64,000 bases of DNA from an uncultured delta proteobacterium (GTDB lineage Bacteria > Myxococcota > Myxococcia > SLRQ01), in assembly GCA_963727485.1 (NCBI GenBank), contig CAVSGM010000001.1, forward strand, positions 480,001 through 544,000. The letters are read 5' to 3'. Shown piece after piece: positions 1 through 64,000 of the stretch. A program made the translations under genes and the position numbers. The stretch's first letter is position 1. Every line of letters starts with the position of its first letter. Below the pieces are notes generated by a model. The model was not told where the DNA came from. It did no database searches and was given only the letters and a program-made list of their open reading frames with translations.

Positions 1-306
1 GAGGAAGAAGAGCAGGGTGACCGGGAGCTCGGCGACGGTGAGGATCCGGTGCCGCTGGTGGAAGCGCTTCCACCGGGCCATCTGGGCCGGGGTGAAGTAG
101 CGGGTGAGATCGAAGTCCTCGGTGGACCAGGCGCCGGAAGGCGGGGTCCGGGCCTCGGGGGCGCCGGGGCGGATGCCGCTGGTCGCGGGGAGCGCGGCGG
201 CGGCCGTGGCGGCGGGCGCGGGCCCACCGGCGCTCGCCCGCCCGGCGAGGACGACCGCCCCGAGGGCGAGCATGGCCACGGCGGCGAGTCGGCGGAGGCG
301 GGGCAC
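1..306 (-). CDS. N-terminal part of a membrane protein, possibly M48 (Ste24-like) peptidase; runs off the window
   Basis: Manual translation MPRRLRRLAAVAMLALGAVVLAG...FDLTRYFTPAQMARWKRFHQRHRILTVAELPVTLLFFL; signal/TM segment; follows the TPR gene on the same strand; not in ORF track; catalytic motif not visible. Confidence 0.4.
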   Translation of the reverse strand, partial: MPRLRRLAAVAMLALGAVVLAGRASAGGPAPAATAAAALPATSGIRPGAPEARTPPSGAWSTEDFDLTRYFTPAQMARWKRFHQRHRILTVAELPVTLLFFL

Positions 307-344
307 CGGGAGACGCTAGCACGCGCCGGACCCGGTCGCGTCGG

Positions 345-1685
345 TCAACCGGCGGGTGCCGGCGCCGGGGCGGCCGGGGGGCCGGGATCCCGGGGCGGAG
401 GCGCCGGGGCCGGCGCCCAGGGCGGGGCCGGGGCACCGGGGGACGCCGAGCCGGGCGCCGCCCCGGCCGCGGACGCCCCGCCGGACGCGGCGGTCGCCTC
501 GTCGGCGCTGGCCGCCTGCCGGAGCAGGAGCTGCTTCACCCGGTCGAAGCTCGCCTCGACCCGGCTCTTCCAGGCGTCGTCGACGCCCACCCGCTCCACC
601 GTGGCCCGGGTGCGCTCGTAGGCGGACATCGCCTTCTTCAGGAGCACCTGGATCCGGTCGTGGAGGAGCTTGCGGTAGGCGAGGCGCTCGGCGGGGTCGG
701 TGAGCGACGCCGGGGGCCGCGCCGCCGAGAGCTGGTCGTAGAGGATCTCGTAGAGCCGCCCCACCCGGTAGCCCGCCGCCGCCGCCCAGTGGGCCTCGCC
801 CATGCGGATGGTGCGCAGGTAGTGGCCCTGGGCCGAGAGCAGGAGCTCGGCCTTGTGCTCCAGGTCGGCCTTGAGGGCGTCGAGGCCCTCGGTCCCCGGG
901 TCGAAGGCGGCGTGCTCGAAGCGCAGGCGGTAGAGCTCGCCCAGGTAGAACTGCCCCTGCGCCGCGTAGTAGGGGTCGATGGCGGTGTCGTGCTGGTCCT
1001 TCTCGATGAGGTAGCGGCCCACCGCCCGGCGCAGGGCGGTCTCGGCGGCGTCGTCCCGGTCGCCGTGGAGCAGGCAGATGCCCTTCTGGACCTGGGCCCG
1101 CACGTAGATCTCCGGGGCGTCCTTGGCCCCGTCGGCGATCCGGGTGAGGAGCGCCGCGGCGTGGCCGTAGTCCTCGAGGTGGTAGAGGCACTCGGCCACC
1201 CGGAAGGCGCTGTCCCGCCACAGCTTCCCGGTGGCCGCGTCGAGGAGCGGCCGGTAGGCGTCGAGGGCCCGGAGGTACTCGCCCATCCGCTCCCAGGCGA
1301 GGCCGGCGTCGTAGCGCGCCTCGGGCCCCCGGTCGCTCTCGGGGAAGTCGCCGAGGATCCGGGTGAAGGCCCGGGCGGCCTTCTCGTAGTTCCCGGCGGC
1401 GTAGGCGGCGACCCCGACCTGGAAGAGCTCCTCGGCGTTCATCCCCACCAGCGCCATCTCGGGCTTGCCCCCGGCGCGGACGATCATCGGCCGGAGGTGG
1501 ACGTGGCGGACCTTGGCCTTGGCCGTGGTGGGCTTGCCGGAGAGGTGCGCGCAGCCCCCGAGGCCGGTGGCGAGGGCGAGGGCCCCGGCGAGGACCGCGC
1601 CGGCGCGCCGGCGGATCGGGCGGGGCCGGGGGGCGCCCCCGCGACCCGGGGCCGGTGTGCCCACCACGTCCATGGGCCCGCTCAT
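345..1685 (-). CDS. TPR-repeat lipoprotein
   Basis: Lipobox-like LATGLGGC; multiple TPR helices (AEELFQVGVAAYAAGNYEKA, EARYDAGLAWERMGEY); start overlaps stop of the upstream ArsA-like gene. Confidence 0.8.
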   Translation of the reverse strand: MSGPMDVVGTPAPGRGGAPRPRPIRRRAGAVLAGALALATGLGGCAHLSGKPTTAKAKVRHVHLRPMIVRAGGKPEMALVGMNAEELFQVGVAAYAAGNYEKAARAFTRILGDFPESDRGPEARYDAGLAWERMGEYLRALDAYRPLLDAATGKLWRDSAFRVAECLYHLEDYGHAAALLTRIADGAKDAPEIYVRAQVQKGICLLHGDRDDAAETALRRAVGRYLIEKDQHDTAIDPYYAAQGQFYLGELYRLRFEHAAFDPGTEGLDALKADLEHKAELLLSAQGHYLRTIRMGEAHWAAAAGYRVGRLYEILYDQLSAARPPASLTDPAERLAYRKLLHDRIQVLLKKAMSAYERTRATVERVGVDDAWKSRVEASFDRVKQLLLRQAASADEATAASGGASAAGAAPGSASPGAPAPPWAPAPAPPPRDPGPPAAPAPAPAG

Positions 1686-2863
1686 CCGCCGTCAGGTCCG
1701 GTGCCCGGGAGCGCCGCCGCCGGGAGGGCGCCGGTGCCCTCGAAGAGGTAGCCGCCCATCTCGGCGAGGCCCGCCAGGTCGTGGACGTCGCCGCCGAAGA
1801 TCGGCACCGCCCGGAGCAGGGTCGCCGGGTCCAGGGCCTCCCGGAGCGCGCCGATCTGGACCCCGTCGGCGGCGGCGAGGCGGAGCTGCTCGTCGACGGT
1901 TCCGGCGAGGCGGGCGGCGAGGTCGTCCCCGAAGGTCGGCGCCAGGGCCCCGGCCGAGAGGTCGGCGCCGCCGGTGGCCCGGCTCCAGTCGGGGTGGACC
2001 CGGTTGACCACCACCGTCCCCACCGGCATCTCGTTCTGGCGCAGCACCGTGTAGAAGTACCGGGCCTCGTCCATGGTCATTCCGCTGGGGGCGGTGACCA
2101 GGACGAAGGTGGTCTCGGCCGAGCCCAGAAGCGCCTTGACCGCCGCCGCCTGGTCCTTGAAGCCCTCGTACATCCCTCGCATGGTCAGGAGGAACTCGGC
2201 GAGGGCCTGGAGGGTCTCGAGGCCGGTGAACTTGGCGATCTGCCGGGCCACGTAGCCGCCGCCCAGCCCGATGGCCTTCATCCCCAGGCGCCCGGCGGCC
2301 ACCGCCGGGGTGGCGATCCACTTGAGGTTCTCGTTCCCGAAGGCGTCGAGGAGGCGGGTCGGCGCGTCGAGGAAGTCGAGGGCGTGGGCGGTGGGCGGGG
2401 TGTCGAGGACGATGACGTCGAAGTCGGTGCGCTCGTGGAGCTCGGCGAGCTTCTCCATCGCCATGTACTCCTGGCTGCCGGCGAGGACGGTGGAGAAGGT
2501 CTGGTAGAAGCGGTTCTGGAAGATGGTCTCCGCCTGCTCCCGGGTGGCGGCGTGGCGGGAGATCATGTCGTCGCTGGTGCGCTTGATGTCGAGCATCATC
2601 GCGTGGAGCTCGCCCTTGGGCTCGAGCCCCGCCCGGGCGAAGCGCTCGGCGCTGATCCGGGTGGCCACGTTCCCCAGGGTCTCGAGGCCCAGGCTGTTGG
2701 CGAGGCGGCGCGCCGGGTCGATGGTGACCACCAGGGCCCGCTGCCCCTCCAGGGCGGCCCGCACCGCCAGGGAGGCGGCGACGGTGGTCTTGCCCACCCC
2801 CCCGGAGCCCACGCAGACCACCAGGCGCCGGCCCTTGAGGACCCGGTCGAGGGCGTCGCTCAC
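1682..2863 (-). CDS. ArsA/Get3-family ATPase, subunit lacking the signature Lys
   Basis: GSGGVGKTT P-loop, switch I TIDPARRLA, switch II LDTPPTAH; GTG start at 2863 overlaps upstream TGA. Confidence 0.88.
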   Translation of the reverse strand: MSDALDRVLKGRRLVVCVGSGGVGKTTVAASLAVRAALEGQRALVVTIDPARRLANSLGLETLGNVATRISAERFARAGLEPKGELHAMMLDIKRTSDDMISRHAATREQAETIFQNRFYQTFSTVLAGSQEYMAMEKLAELHERTDFDVIVLDTPPTAHALDFLDAPTRLLDAFGNENLKWIATPAVAAGRLGMKAIGLGGGYVARQIAKFTGLETLQALAEFLLTMRGMYEGFKDQAAAVKALLGSAETTFVLVTAPSGMTMDEARYFYTVLRQNEMPVGTVVVNRVHPDWSRATGGADLSAGALAPTFGDDLAARLAGTVDEQLRLAAADGVQIGALREALDPATLLRAVPIFGGDVHDLAGLAEMGGYLFEGTGALPAAALPGTGPDGG

Positions 2864-3810
2864 GACGAAGCCTCCGGCCCCGGATCGAGGTGGCCGGCCA
2901 GCTCGCCCACCTGCGCCGGACCCCAGGTGGGGGTGTAGAGCCGGGGCAGGCGCACCAGCGGCAGCTCGGGGATCTCCAGCTCGAGCTTGCGGGCGTAGTG
3001 CTCGCTCATCTCCGCCCGCTCGGCCTGGTGGCGCCCGGCGGCGGCCGCGGCCCCGTCCCGGGTGAGGGTCCCGGCGCCGCCGCTGGGCACGGCCTGAAGG
3101 CGCGTCACCTCCTCGGCGGTGAAGCGCCGGGGGACGAAGCCGTTGAGGAAGAGCGACCCCAGCGGCAGCCCCAGGTCGTCGCGGATCGAGGCGTGGAGCT
3201 CCATGGTCTCGTTGATGGGCATCTCCTCGGGCAGCGACACCAGCTGCACGCTGGTCACCGAGGGGTCGATGAGGGTCCGGTGCATCCGCTCGGCGTCCTC
3301 GCGCATGGGCCCCGGGGGCACCGTGTCCATGATGACCTGGGGCACCCGGAGGAAGCTCAGCCCGTGACCGGTGGCCGGCGCGTCGAGGATGACCAGGTCC
3401 CACCGGGGGCGCCCGCCGTCCTCGGCGACCACCTCGAACCACACCTTGCCCAGCATCACCGTCTCGGCCAGCGAGGGGATCATCCGCAGGAAGGCCCGGA
3501 CCAGGCGGTTCTCGAAGACCGCGTCGTAGATGGTCTGGAACTTCAGCTTCATCAGCCCGTACTCGCGCATGGCCTCCTGGGGCCGGACGTTCACCGAGCT
3601 GATGCCCGGGACCACCTCGCCGACGGTGGTCCCCGGCGCCGGGCCCCCGAGGAGGCCGGGGATGCGCTCCTTGGTGTTGACCTCGCAGACCAGGACCTTC
3701 TTCCCCTGGCGGGCGGCCGCCAGGGCCAGGGCCGCCGAGAGGGTGGACTTGCCCACCCCGCCCTTCCCGGTGACGACGAGCAGGCGCTTGTGGAAGAGGT
3801 CCGTGGCCAC
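2860..3810 (-). CDS. ArsA/Get3-family ATPase, subunit with signature Lys but divergent switch I
   Basis: TGKGGVGKST, VLVCEVN in place of DPA, LDAPATGH, LPEEMPINET; GTG start at 3810. Confidence 0.88.
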   Translation of the reverse strand: MATDLFHKRLLVVTGKGGVGKSTLSAALALAAARQGKKVLVCEVNTKERIPGLLGGPAPGTTVGEVVPGISSVNVRPQEAMREYGLMKLKFQTIYDAVFENRLVRAFLRMIPSLAETVMLGKVWFEVVAEDGGRPRWDLVILDAPATGHGLSFLRVPQVIMDTVPPGPMREDAERMHRTLIDPSVTSVQLVSLPEEMPINETMELHASIRDDLGLPLGSLFLNGFVPRRFTAEEVTRLQAVPSGGAGTLTRDGAAAAAGRHQAERAEMSEHYARKLELEIPELPLVRLPRLYTPTWGPAQVGELAGHLDPGPEASS

Positions 3811-3817
3811 GTCGAAC

Positions 3818-3846
3818 TCGATAGCGGAGGCCCAGGAGGGGGTCAA
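3818..3846 (-). promoter_or_regulatory. Putative sigma70-type promoter of the ArsA-like operon, possibly leaderless
   Basis: On - strand TTGACC-17 nt-TATCGA, then 7 nt to the GTG start; no RBS. Confidence 0.35.
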
Positions 3847-3934
3847 TCGGCGAGGCGGCGGGACCGCCCTTGACGCGCCGCGTTCGCCGTAGGATACCCA
3901 CGCCACCCGGCGCTGCACGCCAAGGGGGACGCCA

Positions 3935-4300
3935 ATGCTCGAGCGAATCAAGGATCTCGGCGAGGACCAGGTGGGGAAGCTGGTGAGCGATCTGCTCAGC
4001 AATGAGCGCTTCATCGGCGCCATGCAGAACGTGATGATGCGCAGCCTGCGCACCCGCGAGCAGCTCGAGGCCATCGCCCGCTTCCTCCTGGGGACGCTGA
4101 ACATCCCCAGCAAGGCCGACCTCGACAAGGTCGCCGACAAGCTGGCCGGCCTCGACGAGCTCCTCGACGACGTCACCGAGAAGCTCGAGGCCATCGAGAA
4201 GCGCCTCCCGGCCGAGGGCGCGGCGAACAAGCCCGCCAAGGGCAAGTCCACGGGTCGCGGCGGGGCCAAGGGCGGCTCCGCCAACGCCGCCGAGGGCTAG
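3935..4300 (+). CDS. Phasin-like / PhaF-PhaE C-terminal-like coiled-coil protein
   Basis: LNIPSKADLDKVADKLAGLDELL resembles the L(N/G)(L/V)P(S/T)xx(E/D) motif plus leucine zipper of PhaF/PhaI and the PhaE C-terminus; Lys/Gly/Ala-rich tail; purine-rich RBS upstream. Confidence 0.55.
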   Translation: MLERIKDLGEDQVGKLVSDLLSNERFIGAMQNVMMRSLRTREQLEAIARFLLGTLNIPSKADLDKVADKLAGLDELLDDVTEKLEAIEKRLPAEGAANKPAKGKSTGRGGAKGGSANAAEG

Positions 4301-4307
4301 GCCCGCC

Positions 4308-5114
4308 ATGGCCACCGGGGCCGGCGCCCGCCGCATCGCCTTCATCAACGAGAAGGGCGGCACCTGCAAGACCACCCTGGCGGTCCACACCGCCGCGTGG
4401 CTGGCGGCCCACGATCCCGGGCGGGTGCTCCTCGTCGACCTCGACACCCAGGGCCACGCGGGCAAGAGCCTGGGCATCGACGTCCGGAGCCTCGACCGCA
4501 CCGTCGCCGACCTGATGGTCGACCCGGCCACCGACCCCGCCGAGGCCATCCTCGAGACCGGGATCGCCGGCCTCGATCTCCTCCCGGCGAACAAGCAGGC
4601 CGCCAATCTCCCCGAGCGCCTCGCCGGCCACGCCGACCGGCACCGCCGCCTCCGGCAGGTCATCGACCGGGTCGAGGCCGACCACGCCTATCGCTACGTG
4701 GTCTTCGACTCCCCGCCGTCGCTGGGGCTGACCACCCTCAACGTCATGGTCGCCGCCCACGAGGTGGTGGTCCCGGTGGCGCTGACCTACTTCGCCCTCG
4801 ACGGCTGCGCCGAGATCGTGAGCTCCGTGGAGGGCACCCGGGAGGCCCACGGGCACCCGGACCTCGAGGTCACCCTGGTGGTGCCCACCTTCCACCGGAG
4901 CACCCGGCTGGCCGACGAGGTCCTGGGCAAGCTCCGGGACTACTTCGGGGAGAAGGTCGGGCCGGTGCTCGGGTACAACGTCAAGATCGACGAGGCCCAG
5001 AGCCACGGGCAGACCATCTGGGAGTACGCGCCGTGGTCCCGGGGGGCCCAGATGCTCGAGGCGGTGGCCCGGTCGGTGAAGGCGACGCGGTCGGGGCGCC
5101 CCCCCGCTCCCTAG
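4308..5114 (+). CDS. Orphan ParA/Soj-family ATPase
   Basis: NEKGGTCKTT, VDLDTQG, FDSPPSLG, NVKIDEAQSHGQTIWEY; no parB nearby; 7 nt after the phasin-like gene. Confidence 0.9.
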   Translation: MATGAGARRIAFINEKGGTCKTTLAVHTAAWLAAHDPGRVLLVDLDTQGHAGKSLGIDVRSLDRTVADLMVDPATDPAEAILETGIAGLDLLPANKQAANLPERLAGHADRHRRLRQVIDRVEADHAYRYVVFDSPPSLGLTTLNVMVAAHEVVVPVALTYFALDGCAEIVSSVEGTREAHGHPDLEVTLVVPTFHRSTRLADEVLGKLRDYFGEKVGPVLGYNVKIDEAQSHGQTIWEYAPWSRGAQMLEAVARSVKATRSGRPPAP

Positions 5115-5126
5115 GTAGCCGGGGGC

Positions 5127-5843
5127 TCAGCCGCCGGCGCCGGTCTCGCCGTCGCCGTCGTCCTCGTCGTCGTCGAGGGCGGTGATCTTCTTCTCGATGT
5201 CGTCGAGGCGCGCCCGCAGGCCGATGAGGTCCTTGTGGAGGGCGGGGAGGCCGGTGACGCTCTGGAGGGTGTTCTGGAGCCGGTCGTCGACGTGGCGCTG
5301 CCAGTCCTGGACCCGGAGCTGCCACTGGTCGACGTTCTGCCGGAAGCCCTCGACGAGCTGCTTCAGGTAGGCCCGGGCCTCCTGCTCGGTGGGGGGCTCG
5401 GTGGGGGGCTCCGGCATGGGGATGTCCTGGAGGTCCCGGCGTCCGAACACCTTCTTGGGGATGCGCTCGGCGCCCTCGCGGATGGAGGCGACCCGGGGCT
5501 GGATCTCCCGCTCGAAGAAGTCCTGGAGGGTGCCACCGCCGTTGCGGACGATGTCCCGGAGGACCGCCAGGGGCATCCGCCCGGTCTTCTTCTCCTGCTC
5601 GAAGATGATCTGGGCCAGGGTGACCGAGGTGAGGTCTTCCTTGGTCCGGTTGTCGATGATCCGCACGTCCTCGCCGACGCGGATCATCTCGGCGATCTCC
5701 TCGAGGGTCACGTACCGGCTCTCGACGGTGTCGTAGAGCTTGCGGTTCGTGTACCGCTTGATGATCTTCACCGGGGGGGCTGAGCGGGCCTCAGCGCTGC
5801 TCCCGGCGGGCTTCTTCGCCGGCTCATCCTTGCCCTTGGACAT
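5127..5843 (-). CDS. phaR: PhaR-family polyhydroxyalkanoate synthesis regulator (DNA-binding domain + coiled coil)
   Basis: IIKRYTNRKLYDTVESRYVTLEEIAEMIRVGEDVRIIDNRTKEDLTSVTLAQIIFEQE matches the PhaR N-terminal domain. Confidence 0.85.
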   Translation of the reverse strand: MSKGKDEPAKKPAGSSAEARSAPPVKIIKRYTNRKLYDTVESRYVTLEEIAEMIRVGEDVRIIDNRTKEDLTSVTLAQIIFEQEKKTGRMPLAVLRDIVRNGGGTLQDFFEREIQPRVASIREGAERIPKKVFGRRDLQDIPMPEPPTEPPTEQEARAYLKQLVEGFRQNVDQWQLRVQDWQRHVDDRLQNTLQSVTGLPALHKDLIGLRARLDDIEKKITALDDDEDDGDGETGAGG

Positions 5844-5888
5844 CCCCTGGAACCTACCCGGTATTGACGCGATGCGCCAGCGGTATTG

Positions 5889-6314
5889 TCACCCGGTCGG
5901 GGGATCGCCGCCGTCCTCGAGCTCGCGGGTGAGGGCCTCGGCGAGCTCGTCGAGGATCGCCTCCCGGGTCGCCCGGGCCTCGGGATCCTGGGGATCTTCC
6001 CGGAGGCGGGCGCCTTCCACCAGGCGCAGGACCGCCTCGAAGGCCTCCCGGCGGGCGGCGGCGGCGCCGGTGGCCGCGGCGGGGCTCGCCGCCGGCGCCA
6101 GGAGGGCCAGGAGGGCCAGGCCCTGCTCCACCCGGGCCAGGGTCTGGTCGAGGGCGAGGCTCGCCGGGTCCGGCGCCGCGTCCCGGGCCGCCAGGGTGCC
6201 CCGGAGGACCTTCACCGCCGACTCCAGGCCGAGGGCCACCTCCCGGCCCGCGGCGCGGAGGTGATCGACCAGGGCGGCGACGGCCTCGGGGGGCAGGAGG
6301 GGGTCGGCTGGCAT
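5889..6314 (-). CDS. Hypothetical helical protein
   Basis: ATG at 6314; codon usage typical of the window; upstream of phaR on the same strand. Confidence 0.6.
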   Translation of the reverse strand: MPADPLLPPEAVAALVDHLRAAGREVALGLESAVKVLRGTLAARDAAPDPASLALDQTLARVEQGLALLALLAPAASPAAATGAAAARREAFEAVLRLVEGARLREDPQDPEARATREAILDELAEALTRELEDGGDPPTG

Positions 6315-6417
6315 CGACGCCGGTGCTAGCACAGCGGCCCGGCGCGGTAAATCGCCCGGATCCCGCCTTGCTTCCGGGCGTTTGGCACCCCGATAATGCC
6401 CAGCGGGTGCCGACCCG

Positions 6418-8333
6418 ATGATCGTCCAGTGCCACGGGTGCAAGACACGGTTCCGCATCGCGGACGACAAGGTCTCGGGACGCGGGGTGCGGGTCCGCTG
6501 CACCCGGTGCGGGGACACCTTCGTGGTCCGGCCCACCGACCCCGGCCCGGCGCCGCCCGCCGCGCCGCCCGCCGCGCCGCCCGCCGCGCCGCCCGGTGCC
6601 GCCTCCGACCCGGGCGCGGTGCCGCTCCCCGCGCCGCCGGCCTCGGCGGGGGACGGGATCGACTTCGACCTCGACGGCCCGCCGGACCCGCCGCCGCCCG
6701 CGGCCGCCGCGGCCCCTCCGGGCGCTTCGGGCGGGGTGGCCGACCTCTTCGGCGACCTCGACCTCGGCGGCGCCGACGGGGGCGCGGCACCCCTGGCGCA
6801 GGGGCGTGCCCCTGGGGGGAGCGCCTTCCCCGCCCCCTCGGAGGCCGACGTGGACGCGGCCCTCGCGGGCCTCGACGGGGGCTTCGGCAGTGACGTCTCC
6901 GCCGCCGACCTCGGCCTCTCCCCGGGCGAGGCCCTGAAGGCCCCTGGGGGGGCCGGAGCCGGCCCGGCGCCGCTCGACCTCGACGACGATCCCTACGACT
7001 TCGGCGCCGGTGGCGCGGCGGCGCCCTCCGGGGATCCGGCGCCGGCGGGCGAGCCCGACCTCTTCGGCGCCGGGGCCTCGGCCCCGGATCCCTTCGGCGC
7101 GGCCGGAGGCGAGCCCGACCCCTTCGGCGCCGGGGCCTCGGCCCCGGATCCCTTCGGCATGGCCGGAGGCGAGCCCGACCCCTTCGGCGCCGGGGCCTCG
7201 GCCCCGGATCCCTTCGGCGCGGCCGGAGGCGAGCCCGACCCCTTCGGCGCCGGGGCCCTCGCCCCGGATCCCCGGAGCCCTCCGGGGCGGGCACCGCGCC
7301 GGACCCGTTCGGTGGCGGCGACGGCGAGGCGGGCGGTGACATGGGCAGCGGCTGGGCCGCCGACGGCCCCCTCGAGCTCGACGGCGCCCCGGCCCCCGAC
7401 GACCCGGCGCCGGACCCCTTCGACCCCGGGGCCTCGGCCCTGGACGCGGGCGCGGGCGCGGCCGACGGGGAGCTCGAGCTGGATCTCGATCTCGGTGGGT
7501 CGCCGGACGCGGCTGCCCCCGCCGCCGGCGCGGCCCCGGAGGCCCTCGGCTTCGGCGACGACGACCCCTTCGCCACCCTCGACGCCGGTGCCGAGCTGGG
7601 CGGTGGCCCCGACCCCGACGGGGCGATGGCCGGCTTCGACCTCGGCGGGCCCCCGGCGGCGAGCTTCCCCGCCGCCTCCGAGGCCGCCTCGATCCCGGCC
7701 CCCGCCGCGCCGCCCCGGCCCCGGGCCCCGGCGGCCGCCCCCGCGGTCCCCCCCGACCCGGCGCCGGCGACGCCCCTGGCCTCGCCGCCCCGCAAGCGCG
7801 GCGGGGTGGCGGTGCTGGCCATCAACGGCCTCTTCGGCCTCGCCCTGGTGGCGCTCCTCCTCGGCGCCTTCGTCGCCTCCCGCACCGGCAGCCGCTTCAC
7901 CCCCTCGGTCTTCACCCCGGCCCGGCTCCGCGCGGCCTTCACCGGGGCCTCGGCGCCGGGCCTGGTGGTCACCCGCTTCTCCAACGGGCTCTACCCCACC
8001 CGCACCGGCGGCCAGGTCCTGGTGGTCAGGGGCGTGGCCACCAACAACGGCGACCAGGCGGCCCGCCCCGGGCGGGTCGAGGTGCGCCTCGTCGGTCCCG
8101 GCGGGAAGGTCGTCGCCTCCACCACCGGGGTGCTCGGGGCCGACCCCAGCGCCGCGGAGGTCTGGCGCCTCGACGGCGACGACGCGGCCCGGGCCCTGGT
8201 CCAGGCCCTGGGCAAGCGCGCCCCGGCGCAGGTGAAGGCCCACGCCCACGTCTCGTTCTTCGCGGTGATCCCCACCTGGCGTGGGGACCTCTCGGAGATG
8301 CGCTTCCAGGTGAAGGTCGAGGGCGCGGGATGA
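6418..8333 (+). CDS. MJ0042-type zinc-ribbon membrane protein with acidic disordered linker and DUF3426-like C-terminal domain (frameshift near 7270)
   Basis: CHGC...CTRC N-terminus; Asp/Pro/Gly linker; TM VAVLAINGLFGLALVALLLGAFVA; Ig-like LVVRGVATN; joined from ORFs 6418 and 7341. Confidence 0.8.
7048..7272 (+). repeat. 60-bp coding tandem repeat, about 3.7 copies (GEPDPFGAGASAPDPFGAAG)
   Basis: Sequence rows starting 7081, 7141 and 7201 are nearly identical. Confidence 0.95.
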
Positions 8334-9142
8334 CCGGGCCGCACCCCGAGGAGGCCGGGCGTCTCGCCGACCGCCTCGCCCGGCGCCTGGCGTCGGTGGA
8401 GGGCCCGGCCCGGCCCCACCTCGCCCGGGACGTGCTCCTGGGGCTCTCGCCGGAGCTGGGGGTGGCGCTCCTCGAGGCCCTGGTCGACAGGCGCAAGGCC
8501 GGCGACGGGCGGGCCACCGAGGCCCTGGCGGCGGTGGGGGCGGCCCTCTCCGAGCTCGGCGAGGTCGAGGCCGCCAGCGATCTCTACCGGGCCGCCCGGG
8601 GCCGGGGCCGGGAGGACGTGGCCCGGCTGCTGATGCGACCGGCGCCGGCGAAGCGCTTCGATCCCCTGGAGGAGCGCGGCGTCGACCACCAGATGCGCAA
8701 GGTGGCCGTGGGCACCCGCAAGCAGATGGCCCGGGCGGCGGACCCGGTGGTGCGCACCCGGCTCCTCGCCGATCCCGACCCGAGCGTCATCGCCAACCTC
8801 CTGCGCCACCCGCGCCTCACCGAGCCCGAGGTGGTGCGCATCGCCGCCCGGCGCCCGGCCCGCCCCGAGGTCCTCGGCGAGGTCTACCGGAGCCCGCGGT
8901 GGCGGGTGCGGGGCCGGGTGCGGGTGGCCCTCGCCAACAACCCCTACACCCCCACCGAGATCGTCCTGAAGCTGGTGCCCCTGCTCACCTTCCCCGAGGT
9001 CAAGGAGCTCGCCCGCAACCGCACCCTCCACCCGGAGGTCCTGCGCTCGGCCCGGGAGCGCCTCACCGAGGCGGCCCACCGGCGCAAGGTGGCCCACGAC
9101 GCCGCCCACCTCGCCGAGCTCGAGCCCGAGGGCGATGCCTAG
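8330..9142 (+). CDS. Helical-repeat (HEAT/LRV-like) protein of unknown function
   Basis: LLADPDPSVIANLLRHPRLTE...VRVALANNPYTP; ATGA overlap with upstream gene. Confidence 0.65.
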   Translation: MTGPHPEEAGRLADRLARRLASVEGPARPHLARDVLLGLSPELGVALLEALVDRRKAGDGRATEALAAVGAALSELGEVEAASDLYRAARGRGREDVARLLMRPAPAKRFDPLEERGVDHQMRKVAVGTRKQMARAADPVVRTRLLADPDPSVIANLLRHPRLTEPEVVRIAARRPARPEVLGEVYRSPRWRVRGRVRVALANNPYTPTEIVLKLVPLLTFPEVKELARNRTLHPEVLRSARERLTEAAHRRKVAHDAAHLAELEPEGDA

Positions 9143-9151
9143 GCGCGGCGG

Positions 9152-9298
9152 TCAGGCGCGGTCTTCGTCGTCGTCCTCGAGGGCGTCCCCCCGGTGCAGG
9201 GCGCGGCCGATGGCGTCGCCGAGGTCCGGGAGGCGCGAGGCCCCGAAGACCAGCACCAGGACGATCACGATGAGGATCCACTCGGTGACGGTGGGCAC
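9152..9298 (-). CDS. tatA: Twin-arginine translocase TatA/TatE-family subunit, 48 aa
   Basis: Manual translation MPTVTEWILIVIVLVLVFGASRLPDLGDAIGRALHRG...; FG hinge plus amphipathic helix; below ORF-track size cutoff. Confidence 0.75.
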   Translation of the reverse strand: MPTVTEWILIVIVLVLVFGASRLPDLGDAIGRALHRGDALEDDDEDRA

Positions 9299-9334
9299 GC
9301 TCGTGCCCTAGCACGTCACCGGCGGAGGCGGAAG

Positions 9335-10078
9335 ATGCAGGTCCTCGCCCACCGGGGCGCCAGCCACCTCGAGACCGAGAACACCCTCGAGGCCTTCGCC
9401 CGGGCGGTGGCCCTCGGCGCCGACGGGGTGGAGCTCGACGTGCAGCGCTGTGCCACCGGCGAGGTGGTGGTGTTTCACGACGCCGACCTCGCCCGCCTCG
9501 CCGGCCGCCCCGAGCGGGTGGTGGACCTGCCGCTGGCCGAGCTGCGCCGCCTCCGCCTCGAAGGCGGCGGCGCCATCCCCACCCTCGCCGAGGTCTACGA
9601 GGCGGTGGGCCCGCGGTGCGTGGTGAACGTGGAGCTCAAGCTCGACCGCGCGTGGCCCACCGGCCTCGAGCAGGCGACCTGCGAGGTGGTGCGCCGGGCC
9701 GGGGCGACCGGGCGCACGGTGTTCTCCTGCTTCCACCCGGTGCCCCTGTGGCGCCTCTGGCGCCTGGCGCCCGGGATCCCCCGGGCGCTCCTCTTCGGCA
9801 CCGAGCAGGCGCTCCCCCTGCGCCACGGCCTCCACGCCCTCGGGTGCCCGGTGCGCCGGGTCCACGCGGAGCACACGGTTCTCGACCGGTCCAGCGTCGC
9901 CGCCTGGCGCCGCCTGGGCGTTGCGGTCTTCGCCTGGACGGTGGACGACCCGGGGCGCATCCGTCACCTCGCCCGCCTGGGCGTCGACGGGGTGATCACC
10001 GACTGCCCGGACGTGGCCCGGGACGCCCTGATGGGCCTCGTCGGGGACCGCGACACCCCGCCGGAGCCGGGCGCCTAG
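9335..10078 (+). CDS. Glycerophosphodiester phosphodiesterase
   Basis: AHRGAS, ENTLEAF, VELDV, VFHD, NVELK, AWTVD, GVDGVITD. Confidence 0.92.
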   Translation: MQVLAHRGASHLETENTLEAFARAVALGADGVELDVQRCATGEVVVFHDADLARLAGRPERVVDLPLAELRRLRLEGGGAIPTLAEVYEAVGPRCVVNVELKLDRAWPTGLEQATCEVVRRAGATGRTVFSCFHPVPLWRLWRLAPGIPRALLFGTEQALPLRHGLHALGCPVRRVHAEHTVLDRSSVAAWRRLGVAVFAWTVDDPGRIRHLARLGVDGVITDCPDVARDALMGLVGDRDTPPEPGA

Positions 10079-11004
10079 TAGACGACGCCGACCTTGCCGG
10101 CGAAGACGAACTGCGCGGCCTGGCCGAGGTAGCCGGGCTCGTAGGTGGCCTCGGCGGAGAGGTCGACCAGGGCGGTGCGGAAGCGCAGCCCCAGGAAGAA
10201 CCGGTCGTAGCTGTTCTGCCCCATGACCACGTCCTTGAAGACGCTGTCGTCGGCGGTGGGATCGGCGACGTTCTCGGTGCCGGGGTTGAAGTCGATCACC
10301 TGGCTGACCGCGCTCACCCACACGTGCTGCCAGCCCGCGTAGGGCGAGAGCACCAGCATCCCGTCGACGCCAAAGGACTTGCCCACGGTGATGTCGAGGG
10401 CGGCGGTGGTCAGGCCGAAGTCGCGGTTGCCCAGGAGCCGGGTGCCCTGGCCCCCGATGGAGAGGTCGGGGAGGAAGTCGAAGCCCTCGTTGAGGGCCCA
10501 GCGGAAGCCGCCGGTGAGGGCGAACATCTCGCTGTAGGAAAGGTACTGGATCTTGGCGTCGGCCTCGAAGGAGAAGGGCAGGCCCTTGCGCACCTGGAGG
10601 ACCGGCATCAGCAGCCCCGAGTCGGGGTTGTGGACCGGCGCGGCCCCCGGCGTGGTGCCCTGGTTCACCCAGACCTTGCACTCGGGGTTGGCGGCGGGGC
10701 AGTCGGCGGTGTTCCCCGAGCTGGGGCCGATGGTGGCGCTGCTGTGGACCTGGGCGTACCGGGCGCCGAGGTCGAAGCCCCCGCCGAGGCGCCCCTCGCT
10801 GGCCGGGGTCTGCATCGGGGTGGGGGTCACGGCCATGCCCAGGTCGACCATGAGCAGCCGGAACCGGTCGTTGGCGGCGGCGTCGGTGTCCGGGTTCCCC
10901 AGGCGCCAGAGCTGGAGGTCCTCGCGATTCGCGTGGGCCGGCACCGGCCAGGCCAGGGCCAGGCCCCCGATGGCGACGAGCGCGATGAGTGCAGGCGACT
11001 TCAT
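10075..11004 (-). CDS. Putative outer-membrane beta-barrel protein
   Basis: Signal peptide ending AHA; alternating beta-strand patterns; C-terminal FVFAGKVGVVY beta-signal. Confidence 0.65.
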   Translation of the reverse strand: MKSPALIALVAIGGLALAWPVPAHANREDLQLWRLGNPDTDAAANDRFRLLMVDLGMAVTPTPMQTPASEGRLGGGFDLGARYAQVHSSATIGPSSGNTADCPAANPECKVWVNQGTTPGAAPVHNPDSGLLMPVLQVRKGLPFSFEADAKIQYLSYSEMFALTGGFRWALNEGFDFLPDLSIGGQGTRLLGNRDFGLTTAALDITVGKSFGVDGMLVLSPYAGWQHVWVSAVSQVIDFNPGTENVADPTADDSVFKDVVMGQNSYDRFFLGLRFRTALVDLSAEATYEPGYLGQAAQFVFAGKVGVVY

Positions 11005-11105
11005 CTTCCCCTCCAGCCGAGCGCGGCCAGGACCGTCCATCCCGGGACGCTAGCAGTCGGGGGCCTCTGGGGTCAAGAAATCCGGCCCTTTAGGCGGCCT
11101 GCAGG

Positions 11106-14100
11106 CTATTTCCCCGCGGGATCGGTGCCATGCTGGGCCACCGCCGCCTTCTCGCGCCACACCATCACCGTCTTCCGGCTCATCAGGTCGTCGTTCTTCC
11201 GGGCGAAGACCACGATGTAGTTGAGCCCGTCGGTGAGCGGCAGCCGGGTGTCGAAGGCGAGGGCGTCGGGGTCGCCGCTGCGGTGCGCCTTGAAGAACAC
11301 CTTCTGGTTGTTGAGGAACACGTACATGTCCCGGACGCCCTCGGGGTCGGTGACCCGGCCCTTGAAGGGCAGGCTGCCGGCGTCGGTCTTCAGGGAGACC
11401 GGGTGGCCGTTGACGGAGATGATCGGGGGCTGGATGGGCCAGAGGTCCGCGAGGTGTCCGGCGGCCTGGCCGTGCCCGCGGAGGGGGTGGGCGGCCGAGA
11501 CCGCGACGAAGCCGCTGCGCTCGCCGCCGAGCTTCACCCGGTAGAACCCGTCGATCCGGGCGGTCACCGGGAGCACCGTGCCCTTGGGAGCCCGGGCGAG
11601 GGTCTCGGCGCCGGCCTTGGCCCAGGCGAGGACCGGGGTGGCGGCGGAGAGGCGCACCGCCCCGTGCTCGGCGGTGGCCTTGGCCGGGTGCCGGGTGACG
11701 GGGATCCGGATGTCGTCGGAGGTGACCTCGCCAATCTTCGCGTCGAAGACGGTGAGGCGCATCTTCACCGCGTCCTTCCCGTAGCCGTGCTTGAGGTCGA
11801 AGATCATCGGCGCGTCGGCGGTGGCGCCCACCTTCATGGCCCCGATGTGGTGGCGGCCCTTGCTGATGTAGACCTTCTCGTTCTCGAGGTTCTTGAGGCT
11901 GGCGATGGTCTCCAGGGCCGGGCCGGCGCCCGCGTTCTTCACGTGGGCCACCAGGTGCACCGTCTCCCCGGGGGAGAGCATCCCGTCGCCGTTGCCGCCG
12001 GCGCTGTCGTCGACCTCCCAGGAGAGGAGGTAGCGCGGGTCGGGCAGACCGGTGGTGGCCAGGGTGGCGGTCACCGGCTCGGCGGCGGCGTGGCCCGCGG
12101 CGTCCACGTGGATCGCCACCTGCTCGGTGCGCGCCGGGAGGTCCTCGGGGAGCTCCACCGGCACCGTCCACTGGCCCGTCTGCCCGGGCTTCAGGTGGCC
12201 GATGACGAACTCCAGGCGATCGAAGAGGAAGGCGCCGGGGACGAAGAGGCTGTCGGTGGACTCGGTCCAGGCGTGCACCCGGTCGAGGGGGGTCTGGCCC
12301 TCGTTCTTCACGGTGAGCACCAGGTCCACGGTGCTCCCGGCCTGGGCCTTGCCCTTGGCGGTGAGCTTCACCGAGAGCTTCGGCGGCGCGGCGTGCTGGG
12401 GCGCCCCGGCGTCGGTCCAGTTCACCCCCAGGCCGGCGATGGCCTTCTCAATCTTGGCCTGCTCGGCCTTCTGCTCGGCGTCGACCACCGGCAGGGCCTT
12501 CTTCACGAACGCCTCCCGGGTGTTCATCCCCGCCTTGAGCAGGAGGTCCCGGGCGAAGCGCACCTGGAAGTCCTCCTTCCACTCGGTGGGGGCGAAGCCC
12601 TCGTCGGTGTCGGCGACGGTCTTGGGATCGGCGAGGTAGGTGAGCTCGGCCTCGGGGTGGCTCTCGGTCTTCCGGGGGTGGCTGGTCACGAAGGGCGTGA
12701 GCTTGGCCCCGGGGGCGGCGCCCTGGACGCCGGAGAGCATCTCCTCTTCGAGCTCCCGCTCGCGCATCGAGCGCTCGGGGGCGAAGACCGAGATGTCCTT
12801 CTTGGTGATCAGCGCCGGCCGCAGCCGGATGTCCGGGGTGACCCCGTGCTGCTGGATGGAGACGTTCCCGGCGGCGAGGTACTCGGCGATGGTCAGCTTC
12901 AGGGCCGACTCGTCGAAGAGGTCGTAGAGGACCTGCACCGAGCCCTTCCCGAAGCTCTGCTGGCCGACGATGATCGCCCGGCCCCGGTACTTGAGGGCGC
13001 CGGAGACGATCTCCGAGGCCGACGCCGAGTTGTGGTTCACCAGGACCACCAGGGGCAGCTTCGAGAGGGTGCCGGGGGCGGTGGCGTCACGCTTCTCGCG
13101 CAGCTGCGCCGACTGGCCCACGGTGGCGACGATGGTCCCGTGGCTCACGAAGGTGTCCACCACGTGGATCGCCTGATCGAGGAGGCCACCGGGGTTGTTG
13201 CGCAGATCGAGGACCAGGCCGTTGAGCTGGCCCCCCGCCTTCTTGGTGAGGTGCTTGATGGCCTTGCGCATCTCCCGGGTGGTGTTGCCCTGGAAGTTGG
13301 TGATGCGGATGTAGCCGACGTTCCCGGAGAGGAGCTTCGCCGGGTCGATGGAGTCGATGCTGATCTGGGCCCGGGTGAGGGTGAACTTGTGGGCCTGCTT
13401 GAAGGCCTTGCGGTCGACCCAGAACGACACCTGGGTGCCGGGCTTGCCCCGGAGGTGGTTCACCGCCTCGGTGAGGTCCATGTTGATGGTCGACTCGTTC
13501 TCGATGCGGGTGATGACGTCCTTGGCCTCGATCCCGCCCCGGCTCGCCGGGGTGTTCTTGAGGACCTGCATCACCGTGAGCTTGCCGTCGACGGTGCTCA
13601 CCACGAACCCGAGGCCGCCGAACTCGCCCCGGGTGTGCATCTTCATGTCGGCGTACTGCTCGGGATCGAGGAGGTTCGAGTGGGGATCGAGGGTGGCGAG
13701 CATCCCGTTGATGGCCGCGTACTCGATCTTGCTGGTGTCGGTGGTGGACACCAGGTGCTGCTGGATGAACTCGAAGATGTCCTTGAGCCGGAAGCTCATG
13801 TCCCAAAGCGAGCTGACCTTGCTGATGTCGAAGGTCTTGGTCGCCGTGCCCACGGTCACCGTCACCTTGCCGGTGTCCATGGCGTGGCGCTCGTCGACCA
13901 GCACCTCGGCGACGCGCTTCTCCACCGAGTCGAGGGCGGCGAGCAGCATCTCCTTGGGGTGGAAGCGGTCGGGCTCGACGTAGTGGTCACGGACCAGCAG
14001 GACCACCCGGTTGAAGAGCCGGAGCGCCGAGAGGTCGTGGTCGGCGTCGTGGGTCTCGATGCCGGCCCAGGCCTTGGGGCCCAGGCCCTGCTGCCCGAAG

Positions 14101-14183
14101 AAGGGCGCGAGCCCGAGAGCGAAGGCGGCGGCGACGGCGGTGACGCCGACGGTGACCAGGATACGGCCAGGCTTCCGGTTCAT
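11106..14183 (-). CDS. Large S41 carboxyl-terminal protease with PDZ and C-terminal Ig-like domains (MXAN_5808-like)
   Basis: LDPHS, GEFGGLG, DLRNNPGGLL, SASASEIVSGAL, SFGKGSVQ, LKLTIAEY. Confidence 0.9.
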   Translation of the reverse strand: MNRKPGRILVTVGVTAVAAAFALGLAPFFGQQGLGPKAWAGIETHDADHDLSALRLFNRVVLLVRDHYVEPDRFHPKEMLLAALDSVEKRVAEVLVDERHAMDTGKVTVTVGTATKTFDISKVSSLWDMSFRLKDIFEFIQQHLVSTTDTSKIEYAAINGMLATLDPHSNLLDPEQYADMKMHTRGEFGGLGFVVSTVDGKLTVMQVLKNTPASRGGIEAKDVITRIENESTINMDLTEAVNHLRGKPGTQVSFWVDRKAFKQAHKFTLTRAQISIDSIDPAKLLSGNVGYIRITNFQGNTTREMRKAIKHLTKKAGGQLNGLVLDLRNNPGGLLDQAIHVVDTFVSHGTIVATVGQSAQLREKRDATAPGTLSKLPLVVLVNHNSASASEIVSGALKYRGRAIIVGQQSFGKGSVQVLYDLFDESALKLTIAEYLAAGNVSIQQHGVTPDIRLRPALITKKDISVFAPERSMRERELEEEMLSGVQGAAPGAKLTPFVTSHPRKTESHPEAELTYLADPKTVADTDEGFAPTEWKEDFQVRFARDLLLKAGMNTREAFVKKALPVVDAEQKAEQAKIEKAIAGLGVNWTDAGAPQHAAPPKLSVKLTAKGKAQAGSTVDLVLTVKNEGQTPLDRVHAWTESTDSLFVPGAFLFDRLEFVIGHLKPGQTGQWTVPVELPEDLPARTEQVAIHVDAAGHAAAEPVTATLATTGLPDPRYLLSWEVDDSAGGNGDGMLSPGETVHLVAHVKNAGAGPALETIASLKNLENEKVYISKGRHHIGAMKVGATADAPMIFDLKHGYGKDAVKMRLTVFDAKIGEVTSDDIRIPVTRHPAKATAEHGAVRLSAATPVLAWAKAGAETLARAPKGTVLPVTARIDGFYRVKLGGERSGFVAVSAAHPLRGHGQAAGHLADLWPIQPPIISVNGHPVSLKTDAGSLPFKGRVTDPEGVRDMYVFLNNQKVFFKAHRSGDPDALAFDTRLPLTDGLNYIVVFARKNDDLMSRKTVMVWREKAAVAQHGTDPAGK

Positions 14184-14325
14184 GGAATTCCCGTGAAAGG
14201 TGGGTCGAAGACGGTAGGACACGCCATGGTAGGCGAGGCCCCGGCACCGATGCCAGAGGTCAACGCCGCCCGGGTGCTGCTATTCCCTTTAGTCCCTGCG
14301 GCGCACAGATGCCCGTGGGAACCGC

Positions 14326-15376
14326 TCAGCGATGACGGTGGGCATGCCCCAGGCGCTCGAGCGCCCGGCGCACCTCGGGGTTGTGGGGTGAGAGCCTCGC
14401 CGCCTGGCGCCAGCGCTTGCGCGCCTCGGCGTGGTGGCCGCCGGCCTCGGCGACCTTGGCCAGCGTGATCACCGCCCCCAGGTCCTTCGGGGCCCGCGCC
14501 AGGGCCTCGCCCAGGATCTTCCGGGCTCCGTCGAGGTCGCCCTCCGCCGCCAGGGAGGCGCCGAGGGCGGTGAGGATCCGCGGCGATCCCGGGTGGAGCT
14601 TCCGGGCCCGCGTCAGCGCCGCCACCGCCTCCTTCTGCTTGCCATTCCCCGCCAGCACCAGCCCCAGGTGCCAGGCGGCGCGCCAGTGGTCGGGCTTGCG
14701 CTTGAGGGCCGCGCGGTAGCTCGCCACCGCCTTCGCCGGCTGCCCCGAGGTCGCCAGGGCGTCGCCGAGGACGAAGCGCGCCTCGGGGTCCTCCGGCGCC
14801 AGGGCGACGGCGGCCTCGAGGACCGGCACCGCGTCCTTGGACCGGTGGGCGGCGTCGAGGGCGTAGCCCAGGTCGGTGAGGATCCCCGCGTCCTTGGACT
14901 TCGAGCGCTTCCGCGCGGTCTCGAGAATCCTTCACCGCGGCGTCGGTGTGCCCCTGGAGGAGCCGGGTCATCCCCAGCTCGTGCCAGGCCTCCGGGCGCG
15001 CCGGGTCCGCCTTGGTCGCCCGGTCGTAGGCGTCGATGGCGCCGGGGTGGTTCCCGTCGAGATCCCGGGCCATCCCCAGGAGGAGCAGGGCCCGGTAGTC
15101 CTTGGGGTCCTGCTTCGCCGCCAGCTCCAGCTCGGCCAGCGCCTGCTTCTGCTTGCCCATCCGCGAGTAGGCGATCCCCAGGAGCCGGTGGGCGCCGGCG
15201 ACGTCGGGCCTGGCCTTCACCGCCTGGGTCAGGGCGTCGACCGCCTGGGCGTTCTTCCCGGAGGCGAGGAAGCTCTTGCCCACCTGCACCAGGTTCTCCG
15301 GGGACATGGCGGCGGCCGGGGCGGCGAGCGCCACCGCGCAGGCGGCGACGAGGACCGGGACGAGTCGGGGTTCCAT
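14326..15376 (-). CDS. Secreted TPR-repeat protein (frameshift at ~14927)
   Basis: Signal peptide; TPRs across both ORFs; removing one base from GATTC gives continuous ...AAVKDLETARK... Confidence 0.82.
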
Positions 15377-15492
15377 GCCTCCAGGGGTACCGGAATGCGC
15401 GCCTCCCGCCCAGCCCCCCGACCGCCGGGCACGGGGTCCACCCCCCTGGTCTGGGGGAGGGTCGTCCCTAACGTGGTCTTGGAGGCAGCCAA

Positions 15493-16632
15493 ATGTTCGG
15501 AAAGCGCTACACCCTCTTCCACGTCTTCGGCTTCGAGATCCGGGCCGACCTCTCCTGGCTGGTCATCGCCGTCCTGGTCACCTGGAGCCTCGCGGCCGGG
15601 GCGTTCCCCTACTACTTCGCGCACCTGGGCCCGGTGGCCTGGTGGACCATGGGCGTGGTCGGCGCGCTGGGCCTCTTCGCCTCCATCATCCTCCACGAGC
15701 TCGCCCACTCCCTGATGGCCCGGCGCCACGGCCTCGAGGTGGGCGGGATCACCCTGTGGATCTTCGGCGGGGTGAGCGAGACCAGCGAGGAGCCCGGCGA
15801 CCCGCGCACCGAGCTGAAGATCGCCATCGTCGGCCCCCTCACCAGCCTGGTCCTCGGCGGCGTCTTCTGGGGCCTGGAGCTCGCCGGGGGCGCCCTCGGG
15901 GTCACCGACGCGGTCACCGGGGTCCTCGGCTACCTCGCGCTCATCAACGTCATCCTCGCGGTGTTCAACATGATCCCCGCCTTCCCCCTCGACGGCGGGC
16001 GGGTGTTCCGCGCCTTCCTCTGGGGCCGCCGGGACGACCTGATGAGCGCCACCCGCACCGCCAGCCGGGTGGGCAGCGGCTTCGGCATCGCCCTGATGGT
16101 CCTGGGCGCCGTCTCCTTCTTCACCGGGAACCTCATCGGCGGCGTGTGGTGGGTGCTCATCGGCCTCTTCGTCCGGGGCGCCGCCCGCTCCAGCTATCAG
16201 CAGCTGCTCACCACCCGCACCCTCGCCGGCGCGCCGGTGAGCCGGATCATGGAGCGGCCCCCGGCGCCGGTGGCCGACGACACCTCGCTGGCCCGCTTCG
16301 TGGACGAGCACGTCTACGCCTCGGGCTCCCAGCTGATCCCGGTGTCCCGGGACGCGCGCCTGGTGGGCTACGTGGACGTGGAGCGGGTGCGCACCATCCC
16401 CCAGGGCGAGTGGGCGGCCCACACCGTGGCGGAGCTCACCGAGCAGCTCTCCCCGGAGAGCACCATCGACTCCGGGACCGACGCCGCCGAGGCCCTCAAG
16501 CGCCTCCAGGCCGGCGGCCGGCACAGCCTGCTGGTCACCGAGGACGGCGAGATCGAGGGCGTGGTCAGCCTCGACGACCTGCGCCGCTACCTCACCCGGA
16601 AGGCCGAGTTCGAGCAGGGGGGGACCCGCTGA
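15493..16632 (+). CDS. Site-2 protease (M50) with CBS domains
   Basis: LHELAH, IAIVGP, FNMIPAFPLDGGRV; C-terminal CBS pair. Confidence 0.93.
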   Translation: MFGKRYTLFHVFGFEIRADLSWLVIAVLVTWSLAAGAFPYYFAHLGPVAWWTMGVVGALGLFASIILHELAHSLMARRHGLEVGGITLWIFGGVSETSEEPGDPRTELKIAIVGPLTSLVLGGVFWGLELAGGALGVTDAVTGVLGYLALINVILAVFNMIPAFPLDGGRVFRAFLWGRRDDLMSATRTASRVGSGFGIALMVLGAVSFFTGNLIGGVWWVLIGLFVRGAARSSYQQLLTTRTLAGAPVSRIMERPPAPVADDTSLARFVDEHVYASGSQLIPVSRDARLVGYVDVERVRTIPQGEWAAHTVAELTEQLSPESTIDSGTDAAEALKRLQAGGRHSLLVTEDGEIEGVVSLDDLRRYLTRKAEFEQGGTR

Positions 16633-16694
16633 AGCCGCGCGACTGACCTCCGCGCCATGAGCCCGCGGGCGGGCCGCGTGGTAGGCTCCGCGCG

Positions 16695-18968
16695 ATGCGG
16701 GCCCGTCGCGCGCTTCTCCTCCACCTCGCCGCCGCCGGGGTCTCCCTGGCCCTGGCCCTCGCCTTCGGCTGGCAGGGCGTGGCCCACCCGGTCACCCGCA
16801 TCTGGGGCGACCTCGGCGACGCCTGGCAGAACTGGTGGAACGGGTGGTGGATGGGCTTCGCCCTCTCCCACGGCCACTCGCCGTTCTTCACCCACCTCCT
16901 CTGGCACCCCGACGGCGTCCCCCTCTGGCTCCAGACCTTCGGGCCCCTCAACGCGCTGCTCACGGCGGTGGGCCAGTGGCTGCTGCCGGGCTTCGCCGGC
17001 TACAACCTCCTCGTCCTCTTCCACCTCGCCTTCGGGTGCTACGGGGGCTTCGTCCTCGCCTTCGGGATCCTCGAGCGCGCCCGGGCCACCGGCCGGCTCC
17101 CCGAGCGGCTCCCGGGGGCCGCGCGCTTCGGGGCGGCGATGGCCGGCGGGGCGACCTTCGGGCTCTCGCCCTACGTCTGGGCCCACATCTCGACGCACCT
17201 CCACCTCACGTCCATCGGCTTCGTGGCCCTCTTCGTCCACGCGGTCCTCGAGAGCCGCGCCCGGCCCGGGTGGAGGTGGCCGCTCGCCGCGGGCCTCTTC
17301 GCCCTGGGGACGGCGCTGTGCGGCTGGTACCTCATCGTCGACGAGGCAATCGTCGCGGGGGTGGTGGTGGCGGCGGCGCTCGTCGCCTGGCGCCGGGACG
17401 GGGGGCGGCCGGTGGGACGCCTGGCCCTGGCCGGCGCCTTCTCGGCGGTCCTCTGCCTGCCCCTGGTGGTCCCGACCCTCCTCGCCCTCCACCAGCCGCT
17501 GACCGGCGGCCACCCGGCGTCGGTGTTCTCGGCGGACCTCTGGAGCTTCTTCGTCCCCACCCCGATGATGGCCCTGGGCGCCCACTTCCGGGGGATCACC
17601 TCGCACTTCACCGGGAACGCCGGGGAGAACGGCGGGTACCTGGGCTACGCGGCGCTCCTGCTCTCGGGGATCGGCCTGGTGGCGCTCCGGGGCCGGCGGC
17701 TGGTCGCCCTCGCCATCGCCGGCCTCGCGGGGCTCATCCTCTCGCTGGGGCCCTGGCTCCACGTGGGCGGCGGGGTCCACCGCTCGGTGCCCCTCCCTTA
17801 CGCCTGGCTGGCGAAGGTGCTGCCGGTGTTGAACGGCCTGGGGTGCCCGGTGCGCTTCGAGCTGCCCATGAACCTCTTCCTCGCCGCCGGGGTCGCCGCG
17901 GGGATCGCCTGGATCGCCGGACGCCTGATGCGCCGGGCGGCGCCGGCGTGGGTCCTGGCGCTCGCGGTGGTGCTCCCGGGCGCCGCGGTCGCCGGCGAGT
18001 ACGCGCCCTTCGGCCAGTCCACCGCCCGCCTGCCGGCGCCGGCGTGGCTCGAGGCCCTGGCGAAGGATCCGCGCCCCTGGGCCATGGCCGACCTCACCGG
18101 GTGGAGCGAGCCCCTGTGGCACCAGACCCTCCACCACCACCCGATCCTCCACGGCTACATCTCCCGGCGGCCCAAGCGGCTGGTGGACAAGCTGATGGGC
18201 GACCCGGTCCTCGGCGGCCTCTACGACCAGGCCCTCTGGGGCGGCCGCGATCTCCCGGTGCGGGTGGCCCTGCGCCGGGTCGACCCGCGCCTGGACTTCC
18301 GCTGGGGCGCCGGCTCCCCGGGCCCGGGGGTCGCCCCCGACTTCGCGGTGATGTGGAACGGCACCCTCACCGTCCCCGCCGCCGGGCCCTGGCGCTTCGT
18401 CCTCGGGAGCGACGACGGCGCCGTCCTCTGGCTCGACGGCCACCGGGTGGTCGCCACCCCGGGCCGCCACCCCTACCTCGAGCGTGAGGCGACCGTCGGG
18501 CTCGGGGCCGGTCCCCACCGGATCCGGGTCTACTACCGGGACCTCGGGGGCCTCGCGGCGCTCACCCTGCGCTGGGCCGGTCCCCACACCCCGCTGGCGG
18601 TGGTGCCGGCCTCGGCGCTGGCCACCCCCGGCGGCGCCCCCGGCCTCGAGGCGGTCTACCGGGACCGCGCCCCCCACACCAAGCTGGCCCCGGCGGCGGC
18701 CCGGGCCTGGCTCCGGGACCACTGGGGCGTGCGCTACCTGCTCACGCGGACGGCCCAGACGCCCTGGCTGGTGTCCCACGACCTGGGCCTCGTCCCCGTC
18801 CACCGGGGCGGCGGGCTCACCCTCTGGGAGGTGCGCCTTCGAGGCGCTGGGCCACGTCGGACATCGTCTCCATCTGCAGGTGCTGGATCTCCAGGAGCTG
18901 CTGCCACTGGTGCATCAGCAGGTAGTCCAGCTTCTCCGAGAGGTGGCGGATCTCCAGCTCGGCCTTGA
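16695..18968 (+). CDS. Polytopic membrane protein (GT-C/YfhO-like) fused to a PA14 domain; 3' end uncertain
   Basis: GDAWQNWWN loop, many TM helices; PA14 motifs LDFRWG...DFAVMWNG...LGSDDGAVLWLDG. Confidence 0.7.
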   Translation: MRARRALLLHLAAAGVSLALALAFGWQGVAHPVTRIWGDLGDAWQNWWNGWWMGFALSHGHSPFFTHLLWHPDGVPLWLQTFGPLNALLTAVGQWLLPGFAGYNLLVLFHLAFGCYGGFVLAFGILERARATGRLPERLPGAARFGAAMAGGATFGLSPYVWAHISTHLHLTSIGFVALFVHAVLESRARPGWRWPLAAGLFALGTALCGWYLIVDEAIVAGVVVAAALVAWRRDGGRPVGRLALAGAFSAVLCLPLVVPTLLALHQPLTGGHPASVFSADLWSFFVPTPMMALGAHFRGITSHFTGNAGENGGYLGYAALLLSGIGLVALRGRRLVALAIAGLAGLILSLGPWLHVGGGVHRSVPLPYAWLAKVLPVLNGLGCPVRFELPMNLFLAAGVAAGIAWIAGRLMRRAAPAWVLALAVVLPGAAVAGEYAPFGQSTARLPAPAWLEALAKDPRPWAMADLTGWSEPLWHQTLHHHPILHGYISRRPKRLVDKLMGDPVLGGLYDQALWGGRDLPVRVALRRVDPRLDFRWGAGSPGPGVAPDFAVMWNGTLTVPAAGPWRFVLGSDDGAVLWLDGHRVVATPGRHPYLEREATVGLGAGPHRIRVYYRDLGGLAALTLRWAGPHTPLAVVPASALATPGGAPGLEAVYRDRAPHTKLAPAAARAWLRDHWGVRYLLTRTAQTPWLVSHDLGLVPVHRGGGLTLWEVRLRGAGPRRTSSPSAGAGSPGAAATGASAGSPASPRGGGSPARP

Positions 18969-19554
18969 GGTTGGTCTTGAAGTCCGACTCGGAGCGCAGG
19001 CGATCCTTCGCCTCCTGGCGGTTCTGGCTCATCATGATCACCGGCGCCTGGATCGCCGCGAGGCAGGAGAGCACCAGGTTCAGCAGGATGTAGGGGTAGG
19101 GGTCGAAGGGCCGGTGCATCAGGCCCACCGAGTTGATGGCGATCCACACCGTGAGGACGAGGCCGAAGCCGATGATGAAGGTCCAGCTTCCGCCGATCTC
19201 CGCCACCCGGTCGGCGATGCGCTGGCCCCAGCCGAGGTGCGCGTCGAACTCCTCGTTGAGGTTGGCGGCGATGGTCTCGTGCTCTTCGAGACTCTTGACC
19301 ACCTCGTCCTCGATGGCGTCGAGGTCGCCGCGCTCGCGCTCGAGGACGTCCTCGACGTAGGCGGCGCGGAAGCGGTGGAGGTCCTCGAGGCAGACGCCGG
19401 CGTCGTCGGGGAGCTCGGGGACCTCCTGGCGCATGAGGTGGACGACGCTCTGGCGGACCATGGCCACGGGCATCAGCTCGGGGAGCGGCAGGCGCTTGCC
19501 GCAGATGGCGCAGCGCGCGACGCGCAGGGCGCGGGCGGGGACGTGGGTGCTCAT
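18817..19554 (-). CDS. DUF1003 membrane protein with N-terminal CxxC
   Basis: GGSWTFI, FDPYPYILLNLVLSCLAAIQAPVIMMSQNRQ, NLKAELEI; CAICG near N-terminus. Confidence 0.9.
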   Translation of the reverse strand: MSTHVPARALRVARCAICGKRLPLPELMPVAMVRQSVVHLMRQEVPELPDDAGVCLEDLHRFRAAYVEDVLERERGDLDAIEDEVVKSLEEHETIAANLNEEFDAHLGWGQRIADRVAEIGGSWTFIIGFGLVLTVWIAINSVGLMHRPFDPYPYILLNLVLSCLAAIQAPVIMMSQNRQEAKDRLRSESDFKTNLKAELEIRHLSEKLDYLLMHQWQQLLEIQHLQMETMSDVAQRLEGAPPRG

Positions 19555-19694
19555 CGCAGGCCTCCTCGGGGCCCACGGTAGGCCCGGGACCAGCATACCC
19601 CGCGCCTTGGCTTTGCCGGGACCGTGAGCCCGCACCCTGCCCGACAAGGGCTCTCTGACGGCGCCCGTTCCCCGGCGTTCCCATGGTGGCCGCT

Positions 19695-21427
19695 TCAGGT
19701 GGAGGTCAGTTCCTCGATGGCGGCGAGGAGATCACTGCCGCCCGCGCGCGCGGCGAGGTCGTCCCGGGTGACGGGGGCGAGCTCGTCGAGACCGAAGCGG
19801 TCGGCGTAGGCCCGGTAGACCACCCGGGCGCAGGCGGGTGCCGCGTGGCAGCGGTCCTGGTGAGGGCAGGGGACCGTGGGGCTCAGGTCCACCTGATTTC
19901 CGCCGGCGCTCTCGAAGGCGATGCGCTGGTGTGGGTAGAGGGTCCCCGAGGGCGCCGGCAGCCGGTGCTCGAAGCGGGTGGGCGTGAGGACCTCGACCCC
20001 GGCGCGCCGCTCGTGGGCGAGCTCGACGCACACCGGGATCTCGCCCCAGCTGAACTGGCCCACGGTCTCACCGGACGCCGGGAAGATCCGGAGCAGGACC
20101 TCGGTGAAGGGAATCGCGACCTTGGGGTAGACCCGGGCGGCGTCGGTGCCCGTGGGGTGGGGCAGGGACAGGGCGAGGGTGTCGGTGAAGCGCCGGGCGA
20201 CCGCGTCGAGGGCCGAGAGGTCGTCGAGGTTTTCGGGCACCACCACGGTGGTGAGGATCAGCCGGCCCTCCTCCGAGAGACGATCCCGGACGTTTGCCAG
20301 CACCACCATCATGTCCTCGAAGGCGCCAGGGCGGCCCACCACGCGGTCATGGACGGCGGCTGTGGAGCCATAGAGGGGGACGTCGATCCGGTAGCGCACC
20401 CGCAGGGCCCCCATGACCCGGTCGGCCATGGCCGGGTCGGCGAGAGGCCGGCAGGAGCTCTTGAGCTCGAATCTCGGTGAACCCTCGGGCCTGCGCCTCC
20501 TCGATGAGGTCGACCGCCCAGGGGGCGGCGAGGGGCTCGACCCCGTTGATGCGCAGCCGCCAGGCCCCCCGGGTCGCGGCCTGTCGGATGCCCTCGAGGG
20601 AACCGGTTCGCGTCTGCGTCGGCTCGCGCCTCGCGCTCGACGACCGAGAGGCAGCAGAAGCTGCAGGCCTGACCGCACGGGGCGCTGATGGAGGCCTGGA
20701 AGGTGTCGAGCGGGCCGTCGTCGGGAAGGGACAGGTTCTGGGAGGTCCGGGGCGGGTGGACCCGGATGGCCGCCTCCACGGCCTCGAGGCGCATGCCCAG
20801 CGCGAACACCAGCCGGGCCGCCTCGGTATCGGCGAGCCCCTCGCCGGGCAGGTGGCTCAGGGAGAACCGATTGCTGACGTAGAGGCCGTCCCGGTCCGCC
20901 GCAGCGAGGAGGACGTCGAGGTGGGGGGTGCCCGCCGGCGAGGCGAGCCTGACGCGCAGGGCGTGGTCGGAGGTGGGGTCCACCGAGGCCACCCGGAAGC
21001 CGGCCGGGAGGGGGTGGTCCTCGGAGACCAGGGTCTCGAGGAGGGGGGTGATGGACTCCGGGTCCAGGTGGACGTCCACGGGCTCGGACCCCGCGGCCAC
21101 CTCGGTGAGCCGGGTGAGCAGCCCGGGTCGGGTCGGCCGGCGAGGGCCTGGACGGTGCGGTGCGCGGCGGTCCGGGTTGCCGGCGGCAGGCCCGAGGCGG
21201 CATCGAGGTGCGCGGCGTAGTGGCCGCCCGCCGCCTCCGACCAGACGACCCCGAAGCGCAGGGCGCGGGGCCCCTCGAGCCCGAATCCAGACGGCATCCG
21301 CCGACCGTCGCTCCAGCTTCGCCACCCGGAAGCGGTCACCGAGGGTCCGGGCGCACACCCGTCGGACCGCTTCCTCGGCCCGGGGGGGCAAGAAGCAGGG
21401 GTGGGACCGCGTGCGCGCTCGCGTCAT
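19695..21427 (-). CDS. Radical SAM protein with long N-terminal extension and Cys-containing C-terminus (about 4 frameshifts)
   Basis: CGQACSFC; NGVEPL in an alternative frame; LYGSTAAVHDRVVGRPGAF; TTVVVPENL; IPVC; CPHQDRCHAAPAC...YADRFGLDELAPV. Confidence 0.75.
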
Positions 21428-21558
21428 CGCGCGGATTGAAGCACCTGGTCTCGCGAAGCGTCAATGCGGGGGCGAAGGCGCCCCGTCGCCTTGACAGCCC
21501 CGGGGGCCGGTGATGACTGTCCCCTCGCTCCCCTGACCCTCGAGAGAAAGGACACGCC

Positions 21559-22191
21559 ATGGAGCTCACCAGCAAGAGCCTGGCCGCCGGCCAGCCGGTC
21601 CCCGAGCGCTACGCCTTCGGCAAGCCCGACGCCGAGACCCACATCGGCTTCGCCGGGAACGTGAGCCCCGACCTCGCCTGGTCCGGGCTCCCCGAGGGCA
21701 CCCGATCCCTGGTCGTCCTCTGCGTGGATCCCGACGCGCCCACCAAGCCCGACGACGTGAACAAGGAGGGGCACTCGGTGCCCTACGACCTCCCCCGCGC
21801 CGAGTTCGTCCACTGGGTGGTGGTCGATCTCAAGCCCGACGCCGGCGGCGTCGACGAGGGCGCCTACGGCGAGGGGGTCATCGCCCACGGGAAGTCCGGG
21901 CCGGAGGGCCCCGGCGGCACCCGCATCGGCAAGAACGACTACACCTCCTGGTTCGCCGGCGACGGCGACATGGAGGGGACCTACTTCGGGTACGACGGGC
22001 CCTGCCCGCCGTGGAACGACGAGCGGGTCCACCGCTACCGGTTCACCGTCTACGCCACCGACCTCGAGCGGTGCCCGGTGGACGGCGAGTTCGACGCGGC
22101 GGCGGTGCGCGCGGCCATCGAGGGCCACGTCCTCGACCAGGCGACCCTGGAGACGAGCTACACCATCAACCCCGACGCCAGGATGCCCTGA
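21559..22191 (+). CDS. YbhB/YbcL (PEBP) family protein
   Basis: NVSPDLAW, DPDAP, FVHWVV, GYDGPCPP, HRYRFTVYA. Confidence 0.92.
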   Translation: MELTSKSLAAGQPVPERYAFGKPDAETHIGFAGNVSPDLAWSGLPEGTRSLVVLCVDPDAPTKPDDVNKEGHSVPYDLPRAEFVHWVVVDLKPDAGGVDEGAYGEGVIAHGKSGPEGPGGTRIGKNDYTSWFAGDGDMEGTYFGYDGPCPPWNDERVHRYRFTVYATDLERCPVDGEFDAAAVRAAIEGHVLDQATLETSYTINPDARMP

Positions 22192-22396
22192 GCCCGGGTC
22201 TACCACGCCTCGGACCGCGGCGGCTCGGGCCCAGACGATCGAGGATGCCCTCGAGGGACCGCCGCTGGGCCTTGAGCATCTCCCGGTAGTCCTTGCGGTC
22301 GGTGTCGGTGATCTCCATCCGGAGGTCGGAGAGATAGCGCTCCATCACCTGGCGGAGCACCGCGGTCTCCTCGCTGTCCAGGTCGAGGCGTGTCAT
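22166..22396 (-). CDS. Small hypothetical protein
   Basis: MTRLDLDSEETAVLRQVMERYLSDLRMEITDTDRKDYREMLK; AGGAG RBS. Confidence 0.7.
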   Translation of the reverse strand: MTRLDLDSEETAVLRQVMERYLSDLRMEITDTDRKDYREMLKAQRRSLEGILDRLGPSRRGPRRGRPGLRASWRRG

Positions 22397-22468
22397 GGTG
22401 CGGCTCCTTCTTGGGGCTCGCGGCCCCCGGGAGAACCTAGGCACCGGCGGACGCCCGGTGTAGGGCGG

Positions 22469-23096
22469 CTACCAGCCGTCGGGGACGCGGCCGGCGAGGC
22501 AGGTGACGGTGTGGGGGGCCGTGGGGGTGGACCACCGGGCGCGGACGGGGCTCGGCGGGGGTGCCCTCGAGGAGGCCCTCGGCCGGGTCCCAGTCGGGCG
22601 CGGCGCCGGGGGCGAGGCTGTGCAGCCCGCTCTGCCAGGGGCCGATGATGAAGGTGTGGCCGGCGACCCGGCACCCGAGGGTCTCGGCGAGGCGCCGGGT
22701 GAAGCGCTGGCCGGCCTCGGCGCCGACGGTCTCGCAGGTGCGCCACCACCACAGGGCGTCCTCCCCGGTGAGCCGGGCCTTCACCGCCCGGAGGCGCAGG
22801 TGCCGGGGGTCGGTGGTCTTCAGGATGGCGTCGTCGAGGACGGTGTCGCCGAGGCGGGCGCTGCCCCAGTGGCCGTGGCCCCAGTACTGGATCTCGGCGA
22901 CCGGGCGCCCGGGGGCGACGGTGGCGAGCCAGGCGAGGGCCTCGTCCCAGCTCGCCGCGCCGAGCCAGGCGTCGAAACGGCCCAGCGCCCGGTAGAGGAG
23001 GGCGCCGGCGCGCCAGCTGGTGGTCAGCCCCGGGAGGCCGAAGCGCCCGCCGCAGGTGCGGTCATGGACCATCAGGCGCAGGGGGCGATCGGACAT
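22469..23096 (-). CDS. Hypothetical protein with caspase-fold-like GHG and C(E/T) motifs (frameshift ~22545)
   Basis: IQYWGHGHWG, WWRTCETVG; alternative-frame C-terminus ARWSTPTAPHTVTCLAGRVPDGW*. Confidence 0.6.
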
Positions 23097-23120
23097 GGGG
23101 GGCGACGCGTGTGGCGGGGG

Positions 23121-23879
23121 TCAGAGGCGGGTGGCGCGGACCAGGAGCCGGGGGCACCCCTCGCGCAGGGGCCCGCCCGCATGATCGCCCCAGAGGGCGT
23201 CCACGTCGAACCCGGCGGCCTCCAGGAGCCACTCGAGCTCCCGGGGGAAGGCCAGGCGCAGGTGGAGGTGGGCCGACGCCACCAGGGCGTCGCCCAGGTA
23301 GTAGCGGTCCAGGAGGTGGAGGCGGCCGGCGACGGGGTGGCGCCACACCTCCCGGGTGCGCCGGGCCGGCCGGCCGTCGACCTCGCCCCGCCACGCGGGC
23401 TTCTCCTCGGTGTGGGGGGTGCCGAGGCGCGAGAAGTCGGGCATGGGCAGGTCGAGGGTCACCGCGCCGCCGGGCTTCAGGGCCCGGTGCACGGCGTCGA
23501 GGCAGGCGGCCTGGTCGGCGCGGGTCTTGAGGAAGGCAAAGGCGCCGTTGGGGACGAGGACCTCGCTGAAGGTGCCGAGGTCGAAGGCGCGCATGTCCCC
23601 GAGGACGTACCGGCTCCGGCCCCGGGCCCGGGCGAGCATCGCCGCCGAGGCATCGAGGCCGACGACGGTGCGGTGGTCCTCGAGGCCCCGGCAGACGCGC
23701 CCGGTGCCGCAGCCGAGGACCAGGAGGGGGCCGGGGACGCCGCGCCGGGCGTAGCCGAGGATGTCCGCGCCGGTGGCCCGGTCGTGCTCGGCGTCGTAGA
23801 AGGCGGCGATGTGGGCGTAGGGATCGTCGGCGGGGGGGCCGGCGGATCCGGGGACGGGGGACCCGATGGGTGGGACCAT
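23121..23879 (-). CDS. Class I SAM-dependent methyltransferase
   Basis: LVLGCGTGR, GLDASAAML, GDMRAFDL, LKPGG. Confidence 0.85.
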   Translation of the reverse strand: MVPPIGSPVPGSAGPPADDPYAHIAAFYDAEHDRATGADILGYARRGVPGPLLVLGCGTGRVCRGLEDHRTVVGLDASAAMLARARGRSRYVLGDMRAFDLGTFSEVLVPNGAFAFLKTRADQAACLDAVHRALKPGGAVTLDLPMPDFSRLGTPHTEEKPAWRGEVDGRPARRTREVWRHPVAGRLHLLDRYYLGDALVASAHLHLRLAFPRELEWLLEAAGFDVDALWGDHAGGPLREGCPRLLVRATRL

Positions 23880-23940
23880 GGGGTGAGGCTCTCCGAGGCC
23901 GTGGCCTCGGGAGGGAATCATCGTCCGGGCGCAGGCGGCG

Positions 23941-24906
23941 TCAAGCGGACCCGAGGAGCGCCGGCAGCGCGGCGAGGTCGAGGTTCCCGCCCGAGAGGAC
24001 GACGCCCACCCGCCGGGCGCCGGCGGGGACGCGGCCCAGGAGCACCGGCGCCAGGGCCGCCGCCGCCGAGGGCTCGATGACCAGCTTCAGGCGCGAGAGG
24101 GCGAAGCGCAGGGCGGCGCGGATCTCGTCCTCGGTCACCGTCTGCATGTCGGCGAGGTGGGCGCGCATGATCGCCAGGTTCCGCTCGCCGATGTGCCGGG
24201 TGCGCAGCCCGTCGGCGATGGTCGCGGGCACGGCGTCCAGGGTGACCACCTGCCCCGCGCGGAAGGACCGCCCGCCGTCGTCGGCGACCGCGGGCTCCAC
24301 GCCGATGACCCGGCACCCGGGGCTGCTGGCCGCCGGCCAGCGCCGAGCCGCTGGCGAGCCCCCCGCCGCCCACCGGGACGAAGAGGGCGTCGAGGGCGCC
24401 CACCTCGTCGAAGAGCTCGAGGGCGGCGGTGCCCTGGCCGGCGATGATGTCGGCGTCGTCGTAGGGGTGGACCAGGTGCTGGCCGCCGCGGGCCATCTCG
24501 GCGGCGGTGACCTCTTCCCGGTCGGCGGCGTCGCAGGGGACGATGCGCGCCCCGTAGCCCTCGGTGGCGGCGCGCTTGGCCGGGGGCGCGTCGTGGGGCA
24601 TGACCACGGTCGCCGGGGCGCCGAGGAGCCGCGCCGCCAGCGCCAGGCCCTGGGCATGGTTCCCGGAGGAGTGGGTGATGACGCCCCGGGCGCGCGTTGC
24701 GGCGAGAGGCGGCTCACCGCGTGGTAGGCGCCCCGGAACTTGAAGGCGCCGACGCGTTGGAAGCTCTCGCACTTGAGGAAGACGGTGGCGCCGGCCCGGG
24801 CGTCGAGGGTCCGGGAGGTGGCGACGGGCGTCCGGTTGACCACGCCGGCGAGGCGCTCGGCGGCGGCGAGGACGTCGGATTCGGTGGGGAGGTCGCTCGG
24901 CGGCAT
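23941..24906 (-). CDS. PLP-dependent threonine/serine dehydratase (serine racemase-like); 2 frameshifts
   Basis: KCESFQRVGAFKFRGA, HSSGNHAQG, PVGGGGL, TIADGL, IEPSAA, VLSGGN spread over two frames. Confidence 0.88.
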   Translation of the reverse strand: MPPSDLPTESDVLAAAERLAGVVNRTPVATSRTLDARAGATVFLKCESFQRVGAFKFRGAYHAVSRLSPQRAPGASSPTPPGTMPRAWRWRRGSSAPRRPWSCPTTRPRPSAPPPRATGRASSPATPPTGKRSPPPRWPAAASTWSTPTTTPTSSPARAPPPSSSSTRWAPSTPSSSRWAAGGSPAARRWPAASSPGCRVIGVEPAVADDGGRSFRAGQVVTLDAVPATIADGLRTRHIGERNLAIMRAHLADMQTVTEDEIRAALRFALSRLKLVIEPSAAAALAPVLLGRVPAGARRVGVVLSGGNLDLAALPALLGSA

Positions 24907-25390
24907 CTGTACCGCTCCCGATGCGATACGGAAGCGGGCAGATCGAGGGCCATCGATCCGGAGGAGGGTGGTGCGCCGTGGCATCGACGCGGTATTGAGC
25001 ATCCGACTGAGGGAAGGGCTGGGGGATGCCCGTGCGCTCTGCGACCCTGGTGACGCCACCGTTCCGGTCGATCACGTCCCGGAGCCGGCGCTTGAACGCC
25101 ATGATGTCGCCTGCGATGCGCTCCAGTTCTCCGAAGGGAATGCGGGGGCGCTCGGCCTCGGTCGGCAGCCAGTCATCGAGTGCCTCCTGGATGTCGGCGA
25201 CAATCTCGTCTCGGTCGGCGTCCCCACCCTCGGCCCAGAGTCCGAGCAGGTGCGTATAGCCCGGGATCCCTTGGTACGATCGAGAGGGCCTGACGGGACG
25301 AGTCCCTCGGGAGCGCCTCGATCTCGCATGTCGCGGAGAATCTCGTGGGCTCGGAAAATCTCGATCGGTATCGAGTTCGTGGTCGCTCAT
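24905..25390 (-). CDS. Putative antitoxin / XRE-like HTH protein with N-terminal extension (several indels; 3' end approximate)
   Basis: Joined frames give GGVTRVAERTGIPQPSLSRMLNTASMPRRTTLLRI.MALDL, an addiction-module-antidote-like HTH; ATGA overlap with upstream gene. Confidence 0.65.
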
Positions 25391-25785
25391 GGGATGCCTC
25401 GGTACGTCCAGCGGCCCTGTTGGATCATCGACACGTAGTGTTTGAGCCTGGCTACCTCACGCTCGTCGCGCTGCGGGCCGTCCTTGACGTAGGCCCGGCA
25501 CAGATGGGCGACACCGTTCAGCAGCACGACCCCGAGTCGGAGCTGGACCCTGCCCGGCCCGAGCTCGTGCCACTTCATCTTGTCGGCGTGTGGGATGGTC
25601 TGGCCCGCCAAGTCGGTTGCGGGTCCCCAGAACTTGTCATTCTGGAACGTGGGTTCGGTCGGATAGCTGTGCAGCCTTTCCACGTCCGGCCGGATGACGA
25701 ACTCATAGGTCTGGCTGTGGAACACGTGGCGTCCTACGAGGTCGAGGTAACTCTGCAAGGCCCACTCGGTGATGATGGTCTACAG
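25387..25785 (-). CDS. Putative toxin, possibly RelE/HigB-like; start codon apparently damaged
   Basis: About 130 aa; KMKWH...QLRLGVVLLNGVAHLCRAYVK; GGAGG RBS at 25792-25796 followed by an in-frame TAG then TIITEWALQSYLDL. Confidence 0.5.
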
Positions 25786-25811
25786 TGCCCGCCTCCCGAC
25801 CCCGGGCAGAG

Positions 25812-25841
25812 CCTATAACATTCATAGCATTTGTGACTCAA
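25812..25841 (-). promoter_or_regulatory. Putative promoter/operator of the TA-like operon
   Basis: TTGAGT-18 nt-TATAGG with extended -10 TG; inverted repeat CTAT-N7-ATAG overlapping the -10. Confidence 0.45.
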
Positions 25842-25903
25842 GTCCTTGATTCCGGGGACCAACCGGGAGTGGTATCACCTACCCCGACCCGACATCCACA
25901 GTC

Positions 25904-26876
25904 ATGCACCCGATCCCCCTCGAGACCCTGGAGCGCGAGGCCGACGCCTTCGATGCCGCGGTCCGCCGGACCCCGGACATCGACCGGTTCTGCACCTCGT
26001 CGGCGTGGCTCCTCCCGGCGCACCGGTCGCTGATGCCGCCCCGGGCGCCGTGGATCTTCCAGGGGCGCTCCGGGTGGATGGTGCTGGCCCGGGGCCTCGA
26101 GCCCGTCTACGGCCAGTACCTCCAGCCCTTCGAGGCGATGTGGGGCTTCGCCTCGGGGCTGGTGGGCCCGGACCCGGTGGCGCTGGCCGAGGAGGTCGCC
26201 GACACCCTGCTGCGCACCCGGAGCGGCTGGGACCTGCTCATCCTCTCGGGGATCCGCCGGGAGGGGCCGCTCTTCGAGGGGCTGGTGCGGCGCCTCCGCG
26301 GCCGGATGGACCTGGGCCTCGGCCCCGAGACCACGCGGCGCACCGCCAGCCTCGAAGGCGGCGTCGACGGGTTCCTCGGCCGGCGGAGTGCCGCCTTCCG
26401 CCGGCAACCTCCGCAGCGCGAGGCGCCGGGCCGCCGGCGCCGGGATCACCTTCGAGCGCCACCTGCGCCTCGCCGACCCCGCCGAGATCCTGGAGCGGAG
26501 CCTGGCGGTGGAGCGGCGCAGCTGGAAGGGCCGGGAGCAGGTGGGCATCGGCGGCGGGCAGATGGAGGCCTTCTACCGGGACATGCTCCCGCGGCTGGCG
26601 CGCACGGGCGCCCTCCGGGCGGTCTTCGCCCGGGCCGGGGAGCGCGACGTGGGCTTCGTGTTCGGCGGGGTCCTCGGGGACACCTACCGGGGGCTGCAGA
26701 TGGGCTACGACGCGGCCCTGAAGGCGCTGTCCCTCGGGTCGCTGGTGCAGCTGGAGCTCATCGAGGCGCTGTGCGACGAGGGCGCCGCCGTCTACGACCT
26801 CGGCCAGGACATCGCCTACAAGCACCGGTGGAGCGAGCCGGGGCTCGCCACCGTGACCCTGGTGGCCGGGCGCTGA
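25904..26876 (+). CDS. GNAT-fold acetyltransferase (CelD/BcsL/FemAB-like); frameshift ~26400
   Basis: RRSWKG, LQMGYD...SLGSLVQLELIE...YDLG...YKHRW. Confidence 0.8.
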
Positions 26877-26892
26877 AGCCCGCTGGCGGCGG

Positions 26893-27513
26893 CTAGCGCA
26901 GCACCGAGGTGCGCAGCCACGCCCCCAGGCCGTCGAAGATCATCTCCACCGCGATGGTCCCCACCAGCACCGCGGCGACGCGCCCCAGGATGTCGACGTA
27001 GCGCTCCACCAGGGCGGCGCTGCGCTTGCGCACTCCGTCGAAGATCACCTTGGCCACCAGGATGATCACCACCGTGCCCACCAGGGCCAGGGCGATGGCG
27101 ATCAGCGCCATCCAGTACGAGAGGTGGGCCCCGGCGAGGACCGCGGCGCTCACCGTCCCCGGCCCGATCATGAAGGGCATGGCGATGGCGCCGGCGAGGT
27201 GCTCCGGCGGCCCCCGGAGCACCGTCACCGTCTCCCCCCCGGCGACCATGAACTTCAGGCCGATGACCAGGAACACGATGCCCCCGAAGACCTGGAAGGC
27301 GGCGAACTGGATGTGGAGGACGTCGGTGAAGATGCGGTTCCCGCCCAGGGCGAAGATGCCAAAGACCACCCCGCTGATGAGCGAGGCCCGGCCCATCATC
27401 GCCCCGATGGTCTTCAGCGGATGCTCGTGGAGGATGTCCACGAGGTAGACCACCAGGGCGAAGGGGTTGAGGATCACCAGGAGCAGCGACGCCGACTCGA
27501 CCAGCCCGTGCAT
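26893..27513 (-). CDS. MarC-family membrane protein
   Basis: LNPF, AFQVFGGI, AMPFMIGPGT; six TM segments. Confidence 0.88.
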   Translation of the reverse strand: MHGLVESASLLLVILNPFALVVYLVDILHEHPLKTIGAMMGRASLISGVVFGIFALGGNRIFTDVLHIQFAAFQVFGGIVFLVIGLKFMVAGGETVTVLRGPPEHLAGAIAMPFMIGPGTVSAAVLAGAHLSYWMALIAIALALVGTVVIILVAKVIFDGVRKRSAALVERYVDILGRVAAVLVGTIAVEMIFDGLGAWLRTSVLR

Positions 27514-27580
27514 GGGTCCGAGAGGGCAACAGAGCCGCCGCCCCCGGTCAACCCCCGACGCCCGCGCCGGGCCCGGCGCC

Positions 27581-30500
27581 TCACCCCCCGGTGCCGGTCC
27601 GGACCGCCTCGGGCTCGACCTCGCGCACCGCCTCCGGGGTCCGGAGGAAGGGCAGCCACTTCCGGAGCCGCGCGGGCACCGCGTCCATGTAGGTGTAGAC
27701 CACCGGGGTGATGAAGAGGGTGAGCAGCTGGCTGAAGAGCAGGCCGCCGACCACCGCCAGGCCCAGCGGCTGCCGGCTCTCGGCCCCGGCGCCCACCGCG
27801 AGCGCGATGGGCAGGGTGCCGAAGAGGGCGGCGAAGGTGGTCATCATGATCGGCCGGAACCGGACCACGCAGGCCTCGTAGATGGCGTCGGCGGCGTTCT
27901 TCCCCTCGGTGCGCTGCGCGTCGAGGGCGAAGTCGATCATGATGATGCCGTTCTTCTTCACCAGGCCCACCAGCATGATGATGCCCACGAAGGCATAGAT
28001 CGACAGCTCGGTGTTGAAGATCATCAGGGTGACCAGCGCCCCGAAGCCCGCCATCGGCAGCGCCGAGAGGATCGTCAGCGGGTGGATGAAGCTCTCGTAG
28101 AGGATCCCGAGGACGATGTAGATGACCAGGATGGTGATGATGAGCAGCACCCCGAGGTTCCTCACCGACGACTGGAACACCTGGGCGTTGCCGGCAAAGC
28201 CCCCGGAGATGGTCCCGGGGAGGGTGTCCCGGGCGAGCTGCTGGACCTTGGCGGTGGCCTCGGAGAGGGAGGCCCCCGGGGCCACGTTGAAGCTCACCGT
28301 CACCGCGGGCAGCTGTCCCTGGTGGTTGATCGACAGCGGCCCCACCCCGCGGGTGATCTTCGCCACCGCCGAGAGGGGGACCATGCTCCCTGTCGAGGCG
28401 CGCACGTAGAGGCTGGCCAGCGCCGAGGGGTCGTTCTGGTACTTGGGCTCGACCTCCATGATCACCACGTAGGTGTTGTTCGGCGCGTAGATGGTCGACA
28501 CCTGCCGCGAGCCGTAAGCGTCGGCCAGCGTCGTCTCGATGTCGGCCATGCTCACGCCGAGGGTCGCCGCCCGGTCCCGGTCGATGTCGAGGTCGACCTC
28601 GGGGTTCTTGATCTCGAGGTCGCTGGTGACGTCCCGGAGGATCGGCACCTGCTTCATCTCCCCTTCGAGCTTCTCCGAGGCCGCGTAGAGCTGCTGGGTG
28701 TCCGGCCCCTGGAGGGTGAACTGGTACTCGCTGCGGCTGGGCCGGCCCCCGAGGCGGATCGGCGGCGGGTTGACCATGAACACCCGCATCCCCGGCACCG
28801 AGTTCACCTTGGGCCAGAGCATCTGGATCACCTTGTCGACCGAGGGGCGCTGGCTGCGGGGCTTGAGGTGGACGAACATGAACCCCTGGTTGCCGCCGCC
28901 GCCCGAGCTCGACATGAACCGCGAGACGTAGGGGTTCTTGGCCATGATCGCCGCCACCTCCTGCTGGTGGCGCATCATCGAGTGGTAGCTGATGCCCTCC
29001 TCGGCCTGGGTGGAGACGAAGAACCCGCCGTTGTCCTCCGAGGGCAAGAAGCCCTTGGGGATGACCATGAACAGGTAGATGGTCACCCCGAAGACCGCGA
29101 AGAGCACCGCCATGGTGAACCGGCGGTGCTTGAGCACCCACTTCAGGCCCAGCTCGTAGCCGCCGAGGGTCCACTGGAAGCCGCGCTCGATGGCGTTGTA
29201 GAGGGCGCCGTGGCCGGCGGCCCTCTGGGGCCGGAGGAAGCGGCTGGAGAGCATGGGCGTGAGGGTCAGGGACACGATGCCGGAGACGATGACCGCCGAG
29301 CCGATGGTCACCGCGAACTCGTGGAAGAGCCGGCCGATGATGCCCCCGAGGAAGAGCACCGGGATGAACACCGCCGCCAGCGACAGGGTCATGGAGATGA
29401 TGGTGAAGCCGATCTCCCGGGCGCCATCGATGGCCGCCTGGTAGGCGGGCTTGCCCATCTCCATGTGCCGGACGACGTTCTCCAGCATCACGATGGCGTC
29501 GTCGACCACGAAGCCCACCGACAACGTCAGCGCCATCAGCGACAGGTTGTCGAGGCTGTAGCCCAGCACGTACATGACCCCGAAGGTGCCGACGATGGAC
29601 ATCGGCAGGGCCAGGGCCGGGATCACCGTCGCCGAGAGATTCCGGAGGAAGAGGAAGATCACCAGCACCACCAGGAGCAGCGCCAGGAAGAGGGTGAACT
29701 TCACGTCGTTCACCGAGTCGCGGATGGACTCGGCGCGGTCGAAGAGCACGTGCAGGCTCACCGACGCCGGCAGCTGGTCCCGGAAGGTGGGCAGGAGCTT
29801 CTGCACCGCCTCGGAGACCGCCACGGTGTTGGTCCCCGGCTGGCGCTGGATCGCCAGCACCATCGACCGCTGGTTGATGTACCAGGCGGCGCTCTTGTCG
29901 TTCTGCACACTGTCGACGACGTGGGCCACCTGGTCGAGGCGTACCGGCTGGCCGTTGCGGTAGGCGACCACGATGTTCCGGTAGTCCTTGGCCCGGCGCA
30001 GCTGGCCGTTGGCCTGGACGGTGAACGCCTTGTAGGGCCCGTAGAGGGTCCCGGTGGGGAGGTTGACGTTGGCGCCCTGGATCGCCTGGGCCACCTGCTG
30101 CAGCCCGATGCCCCGGGAGGCGAGGCGCTCGGGGTCGACCTGGACCCGCACCGCGTACTTCTGGGAGCCGTAGACCAGCACCTGGGCCACGCCGCTCACC
30201 GTGGAGATGCGCTGGGCCATCAGGGTCTCGGCGTACTCGTCGAGCTGGGAGAGCGGCAGGGTGGGCGAGGTGAGCGCCACGTAGAGGATCGGCGAGTCGG
30301 CGGGGTTCACCTTCCGGTAGGAAGGCGGCGAGGGCATGTCGTTGGGCAGGCGCCCCTGGACCTGGGCGATGGCCGCCTGGACGTCCTGGGCGGCGGCGTC
30401 GATGTTCTTGTCGAGGGCGAACTGGAGGGTGATGCTCGTCGAGCCCTGGGAGCTCGAGGAGGTCATGGTGTCGAGGCCGGCGATGGTGGAGAACTGGCGC

Positions 30501-30703
30501 TCCAGGGGCGTGGCCACCGCCGCGGCCATGGTCTCGGGGCTGGCCCCGGGGAGATCGGCGCCGACCTGGATCGTCGGCATGTCGACGTTGGGCAGATCGC
30601 TCACCGGCAGGTCGCGGTAGGCGATGATGCCGGCGCCGAGGATGGCCACCATCACCAGGGTGGTCATCACCGGCCGGCGGATGAAGAGCCGGGAGAAGTT
30701 CAC
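27581..30703 (-). CDS. RND efflux permease, MdtB/MdtC-like
   Basis: FIRRPV, GFVVDDAIVMLEN, VKKNGIIMIDF, RFRPIMMTT; 1040 aa. Confidence 0.95.
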   Translation of the reverse strand: MNFSRLFIRRPVMTTLVMVAILGAGIIAYRDLPVSDLPNVDMPTIQVGADLPGASPETMAAAVATPLERQFSTIAGLDTMTSSSSQGSTSITLQFALDKNIDAAAQDVQAAIAQVQGRLPNDMPSPPSYRKVNPADSPILYVALTSPTLPLSQLDEYAETLMAQRISTVSGVAQVLVYGSQKYAVRVQVDPERLASRGIGLQQVAQAIQGANVNLPTGTLYGPYKAFTVQANGQLRRAKDYRNIVVAYRNGQPVRLDQVAHVVDSVQNDKSAAWYINQRSMVLAIQRQPGTNTVAVSEAVQKLLPTFRDQLPASVSLHVLFDRAESIRDSVNDVKFTLFLALLLVVLVIFLFLRNLSATVIPALALPMSIVGTFGVMYVLGYSLDNLSLMALTLSVGFVVDDAIVMLENVVRHMEMGKPAYQAAIDGAREIGFTIISMTLSLAAVFIPVLFLGGIIGRLFHEFAVTIGSAVIVSGIVSLTLTPMLSSRFLRPQRAAGHGALYNAIERGFQWTLGGYELGLKWVLKHRRFTMAVLFAVFGVTIYLFMVIPKGFLPSEDNGGFFVSTQAEEGISYHSMMRHQQEVAAIMAKNPYVSRFMSSSGGGGNQGFMFVHLKPRSQRPSVDKVIQMLWPKVNSVPGMRVFMVNPPPIRLGGRPSRSEYQFTLQGPDTQQLYAASEKLEGEMKQVPILRDVTSDLEIKNPEVDLDIDRDRAATLGVSMADIETTLADAYGSRQVSTIYAPNNTYVVIMEVEPKYQNDPSALASLYVRASTGSMVPLSAVAKITRGVGPLSINHQGQLPAVTVSFNVAPGASLSEATAKVQQLARDTLPGTISGGFAGNAQVFQSSVRNLGVLLIITILVIYIVLGILYESFIHPLTILSALPMAGFGALVTLMIFNTELSIYAFVGIIMLVGLVKKNGIIMIDFALDAQRTEGKNAADAIYEACVVRFRPIMMTTFAALFGTLPIALAVGAGAESRQPLGLAVVGGLLFSQLLTLFITPVVYTYMDAVPARLRKWLPFLRTPEAVREVEPEAVRTGTGG

Positions 30704-31866
30704 GACGCCTCTCCGCCCGCCGCGGCCGCGCCGGTCACCGGCTCGATCTTCGAGCCCGGGGTGAGCTTGAGCTGCCCGTCGGTGACCACCGTCTCACCGC
30801 CCTTGAGGCCGGTGTCGATGACCACCTCCCCCTGGAGGTGGGCGCCGACCTTCACCGGCTGCATCTTCACCGTGTCGCCCTTCTCCACCACGAACACGAA
30901 GTTGCCCTTCTGGCTGGTCTGCACCGCCTGATCCGGGACCACCACCGAGTTCTGCTGGCGGCGGACCACCAGGACCACGTTGACGAACTGCCCGGGCCAG
31001 AGCCCGTCGTCGTCGTTGGGGAAGGTGGCCTTGAGGACCACGGTGCCGGTGGCCGCTTCCACGGCGTTGTCCACGAAGGAGAGCTTGCCGGTGTGGGCCT
31101 TGCCGCCCGCGGGGGTGGCGGTCACCGCGAGGGCGTCCCCGGCGGCGGCCTCCCGGCGGACCTCGGCGAGGCGATCCTCGGGGATGGAGAAGGTCACGTA
31201 GATCGGCCGCAGGGTGCGGATGGTGACCAGGGACTGGGCGGACTGGGGGCTGACCAGGTTGCCCGCCTGGACCAGCAGCCGCCCGGTGCGCCCGGCGATG
31301 GGCGACCGGAGGGTGGTCCAGGAGAGGTTGAGCCGCGCGGACTCCAGGGCCGCCTGGTCCACCTTCACCGTGGCCGCCGAGGAGTCGGCGTTGGCCTTGG
31401 CGGTGTCGAAGGTGCCCTTGTCGATGTAGCCCTTGCCCCGCAGCGCCTGCATCCGCTTGAAGGTCACCTGGTCGTTGGCGGCGATGACCCGGTCCTTGGC
31501 GAGCTTGGCCTCGGCCTGGTCGAGGGTCGCCCGGTAGGGGGCCGGGTCGATGGTGAAGAGCACCTGCCCCTTCTTCACCGCGTCGCCCTCGGAGAACGCC
31601 ACCTTCTCCAGGATGCCACCGACCTGGGGCCGCACCTCCACGGTGTTGGCCGCCTCCACGTTGCCGATGGCGCTGATCTCCACCGGGGTGGTCTTCACCA
31701 GCGCCTTGGCGGTGCGCACCGGGACCGGCGGGGCTCCGCGGTGGCCCCCGGGCCCGCCGTGTCCGCCGCCTCCGCCCTTGCAGCCGGCGAGGGCGAAAGC
31801 GAGGGCCAGGGCGCCGACGGCGAGGCGGCGCCGGGCGGAAAACGGGTCGGGCGTGGGGGTGGGCAT
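30700..31866 (-). CDS. RND periplasmic adaptor (MdtA-like lipoprotein)
   Basis: LAGC lipobox, VRPQVGG, SPIAGRTG, LWPGQFV. Confidence 0.93.
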   Translation of the reverse strand: MPTPTPDPFSARRRLAVGALALAFALAGCKGGGGGHGGPGGHRGAPPVPVRTAKALVKTTPVEISAIGNVEAANTVEVRPQVGGILEKVAFSEGDAVKKGQVLFTIDPAPYRATLDQAEAKLAKDRVIAANDQVTFKRMQALRGKGYIDKGTFDTAKANADSSAATVKVDQAALESARLNLSWTTLRSPIAGRTGRLLVQAGNLVSPQSAQSLVTIRTLRPIYVTFSIPEDRLAEVRREAAAGDALAVTATPAGGKAHTGKLSFVDNAVEAATGTVVLKATFPNDDDGLWPGQFVNVVLVVRRQQNSVVVPDQAVQTSQKGNFVFVVEKGDTVKMQPVKVGAHLQGEVVIDTGLKGGETVVTDGQLKLTPGSKIEPVTGAAAAGGEAS

Positions 31867-32059
31867 GGAGGCTCCTGGGGCGTTGGGCGGGGCATAGTAT
31901 CCACCCCCCGCCGGGAAGTGCCAGCGGTCCCGAGGCGGCTCCCCTCGGGCTCGGACCGGGGTCCCTTCCGACCCCGCCCGGGACCCTGGCGACGGGATCT
32001 GAAGCAAGTGTTGCGATGACGCCCTGGCCCTGCGATAGAGCAGCGCCGGAGCTCCGGCA

Positions 32060-33095
32060 ATGCGCGACACCCTCCAGCTCAAGAGCCTCCCCGAGGCGGC
32101 GGCGGTCGAGGCCCTCGGCGCCCTGGGGGCCACCGGCCGGGAGGCGCGGCGGATTCTGGTCGGCGGCGGTGAAGCGCCGGGCCACCGTGGACGAGATCGC
32201 CCGCCTCGAGCAGGTGCGCCGCCCGGTCCTCGACGCGGTACTCCCCCGCCTCGACCTTCGCCGCCTCGAGGTCGTCACCCGGCGCACCGATCCCGCCGAC
32301 GGCTTCGTGAAGTACCTGTTCGCCCTGGCGGACGGCCACCGGGTGGAGGCGGTGCGCATCCCCATCTTCGACACCCACCACGTGGTCTGCGTCTCCAGCC
32401 AGGTGGGCTGCCCCCTCACCTGCGACTTCTGCGCCACCGGGCGCCTCGGCTACCGGCGGAACCTCACCCCCGGGGAGATCGTCGAGCAGGTGCTGGCCAT
32501 CCGGGACGAGGCCGACCGCCCGGTGCGGGGGGTGGTGTTCATGGGCATGGGCGAGCCGATGCTCAACTACGACGGGGTGGTCGACGCCGCGCGGATCCTC
32601 ACCGCCGGCGCCGGGGTCGCCATCGGGGGCAAGCGCATCACCGTCTCCACCGCCGGCTGGGTCCCGGCCATCCGCCGCTACACCGCAGACGGCCACCCCT
32701 GGCGCCTGGCGGTGAGCCTGACCTCGGCGATCCCCGAGAAGCGGGTGCAGGTGATGCCCATCGAGGCCCGCTACCCGCTCCCCGAGCTCTGGGCCGCGAC
32801 CCGGGACCACGCCCTCGCCCGGAAGACCCGGGCGATGCTCGCCTACGTCCTCATCCGCGGCTTCAACACCGGCCGCGAGGACGCCCTGGCCCTCAAGCGC
32901 CTCGTGGGCGACACCCCGGTCATGGTCGACCTCATCGACGTCAACGACGCCACCGGCCGCTACCTCCCCCCGACCCCCGAGGAGCTGGAGCGCTTCCGCG
33001 ACCACCTCCAGGTCCTGGGGCAGCCGGTGGTGCGCCGCTACTCCGGGGGCAAGCAGGTGGAGGCCGCCTGCGGGATGCTGGCGGCCTCCGGCTGA
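32060..33095 (+). CDS. rlmN: RlmN-family radical SAM RNA methyltransferase (frameshift ~32154)
   Basis: CVSSQVGCPLTCDFC, FMGMGEP, TVSTAG, AACG; both catalytic-type Cys present; may be a paralog. Confidence 0.8.
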
Positions 33096-33099
33096 CCGG

Positions 33100-35118
33100 C
33101 TAGAGGCAGCTCGGGTTGGCCCCGCATCCGCTGGCGGACATGGGCGCCACCGCGTCGCACTCGGCGACGTTGTGGAAGACGTTCATCGAGGTGAGGTCCA
33201 TGGGGAGGCCCGTCCAGCCCTCGACGATGCCGTTGCCCGCCGAGTCGGTGATGGACACGCTCGTGATCGAGCCGGCCGCCGGCATGGCGTCGAAGAAGGA
33301 GAGGCCGCCGTTCTCGTCGCCGCTGGTCGGCTCGCAGGCGTAGCCCGAGAAGCCGCCGTCGCCCCCGGCGAAGGAGATGCCCACGTTCTCCATCCGGCTC
33401 GGGGCCAAAGGCGAGGTGTTGTCGCCGTTGAAGATGACCCCGACCCAGTCTCCGGCGGCGCCGGTGGTGTCGGTCCAGCTCCCCATGGTGATGGGCTGGG
33501 TGGCCGTGCCCACCGCCTGGAGGGCCCCCTGGCCCAGACCGTGGACGTTGATGGTCAGCCGCTCCCCGGCGGAGAAGAGCAGGCTGACGCCCGGGTCCAG
33601 GGTGAGGGTCGCCGGCGCTCCGCTGGTGCTGCCCACCGTGAGGGAGCCGTAGAGCAGGTAGGGGGCGCCGAGGTCGGCGAGGGTGGTGTCCCGGGTGATG
33701 TCGCCGCCGGTGACCCAGATCCCCGGCTGGGCCCCGTCGACGGTGCTCGCCGAGGGCAGGCTGTAGAGGGCCTCGCCGCTGAGGACCAGGGGCACCGCCA
33801 CCGGGGTGCCGATATCGGGGCTCACGTCGGCGCCCGAGCCGGTGATGTGGAGGTCCGAGGCGCCGGGCATGAACGCCGCGCCGCCCTGGAGCAGGAGGCC
33901 CACGGTCCCCGAGTCGGTGATGCTCAGGTGGTCCACCGCGAGGCACTCGGCGGTGGGGCTGGCCGCCGCGCCGCCGTCGGCGAGGAGGCTGGTGCCGTCG
34001 CCACCCTCGGAGCCGGTGGCGCCGCCGCCGTCGACGTCGGTGTAGGACAGGGACATCGTCGCCGGGGCGGTGACCTTGAGGTCGTTCCAGCGGCCGCCGC
34101 CCGCGCCGGTGACGGTGACGTGCTTCGCCGCGGTGCCGGCGAAGACCAGGTGCCCCAGGGCCCCGCCGGCGCCTGCGGCCACGGTCATGTCGGCGCCCGC
34201 CGAGAGCTTCAGGGTCGCGCCGGCGGCGATGGTCACCGTGACGTCGCTGGTGGCGCTGTCCGAGGGGAGCACGGCGAAGTCGCCGCCGTCGTAGTTGTCG
34301 CCGAGGATCCAGGGGACACCCGGGTCGGAGAGGGTCTCGCTCTGGGCGATGCTGTCCCGGCCCTTGAGCAGGATCCCGTCGAGGCCGTTGCCGGTGTAGG
34401 TGCCGGACGGCAGGGAGCCGGCGCTCTCGGTGGACAGGCGCACCGGGTAGGCGGGAATCGGGCTCCCGCCGTCGGTCATGGGCTGCTGTCCGGTGCCGGT
34501 GACGGTCAGGGCGGTGGAGCCCGACATGAAGGCGGCCCCGTCGGCGAGGTTCACCCCCGAGGCGGCGGCGTCGGAGAGGGTCACGTGGTCGACCTTGAGG
34601 GTGGCCTTGGGTGCGGCGCTCCGGTCGCCGGTGACCGTCACCACCGCCGCGTCGGCGCTCGTGGCCTGACCGCCGTGGGTGAGGGTGGTGTAGGCGAGCT
34701 CGAGGGTGGCCGTGGGAGAGGTGGCGGTGAGGCCCTGCCAGTAGTCGGTCCCGCTGGGCCCGAAGGTGACCTTGCCGTCGGCGGTCCCCTCGGTGACGAG
34801 GTGGCCGGCGACCTTGATCCCGGCGCCGCTCCCGAGGACCACCGCGGTGCACTTGCCGAGGGTGAGGGTGGCGCCGCTTCCGACCTTCACCGTGTCACCG
34901 TCGGCGATGACGTAGGGCGAGTGGGCGGCGTCCCAGGTGGTGTCGGCGGAGAGGGTGCCGGTGACGGTGGTGGGCCCGCTGGTCTTGTTGCCGCAGGCGT
35001 CCTCGGCCTTGACGTTTCCGCCGCCACCGCCGCCGCCTCCCGAGGGGGTGCAGCCGGCGGCGAGGACGAGGACGAGGGACAACGTCAGGGTGCTTCGGGA
35101 AGCGATGCGCGAGCGCAT
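33100..35118 (-). CDS. Secreted beta-helix-like lipoprotein with internal repeats
   Basis: LAAGC lipobox, Gly linker, GTLSADTTW..SPY, three ATLT/L...G.L...GT....T...W units. Confidence 0.7.
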   Translation of the reverse strand: MRSRIASRSTLTLSLVLVLAAGCTPSGGGGGGGGNVKAEDACGNKTSGPTTVTGTLSADTTWDAAHSPYVIADGDTVKVGSGATLTLGKCTAVVLGSGAGIKVAGHLVTEGTADGKVTFGPSGTDYWQGLTATSPTATLELAYTTLTHGGQATSADAAVVTVTGDRSAAPKATLKVDHVTLSDAAASGVNLADGAAFMSGSTALTVTGTGQQPMTDGGSPIPAYPVRLSTESAGSLPSGTYTGNGLDGILLKGRDSIAQSETLSDPGVPWILGDNYDGGDFAVLPSDSATSDVTVTIAAGATLKLSAGADMTVAAGAGGALGHLVFAGTAAKHVTVTGAGGGRWNDLKVTAPATMSLSYTDVDGGGATGSEGGDGTSLLADGGAAASPTAECLAVDHLSITDSGTVGLLLQGGAAFMPGASDLHITGSGADVSPDIGTPVAVPLVLSGEALYSLPSASTVDGAQPGIWVTGGDITRDTTLADLGAPYLLYGSLTVGSTSGAPATLTLDPGVSLLFSAGERLTINVHGLGQGALQAVGTATQPITMGSWTDTTGAAGDWVGVIFNGDNTSPLAPSRMENVGISFAGGDGGFSGYACEPTSGDENGGLSFFDAMPAAGSITSVSITDSAGNGIVEGWTGLPMDLTSMNVFHNVAECDAVAPMSASGCGANPSCL

Positions 35119-35276
35119 GACGGCGACTCCTGTGAGTGGGTTCGAACCCGGTGGGTGTACCACGCTGGGGAAGACCGGCTGTGACCGCGATCGACCACCG
35201 GTTCGTCGCCCCTGGCGCGGGCCCTGGCCGCGATGGCGGGGCATCGCCTATGGTGGGCGGTCCGGGAGGAGTGCCC

Positions 35277-37467
35277 ATGCCGCATCGCCGCGTCGCCACC
35301 TTCGCCGTCCTCGTCACCGTCCTGCTGGCGCCAGGGTGTCACCACGACGACGGGGGGGCGCCCCGGACGCCGCCCACGCCGCGGCGGACCCGGGCGACGC
35401 CGGCCACCGGGACGCCGGCGACGTGGTCCTCGCCTCCCACCTCCCGGCGAGCGCCGACGCCAAGGGCGACCTCCCGGCCATCGAGAAGCGCGGGGTGCTC
35501 CGGGTCCTCATCCCCGGCACCCGCGAGACCTTCCTCCCCCGCCAGGGCATGCCGACCTCCTACGACCGCACCCTGGCCCGGGCCTTCGCCGCCCGCTTCC
35601 ACCTGAAGATCCGCTTCGTCCTGGTGCCCGACCACGCCCGGCTCCTGGCGGCCCTCGACGCCGGCAAGGGGGACCTGGTCGCCGCGCGCCTCGCCATCAC
35701 CCCGGCGCGCCAGAAGGTCGTGGACTTCACCCGGCCGGTGGCCTCGGTGGACGAGATGCTCGTCGACGCCAAGGACGATCCCCACCCGCCGAGGTCGCTG
35801 GCCGACCTGAAGGGCCGGGAGATCGACGTCCGGAAGAGCTCCTCGTACTACGAGACCCTCCAGGGCCTGAAGGTCCCCGGGCTCACGGTGAAGGCGGCGG
35901 ACGAGCGCCTCGACGCCGAGCAGCTCGCCTACCAGGTGGGCCGGCACCAGCGCCCGCTCACGGTGGTCGACAGTGACATCCTCGCCGCCATCGAGACCTA
36001 CGACGACGACGTGGTCGGCCGCTTCCCCATCGCCGAGGGCGACCACATCGCCTGGGCCCTCCGCAAGCACTCCCCGAAGCTCAAGGCCGCCCTCGACGCC
36101 TTCCTCATCGAGAAGGCGCTCACCGCCCACACCCGCCGGATTCTTCAAGGGCGACCTGAAGGGGATCCGCAAGCGCGGGGTCCTCCGGGTCCTCACCCGG
36201 AACAACCCGGTCACCTACTTCCTCTACCGGGGCAAGCAGCTGGGCTTCGACTTCGAGCTGGCCCGCCTCGCCGCCAAGGACCTGGGGGTGCGCCTGGAGA
36301 TGGTGGTGCCCCCGAGCCGGGACCAGCTCATCCCCTGGCTCCTGGCGGGCAAGGGCGACGTCATCGCCGCCTCGCTCACCGTGCTGCCCCGCCGGGCCCG
36401 GGAGGTGGCGTTCTCCAAGCCCTACCTCCACGTGGAGGAGATGCTCATGGGCAAGCAGGGGGGACCGGCGGTCAGCGCCCTCCCGGATCTCAAGGGCAAG
36501 ACGGTGGAGGTGCGCCGGTCCTCGAGCTACTGGACCACCCTCCTGGGCCTGGAGAAGAAGGTGGGGCCGTTCAAGATGGTGGCGGCCCCCGAGGACCAGG
36601 AGACCGAGGCGCTCATCGACCGGGTGGCGAAGGGGAAGATCCCCTTCACCGTCGCCGACAGCGACATCGCCCTGGTGGAGCTCACCTGGCGCGACGACGT
36701 CGCCGCCGAGCTCGCCCTCACCGATCCCAAGGGCAAGCCCGGCGCCTGGGAGGACCTCACCCAGGGGAGCAAGGCCATCGCCTTTGCGGTGCGGCCGGGA
36801 TTCGAAGCAGCTCCTCGCCTGGCTCGACGGCTTCGTGAAGCGCACCTACCGCGGGGTCGCCTACAACGTGGCCCGGAAGCGGTACTTCCACGACCGCAAG
36901 GCCATCGACCGGGTGAAGACCGGGCGGGTGGGCGCCGGGGGGCACCTCTCGCCCTACGACGGGCTCCTCAGGAAGTACGCGGCGCGCTACGGCCTCGACT
37001 GGCGGCTGATGGCCGCCACCGCCTTCCAGGAGAGCCGGTTCAACCCCCACGCCAAGAGCTGGGTGGGGGCCAAGGGGCTCTTCCAGGTGATGCCCCAGAC
37101 CGCCCACGCCCTGGGCTTCGACCACCCGGAGCGCCCGGCCCAGGGCGTCGCCGCCGGCGTCGAGTACATCCACCAGCTCATCGGCCGCATCGATCCCACC
37201 CTGCCGCTGCGGGTGCGGGTGCGGATGGCGCTCGCCGCCTACAACGCCGGCCTGGGGCACGTCCGGGACGCCCGGCGCCTCGCCGACCGGCTCCACCTCG
37301 ACCCCGACAAGTGGTTCGGCAACGTCTCCAAGGCCATGCTTCTCCTGGAGCAGCCCAGGTACTACCGTCACGCCCGCTACGGCTACTGTCGCGGCAGCGA
37401 GCCGGTTGCCTATGTTTCCCAAATCCAGAACCGCTACGACAACTACGTGAAGATCGTGAAGCAATAG
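35277..37467 (+). CDS. MltF-like lytic transglycosylase with two solute-binding domains (3 frameshifts)
   Basis: GDL..I.KRGVLRVL occurs twice; VRKSSSY / VRRSSSY; SLT motifs QESRFNP, GLFQVMP, AYNAG. Confidence 0.85.
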
Positions 37468-37476
37468 GAGGCGGCG

Positions 37477-37782
37477 ATGTCGGTGACGAGGGTGGTGATG
37501 GTGAAGCTGAACGGTGAGCACCAGACCGAGGCCAGGCGCCTCGAGGTGGCGCGGCACAGCCTCGAGGCCCTGGGGAAGGTCCCCGGGATCGAGGGCGTGG
37601 AGGTGGGGGTGCCCGCGGACGCCGGGTCGGCGGCGGCCTGGGACCTGGAGATCCTGGTGCGCTTCGCCCGCGTCGAGGACATCGAGGCCTACCGGGTGGA
37701 CCCGGCCCACCGCGCCTACGTCGACGACTACCTCGAGCCGCGGATGGCGGTGATCAAGGCCTGGAACTTCGAGGCCGTCTAG
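37477..37782 (+). CDS. Dabb-family (stress-responsive A/B barrel) protein
   Basis: VVMVKL, WDLEILVRF, YRVDPAH. Confidence 0.8.
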   Translation: MSVTRVVMVKLNGEHQTEARRLEVARHSLEALGKVPGIEGVEVGVPADAGSAAAWDLEILVRFARVEDIEAYRVDPAHRAYVDDYLEPRMAVIKAWNFEAV

Positions 37783-37796
37783 AGAACGGAGCCTGC

Positions 37797-38723
37797 GTGA
37801 CCGACGTCGCCCTGCGCTGCGCCGGCCTGGTGAAGCGCTTCCCGGACGTCCTGGCGGTGGCGGGCCTCGATCTCGAGGTGCCCCGGGGGACGTGCTTCGG
37901 GCTCCTCGGCCCCAACGGCGCCGGGAAGACCACGACGGTGGAGATCTGCGAGGGGCTCCAGAAGGCCGACGCCGGCACGGTGGAGGTGCTGGGCCAGAGG
38001 TGGGGCGAGGGCGACGATCGGCGGATCCGGGCGCGGCTGGGGGTGGCGCTCCAGGACACCCAGCTCCCCGACCGGCTCACGGTGCGGGAGACGGTGCGCC
38101 TGTTCCGCAGCTTCTACCCCGCCGGCCGCGAGGTCGACGAGGCGCTGGCGCTCCTGGAGCTCGAGGAGAAGCGGGACGCCCGGGTGGGCAAGCTCTCCGG
38201 GGGCCAGCGGCAACGCCTGGCGCTGGCCTGCGCCCTGGTGGGCGACCCGGCGCTCCTGTTCCTCGACGAGCCCACCACCGGCCTCGACCCCCAGGTGCGC
38301 CTCCACATCTGGGAGATCGTCGAGCGCTTCCGGGCGGGCGGGGGCACGGTGATCCTCACCACCCACTACATGGAGGAGGCCGCCAGGCTCTGCGAGGCGG
38401 TGGCGGTCCTCGATCACGGGCAGGTCATCGCCCGGGGGTCGCCCGCCGAGCTGGTCGCCGGCCTCGAGGCCGAGCAGGTGGTGACCCTTCAGACCGAGCC
38501 GGCCCTGGACCCCGAGGCCCTGGCGGCCCTGCCCGGGGTGTCGTCGGCCACCGCCCGGGGCGAGGCGCGGGTGCTCCACGTCTCCGAGGTGGGCGTGGCC
38601 CTGCCGGCCATCACCGCCGAGGTGGCGCGCCTTGGCGCCCGGATCGTCAGCCTCACCACCCACGAGGCCACCCTCGAGGACGTGTTCGTGGACCTCACCG
38701 GCCGGGGGCTGCGCGATGCCTAG
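37797..38723 (+). CDS. ABC transporter ATP-binding protein
   Basis: GPNGAGKTT, LSGGQ, FLDEPT, TTHYMEEA. Confidence 0.95.
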   Translation: MTDVALRCAGLVKRFPDVLAVAGLDLEVPRGTCFGLLGPNGAGKTTTVEICEGLQKADAGTVEVLGQRWGEGDDRRIRARLGVALQDTQLPDRLTVRETVRLFRSFYPAGREVDEALALLELEEKRDARVGKLSGGQRQRLALACALVGDPALLFLDEPTTGLDPQVRLHIWEIVERFRAGGGTVILTTHYMEEAARLCEAVAVLDHGQVIARGSPAELVAGLEAEQVVTLQTEPALDPEALAALPGVSSATARGEARVLHVSEVGVALPAITAEVARLGARIVSLTTHEATLEDVFVDLTGRGLRDA

Positions 38724-39762
38724 GCCCGCCTCGGCGCTGATGGAGCTGACCCGGGCGCGGCTCCTGGAGTTCCTCCGGGACCCGGCGGCGGTGTTCTGGG
38801 TCTTCGGCTTCCCCATCCTCCTGGCGGTGGTCCTGGGGATCGCGTTTCGGAGCCGGCCGGCGCCCACCTACCCGGTGGCGGTGGTCGACGGGCACCCGGG
38901 GAGCGCCGCCCTGGCCACCGACCTCGCCACCTCCAAGGCCCTCAAGGTGCGGCGACTGGCCCCCGCCGCCGCCGACGCCGCGCTCCGCCGGGGGCAGGTG
39001 GCGGTGGTGGCGGTGCCCTGGCCGAGGGGCGAGGTGACCTGGCGCCTCGACCCCACCCGCGAGGACGGCCCGGTGGCCAGGCGCGTCGCCGACGACGCCC
39101 TCCAGCGCGCCCGGGGGCGAAAGGACGCGGTCCAGACCCGCACCGAGCCGGTGTCCGAGGCCGGGGGGCGCTACATCGACTTCCTGGTGCCCGGCCTCGT
39201 GGGCCTCAACCTCATGGGCTCGAGCATGTGGGGCGTGGGCTTCGCGGTGGTCGACACCCGCAAGCGCCGGCTCCTCAAGCGCTTCGCCGCCACCCCCATG
39301 CGCCGCTCCGACTTCCTCCTGGGCTTCATGCTCTCCAGGATGGCGTTCCTCGCCGCCGAGGTGGCGGTGCTCATCGCCTTTGGCTGGTGGGCCTTCGGGG
39401 TGGCGGTCCACGGGTCGATCTGGGCCCTGTCGCTGGTCTCGCTCCTCGGGGCCCTGACCTTCGCCGGCATGGCCGTCCTCATCGGCGCCCGCACCGACAG
39501 CACCGAGGTCGCCAGCGGCTGGGCCAACTTCGTGATGATGCCCATGTGGATGTTCTCGGGGGCGTTCTTCTCCTACGAGCGCTTCCCCGAGTTCCTCTGG
39601 CCGGCGCTCCGGGCCCTGCCGCTGACCGCCCTCAACGACGCCCTCCGGGCGATCATGAACGACGGCACCGCCGTCTGGCACCTCTGGCCCCAGATTCTGG
39701 TGCTCGCCGTCTGGGGCGTGCTGTCCTTTGCAGTGGCCCTGAAGATCTTCCGGTGGCAGTAG
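38716..39762 (+). CDS. ABC-2 permease
   Basis: FWVFGFPILL, YIDFLVPG, FSGAFF, LPLT. Confidence 0.92.
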   Translation: MPRPASALMELTRARLLEFLRDPAAVFWVFGFPILLAVVLGIAFRSRPAPTYPVAVVDGHPGSAALATDLATSKALKVRRLAPAAADAALRRGQVAVVAVPWPRGEVTWRLDPTREDGPVARRVADDALQRARGRKDAVQTRTEPVSEAGGRYIDFLVPGLVGLNLMGSSMWGVGFAVVDTRKRRLLKRFAATPMRRSDFLLGFMLSRMAFLAAEVAVLIAFGWWAFGVAVHGSIWALSLVSLLGALTFAGMAVLIGARTDSTEVASGWANFVMMPMWMFSGAFFSYERFPEFLWPALRALPLTALNDALRAIMNDGTAVWHLWPQILVLAVWGVLSFAVALKIFRWQ

Positions 39763-39810
39763 ACCCGGGGGACCGTGATATACGCCCCTTTCAGCTTCCA
39801 GGAGGCCGAC

Positions 39811-41232
39811 ATGCGACGCGCGACATCCGGAATCCTCGCCGCCCTCCTCTGCGTGGGATTGGTGGCCACCGCGGCCCCGGCCCGCGCCGACGGGCCACCC
39901 CTCCCGCATCTCGAGTACACCCGGTTCGAGCTCAAGAACGGCCTCACGGTCTTCGTGCTCCCGGACCACGCGGTGCCCCAGGCCCAGGTGATCACCTGGT
40001 ACAAGGTCGGGTCGGCGGACGAGCGCCCCGGGCGCACCGGCTTCGCCCACCTCTTCGAGCACCTGATGTTCAAGGGGTCGGCCCACATCCCCGACGGGAA
40101 GATGGACATCCTCCTCGAGGGCGCCGGCGGCTACTCCAACGCCTTCACCTCGAGCGACATGACCGTCTTCTACGACGTCGCCGCCTCGAACTTCCTGGAC
40201 ACCATGCTCTGGATGGAGGCGGACCGCCTCGCCGGCCTCACCGACACCATCGACCAGAAGAAGCTCGACAACCAGCGGGCGGTGGTCCTCAACGAGCGGC
40301 GGCAGAGCTACGAGAACCGGCCCTACGGCATCGCGCCCCTCTTGCTGCGCAAGACCCTGTGGCCCGAAGGCCACGGCTACCACTGGCCGGTCATCGGCTA
40401 TCACAAGGACCTGGCGGCGGCGTCGGTCTCCGACGTGAAGCGCTACTTCCACACCTGGTACGTGCCGAACAACGCGGTGATGGTCATCGCCGGCGACGTC
40501 GACCCGGCGAAGGTGAAGGCGGCGGTGACGAAGTACTTCGCCTGGATCCCCGAGAAGCCCGACCCCAAGCGCCCGGGCTACCAGGTGCTCGGGCCCCTCA
40601 CGAAGTCCACCGACCTCACGGCCACCGACAAGGTCGCGGTGCCCCGGGTCTACCTCGCCTGGCGCGGGCCCCAGAGCTTCTCCAAGGACGAGCCGGCCCT
40701 GGACCTGGCGGCGCGGATCCTCGGGGGCGGGAAGTCGAGCCGCCTCTACAAGACCCTGGTCTACGACAAGCAGGTGGCCCAGGACGTCTCCGCGAGCTTC
40801 GACGCGGAGATGCTCGGGGGTGAGTTCGACATCACGGTCACCGCCAAGCCCGGGGTCGATCCCAAGGTCCTGGAGCAGGCGGTCACCGAGGCGGTGGCCA
40901 GGCTCGGCAAGCGCCCGCCCACGGGGCCCGAGCTCCAGCGGGCCCAGAACCTCCACGAGTCCCAGTTCCTCCAGCAGCTCCAGGCGAGCCTGTGGCGGGG
41001 GATCCAGCTCGCCCAGTACGACGCCCAGGCCGGCAACCCCGACTACCTCGCCAAGGACGTCGAGCGGTACCGGGCGGTGACGCCCGCCGACGTGATGCGG
41101 GTGGTGAAGCACTGGCTCCACCCGAAGGCGCGGGTGCAGCTGGTGATCACCCCGGCGAAGAAGACCCCGGCGACCGCCCCGGCGCCCCGGCCCCAGACGG
41201 CGGCCGCGGCCAAGAAGGAGGTGACCCAGTGA
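39811..41232 (+). CDS. M16 zinc peptidase, catalytic subunit
   Basis: Signal peptide; GFAHLFEHLMFKGS (HxxEH), NAFT, YVPNNA. Confidence 0.95.
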   Translation: MRRATSGILAALLCVGLVATAAPARADGPPLPHLEYTRFELKNGLTVFVLPDHAVPQAQVITWYKVGSADERPGRTGFAHLFEHLMFKGSAHIPDGKMDILLEGAGGYSNAFTSSDMTVFYDVAASNFLDTMLWMEADRLAGLTDTIDQKKLDNQRAVVLNERRQSYENRPYGIAPLLLRKTLWPEGHGYHWPVIGYHKDLAAASVSDVKRYFHTWYVPNNAVMVIAGDVDPAKVKAAVTKYFAWIPEKPDPKRPGYQVLGPLTKSTDLTATDKVAVPRVYLAWRGPQSFSKDEPALDLAARILGGGKSSRLYKTLVYDKQVAQDVSASFDAEMLGGEFDITVTAKPGVDPKVLEQAVTEAVARLGKRPPTGPELQRAQNLHESQFLQQLQASLWRGIQLAQYDAQAGNPDYLAKDVERYRAVTPADVMRVVKHWLHPKARVQLVITPAKKTPATAPAPRPQTAAAAKKEVTQ

Positions 41233-42920
41233 GCCCCATCCGGACCCACGCCCTCGCCCTCGCCGCCGCCCTGACCCTGGTGGCCGGCTGCGCCACCTCG
41301 GGGGCCCAGGCGCCCGCCGCCCCCGCGAAGCCGGCGGCGACCCGGCCCGAGGCCAAGGCCGCGGCCCCCGCGCCGAAGCCCGCTCCCGCCAAGGCCGAGG
41401 CCGCTCCCGCCAAGGCCGAGGCGGCCGAGGCCGCCGCGGCGAGGCCCGCCCCCAAGACCCCACCCCAGGACGAGGCGCCCTGGGCGAGCTCGCCGGTGAA
41501 GGACTGGTCCACCCCGCCCAAGCCCGGGCCGGCGCCGAGCTTCACCCCGCCGACCCCCGAGACCTTCACCCTCCAGAACGGGGTGAAGGTGGTGCTGGTG
41601 GAGCGCCACGCCCTGCCGCTGGTGTCCATGACCCTCATCGTCGACGGCGCCGGCTCCGCCGCCGATCCCAAGGGCGAGGCGGGGCTCGCGGCCTACACCG
41701 CCGACCTCCTCGACGAGGGCGCCGACGGGTTCTCCGCCCTGTCCCTGGCCAAGATCCTCGAGCGCCAGGGGGCGAGCCTCCACACCGGCGTGGCCCGGGA
41801 CTACGGCTACGTCAACATGACGACCCTGTCGAAGACCCTGCAGCTGTCCATGGATCTGTTCGGCAAGGTGGTCACCGAGCCCAGCTTCCACCTCCGGGAC
41901 ACCCAGCGGATCCACAAGCAGCGGATGGTGGCGCTCAAGCAGCGCGGTGACCACGCCTCGGCGGTGGCGTCGATGGTCCTGGCCCAGGCCCTCTACGGGC
42001 GCACCTCGCCCTACGGCCACGCGGTGGACGGCTACCCGAAGACCCTCGCCAAGATCGGCTCGGCCCAGGCGGTGCGCTTCTACCGGCTGCACTGGCGCCC
42101 CAAGGCCATGACCCTGGTGGTGGTGGGCGACGTGAGCCGGGCGGTGCTCGAGCACGACCTGCACATCACCATCGGCTCCTGGCACTTCCGGGGCCGGGGG
42201 GTGCCGCCGGTCCACGTCGCCGGGGCGCCGGCCAAGGCGCCGCGCTTCATCCTCGTCGATCGCCCGGGGGCGCCCCAGAGCGCCCTGCGCATCGGGATGG
42301 CGAGCATCAAGCGCACCAACCCCCGGTTCTTCGACTACTTCGTGGCCAACGCGGTGCTCGGCAACGGCTTCACCAGCCGGCTCAACCATGAGCTCCGGGA
42401 GGTCCTCGGCTACACCTACGGCGCCGGGTCCTACAACGCCTGGCTGCGGGGGAAGAGCCAGTTCGTCATCTACTCGGCGGTGTTCACCCCGCACACGGTG
42501 GACGCGGTGCGCCACGTCATCGCCATGGTCAAGGAACTGGCGAAGACCCCGGTGCCCGCCGCGGAGCTGAAGAAGGCCAAGGACAGCCTCATCCGCGACC
42601 TGCCCAGCCACTTCGAGGGGCTCGACCGGACGGCGAACGTGTTCGGGTCGCTGGTGGCCCTGGGGCTGCCGCTGGACTACTACCAGGGCTACGACGCGAA
42701 GATCCGCGCGGTCACCGCCGCCGGCGTGCAGCAGGCCGCCGCCACGCTCCTCCCCGAGGACCAGCTCACCTTCGTGGTGGTCGGCGACGCCCGGAAGATC
42801 GAGCCGGGGCTTGAGAAGCTCCTGGGCCCGCCGGTGGTGCTGGGGCCCGACGGGCTGCCGGTGAAGGCGCCCAAGGCCCCCAAGGCTCCGGGCGTCACCA
42901 GCAAGACCCCGGCGAAGTAG
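41229..42920 (+). CDS. M16 peptidase non-catalytic subunit (lipoprotein)
   Basis: VAGC lipobox, Ala/Pro/Lys linker; no HxxEH; SRLNHELREVLGYTYG; GTGA coupling. Confidence 0.9.
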   Translation: MSPIRTHALALAAALTLVAGCATSGAQAPAAPAKPAATRPEAKAAAPAPKPAPAKAEAAPAKAEAAEAAAARPAPKTPPQDEAPWASSPVKDWSTPPKPGPAPSFTPPTPETFTLQNGVKVVLVERHALPLVSMTLIVDGAGSAADPKGEAGLAAYTADLLDEGADGFSALSLAKILERQGASLHTGVARDYGYVNMTTLSKTLQLSMDLFGKVVTEPSFHLRDTQRIHKQRMVALKQRGDHASAVASMVLAQALYGRTSPYGHAVDGYPKTLAKIGSAQAVRFYRLHWRPKAMTLVVVGDVSRAVLEHDLHITIGSWHFRGRGVPPVHVAGAPAKAPRFILVDRPGAPQSALRIGMASIKRTNPRFFDYFVANAVLGNGFTSRLNHELREVLGYTYGAGSYNAWLRGKSQFVIYSAVFTPHTVDAVRHVIAMVKELAKTPVPAAELKKAKDSLIRDLPSHFEGLDRTANVFGSLVALGLPLDYYQGYDAKIRAVTAAGVQQAAATLLPEDQLTFVVVGDARKIEPGLEKLLGPPVVLGPDGLPVKAPKAPKAPGVTSKTPAK

Positions 42921-42930
42921 GCCCGGGGCC

Positions 42931-45900
42931 TCAGCCCCGCGGCGGCAGGGTGGGGTGCCGGCGGCTCGGCCGCGGCCCGAAGGCGGGGCGCACCGGGGGC
43001 CGGCGCGCAAGCTCGGCCAGCGCCTCGGCGATGCCGCGCTCGAGCTGGGGATCCTTGCCCGCCGCCCAGTCCTGGGGCGCGATGTCCACCTCGATGTCCG
43101 GGTCGGTGCCGTAGTTCTCCACCGCCCAGCCCACGTCGGCGAACCAGAAGGCGAACTCGGGCTGGGTGGTGAGCCCGCCGTCGACCAGGGTGTAGCGGGG
43201 CTCGATGCCGATGACCCCGCCCCAGGTGCGCTTGCCCACCAGCGGCCCCAGCTTCATCAGCTTGAAGCAGTGGCTGAAGATGTCGCCGTCGGAGCCGGCC
43301 ATCTCGTCGGTCAGCGCCACCAGCGGCCCGGCCGGCGAGTCCTCGGGGTAGGGGACGGGCTGCTGGTGCCGCGGCTGGTCGTAGCCCACCCGGCGCCGGG
43401 CGAGCTTCTCCAACAGGAGCTGGGAGACGTGGCCGCCGCGGTTGTGGCGGACGTCGACGATGAGGGCGTCGCGGTCGGCCTCGGGGAGGAAGCCCCGGTG
43501 GAACTCGGCGTAGCCCGCAGGTCCCATGTCGGGGATGTGGAGGTAGCCGACCTTGCCGGCGGTGGCCTCGTGGACGGCGCGGCGGTTGCCCTCGACCCAG
43601 GCGCGGTAGCGAAGCGGGCTCTCGGAGCCCAGGGTCTTCACGGTGACCTGCCGGGGCTTCTCCTCGCCCCGCTTGACGGTGAGCACGACCTCCACGTCGG
43701 CCTGCTGCACCAGGACCTCGGCCACCGAGCGCTCGGCGCCCACGGGGACGCCGTTCACCGCGAGGATCGCGTCGCCTGGCTTCACGTCGACCCCCGGGCG
43801 CGAGAGGGCGGAGGTGCTCGTGGGATCCCAGGGGTCGCCGGCGGGGATGGCGGCGACCGTCCAGGTGCCGTCGTCGCAGGCGAGGTCGCACGCCGAGGTG
43901 CCCCTGGCGCCACCCGGGCTCGGGGCGGTAGTCGCCGCCGTACTCGTAGGCGTGGCTGGTGCCGAGCTCGCCCTGGAGCTCCCAGAGCAGGTCCGAGAGC
44001 TCGGAGCGCGAGCCCACCCGGTCCAGCAGCGGCCGGTAGCGGTCGCGCACGCCGACCCAGTCCACCTGGGACATGTCGGCGGTCCAGAAGTGGTCGCGCT
44101 GGAGGCGCCAGGCCTCGTGGAACATCTGGCGCCACTCGGCCACCGGGTCCACGGAGATGCGCAGGCGCCCGAGGTCGATCCACCCGGTGCGGCGGTTCAC
44201 CCCGTCGTTCTCCTCGGGGGCCTTGTCGCCGGCGGGGATGACGCGCAGCTCGCCGCCCTCGCGGTAGCACATCGTCGAGGCGTCCTGGGAGAGCCGGAAG
44301 TGGAACACCGAGCCGGCGAGCTCCTCCACCGCCTGCTTCTCCAGGTCGAAGGCAAAGAGCCCGCCGGAGAGCTCCACGTCGGCGTCGTCGCCGAGGGTGC
44401 TGGTGACGGGCCACACGGTCCACAGGGCCTTGCCCTCCACGGCGGCGAGCTGGCCGAAGCGCCCCTCGGGGACCGGGAAGGCGACGACGCGCTCGGCGAT
44501 CCCGTCGAAGTCGATCTCCACCGGGGTGGGGGTGTCGTCGTCGTCGGCGTCGTCGCCCTTGCCCTCGGCCTTGGCGCCGTCCTTCTCGTCCTTGCCGTCC
44601 TTCTCCTCCTCGTCGTCCTTGGCCTTCAGGGGCCGCGGCTCCAGCACGAAGGGCGAGGGCACGTCGGGGCGCAGGCACAGGGCGTAGGGCTTCTCGCCCT
44701 TGGGGAAGCCGAGGTCGAAGTGGAGCCCGTCGTAGACGGGATCGAAGGTGCGGCTGGAGAGGAAGTAGAGCCACTTGCCCTTGGGGTCCCAGGCGGGGTC
44801 CGAGTCCTGGAGCACCGGGCGGGTGACGGTGTGGACCTCGCCCGAGGCCAGGGTCACCACCCGGATCTCCTGGGTGTGGAAGCCGGTGGGGAAGGCGTAG
44901 GCGACGAAGCGCCCGTCGGGGCTGAAGGTGGCGCCGGTGATGGCGCCGTGGTCGCTCTTGTCGAGGACGGTGAGCTTCCCGTCCTCGCGGGTGACGCTGA
45001 TGAGCTCGTTCCGGTCGTTGGTGAGGACCACCCGGTCGGACACCGGCGAGGCCTCGAGGGCGTCGACGCGGCCCTCGAGGGCCTGGATGACCCGGGGCTC
45101 GCCGGTGCCGTCGGCGACGTGGACCTCCAGGGCCTCCTCGCCGGTGGCGTCGCTCACGCACACGAAGTGCTCGCCGTCGTGGAGCCAGCGCGCCAGGCGC
45201 CGGCGCGCCCCGTCGTCGGGGAGGTGGCAGCGCACCGCGCCCTCCCAGTTGCCGAAGGTGAACGCCCGGCCCCGGGCGATGACGGCGAGCGAGTGGCCCT
45301 TGGGGTGGGGGTCGAAGCCCTGGAGGTTCATCCCGGCGTCGACGAAGCGGCGCTGGCGCTCGACCCGGGCGGTGGCGAAGCGCACGGGGATCTCGCGGCT
45401 GCCGCTGGTCGGGTCGAAGACGAAGAGCGCCCCGCCGGCGTGATAGACGATGCGCCGTCCGTCGGTGGACGGGTTCCGGGCGTAGTAGTCGGTATGCTCG
45501 GTGTGGCGCGTGAGGTCCGCGAAGCCCTTGCCCTCGATGGCCACCGAGTAGAGGTTCCCGGTGCCCTCGGCGTCACTCAGGAAGTAGAGGCGCCCGCCGA
45601 GCCACATGGGGCAGGCGAGGTTCCCCTCGAGCTTCAGGGCGTGGAAGGTCCCGCCGCCGTCGGGGTCGAGCCACAGCTGGCCCACGGTGCCCCCGCGGTA
45701 GCGCTTCCACCGGGCCGGGTCGGCGGTGTTGCGCCCGAGGACCACCGCGCCCCCCGGGCCGCCGTCGGCGAGGTCGGTGCCCGGGCCGAAGCCGAGCTTC
45801 GTGAGCGGACCGCCGGCCACCGGCACCTCGAAGAGGAAGCGCTGGTGGGCAAAGGGGCCCGCGTGGTTCGAGGCGAAGCGGACCGAGCGGCCGTCCGCGG

Positions 45901-46186
45901 AGAACCCGATGGGCGCCGCGTCGCCGCCGGTGAAGGTCAGCCGGCGGGCCTCGCCGCCCTCCCCGGGCATGACCCAGACCTCGGTCTGCCCCTCGTCGCG
46001 GCCGGCGTAGGCCAAAAGCGACCCGTCCGGCGAGAACCGGGGGCCCCCGCTCCGGCCGTTGGAGGCGGTGAGGCGCCGGGCGAGGCCGCCGTCGGCGGAC
46101 ACGGCGAAGAGGTCGTCCTCGGAGACGAAGACCACGGTGTCGTCGTGGATCGTGGGCGAGCGGTAGTAGCCGTCGGACTTGGACAT
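42931..46186 (-). CDS. Tricorn-like S41 protease (frameshift ~43890)
   Basis: WKRYRGG, beta-propellers, ELGTSH, GYLHIPDM, DVRHNRGG, AGSDGD, GKRTWGG, ENYGTDPD. Confidence 0.93.
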
Positions 46187-46255
46187 GGGGCACGGGGATA
46201 GCCCACGTGGCGTCCCAAAGAAAGGTGGGAGCAGGCGGGAGCCCGGCCCGGGGCC

Positions 46256-46783
46256 CTACCAGGTGAGCTTCGGCCGGCGGAAGCCCATGGCGACCCAGGC
46301 GCCCAGGAGCTTGAGCAGGAACCGGGCGGGGGTCCTGGGGTGCGCGGGGAGGCCCTCCGGCAGCTCCGTCCCCTCCGGCGCGTCCTCGGTGTTGACGGCC
46401 ATCTCGGGCGCCGGCACCTCGCCGTCGATGCGATCCCGGTAGACCGACAGCCAGTGGCCGGGGGTGAAGTCCAGGACCAGGGGGGCGTGGCAGCAGGTCG
46501 CCACCAGGCGCCGGGTGGGGGACGCGGGCGCCAGGCGCCGCTCCGAGAGGTGCGCGCCGCCGGTGACCACCCGCACCCGGTCCTTGCGGTAGAGGCAGTA
46601 GTCGACGCCGCCGTCCGCCCGGACCACCGGGGGCGCGCCCTCGGCCTCCTCGAGCTGGCGGCCGGCGGTGCGGCAGCTCTCGCAGTAGCAGGTGGCCGAG
46701 AGGATCGGCGCGCCCAGGAGCTCCAGGGACGTCTGGCCGCAGGGGCACGTCGCGGTCAGGGCCGGTCGTGGGGCTGGGGCCAT
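46256..46783 (-). CDS. GFA/Mss4-like zinc-binding protein (DUF6151-like)
   Basis: CPCG...CYCESCR...ATCCHAP. Confidence 0.75.
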   Translation of the reverse strand: MAPAPRPALTATCPCGQTSLELLGAPILSATCYCESCRTAGRQLEEAEGAPPVVRADGGVDYCLYRKDRVRVVTGGAHLSERRLAPASPTRRLVATCCHAPLVLDFTPGHWLSVYRDRIDGEVPAPEMAVNTEDAPEGTELPEGLPAHPRTPARFLLKLLGAWVAMGFRRPKLTW

Positions 46784-48459
46784 GAGGCTCTCCGGCGGAG
46801 TGGGCCCAGGGCGAGCAGGCCCAGGAGGCCGAGCAGCTCCAGCGCGCCACCGCCCCCGGCGCCGGGGGTGACCCCGCAGCCACAGCCGCCGGCCACGTGG
46901 GGGGATCCGGCGCCGCCGCCCGGCGACGACGGGGACCCGCTGCCTCCGTCGGGTGGCGGCGGGGGCTCGAGGGCCGGGGGCAGGGGCGGTGGGGGGACCT
47001 CGGTCGGCGGCTCGAGGCACTGGCCCTGGGTGTCGCAGACCATGGCGCCGGCGCAGGTCCCGCAGCTCCCCCCGCAGCCGTCGTCGCCGCACTGCTTGCC
47101 GCCACACGACGGGAAGCAGATGGCCGCCAGGCTGGCGCCGTCCGGCGTGCCGACCCCGGTCGGGCCGTCCCAGCCCGTGCCGGCGTTGCAGTCCACGGTG
47201 CCGCAGAAGCCGTTGCTGCCGCTGGTGACGTCGTGGAAGCTCGACGCATAGGTGTACGCGAACGATGGATCCACGCCGGCGAGCCCCGTGAGGGCGTAGA
47301 CGCCGGCCACGAACGGGGTGGCGGCGCTGGTCCCGCCGACGGTCACGAAGCCTCCGGCGCCGGCGTTGTAGGTGGCGACGCCGGTCTGGGGGTCGCCGAC
47401 CGCCGCGACGTCGGAGGAGGCCCGGTACTGGCAGACGGTGTCCGGCTCCCAGGCCGGCTTGGGGACCGAGAGGCTGCAGGAGCTGCCGCCGTTGCGCCAG
47501 GCCTGCTCCGACCAGCCCCGGGCGCTCGCGTCCTGCACCAGGGTGGTGCCGCCCACGCCGGTCACGTACGCCGAGGTGCCCGGGTAGTCCGGTCCCTGGC
47601 CACCGTCGTCGTATCCGGAGTCCCCGGTGGCGACGAAGACGCTCACGCCGGGGTGGTTCAGGTACGACTCGTACTTGCTCGGGGCGTTCTGCGAGCTCTC
47701 CGGGCCGCCCCAGGAGTTGCTCACGATCGGGGCCAGCGCGGCGGCGGCGTCGTTGGCGATGAAGAGGCCGTCGCCCTGGTCGTCGTTCGCCTCCACCAGG
47801 ATGAGCTTGCACTTGGGGCAGGCGGCGCTGACCATGTCGAGGTCGAGGGCCGTCTCCTGCGTCCAGTCGTCGTTGAAGGGCGGCGGGCCGGGCAGGGGCG
47901 AGGGCTGTCCATCCTGGTTGACGATCCGGAGGCACCCGCTGGCGATGGTGCACGGCGGCAGGCCGTAGTGGCTCCGGTACTGGGCGAGGTCGCTCTCGGC
48001 GTTGGGGTAGTCGTAGGCGCCCACGATGGCGACGCTGACCTGCGGGTCCACGCTGGGGTCGAGGTCGTAGGCCGCCTCCAGGTCGGTGGCGCCGAGGCCG
48101 CCTGTCTGCGCCAGCGGCTTGATGGTGCCGTCGGCGTAGGTGCGGACCAGGGCGAGACACCTCCAGCGCCCGCCGTTGCAGACCCGCGCCACCGGATCGT
48201 GGGGGACGGCGGCGAAGGCCTCTCGGGTCGTCAGCGGCGAACGGCGCGAGGCGGTGGCGACGCCCGGCGCGCCCCCGCTCATCCCCGGGCCGGGGCTGCA
48301 GCCGCCGGTGAGGGCGAGCGCCAGGAGTGCGGCCGCGAGCCCCGCGCGCCCCCGTGACCGCCCGCGCCCCGAAATACCGCGATCCCACGCCCCGTCGTCT
48401 GTCCCGAGCTGCAAGAGGCCTCCTCCGCGCCAGTGTGCGCCAAGGTCCTCCCATATCAC
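46756..48459 (-). CDS. S53 (sedolisin-like) peptidase with Cys-rich repeat and MYXO-CTERM-like anchor; start uncertain
   Basis: ETALDLD, SNSWG, ATGDSG, VGGT, GGTSAATP, GWDGPTGVGTP; CGDDGCGGSCGTC; GGCGC...LLGLLGLLAL..RRR. Confidence 0.88.
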   Translation of the reverse strand: MIWEDLGAHWRGGGLLQLGTDDGAWDRGISGRGRSRGRAGLAAALLALALTGGCSPGPGMSGGAPGVATASRRSPLTTREAFAAVPHDPVARVCNGGRWRCLALVRTYADGTIKPLAQTGGLGATDLEAAYDLDPSVDPQVSVAIVGAYDYPNAESDLAQYRSHYGLPPCTIASGCLRIVNQDGQPSPLPGPPPFNDDWTQETALDLDMVSAACPKCKLILVEANDDQGDGLFIANDAAAALAPIVSNSWGGPESSQNAPSKYESYLNHPGVSVFVATGDSGYDDGGQGPDYPGTSAYVTGVGGTTLVQDASARGWSEQAWRNGGSSCSLSVPKPAWEPDTVCQYRASSDVAAVGDPQTGVATYNAGAGGFVTVGGTSAATPFVAGVYALTGLAGVDPSFAYTYASSFHDVTSGSNGFCGTVDCNAGTGWDGPTGVGTPDGASLAAICFPSCGGKQCGDDGCGGSCGTCAGAMVCDTQGQCLEPPTEVPPPPLPPALEPPPPPDGGSGSPSSPGGGAGSPHVAGGCGCGVTPGAGGGGALELLGLLGLLALGPLRRRASWPQPHDRP

Positions 48460-48506
48460 GGCCAGGGCGGCCCCGGTTCGAGGCCTACTGGTGTACCCTT
48501 GGGCCC

Positions 48507-49598
48507 GTGGCCGAGACGGGACAGACCGGCGGCGCGCTCGGCGCCTCGGACCAGGCGAACGAGCGCTACCTCGGCGAGGTGCGCCAGGCGGTGCAGGTCG
48601 ACCCGGTAGTGAGGAGCCGGGGGCGGCGCCGCAGCTGGATCATCTTCGCCATCGCCTTCGCCTGGTTCTTCGGCATCGACTTCGGCCGCGAGTGGCTCAA
48701 CGCCCGCCTGGGCCTCCACCTCGCGCCCCTCGGGACCGTTGCCGCGTTCGGCGGCTACTTGGCGCTCGTCGCGTTCTTCCTCCTGACCCGGGTGCTCTGG
48801 CGCCGGCTCAAGGGCTGGGAGGCGGCCCGGGCGGCCCTGCGCACCCCCGACTCGGTGGCCATCATCCGGGAAGGTGAGCGGCAGACCGGGCAGCGGGTCG
48901 CGGCCATGCCGGACCGGGACGCTGCGCTCATCCACAACCGGGCGCGCCTGCACCTCCTCTACGGCGAGGTGGTCGCCGCCCGGGAGACCCTGGCCATGGT
49001 CGACTGGGATCACCGGGCGCCGGTGATCCACGCCATGGGCATTGCCGACGAGGCGGCCCTGGCGCTCCTGTGCACCGGCGACGCACGGCGGGGGCTCGAG
49101 CTGGCCCGGCGGGCCCTGGAGATGGGCACCCTGCGCCGCCGCTGGTACCGGATCCGGCTGCGCCAGCCTTGGCGCGAGGCCCTGGTGGCTCTGGGCGAGG
49201 CGCGCACCGGCGAGTTCACCGCCCGGACCCTCCAGCGGATGGGGCGGCTCCGGCGCCTCGCCAACGACCTCCCGGCGCGGGCCCTCGCGGCCCGGGTCCT
49301 CTACCTCGCCGCCCATCGGGCAGGGAACGCGCAACGCGCCGAGCACCTGCGTCGCTGGCTCCAGGAGACGGTGCCCCACTGTGCGCCCCTCCTCGCCCCC
49401 GCCGACGGGCCGCCCCCGGATGCCGAGTGGGCCCGGGACCCGGGCGAGCCCGGTCGCGCGGTGCTCCCCAACGCCTGGAGCGGGCCCCGGCCGGCGAAAC
49501 CCGGGCGGTCGGTCTGGCGGCGCCTCGTCATGCCGCTGGTGCTGAGCGCCATCTTCGTCGCCAGCGCGGAGATCGTCCTCCACCTGCTGGCGCGGTGA
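48507..49598 (+). CDS. Uncharacterised membrane protein, paralog A
   Basis: Two N-terminal TMs, helical domain, C-terminal TM; shares motifs with 50214..51695. Confidence 0.75.
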   Translation: MAETGQTGGALGASDQANERYLGEVRQAVQVDPVVRSRGRRRSWIIFAIAFAWFFGIDFGREWLNARLGLHLAPLGTVAAFGGYLALVAFFLLTRVLWRRLKGWEAARAALRTPDSVAIIREGERQTGQRVAAMPDRDAALIHNRARLHLLYGEVVAARETLAMVDWDHRAPVIHAMGIADEAALALLCTGDARRGLELARRALEMGTLRRRWYRIRLRQPWREALVALGEARTGEFTARTLQRMGRLRRLANDLPARALAARVLYLAAHRAGNAQRAEHLRRWLQETVPHCAPLLAPADGPPPDAEWARDPGEPGRAVLPNAWSGPRPAKPGRSVWRRLVMPLVLSAIFVASAEIVLHLLAR

Positions 49599-49617
49599 GG
49601 CCGCCCGGCCTCTGCCC

Positions 49618-50097
49618 CTACGAGGCCGCCGGCACCGCGGGCTCGAGCCCCCCGAGGAGCTCCTCGCGCAGGTACCGCCACCCCGGGTCGCGCTTCTCCA
49701 TCACCTCGACCGGCCGCCGCCGCTCGCCGCGCAGGGCGTCCTCCAGGCGCTGACGGCACTGCGCCGGGTCGCCAGTGTAGAAGACCCACTCCCGCGCCCC
49801 GTCGAAGGTGACGATGGCGACCAGGATCGCCGTGGCGTCGGTCTCCCAGACCTCGTGGAGCCGGCGCTCGAGGTCGTTCATCTCCTGGATCGCCTCGGCG
49901 GCGGGCATCGTCCCCTGGCCCGGGTCGGCGTAGGGCCAGGTCACCCGGAGGCTGTGGTCGAAGCCGGCGGCGTCCTCGGCCGCCGGCACCGGCACCCGGT
50001 ACCGGAGGGCCACCGGGAACCCGAGCCCCTCACCCTTTGCCACTTGCCACTGGTCCGCCTCGATGTACTGCCGGATTGCGGTCATTGCGTCCTCCAT
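49618..50097 (-). CDS. DUF695-like protein
   Basis: VTWPY...GTMP...EMNDLE...VTFDGAREWVFYT...DPGWRY. Confidence 0.75.
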   Translation of the reverse strand: MEDAMTAIRQYIEADQWQVAKGEGLGFPVALRYRVPVPAAEDAAGFDHSLRVTWPYADPGQGTMPAAEAIQEMNDLERRLHEVWETDATAILVAIVTFDGAREWVFYTGDPAQCRQRLEDALRGERRRPVEVMEKRDPGWRYLREELLGGLEPAVPAAS

Positions 50098-50213
50098 GGG
50101 GGTAGTAGCCTAGAGGATCGCCAGATGACTGTCCAGTGAGCGACCTACTGGGGTACCCTTACGGGTGGGAGGCCCTGCATGGCGCATCGGATGTCGCAGG
50201 AGACTGGCCAGCG

Positions 50214-51695
50214 ATGACGTCGTCCACCGAACCCACCTGGCCGCGGCGGATCGCCTGGGCGGCGCTGCTCTCCGTGCCCCCGGTGGCGAGCCTGGCCGTC
50301 GGCGCGCCCATCGGCCTCCGCGCCCCCGTCGGCACCGGGGCGGACTCGGTGGTGCAGCTGCTGTGGCTCCTGGGCCGGCTCTGGGTCCTCGGCTTCCTCT
50401 TCGCCGTGTTCACCGGGTTCCGGGCGGACGAGCTCGGGGCGTGGCTGCGCTTCTGGATCCGCGTGAGCCTGGTCGCCGGCGCCGTGAGCGCGGCCCTGGC
50501 GATCCTGGTCGTCGCGGGCGGCTACCTCACCCGGCCCGAGGACCTCCTGGTCCTGGTCCCCCTGGCCCTCACGGTCTACGTCTGCGTGCGCGTCTTCCGT
50601 CGGTTCAACACGTCTCGCGCCGGCGCCGGGGAAGTGGTGCGGCTCAACCGGCGCTACTTCGCCACCGCCACCGCCGCCGCCCAGCACGCCCAGGCCAGAG
50701 GCGGGGGATCGGCCCGCGCCTGGATCCGTGCCCTCATCCTCTGGGGCGTGATCTTCGGGGCGGTCGTGGGCCTGCAGTACCTCCCCTCCGGGACGTGGCC
50801 GAGCCTGCCGCCCCTCGATGGGGTCGGGGGGCTGGTGCTCCTCTACCTCGGCTTCGCCCTCTTCCTGGTCCTGATCTACGCCGGCTACCGCCTCGGCCCC
50901 CGGCGCCGGTGGGAGCAGCGGGTCGCCGAGGCCTTCCTGGCCCCCGACGCCAGCGCCGTGGTCGAGCTGATGGTCTCGGTGACGCAGCGTCGCTCGCCCA
51001 ACGCACCCGACCTCGACGCCTCCCTCGCCGCCCACCGGGCCCTCGACCACGGCCTCTACGGTGAGATCGCGGCGGCCCGGGCGGCCCTCGACGCCATCGA
51101 CTGGGAGCGGCGGGCCCCCGCCGTCCAGGCGCAGGGCCTCCTCGGCGAGGCGCAGCTCGCGCTGCTGTGCACCGGCGACGCGGCCCGGGGGCTGGCGCTG
51201 GCCCGGCGTGCCGACGCGCTCCGGCAGTCGACCCAACTCCTGGCCCGCTGGGTCCACGCGCGAGGGCTGATCCCCGCCCTCGTCGGCCTCGGCGAGGTCC
51301 TCTGCGGCGAGGCCGACGACGGGACCCTGGACCGCCTGCGCCGCCTCTCGAAGAAGGGGCTCGGCCAGGGGACCCGGTCCGTCGCCGCCCGCGCCCTCTA
51401 CCTGCCGTACGACGCGGCGGGTGACCGGGCCGCGGCGGCGGCGATGCGCCAGCGCCTCGAGCGGACGATGCCCCACTGCGCCCCGCTGCTCGCGGAGCCC
51501 GGCGGGCCCCCGGCGGTTGCCGAGTGGGCCCGGGACCCCGGCGAGCCGAGCCGCGCGGTGCTGGCCAACGCCTGGGTCGCGCCGGAGGCGGCCCCGGGCG
51601 CGCGCTCCGGCGCGGCGCGGTCGATGCGGACCGTCGTGTTCTGGGCCCTCCTGGCCATCATGTTCCTCACCTTCTTCCAGCTGCTGCAGCGCTGA
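50214..51695 (+). CDS. Uncharacterised membrane protein, paralog B, with extra N-terminal TM module
   Basis: About six N-terminal TMs, shared helical domain, C-terminal TM VVFWALLAIMFLTFFQLL. Confidence 0.75.
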   Translation: MTSSTEPTWPRRIAWAALLSVPPVASLAVGAPIGLRAPVGTGADSVVQLLWLLGRLWVLGFLFAVFTGFRADELGAWLRFWIRVSLVAGAVSAALAILVVAGGYLTRPEDLLVLVPLALTVYVCVRVFRRFNTSRAGAGEVVRLNRRYFATATAAAQHAQARGGGSARAWIRALILWGVIFGAVVGLQYLPSGTWPSLPPLDGVGGLVLLYLGFALFLVLIYAGYRLGPRRRWEQRVAEAFLAPDASAVVELMVSVTQRRSPNAPDLDASLAAHRALDHGLYGEIAAARAALDAIDWERRAPAVQAQGLLGEAQLALLCTGDAARGLALARRADALRQSTQLLARWVHARGLIPALVGLGEVLCGEADDGTLDRLRRLSKKGLGQGTRSVAARALYLPYDAAGDRAAAAAMRQRLERTMPHCAPLLAEPGGPPAVAEWARDPGEPSRAVLANAWVAPEAAPGARSGAARSMRTVVFWALLAIMFLTFFQLLQR

Positions 51696-51777
51696 GCGCC
51701 CTCCGGGCCCGGCCCGGCCGCAATTCGTGCACAGACGCTTTCCCCCGGCGCCGCGGGGCGTTATGTTCCGCCGCCCG

Positions 51778-53520
51778 ATGGCTTCCCACCCGGCCGACCC
51801 GAAGCTCGCACCTCATTACCGTGGCTTCCGCGAGGGCTACCTGCGCTGGGACGACCTCACCGCCCAGGTGCAGGCCTGGGCCGACGCCTTCCCCGAGCTG
51901 GTCCGCCTCGAGACCATCGGCGAGAGCGGCGAGGGCCGGCCCCTGTGGCTTCTGACCCTGGGCCAGGGCCCCGACGACGGCCGCCCGGCGGTGTGGGTCG
52001 ACGGGAACCTCCACGCCATGGAGCTCGCCGGCTCCAGCGTGGCGCTGGGCATCGCCGAGGACGTGCTGCGCCTCCACCTCGCCCCCGAGGCGACCCTCCA
52101 CGGCCTCCCGGCCCACGTCCTCGAGGGCCTGCGCCAGGTGGTCTTCCACGTGCTGCCGCGGGTGAGCCCCGACGGCGCCGAGGCGGTGCTCGAGACCGGG
52201 CGCTACGTGCGCTCGGTGCCCCGGGACAACCGCCCCGACACCCGCAAGCCCCGGTGGATCCCCGGTGATATCGACGGCGACGGCCTGTCGCTGAAGATGC
52301 GCCTCGAGGACCCGAGCGGGCCGCTGGTCGAGTCCCAGGAGCTGCCCGGGGTCCTCGTCGCCCGCACCCTCGACGACCCGCCGCCCTACTACAGCGTGTA
52401 CCCGGAGGGGACCATCGAGGGCTACGACGGCCACACCCTCCCCGACCCGGGCTACCTCTCCGACAACTTCCCCGACCTCAACCGCAACTTCCCCCACGCC
52501 TGGCGGGGCGAGCCGGACCAGCGGGGCGCCGGCCTCTTCCCGGCGAGCGAGCCCGAGAGCCGGGCCATCGTCGAGTTCGCCACCGCCCACCCCAACCTCT
52601 TCGCCTGGCTGAACCTCCACACCTTCGGGGGCGTGTACATCCGGCCGCTGGGCCACGGGCCCGACACCAAGATGGACCGGAACGATCTCGCCGTGTACCG
52701 GCAGATCGAGGCCTGGGCGAAGGAGCACACCCAGTACCCCATGGTCAGCGGCTACGAGGAGTTCACCTACGAGCCCGACAAGCCCCTCTACGGCGACATC
52801 ATCGACTTCGCCTTCCACGAGCGCGCCTGTGTGGGCATGGCCTGCGAGCTGTGGAACCTCTTCGACGAGCTCAAGATCGAGCGCACCAAGCGCTTCGTCG
52901 ACCGCTACGGGACGGTCACCGCCGCCGACATGGTGCGCTTCGCCCGCTTCGACGCCGAGCACAACGCCGGCCGCATCTTCCGCCCCTGGAAGAAGGTGAT
53001 GCACCCCCAGCTCGGCGAGGTGGAGGTCGGCGGGCTCGACCCGCGCATCGGCATGTGGAACCCGCCGCTGGAGCGCCTCGCCGAGGTCTGCGCCGGGCAG
53101 GCGGCGGTGTGGCTGCGGGTGGCGGCGCTGGCCCCGCGCCTGGCGCTCACCGAGGTCCGGCGCACCGAGCTCGGGCGCGGGCTGTGCCGTCTCGAGGTCA
53201 CCTGCCAGAACCAGGGCTACCTGCCCACCTACGTGGTGGGCGAGGCCAAGGACCTGCCGTGGAACGCCCCGGTCACCGCGCGCCTGGTCCTCGGGGACGG
53301 GCTCGAGCTGGCCAGTGGCGGGCCCACCCAGTCGCTGGGGCACCTCGACGGCTGGGGGCGCGGCCTCCACGGTCCCGAGAGCGAGCTGGTCGCCGAGCCC
53401 GCCCGGGGCAGCACCTCCCGGGGCACGGCCGGGTGGACGATCACGGGACGGGGGAAGGCCACCCTGGAGGTGGGCACCTGCCGCACCGGCTTCCTCCGGC
53501 GCGAGCTCGACATCGGATGA
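51778..53520 (+). CDS. M14 zinc carboxypeptidase
   Basis: GNLHAME (HxxE), DLNRNFP, SEPE, NLHTFGG. Confidence 0.9.
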   Translation: MASHPADPKLAPHYRGFREGYLRWDDLTAQVQAWADAFPELVRLETIGESGEGRPLWLLTLGQGPDDGRPAVWVDGNLHAMELAGSSVALGIAEDVLRLHLAPEATLHGLPAHVLEGLRQVVFHVLPRVSPDGAEAVLETGRYVRSVPRDNRPDTRKPRWIPGDIDGDGLSLKMRLEDPSGPLVESQELPGVLVARTLDDPPPYYSVYPEGTIEGYDGHTLPDPGYLSDNFPDLNRNFPHAWRGEPDQRGAGLFPASEPESRAIVEFATAHPNLFAWLNLHTFGGVYIRPLGHGPDTKMDRNDLAVYRQIEAWAKEHTQYPMVSGYEEFTYEPDKPLYGDIIDFAFHERACVGMACELWNLFDELKIERTKRFVDRYGTVTAADMVRFARFDAEHNAGRIFRPWKKVMHPQLGEVEVGGLDPRIGMWNPPLERLAEVCAGQAAVWLRVAALAPRLALTEVRRTELGRGLCRLEVTCQNQGYLPTYVVGEAKDLPWNAPVTARLVLGDGLELASGGPTQSLGHLDGWGRGLHGPESELVAEPARGSTSRGTAGWTITGRGKATLEVGTCRTGFLRRELDIG

Positions 53521-53570
53521 CCGCGCCCCCGCGTGGTTGAGCCAGCACAACCAAGGACTACCGTCTCGCC

Positions 53571-56415
53571 ATGGCCGACTCCCAAGTCATCGATTCTGAA
53601 GGCCCGCCTCGCCGCGGGTCAGGCCGCCGCCGACGATCCCCTCTCCGGCCTCTCCGCCGCCAACCGCGCCTGGATCGAGGACCTCTACGCCTCGTGGCTG
53701 GAGAGCCCCAGCAGCGTCTCCCGGAGCTGGGCCGAGCTCTTCGCGCAGCTCGGCGACGGGCTGGCCACCAGCGCCGAGGCCATCCGCGGCCCCGAGCCCG
53801 ACACCCGGTCCATCTTCGCCGCCGGCGCCCCCGAGCCCGTCACCGGCGACGCCGCGCACATCCGCAAGAACGCCTCGGTCCTCGACCTCATCACCGCCTA
53901 CCGGCGCAACGGCCACCTGGTGGCGACCCTCGATCCCCTGGGTCTCCACCAGCGCCCCCTGCCCCCGGAGCTCACCCTCCAGTACTGGGGGCTGACCGAG
54001 GACGACCTCGACACCGTCTTCGAGACCGGCCGCCTCGCCGGCCCGGCCCACGCCACCCTCCGGGACATCATCGACCGCTGCCAGGCCATCTACACCGGCA
54101 CCTTCGCCGCGGAGTTCATGTACATCCGCGACGAGGAGCGCCGCCGGTGGATCGAGCGGCGCATCGAGGAGAGCGGCGCCCGCATCGCCCTCGACCGCCC
54201 CACCGGGCTGCGGGTCCTGGACAAGCTCACCGCCGCCGACCACTTCGAGAGCTTCGTCCACACCAAGTACCTCGGGGCCAAGCGCTTCTCGGTGGAGGGC
54301 GCCGAGGCGCTGATCCCGCTCCTCGACCTCATGGTCTCCACCGCCGGCGACATGGGCGTCGGCGAGATCGTCATCGGCATGGCCCACCGGGGCCGCCTCA
54401 ACGTCCTCGCCAACCTCCTCGGCAAGGCGAGCCAGGACATCTTCGAGGAGTTCGAGGACCACTTCCCCCGCCCGGCGCAGATGGGCGGCGGCGACGTGAA
54501 GTACCACCTCGGCTACTCCTCGGACGTGGAGACCCCGGACGGCAAGAAGCTCCACCTCCGGCTGGCCTTCAACCCCAGCCACCTGGAGTTCGTGAACCCG
54601 GTGGTCGAGGGGATGGTCCGGGGCAAGCAGGACCACTTCGGCGACACCGCCCGCCACCGCACGGTGCCGGTCCTGATCCACGGTGACGCCGCGGTCATCG
54701 GCCAGGGGGTGGTCTCCGAGACCCTCAACCTCGCCGGGCTGCCGGGCTACGACGCCGGGGGCACCATCCACATCGTGGTGAACAACCAGATCGGGTTCAC
54801 CACCACCCCCGACGAGGGGCGGACCCCGGCCCACTGCACCGACGGGATGAAGGTCATCCTCCCCCCGGTCCTCCATGTCGACGCCGACGACTTCGGCGCC
54901 GTGGCCTTCGCGGCGCGCCTCGCCGCCGAGTACCGGCAGACCTTCCACAAGGACTTCGTCATCGATCTGGTGTGCTACCGGAAGTACGGGCACAACGAGG
55001 GTGACGAGCCGGCGTTCACCCAGCCCCTGATGTACCAGGCCATCCGCGCGCGGAAGACGCCGCTGAAGCGCTTCATCGACCGGTACACCGCCGAGGGCGT
55101 GCTCACCGACGACGACGTCGCCGACGCCGACGCCCGGGTGCGCACCCAGCTGGAGACGGCGCTGCGCCGGGCCCGGGCCAAGGACCGGGGGGCCAAGGAG
55201 CTCGCCGGCCTCTGGAAGGGCCTGCGCTCGGGCACCGACCCCACCGCGTCCGACTACCCCACCGAGGTGGAGGCGCCGGTGCTCCAGGAGATCGCCCGGC
55301 ACCTGGCCACGGCACCCGAGGGGATGGAGGTCCACCCCAAGGTCCAGCGCATCCTCGACTACCGGGCCGAGCTCGCCGAGGGCAAGGCCAGGGTCGACTG
55401 GTCCATGGGCGAGTCGCTGGCCTACGGCTCGCTCCTGCGCGAGGGGTACCCGGTGCGGCTGGCCGGCCAGGACTCCGGCCGCGGCACCTTCAGCCACCGC
55501 CACGCGGTCATCTACGACCAGAAGACCGGCGAGGCCTACCTCGCCCTCAAGCACCTCACCCGCTCCCAGGCCCAGATCGACGTGATCAACTCGCCGCTCT
55601 CCGAGGTGGCGGCGCTGGGCTTCGAGTACGGCTACACCTTGAGCCGCCCCGAGGCCCTGGTGATCTGGGAGGCGCAGTTCGGCGACTTCGCCAACGGGGC
55701 CCAGGTGATCATCGACCAGTTCATCTCCAGCTCCGAGGCCAAGTGGAACCGCCACACCGGCGTGGTCCTCTTCCTGCCCCACGGCTACGAGGGCATGGGC
55801 CCCGAGCACTCCTCGGCGCGCATCGAGCGCTTCCTCCAGCTCTCCGCCGAGGACAACTGGCGGGTCCTGAACCCCAGCACCCCGGCCCAGGTGTTCCATG
55901 CCCTGCGCAGCCAGCTCCACCGGAACTACCGCAAGCCCCTGGTGGTGTTCACGCCCAAGAGCCTGCTGCGGCTCGCCGACAGCTTCGCGGGCCTCGACGA
56001 GCTGGTGCACGGGTCGCTCAAGCCGGTCATCGACGACGCCGCCGCCGACCCCGAGACGGTCAAGCGGGTGGTGCTGTGCAGCGGCAAGGTCTACTACGAC
56101 CTGATGTCGCACCTGAAGGCGCACCCGGCGCCGGTGGCCGTGGTCCGGGTGGAGCAGCTCTACCCCTTCGACGCCGAGGAGGCCCAGGCGGTGATCCACC
56201 GCTACCCCCACGCGCGGGAGGTGGTGTGGTGCCAGGAGGAGCCCGCCAACATGGGCGCCTGGCTCCACCTCGAGCCGCTGTTGCGGCAGATCACCCAGCT
56301 GCCCATCCTCTACGCGGGGCGGGTCCGGGCGGCGAGCCCGGCGACGGGATCGAAGTTCCTCCACGACCAGGAGCAGGAAGCGCTGATCCGGTCGGCTACG
56401 AACATCCAGGGTTGA
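53571..56415 (+). CDS. sucA: 2-oxoglutarate dehydrogenase E1 (frameshift at ~53594)
   Basis: KRFSVEG, GMAHRGRLN, GDVKYHLG, HGDAA, WEAQFGDF, GPEHSSAR; GATTC->GATC joins ATG 53571 (MADSQVIDLKARL). Confidence 0.96.
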
Positions 56416-56417
56416 AC

Positions 56418-56437
56418 GGCGCCGCACCCGCGGCGCC
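56418..56437. other. Perfect 8-bp GC hairpin between sucA and sucB, no U-tract
   Basis: GGCGCCGC-ACCC-GCGGCGCC. Confidence 0.5.
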
Positions 56438-56458
56438 TGGGACGGTCAGGGAGAGATC

Positions 56459-57861
56459 ATGCTCGTGGACATCGTCATCCCGGGTCTCGGTGAGTCCATC
56501 ACCGAAGGCACGGTGACCGACTGGCAGGTGCAGGTGGGCGAGAAGGTGGACGAGGACCAGCCGCTGGTCCAGATCGACACCGACAAGGTCTCCGTGGACA
56601 TCCCGGCGCCCGCCGGCGGGGTGCTCAAGGAGATCCTGGTCGAGGGGGGGCAGGACGTGGAGGTCGGGGCGGTCATCGGCCGCATCGACACCGAGGCCAG
56701 CGCCTCGGCCGGTGCCGGCAACGGGGCGGCCAAGGCGAAGGCGCCCGCGAAGCCCGCCGAGGCCGCGAAGCCCGCCGAGGCCGCCAAGCCCGCCGAGGCC
56801 GCCAAGCCGCCAAGCCCGCCGAGGCCGCCAAGCCCGCCGAGGCCGCCAAGCCCGCCGAGGCCGCCAAGCCCGCCGAGGCCGCCAAGCCCGCCGAGGCCAA
56901 GCCGGCCGCAGGCGCCCCGGGCGGGGACCGGTCCGCCGCCGACGTCCTCTCGCCCGCGGTGCGCCGCCTGGTGGAGGAGCACGACCTCGACCCGGCGAAG
57001 CTCGAGGGCACCGGGCCCCACGGCCGCCTCCTCAAGGAGGACGTCCTCCGGGTGGTCGGAGGCACCGGGGCACAGGGCCAGGCGAAGGCCGAGGCCAGGC
57101 GCGAGGCCCCGAAGCCCGCCGCGCCCCCGAAGGCGCCGGCCCCCGCCCGGGCCCCGGGCGCCCGGGGCGTCCGCCGGGTGAAGATGACCCGCCTGCGCCG
57201 CCGCATCGCCGAGCGCCTCAAGGAGGTCCAGAACACCGCGGCCATCCTCACCACCTTCAACGAGGTGGACATGACCGAGGTCTTCGCCCTGCGAAGGCAG
57301 TACGGCGAGCGGTTCCAGAAGGCCCACGGGGTGAAGCTCGGGTTCATGAGCTTCTTCGTGAAGGCGGCCATCGAGGCGCTGAAGGCCTACCCGGCGGTCA
57401 ACGGCTACATCGACGGCGACGACGTCGTCTACCACGACTACTACGACATCGGCGTGGCGGTGAGCAGCGAGCGGGGCCTGGTGGTCCCGGTGCTGCGCGG
57501 CGCCGAGCACCTGTCGATGGCCGAGGTGGAGACCGGCATCCACGCGCTCTCCTCCGCCGCCCGGGACGGGAGCCTCACCCTGGAGCAGCTCTCCGGGGGC
57601 ACCTTCAGCATCACCAACGGCGGCGTCTTCGGCTCCATGCTCTCGACCCCCATCCTCAACCCGCCCCAGAGCGCCATCCTGGGGATGCACGCCATCAACG
57701 AGCGGCCGGTGGCGATCGACGGTGAGGTGGTGATCCGGCCGATGATGTACCTCGCCCTGTCCTATGATCATCGGATCGTCGACGGCGCCCAGGCGGTGCG
57801 CTTCCTGGTGAAGGTCAAGGAAGTGCTCGAGGACCCGACGCGACTGCTCCTGGAGGTGTGA
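56459..57861 (+). CDS. sucB: Dihydrolipoamide succinyltransferase E2 (frameshift in linker repeat)
   Basis: Lipoyl GESITEG...TDKV; SPAVRRL binding domain; [18 protein letters not shown]. Confidence 0.95.
56750..56898 (+). repeat. 18-bp tandem repeat AAGCCCGCCGAGGCCGCC (KPAEAA)
   Basis: 7 full units, one 8-nt truncated unit at 56804-56811, one 15-nt terminal unit. Confidence 0.95.
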
Positions 57862-57862
57862 G

Positions 57863-59269
57863 GTGGCGGAGAACGACTTCGACGTGGTCGTCATCGGTGG
57901 CGGCCCGGGTGGCTACGTCTGCGCCATCCGCTGCGCCCAGCTGGGCCTCAAGACCGCCTGTGTCGACGACCGGCCGGAGCTCGGGGGCACCTGCCTCAAC
58001 GTGGGCTGCATCCCCTCCAAGGCGCTCCTCGAGTCCTCGGAGATCTACCACCAGGCCCAAGGGGTCTTCGCCCGCCACGGGGTGAAGGTCACCGCCGAGC
58101 TCGACCTGCCCACGATGATGGCCCGCAAGGACAAGATCGTCGCGGCCCTCACCCGGGGAGTGGCGGGCCTGTTCAAGAAGAACGGGATCACCCGCCTCCA
58201 GGGCCGCGGTCGGTTCAAGACCGCCCACGAGATCGAGGTCGTGGAGGCCGGCGCCTCCGAGCCCTCGCAGACGGTCACCGCCCGGCAGGTGGTGGTCGCC
58301 ACCGGCTCCGAGCCCGCGAGCCTCCGGGGCGTCGCGTTCGACGGCGACAAGGTGTTCACCAGCACCGAGGCGCTGTCCCTCTCCGCGCCGCCCAAGCACC
58401 TGGCGGTCATCGGCGCCGGGGTCATCGGCCTGGAGATGGGCTCGGTGTGGCGGCGCCTGGGCTCACGGGTCACCGTCCTCGAGTACCTCGACCGGGCGCT
58501 CCCCGGCGCCGACCTCGAGGTGAGCAAGCAGGCGCGCACCAGCCTCGCCAAGCAGGGCCTCGCCTTCCACCTGGGGGTGGCGGTCACGGGCGCCGAGGTC
58601 AAGGGCGACACGGTGGTGGTCCGCTACCAGAAGGGCGACGCCCCCGAGGAGCTGGAGTGCGACGCGGTGCTGGTCGCCGTGGGCCGCCGCCCCTACACCG
58701 CGGGCCTGAACGCCGAGGCCGTGGGCCTCGCCCTCGACGACCGGGGCCGGGTCGAGGTGGACGCTTCGCTGAAGACCAACCTCGACGGCGTCTGGGCCAT
58801 CGGCGATGTCGTCACCGGCCCGATGCTCGCCCACAAGGCCGAGGACGAGGGCGTCGCCGTCGCCGAGCGCATCGCCGGGCTGCCGGGCCACGTGAACTAC
58901 GGCGCCATCCCCTTCGTGGTCTACACCGACCCCGAGGTCGCCTGGGTGGGCCAGACCGAGGAGCAGCTCAAGGACTCGGGCGTGCCCTACCGCGCCGGCA
59001 AGTTCCCCTTCATGGCCAACGGCCGGGCCAAGGCGCTGGAGTCCACCGAGGGCTTCGTGAAGATCCTGGCCCACGCCGAGACCGACCGGGTGCTGGGGGT
59101 CCACATCGTGGGCTTCAAGGCCGGCGAGCTCATCGCCGAGGCGACCCTGGGCCTGGAGCTCGGCGCCAGCGCCGAGGACATCGCCCGCACCAGCCACGCC
59201 CACCCGACCCTCACCGAGGTGTTCCGGGAGGCGGCGATGGCGGTGGACCAGCGGGCGATCCACATCTAG
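57863..59269 (+). CDS. lpdA: Dihydrolipoamide dehydrogenase E3
   Basis: GGGPGG, GGTCLNVGCIPSK, GAGVIGLE, HAHPTLTE. Confidence 0.97.
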   Translation: MAENDFDVVVIGGGPGGYVCAIRCAQLGLKTACVDDRPELGGTCLNVGCIPSKALLESSEIYHQAQGVFARHGVKVTAELDLPTMMARKDKIVAALTRGVAGLFKKNGITRLQGRGRFKTAHEIEVVEAGASEPSQTVTARQVVVATGSEPASLRGVAFDGDKVFTSTEALSLSAPPKHLAVIGAGVIGLEMGSVWRRLGSRVTVLEYLDRALPGADLEVSKQARTSLAKQGLAFHLGVAVTGAEVKGDTVVVRYQKGDAPEELECDAVLVAVGRRPYTAGLNAEAVGLALDDRGRVEVDASLKTNLDGVWAIGDVVTGPMLAHKAEDEGVAVAERIAGLPGHVNYGAIPFVVYTDPEVAWVGQTEEQLKDSGVPYRAGKFPFMANGRAKALESTEGFVKILAHAETDRVLGVHIVGFKAGELIAEATLGLELGASAEDIARTSHAHPTLTEVFREAAMAVDQRAIHI

Positions 59270-59299
59270 CCGGCGCCAGGGACGTGCCCGGGGGGCGCG

Positions 59300-60196
59300 T
59301 CAGACCGGCGGCGTCGCCGGCGGCTGCCAGGGCAGGGCGTCCAAGGGCACCACCGTGGCCCCGACGGCCCCTGGCCCGCCGTGGAGATAGATGCTGGGCG
59401 AGAGCGGGCGCGAGTAGAGGAAGGCCACGTCGAAGCGCTCGCGGAGCTGGTCGGCGAGGCGCCGGGCCTTGTCCGGGGCGTTGCCGTGGAAGATGCCCGC
59501 CCACACCCGGCGCTGCCGCCCCCCGATCGCCGCCGCGAGGTACGCGGCGAGGCGGACGGCGGGGTCGGCGGAGGCCGGGATCTTGCCCGCGGCCTTGAGC
59601 TCGCCGTCGTCGAAGGCGATGAGCGGTCGGATTTGGAAGAGGTTGGCGATGAAGGCGCGCAGGGCCGTGGCCCGCCCGCCCTTCACCAGGTAGTCGAGGG
59701 TCTCCACGGCGAAGGCCGCGCGGCTGGCCTCGCGATAGGCCGCCAGGAGCTCGGCGATCCGCGGCAGCGGCACCCCCGCGCGATCGGCCTCTCCGGCGAG
59801 GATCGTCGCCAGGCCCGCGCCGACGTCGGTGGTGCCGGTGTCGGCGACGGCGATCGCCACGTCGGCGTAGGACGCCTGATCGCCCAGGATCCGCGCCGCG
59901 GCCACGGCGGCGTCGTGGGATTGGATGAGCTTGCGGGAGGTCATCACCGCGAGGATTTGGCGATCCGTGGCGGCCAGGTCGCGGAACATCCCGGCGTACT
60001 CCGCCGCCGAGGTGCCGAGCACGTACGGGTGCTCCTGGGCGGTGCGCACCCAGGCGTCGATGGTCTCGAGGGCGACCCCGTCCCGGGTGTCGTGCTCGAC
60101 CCCGTCCACGACGATCTTCTGGGGGGTGAGGGCCACCCCGTAGCGGGCGACGATCTCGGGGGACAGGTTCGAGCCGGGGTTGGTGAGGATGCGCAC
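59300..60196 (-). CDS. DegV-family fatty-acid-binding protein
   Basis: VETLDYLVKGGR, IRPLI, LHGGPGAVG. Confidence 0.85.
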   Translation of the reverse strand: MRILTNPGSNLSPEIVARYGVALTPQKIVVDGVEHDTRDGVALETIDAWVRTAQEHPYVLGTSAAEYAGMFRDLAATDRQILAVMTSRKLIQSHDAAVAAARILGDQASYADVAIAVADTGTTDVGAGLATILAGEADRAGVPLPRIAELLAAYREASRAAFAVETLDYLVKGGRATALRAFIANLFQIRPLIAFDDGELKAAGKIPASADPAVRLAAYLAAAIGGRQRRVWAGIFHGNAPDKARRLADQLRERFDVAFLYSRPLSPSIYLHGGPGAVGATVVPLDALPWQPPATPPV

Positions 60197-60374
60197 GGAA
60201 TCGATGGTAGCAGCGCGTGCTGCCCGACGGCGAGGTGGGGTCTCCCCGTGGCCCTCCCCCCGTCCGGGTCGCCGGGGACCCGGGTCACGCCTTGGGACCC
60301 CGCCGGCGCGGACCCCGAGGCCCGTCGATCCGGGCCCTTGGCCCCTTGGCCCGGCGTGTGCAGCTGCCTGATGC

Positions 60375-61755
60375 ATGTCCCCGTCCCCGCCGCCGCGTGC
60401 GACCTCGGCCCGACGCCGGCGCCCGTCCCTGGGCCCGATCTCCCCGGAGACCGCCGCCGCCGCGGTACGCGATCGCCGAGGGGCGGTCCGCTGGGGCCTG
60501 CTCCTGATCCCCGCCCTCTACCCCCTCGACGCATTCTTCGCCGGCCACGCCATCCCCGGGGCCTTCGTGGTGCGGGCGCTCTGGGCGGGCATCTTCCTCC
60601 TCGGCCTGAGGCGCCAGAGCCGCGACGGCCACGACGGGGACGGGCGCTGGGTCACGGTCTACGCCATCGCCAGCGCCACCGCGATCTTCACCCTCGCCAC
60701 CCTCACCGGCGGCAAGGACAGCTACCTCTTCCCCTGGACCTTCGCCCTCCCGGTGATCTTCGGCGCGGTGAACCCGGACCGGCGCCAGGCGGTGGTCGGC
60801 TCCGCGGCGATCCTCGCCCTCGGCGGCGCGGCCATCCTCTCCCAGACCACCCACCCCGAGGTGAGCATCACCCTCTACGTCGCCCAGCTCGCGGTGGTCA
60901 CCGGCCTGGCGCTGGTGGCCCAGTCGCAGTTCTCGAGGCTGGTGGCGCGGGAGCTCTCCGCCGCCGGCGAGCGCGAGGCGGCCCTGGCCGCCCTGGTCGA
61001 GAGCGAGAGCCGGCGTGCCCGCACCGAGCGCCTGGCGACCCTGGGGCAGCTCGCCGCCGGGGTGGCCCACGAAATCAACAACCCCCTGGCCTACCTCAAG
61101 GCCAACCTCGGCTACGTCCGCGAGGTGAGCCTTCAGCGGCTCCCTCCCGCGGATTCGGGAGGACGTCGCCGAGGTTCTCGACGAGAGCCGGGCGGGGCTC
61201 GACCGGATCGCCGAGATCGTCGGCGCCCTCCGGCTCTACGCCCGGGACGACGACGAGACGCCCAATGGCGACGTCTCCGGCGCCATCGCCGAGGCCGCGC
61301 AGCTCGCCTCGGTGCGGCTCCGGGGCGTGGCCGAGCTCGACACCGAGGTGGCGGCGGGCCTCCCGGCGGTCCCCATGGCCCAGGGCCGCCTCGCCCAGGT
61401 GCTCGTCAACCTCCTCCTCAACGCTGCCGACGCCGTCGTCGACCGGCCCGGCGCCGGCCGGGTGTCCCTGCGCGCCGAGGCGGTGGGGGGCGGCGAGCGG
61501 ATGCGCATCGCCGTCGAGGACGACGGCGTGGGCCTCACCCCCGATGTGAAGGCGCGCCTCTTCCGCCCCTTCTTCACCACCAAGCCCCCGGGGAAGGGCA
61601 CCGGCCTCGGCCTCGCCCTCGCCGAGGAGATGGTCACCCGCGCCGGGGGCACCATCGCCGCCGGGGACCGTCCCGGTGGCCCCGGGGCCCGCTTCGTGGT
61701 GGAGCTCCCGGCGGTGCCTCAGGCCCGGAGCAGCGGGAGCAGCTCGGCGGCGTAG
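60375..61755 (+). CDS. Membrane sensor histidine kinase (frameshift ~61154)
   Basis: LAAGVAHEINNPL, QVLVNLLLNAADA, DDGVG, PFFTTK, GTGLGL; no response regulator nearby. Confidence 0.9.
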
Positions 61756-62759
61756 GCGCGGCTGGCGTCGTCGACACCCGTGAGGTCGATCCGGTCGGGT
61801 CCGGCGACGCCCAGGCCGAGCTCGACGGCCCGGGCGAGCTGGTCCTGCTCGAAGATCCGCCCCCGGCTCACGGCGCGGGTGGTGCCGAAGCGCCGGAGGA
61901 TGGCGACGCCCACCGCGTCGACGGCCACCCGGTCGGCGCCGGCGAGGACCACGCCCGGGTGCACCCGGCGCCCCTTGTCGGGCCCGCCGTCGGTGAAGGC
62001 GTCGACCCCGTCGAGGACCACCGCCGCCGGGGCGTAGGCGGTGTTCACCTCGGCGATCATCTGCCGCTGGTGGCGCGAGAGGTGGAGCTCGTGCATGTAG
62101 TCGTGGCGGTCGCCGGGGACGCGCTTGCCGGCGAGGCCCACCGAGTTCTTCAGCGAGAGGGTGAAGTGGCCCCCGAAGCGGTGGGTCTTCAGGCAGCACA
62201 GGTTCACCACCGCGCCCGCGTCGAGGGCCAGGCGCGGGAAGGGGAAGCCCTGCTTCCAGTGGCTGCCCTTGGGCGTGACCCGGACCCAGCCGGACGCCGG
62301 GAGGTCCTCGAAGACCACCGTCTCCAGCTTCAGCTCGCGCGCCAGCGCCAGGACGCCCATCTCTTCCATCACCCGCCGGGTGTCGCCCATGCCGCTGCGG
62401 TCGCCGACGGTGATCCCCCCGGCGCCGAGGCGGCGCAGCTCGGTGACGGTGGCGCGCAACACGTCGAGGTGGGTGGAGCCCGGGGCCGGGTCGGCGCTGT
62501 TGAGGTTCGGCTTGATCAGGACGTGCTGGCCCTTGACCCCCGAGAGGTCCAGGGCGGCGAGCGCCCGGCGCACGCCGTCGGCCCGGTCGTCGGTCTTCAC
62601 CAGGACCACCGTGGACCGGGCCGGCCCCTTGAACGGGCGCGGGGTGAGGGTCGCGCCGGTGGCGGCGGCGAGGATGCCCCGGGGCAGGAGCGTCGCCACG
62701 CCCCCGGCGGCGACGGTCACGAGGAAGTCCCGGCGGCTCTGCGAAGGGTTGTCGGCCAT
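61719..62759 (-). CDS. DUF362 protein with Tat signal peptide
   Basis: SRRDFL; VLIKPN, LKTH, SLKN, DRVAVD. Confidence 0.85.
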   Translation of the reverse strand: MADNPSQSRRDFLVTVAAGGVATLLPRGILAAATGATLTPRPFKGPARSTVVLVKTDDRADGVRRALAALDLSGVKGQHVLIKPNLNSADPAPGSTHLDVLRATVTELRRLGAGGITVGDRSGMGDTRRVMEEMGVLALARELKLETVVFEDLPASGWVRVTPKGSHWKQGFPFPRLALDAGAVVNLCCLKTHRFGGHFTLSLKNSVGLAGKRVPGDRHDYMHELHLSRHQRQMIAEVNTAYAPAAVVLDGVDAFTDGGPDKGRRVHPGVVLAGADRVAVDAVGVAILRRFGTTRAVSRGRIFEQDQLARAVELGLGVAGPDRIDLTGVDDASRAYAAELLPLLRA

Positions 62760-62839
62760 GGCGCACCTCCCGGCACCGGGAAGCCTAGGGCCGGGCACGC
62801 CGCGGGGCCGTGGGGCGATGTCCGCCGGTGGGGCGCTGG

Positions 62840-63508
62840 CTACTCGCCGCCGGTCGCCATCGCCGGCGGGGCCATCCCCGTCGCCGCCTGCCAGGCCTTC
62901 GCGCCCACCACCTCCTGGCGGAAGGCGGCGTGGCAGCCGGTGCAGTGGGTGAGGGTCTTCGCCGTGGCCGCGGTCACCGCCGCCGCGTCATGCTTCTTCG
63001 CCGCGGCGAGGATCTGGTCGGCCTGCTTGTGGAACGCCAGGGCCTGCTCGGTGAACCCCGGGGCCCCGGCGCCCATGTGCCGGCACATCATGGCCATCTG
63101 GGGCGAGGAGCCGATGGCCTTCGCCGATCGGGCGACGGCGTCGAAGTCGTGGGCCGCGAGCCCGGCGAGGATGCCCTGGATGGCGGCGAGGTGGCCCTGC
63201 ATCTCGTTCTTCTGGTGGAGGGCCATGACCGGGAGCAGGGGGACGGGCCTGCGGCCGTCGAGGGCGGCGAGCTGGTCCCAGGGGCCGGTGGCCGAGCCAG
63301 GCGCGGGATCCGCGACGGCCTTCGCGGGCACCGGGGTCGCGACGGCCTTCGCGGGCACCGGGGTCGCGACGGCCTTGGCGGCGGCCGTCTCGCCCTTCTT
63401 CGCCCGGCGCCCGGGCAGGGGGCAGTGGCACCCGGCGACCAGCGCCAGGCCGGCGACCAGGGCGAGGGAGACGGAGCGGGACACGCGGCGGTCGGGGCGG
63501 GGCGTCAT
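62840..63508 (-). CDS. Cytochrome c'-like (class II) lipoprotein
   Basis: VAGC lipobox; helical; single C-terminal CTGCH. Confidence 0.75.
   Translation of the reverse strand: MTPRPDRRVSRSVSLALVAGLALVAGCHCPLPGRRAKKGETAAAKAVATPVPAKAVATPVPAKAVADPAPGSATGPWDQLAALDGRRPVPLLPVMALHQKNEMQGHLAAIQGILAGLAAHDFDAVARSAKAIGSSPQMAMMCRHMGAGAPGFTEQALAFHKQADQILAAAKKHDAAAVTAATAKTLTHCTGCHAAFRQEVVGAKAWQAATGMAPPAMATGGE
63312..63378 (-). repeat. 27-bp coding repeat (KAVATPVPA), about 2.5 copies
   Basis: GCGACGGCCTTCGCGGGCACCGGGGTC repeated on + strand. Confidence 0.85.
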
Positions 63509-63975
63509 GGGGGATCCTTTGGGGGTGGGGCGTCGCCGGCGGCGAGGGCCGCCATGGTCCGGCGGAGGCGCTCGAGGGCGTCGACGAGGGCCTCGGCCTC
63601 GCCGTCGAGGCCGTGGAGGACGCGGGTGAAGTGGGCGGCGCTGGCGGCGTCGACCTGGGCGGCGAGCGCCGCGCCCTTGCCGGTGAGGCGCAGGAGCCGG
63701 GCCCGGCCGTCGGCGGGGTGGGGTGTGCGCTCGAGCTCGCCGTTGCTCGCCATCCGGGCGGCGAGGCGTGAGACGTTGGTCCGGTCGATGGAGAGGGTCC
63801 CCGCCAGCTCGGTGACCGTCATCCCCTCCGGGCAGCGGCGCAGCTCGAGGAGGGCGTAGGCGTAGGGCAGGGGGAGCGTGGTGCCGCAGGGGCGGCAGGC
63901 GTCGTCGAGGGCGCCGTGGGCCACGAGGAGCCCTCGGACGGCCTCCCGGAGGGCTCTGGCGGGATCGGCGGGCAC
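63505..63975 (-). CDS. MarR-family regulator with N-terminal CxxC
   Basis: ACRPCG; TVTELA...DRTNVSRL; DGRARLLRLT; ATGA coupling to the cytochrome gene. Confidence 0.88.
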   Translation of the reverse strand: MPADPARALREAVRGLLVAHGALDDACRPCGTTLPLPYAYALLELRRCPEGMTVTELAGTLSIDRTNVSRLAARMASNGELERTPHPADGRARLLRLTGKGAALAAQVDAASAAHFTRVLHGLDGEAEALVDALERLRRTMAALAAGDAPPPKDPP

Positions 63976-64000
63976 CCCAGGGGGATACGTGCGAACGCAC

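Follow-up and report, generated by a model that had tools for sequence, protein, structure and literature searches.

The window, by which we mean the whole 64,000-nucleotide stretch of DNA that was analyzed, carries five tightly packed genes near its start. All of them had been listed in the original prediction, and all were confirmed as real genes at their given places. These genes, the features around them, and one unlinked gene of the same genome are as follows.

345..1685, minus strand: TPR lipoprotein gene (position of MXAN_5819), probably third in the bagA-bagB operon.
1682..2863, minus strand: BagB-like Get3/ArsA ATPase (393 aa, GTG start, TIDPA switch intact).
2860..3810, minus strand: BagA-like Get3/ArsA subunit (316 aa, CEVN in place of the BagB TIDP).
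3811..3934, no strand: putative divergent promoter region (124 nt, back-to-back TTGAC(A) -35-like hexamers).
3871..3885, no strand: predicted PhaR operator TGACGCGCCGCGTTC (12.6 bits), overlapping the -35 element of the small-gene/parA promoter.
3935..4300, plus strand: gene for a small, putative phasin-superfamily protein (121 aa, ortholog of MXAN_5816).
4308..5114, plus strand: orphan ParA of a distinct subfamily (268 aa, position of MXAN_5815).
5127..5843, minus strand: PhaR-type regulator (238 aa, position of MXAN_5814).
5865..5879, no strand: predicted autoregulatory PhaR operator TGACGCGATGCGCCA (18.2 bits), 21 nt 5' of the phaR start.
G000:C2:541802-543430, unlinked to the cluster: PF01553 (PlsC-like) acyltransferase with an N-terminal LGxDPF peptide.

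The bagA and bagB genes overlap by 4 nt, and a 993-aa open reading frame listed at bagB was rejected as upstream read-through. The stop of bagB is overlapped, again by 4 nt, by the TPR lipoprotein gene (345-1685), so the leftward operon extends past bagB; this overlap is absent from the original prediction. The small gene and parA are co-oriented with a gap of 7 nt, and parA and phaR are convergent with 12 nt separating their stops. The -35-like hexamers of the bagA/small-gene gap are kept in most copies from relatives (intergenic sequences of 28 loci), suggesting that the gap functions as a promoter region. The window had been described as free of phaC, phaA, phaB, ars genes, and parB. This was borne out: two phaC-like genes lie outside it (G000:C1:653-663 kb), parB copies are found on C2 and C5, and inspection of the window's called genes by eye, without profile search, revealed none for ars, phaA, or phaB. 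The Myxococcus xanthus counterparts of the five genes are MXAN_5818–5814.

The two Get3-like proteins matched PF02374 with 110 and 84 bits in profile searches, and each preferred its own NCBIfam model, NF053621 for the BagB-like protein (316 bits; cut-off, 521) and NF053622 for the BagA-like protein (121 bits; cut-off, 400). The closest solved structure for the BagB-like protein was PDB 6bs3_B (E 6e-61). On these similarities, which lie below the equivalog cut-offs, the pair is homologous to BagA/BagB. The switch Asp of the TIDP motif has a role in Get3/ArsA catalysis. Because the BagA family consensus has CEVN where BagB has TIDP, the BagA-like protein probably forms the half of a heterodimer in which catalysis is altered. 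The tandem two-domain form of the arsenite-pump ATPase ArsA was not found; both proteins are single-domain and score 65 and 49 bits against TIGR04291 (565-position model; cut-off, 650). Two more BagAB-type pairs are encoded elsewhere in this genome. The orthologous cluster of BagB contains M. xanthus ABF92732.1, by position MXAN_5818, which we take to be the motility gene agmR; the literature search gave no confirmation of that identity. A complex prediction for BagA, BagB, and the small protein returned a score of 0.00 with controls that were not folded, and it weighs neither way.

The small protein consists of three N-terminal helices, an NLP hinge, a coiled coil, and a Lys/Ala/Gly tail; its structure model has four helices, and the mean hydrophobic moments of its family are 0.2-0.46. 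Its proposed phasin character held at the level of the family, where 27/28 members match PF05597 and 27/28 match TIGR01837 at E ≤ 0.1, and failed for the window protein at curated cut-offs. That protein has no PF05597 match itself, scores 18.5 bits against TIGR01837 (curated cut-off, 94.7), and scores 26 bits against TIGR02132, far below the cut-off. By sequence it is best described as weakly phasin-like, probably a member of the phasin superfamily by family-level similarity. A fold search with its model gave no match at E ≤ 0.001, and a sequence search of solved structures with its profile returned only generic coiled coils. Comparison with the C terminus of PhaR using hhalign gave a probability of 95.5% (E 1.4e-8) and a score of 47.7, versus at most 35.7 for 30 heptad shuffles and ∼25 for the reversed sequence; without the coiled coil the probability was 22%. 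The two proteins thus appear to share a module, at a level of similarity short of proof of orthology.

The PhaR-like protein scored 93.4 bits against PF07879, the N-terminal DNA-binding domain (cut-off, 25), and 89.6 bits against the TIGR01848 equivalog, under its cut-off of 109.45. The PF07879 domain is joined to a C-terminal helix-LP-coiled-coil module resembling the small protein; the second PhaR domain gave no match, and a fold search with the PhaR model gave none at E ≤ 0.001. A palindromic EM search without seeding, trained on the upstream regions of 37 phaR genes (L074, with a mis-called start, was omitted from training), yielded the palindrome TGACGCAnTGCGTCA, with a motif objective of 13.3 versus 8.8-9.2 in 5 shuffles. 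Its core fits both the S. meliloti PhaR consensus NYGCRNYGCRN (PMC12542648) and the PhaR consensus GCN3GC (PMC10888616), as these appear in the available portions of the two papers. The palindrome precedes phaR and overlaps the small-gene promoter. Scanning this genome for sites of at least 14 bits gave 37 intergenic versus 7 coding hits, compared with 1-16 intergenic versus 5-104 coding hits for 8 permuted matrices. The site TGACGCGATGCGCCA upstream of phaR is the second best in the genome (16.8 bits with its own family left out of training), and TGACGCGCCGCGTTC at the small gene scored 12.5 bits when treated likewise. The highest-scoring site is accompanied by an adjacent second copy and lies 5' of a gene (C2:697243-697845) for a 200-aa phasin-like protein with a Lys/Ala/Pro tail; further sites stand 5' of fadI-fadJ, of genes for a long-chain acyl-CoA ligase and a MaoC-type hydratase, and of pssA.

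A site of at least 12 bits was present 5' of the unlinked phasin ortholog in 18/19 loci versus 0/199 control upstream regions, and in two of three extra loci (total, 20/22); L241 was unscored in this count, and L074, L077, and L079 were outside the control sets. These sites include those of the phaC-negative genomes G058, G124, G018, G226, G289, G216, G151, G182, G258, and G042. The tandem second gene after the unlinked phasin is named "phasin family protein." An operator of at least 10 bits in the small-gene promoter was found in only 8/26 relatives, all of family f2 and none of f3 or f4. The genome G176, a single contig with 100% completeness, retains the five genes together with the peptide-bearing acyltransferase; neither its phaR (3.8 bits) nor its phasin ortholog is preceded by a site. 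A second PhaR at the PHA locus of the present genome could read the same motif. The predicted operator, common to phaR and unlinked phasin genes, supports the connection to storage inclusions made in the original prediction.

ParA matched AAA_31 with 131 bits in a profile search and carries the signatures NEKGG-T/S-C/G/A-KTT and DEAQSHG. In the deviant Walker A motif, EKGG and the catalytic Lys were invariant in 18/18 sequences, and the P-loop Gly before the Lys is Cys in 27/39 ParA sequences. The DNA-binding surface differs from that of Soj: one Soj Arg aligns with Ser198, one residue after an invariant Arg197, and the other aligns with Lys226, which is variable in the family. The protein is an orphan, with no adjacent parB and the chromosomal parAB on C2, and a quick tree set its clade (SH-aLRT 99) apart from PomZ and from the clade of chromosomal ParA proteins. 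Twenty-two loci, mainly Thermoleophilia-type records, with a ParA gene divergent from bagAB were rejected as the same system because that ParA groups with a second Streptomyces ParA, outside the window clade. A 491-aa cluster member was rejected as a fusion, being antisense read-through.

The small gene precedes parA in 33/40 loci, with a gap of at most 55 nt in 31 of these 33, and the small protein had been proposed as the ParA adaptor. The losses of the two genes are independent of each other, which argues against that role: ParA is kept without the small gene in 7/40 loci, the small gene is kept without ParA in 19/20 loci picked mostly from ParA-lacking genomes, and none of 25 G303-group loci has the small gene beside ParA. 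A better candidate is the LGxDPF acyltransferase. An acyltransferase gene directly follows ParA in 25/25 loci of G303 and relatives and in 44/57 metagenome loci with at least 800 nt downstream, all of this deeper lineage, which supports a lipid-linked orphan ParA; LGx[DN]P[FL] is carried by 34/39 ParA-adjacent acyltransferases. The peptide is ParB-like and lies on a long disordered arm. Of the 4572 called proteins of this genome, the acyltransferase at C2:541802-543430 is the only one to carry the motif within its first 20 residues. Peptide-bearing acyltransferases occur in 23/26 ParA-positive versus 4/30 ParA-negative genomes; ParA and the peptide are both missing from G193 and G207, and the peptide is present in G007, G147, G161, and G126, where ParA is absent. 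In G303, the peptide is borne by another clade of acyltransferase, whose gene adjoins parA. The acyltransferase N termini were rejected as relatives of the small protein or of phasins, as they showed no resemblance. Synteny and co-occurrence thus make the unlinked LGxDPF acyltransferase the likely candidate partner of ParA.

The predicted synteny across the phylum was conserved, as all five genes occurred together in 28/40 relatives' loci picked by ParA, which places the arrangement beyond chance; related genomes, and hence non-independent samples, stand behind this and all other counts. As for storage enzymes, WS/DGAT genes as well as the phaC-like genes are present elsewhere in this genome, as had been suspected. 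No phaC was found in families f3 (0/42 genomes) and f4 (0/5), in genus g11 (0/19), or in family f5, and ParA is present in 34/42, 4/5, 18/19, and 4/8 genomes of these groups, respectively; phaC was likewise not found in many genomes carrying the PhaR-phasin regulon. Since the cluster persists in families in which no phaC was found, PHA is unlikely as the general cargo. Of the proposal that PHA granules or lipid bodies are positioned, the storage link stands, with PHA improbable as the general cargo. In G176, neither phaC nor WS/DGAT was found, and a weak phaC match with the serine motif GHSMGG was rejected as PhaC.

In M. xanthus RNA-seq data (PMC6791715, supplement file 11; 0 to 24 h, two replicates), likely phasin orthologs were up 3–6-fold by 24 h of development. 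The RPKM values rose from 1111 to 6363 and 1039 to 4939 for MXAN_3079, from 412 to 1188 and 352 to 923 for MXAN_3080, and from 124 to 312 and 69 to 247 for MXAN_5816, and phaC (MXAN_6874) was flat at ∼50 throughout. For parA and bagAB, expression was low, the changes were no larger than ∼2- to 3-fold and did not pass the study filters, and bagAB did not track the phasin peak. The available portion of another study (PMC4048283) reports that M. xanthus lipid bodies peak at 18 h and that TAG is still present after deletion of the single DGAT, and it describes the enzymes that make TAG as unknown. No main-text mention of MXAN_5814-5819 or account of such a system was found in the literature searched, a scope outside which most subscription papers fell.

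From this evidence, all at the level of sequence or transcript, we propose that the cluster serves as a hub for the control and logistics of a hydrophobic storage inclusion in myxobacteria, with PhaR repressing phasins and ParA positioning the acyltransferase, and we put the chances of this reading at about even. The inclusion is probably a lipid body and need not consist of PHA. PhaR would bind the PhaR-consensus palindrome that the sequence shows 5' of phaR, across the small-gene/parA promoter, and 5' of the unlinked phasin gene or pair, fadIJ, the acyl-CoA ligase, and other acyl-CoA genes. By analogy to PhaR/PhaP, forming inclusions would draw PhaR onto themselves via its C-terminal phasin-like module, and the derepressed phasins would then coat the inclusion. 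The ParA subfamily, which co-occurs with a PF01553 acyltransferase bearing the ParB-like peptide on its disordered arm, would be docked by that peptide as a nucleoid-bound dimer and stimulated to hydrolysis; the acyltransferase, with inclusions that it seeds or occupies, would thereby be distributed at intervals along the nucleoid, as in McdA/McdB. In the weakest step, suggested by synteny, a BagA/BagB heterodimer might chaperone or extract amphipathic helices, for example those of the small protein; the predicted loading of amphipathic proteins by the Get3 pair has this same basis. The fullest version is an undescribed lipid-body system in which a PhaR-phasin circuit without PHA synthase coats the bodies, ParA spaces them via the LGxDPF peptide of the missing TAG-route acyltransferase, and BagA/BagB is the phasin chaperone; it is unlikely to hold in every part. 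Several observations weigh against the proposed hub: the second PhaR of this genome, the rarity of the small-gene operator among relatives, the loss of sites in G176, the acyltransferase without an operator and with a constitutive M. xanthus ortholog, the small transcript changes of parA and bagAB, the genomes with the peptide and no ParA, the strongly conserved flanking genes, the bagAB loci that have no small gene nearby, and the altered DNA-binding surface and P-loop of ParA. The original prediction retains its storage link and loses its wiring.

A doubtful but serious alternative is that backbone neighbors do separate jobs: BagAB, the TPR lipoprotein, and the M48 protease in envelope protein handling, PhaR-phasin as a carbon-flux regulon, and ParA as a passenger. 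The five genes sit inside a wider conserved block, whose flanking envelope genes are almost as conserved as the five themselves (TPR 32, Zn-ribbon 32, LRV-repeat 26, GDPD 24, and M48 22 of 40 loci), and the bagB/TPR overlap and the low bagAB transcripts that do not follow phasins fit this account. So do the actinobacterial loci examined, in which bagAB was never near phasins; its neighbors there are whiB/penicillin-binding-protein-size genes, NfeD, or a different ParA with an ftsZ paralog, and the small gene was near bagAB in 0/66 mostly actinobacterial loci (L120-L185). Arguing against separate jobs, a predicted PhaR operator lies in the bagA/small-gene divergent promoter here and in the 8/26 relatives, bagAB still adjoins the small gene in L080, L085, and L088, where all usual flank genes are gone, L161 has bagAB near phaR and an acyltransferase, and a particular lipid enzyme accompanies ParA as its partner. 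In L080, L082, L088, and L089, the first gene of the bagA operon is lipase-like.

It is rather improbable that ParA positions the acyltransferase for membrane phospholipid remodeling at particular cell sites and that no inclusion is carried, the PhaR-phasin regulon being real and tied to ParA by its promoter only. The PlsC-like nature of the PF01553 partner would suit this, as would its regulation: MXAN_4028, the likely acyltransferase ortholog, was scored constitutive in development, and no operator of at least 9.5 bits was found at the acyltransferase in this genome. G176, in which ParA and the peptide persist beside a regulon of decayed appearance, also fits. However, parA follows a phasin-like gene at a distance of 7 nt and in the same orientation, a PhaR operator is predicted for the two, and the close spacing is kept in relatives, and lineage-B ParA operons also carry etfAB and a patatin-like lipase, which fits neutral-lipid turnover. 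Finally, the wiring first proposed, with the small protein as an McdB-like adaptor, ParA positioning PHA granules, and the Get3 pair loading phasins, draws on the small gene preceding parA, the amphipathic-helix and coiled-coil anatomy, and the two phaC-like genes of this genome, but is very unlikely given the independent losses, the G303-group loci, the ParA-positive groups without phaC found, and the flat M. xanthus phaC transcript.

If the fullest version is correct, it would give storage inclusions their first case of ATP-driven positioning and bacterial BagAB its first client. The genes named lie in a genetically tractable model, M. xanthus, with MXAN_3079, MXAN_3080, MXAN_5816, and MXAN_4028 as candidates for the coat and makers of its lipid bodies. 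The question of the cargo of BagAB-type Get3 pairs is now tied to named genes. In its available portion, a 2025 review (PMC13052382) knows of no ParA-type spacing for PHB granules and leaves ATP-driven positioning of storage inclusions open, for which MXAN_5815 with the MXAN_4028 peptide is a candidate. Even at its minimum, as a PhaR-phasin regulon kept in genomes in which the search for a PHA synthase found none, the result alters the view of what PhaR senses.

Among known systems, PhaR (AniA)/PhaP of alpha- and beta-proteobacteria shares with the regulon the PF07879 domain, the operator core YGCRNYGCR, sites (predicted here) 5' of phaR and, often doubled, of phasin genes, and wider carbon-metabolism targets. 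The myxobacterial protein differs in its sub-cut-off TIGR01848 score, its phasin-like C terminus in place of a second PhaR domain, operator arms of TGAC/GTCA rather than AT-rich ones, and its retention in lineages without phaC found. Pseudomonas PhaF/PhaI (PF05597, TIGR01837) resembles the helix-hinge-coiled-coil module, the regulon member at C2:697243 with its Lys/Ala/Pro tail, and the tandem second phasin of relatives; unlike that system, all matches here are under cut-off, a PhaR operator is predicted, and no class II phaC is adjacent. Mycobacterial BagA/BagB (Rv3679/Rv3680) has the same overlapping bagA-bagB order and gives the best NCBIfam and PDB matches, but its neighbor is whiB rather than phasin-like, PhaR, and lipase-like genes, and the window pair falls under both equivalog cut-offs in a genome with two further pairs. 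PomXYZ, ParC, and the carboxysome-positioning McdA/McdB are known ParA-type systems, and the present case is like them in combining an orphan ParA with a candidate partner whose disordered arm bears a short peptide at the N terminus. It is unlike McdA/McdB in that the candidate partner is an enzyme, a PF01553 acyltransferase, that it is unlinked in this class and adjacent in the deeper lineage, and that the candidate cargo is a lipid inclusion or its enzyme.

Re-reading of the window bore out the five genes of the original prediction, with their strands and spacing, and the order and orientation are identical in the M. xanthus annotation (MXAN_5814-5818). Together with one neighbour on either side, they are:

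345-1685: TPR lipoprotein gene, which also overlaps the bagB-like gene
1682-2863, minus strand: bagB-like gene, overlapping the bagA-like gene by 4 nt
2860-3810, minus strand: bagA-like gene, with a 124-nt gap to the small gene
3935-4300, plus strand: small phasin-like gene, 7 nt before parA
4308-5114, plus strand: parA, convergent with the phaR-like gene
5127-5843, minus strand: phaR-like gene, convergent with parA
6418-8333, plus strand: Zn-ribbon/DUF3426-like gene after phaR

The last of these is apparently a single gene broken by a frameshift around 7300-7400: GC3 switches frame within it, and the counterpart in several relatives is one ORF of ~420-930 aa. An assembly indel is likely because a tandem repeat immediately precedes it. 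The bagA-like gene is possibly leaderless (window 3811-3823), with a TTGACC -35 element, 17-nt spacing, and TATCGA ending 7 nt 5' of the GTG start; similar spacing was seen by eye 5' of bagA in relatives. The ATPase pair was nearest to mycobacterial BagA/BagB (NF053621, 316 bits; NF053622, 121 bits; both below the cut-off; PDB 6bs3_B, E 6e-61) rather than to arsenite-pump ArsA; TIDPA is retained in BagB, and CEVN lies at the same place in BagA. The small protein, modelled as four helices (pLDDT 72), belongs to a family in which 27 of 28 members matched PF05597 and 27 of 28 matched TIGR01837 (E<=0.1). By sequence it is related to phasins, weakly but consistently across the family. The small protein of one fetched locus (L043) shares a 90% cluster with MXAN_5816, and a second homologue in the source genome (G000:C2:238432-238698, plus strand; 88 aa, E 3e-7) lies immediately 3' of an Hsp70-like gene. 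The PhaR-like protein joins PF07879 to a C-terminal module similar to the small protein. In a quick tree, ParA formed a clade (SH-aLRT 99) separate from chromosomal ParA and from proteins that we take to be PomZ-like; the genome's own parAB is located on contig C2.

Of 301 genomes searched in the phylum, 179 had a ParA orthologue; genome G185 enters the analysis solely as one row of such phylum counts. Among 40 ParA loci picked for spread, PhaR was found in 37, BagA in 36, BagB in 36, the small gene in 33, and all five genes in 28, which upholds the predicted synteny across Myxococcota. We conclude that the cluster is a real, conserved feature. The flanks recurred as well (TPR in 32, the Zn-ribbon gene in 32, LRV in 26, GDPD in 24, counts that the 19.5-kb span and truncation at contig ends partly reduced), and the cluster genes might be separate backbone functions, a reading that we regard as unlikely; in three loci (L080, L085, and L088) the usual flanks were lost and bagAB still accompanied the small gene. 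A lipase-like hydrolase headed the bagA operon in four loci. A further 66 bagB loci, most of them actinobacterial (L120-L185), yielded no small gene, and phaR in a single myxococcotal record. In 22 loci among L120-L184 (e.g. L134:2330-7134), mainly from Solirubrobacterales/Thermoleophilia, the gene divergent from bagAB encodes another orphan ParA, with KGGVAKTT, and behind it lie an ftsZ paralogue and a gamma-glutamyltransferase gene; here BagAB is paired independently, for a second time, with a ParA whose P-loop Gly is replaced.

The deep-branching genome G303 carries a PF01553 acyltransferase directly after its ParA orthologue, and its bagAB-orf-phaR group adjoins another acyltransferase and an epimerase-like gene. 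Among G303 and its relatives, where 29 of 41 genomes had a match, each of the 25 loci fetched had the acyltransferase after ParA. The same order held at 44 of the 57 metagenome loci whose downstream sequence was long enough; of all 80 metagenome ParA loci, 14 had the small gene in that place, and none had both. An N-terminal LGx[DN]P[FL] peptide opened 34 of 39 ParA-following acyltransferases and resembles the ALGRGL start of the ParB-type proteins encountered in this analysis; the N-terminus of ParB activates ParA. Among the 4572 proteins of the source genome, the motif falls within the first 20 residues of just 1, an acyltransferase:

G000:C2:541802-543430: peptide-bearing acyltransferase of 542 aa, whose arm is long and of low complexity

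Of 26 ParA-positive genomes, 23 had the enzyme with the motif (it was cut by a contig end in 1 and not found in 2), as did 4 of 30 genomes whose lack of ParA was rechecked by profile; 8 of these 30 had the enzyme without the motif and 18 had no match, 9 of the 18 having been searched at E<=1e-60 only, near the score of some true orthologues. Two genomes (G161 and G126) had cleanly lost parA at the locus and kept the peptide, two (G193 and G207) lacked both, and in G303 the peptide sits on a different acyltransferase clade, the one adjoining parA. These counts are not independent tests because the genomes are kin. The acyltransferase is likely, on sequence evidence, to be the partner of ParA. 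The association would also suit a ParA that positions a membrane enzyme without inclusions, which we consider decidedly improbable. With weak paralogues counted, 240 of 301 genomes had a match to the small-gene profile. Of 20 small-gene loci (19 from genomes without a ParA match, several stopping at contig borders), 10 had bagAB as a neighbour, 10 had phaR, and 1 had parA. With the small gene at 33 of 40 ParA loci and parA at 1 of 20 small-gene loci, each is therefore dispensable for the other, and the adaptor role toward ParA originally proposed for the small protein is most improbable.

When the regions upstream of 37 phaR genes were searched by palindromic EM without a seed, the motif TGACGCAnTGCGTCA emerged, with an objective of 13.3 versus 8.8-9.2 in five shuffles and scores of at least 10 bits in 15 of the 37 regions. 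Its core fits the PhaR consensus of S. meliloti (PMC12542648) and B. diazoefficiens (PMC10888616) in the available portions of those papers. Both window scores held with the window's family excluded from training:

Window 3871-3885: predicted operator over the -35 element of the small-gene promoter, 12.6 bits
Window 5865-5879: predicted operator before phaR, 18.2 bits
G000:C2:697243-697845, minus strand: PhaF/HbhA-like 200-aa protein (L212), with the strongest predicted PhaR operator in the genome
G000:C1:1097208-1097702, plus strand: 164-aa helical protein with a Lys/Ala tail (L213), 15.5-bit operator
G000:C3:391548-401933: operator-preceded cluster (L214) of crotonyl-CoA carboxylase/reductase-like, CitE-type lyase, acyl-CoA dehydrogenase, MaoC hydratase, and B12 mutase genes

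Sites of at least 14 bits in the source genome were intergenic in 37 cases versus coding in 7, a pattern absent from eight permuted matrices. The top site precedes the 200-aa phasin-like protein, which has a Lys/Ala/Pro tail and might hold inclusions at the nucleoid independently of ParA; the 164-aa protein, with no Pfam or NCBIfam match, is possibly a further inclusion protein. Other sites lie 5' of fadI-fadJ, an acyl-CoA ligase/MaoC-type hydratase pair, pssA, an SDR gene, and 2-oxoacid dehydrogenase E1 (17 proteins, chosen from the 37 sites as likely metabolic, were scanned), and many of the rest precede genes with no evident lipid link. The L214 cluster resembles an ethylmalonyl-CoA-type acetate pathway. 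Orthologues of the unlinked phasin gene, matched in 18 of 30 genomes, provided upstream sequences outside the training set: a site of at least 12 bits preceded the gene in 18 of 19 loci, compared with none of 199 control upstreams, and 2 of 3 additional loci also had one. Ten of the genomes with such a site had no phaC match. Most relatives carry a tandem second gene, named 'phasin family protein' by the sources, which was not found at L212. Some observations weigh against the regulon: at the small-gene promoter, sites of at least 10 bits were present in 8 of 26 relatives, all of family f2 (0 of 95 other TTGAC sites scored as high), and genome G176 had no operator sites. The source genome holds two additional BagA/BagB pairs (G000:C1:145.8-147.7 kb, L008; G000:C2:637-639 kb, L009), without a phasin neighbour or an operator of at least 9.5 bits; one of them adjoins TetR and epimerase-like genes.

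A search for storage synthases elsewhere in this genome (5.55 Mb, 93% complete) returned one WS/DGAT and two phaC-like genes, the latter ~170 kb from the cluster:

G000:C1:653-663 kb: PHA locus (L007) with two class III-like phaC, a second PhaR, and a 100-aa phasin-like ORF

The second PhaR could read the same motif, which also weighs against the regulon as read here. A frameshift may explain an ORF at L007:15145-17199 that begins like PhaE and continues as an AMP-binding enzyme. Across the phylum, 116 of 301 genomes had a phaC-like match and 129 of 301 a WS/DGAT match; no phaC-like gene was found in families f3 (0/42), f4 (0/5), and f5 (0/8) or genus g11 (0/19). Three genomes (G176, G170, and G151) had all five cluster genes, and neither synthase was found in them; one of the searches had no positive control, and the 301-genome WS/DGAT search was negative for the same genomes. 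Storage synthases do not account for the conservation of the cluster, and these absences argue against PHA as its general cargo. Lipid bodies remain compatible as cargo because M. xanthus without its DGAT still makes TAG, according to the part of PMC4048283 available, which also places the lipid-body peak at 18 h of development.

M. xanthus is a model organism in which the predictions from the cluster can be examined concretely. In the supplement of PMC6791715, as far as it was available, transcripts of the likely phasin orthologues, identified by their size and their place behind rpoC, rose by 24 h ~5- to 6-fold to 5000-6000 RPKM (MXAN_3079) and ~3-fold (MXAN_3080). MXAN_5816 rose 2.5- to 3.6-fold, with one point missing and the study's filter failed; phaC stayed at ~50 throughout development, and MXAN_4028 was scored constitutive. 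The last is the likely acyltransferase orthologue, two genes from mutL as in the source genome.

The genes, the shared predicted operator, the association of ParA with the acyltransferase, and the developmental transcript rise are observed, and on them we build the following model. PhaR would use its C-terminal module to sense a hydrophobic inclusion and would release the phasin genes, the inclusion being a fairly probable target. The acyltransferase peptide would activate ParA, which we consider probable, and ParA would space the acyltransferase or the inclusion over the nucleoid, for which the chances seem about even. BagAB would handle a phasin, a step that we think less likely than not. 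Whether PhaR-phasin and ParA-acyltransferase functions combine, with the BagAB step not required, we judge to be evenly balanced.

Phasins or polyhydroxyalkanoate are not mentioned together with ArsA homologues in the accessible part of PMC2963123, nor MXAN_5814-5818 in the main text of a transposon preprint (10.64898/2026.08.28.747804). For PHB granules, the portion of PMC13052382 available names only nucleoid-tethering phasins and leaves ATP use open. By score, the PhaR-like protein falls outside TIGR01848 PhaR, the small protein outside the PF05597 phasins, and the ATPase pair outside the BagA/BagB equivalogues. As known here from sequence and transcripts, the cluster would work like PhaR/PhaP joined to a McdAB-type positioner.
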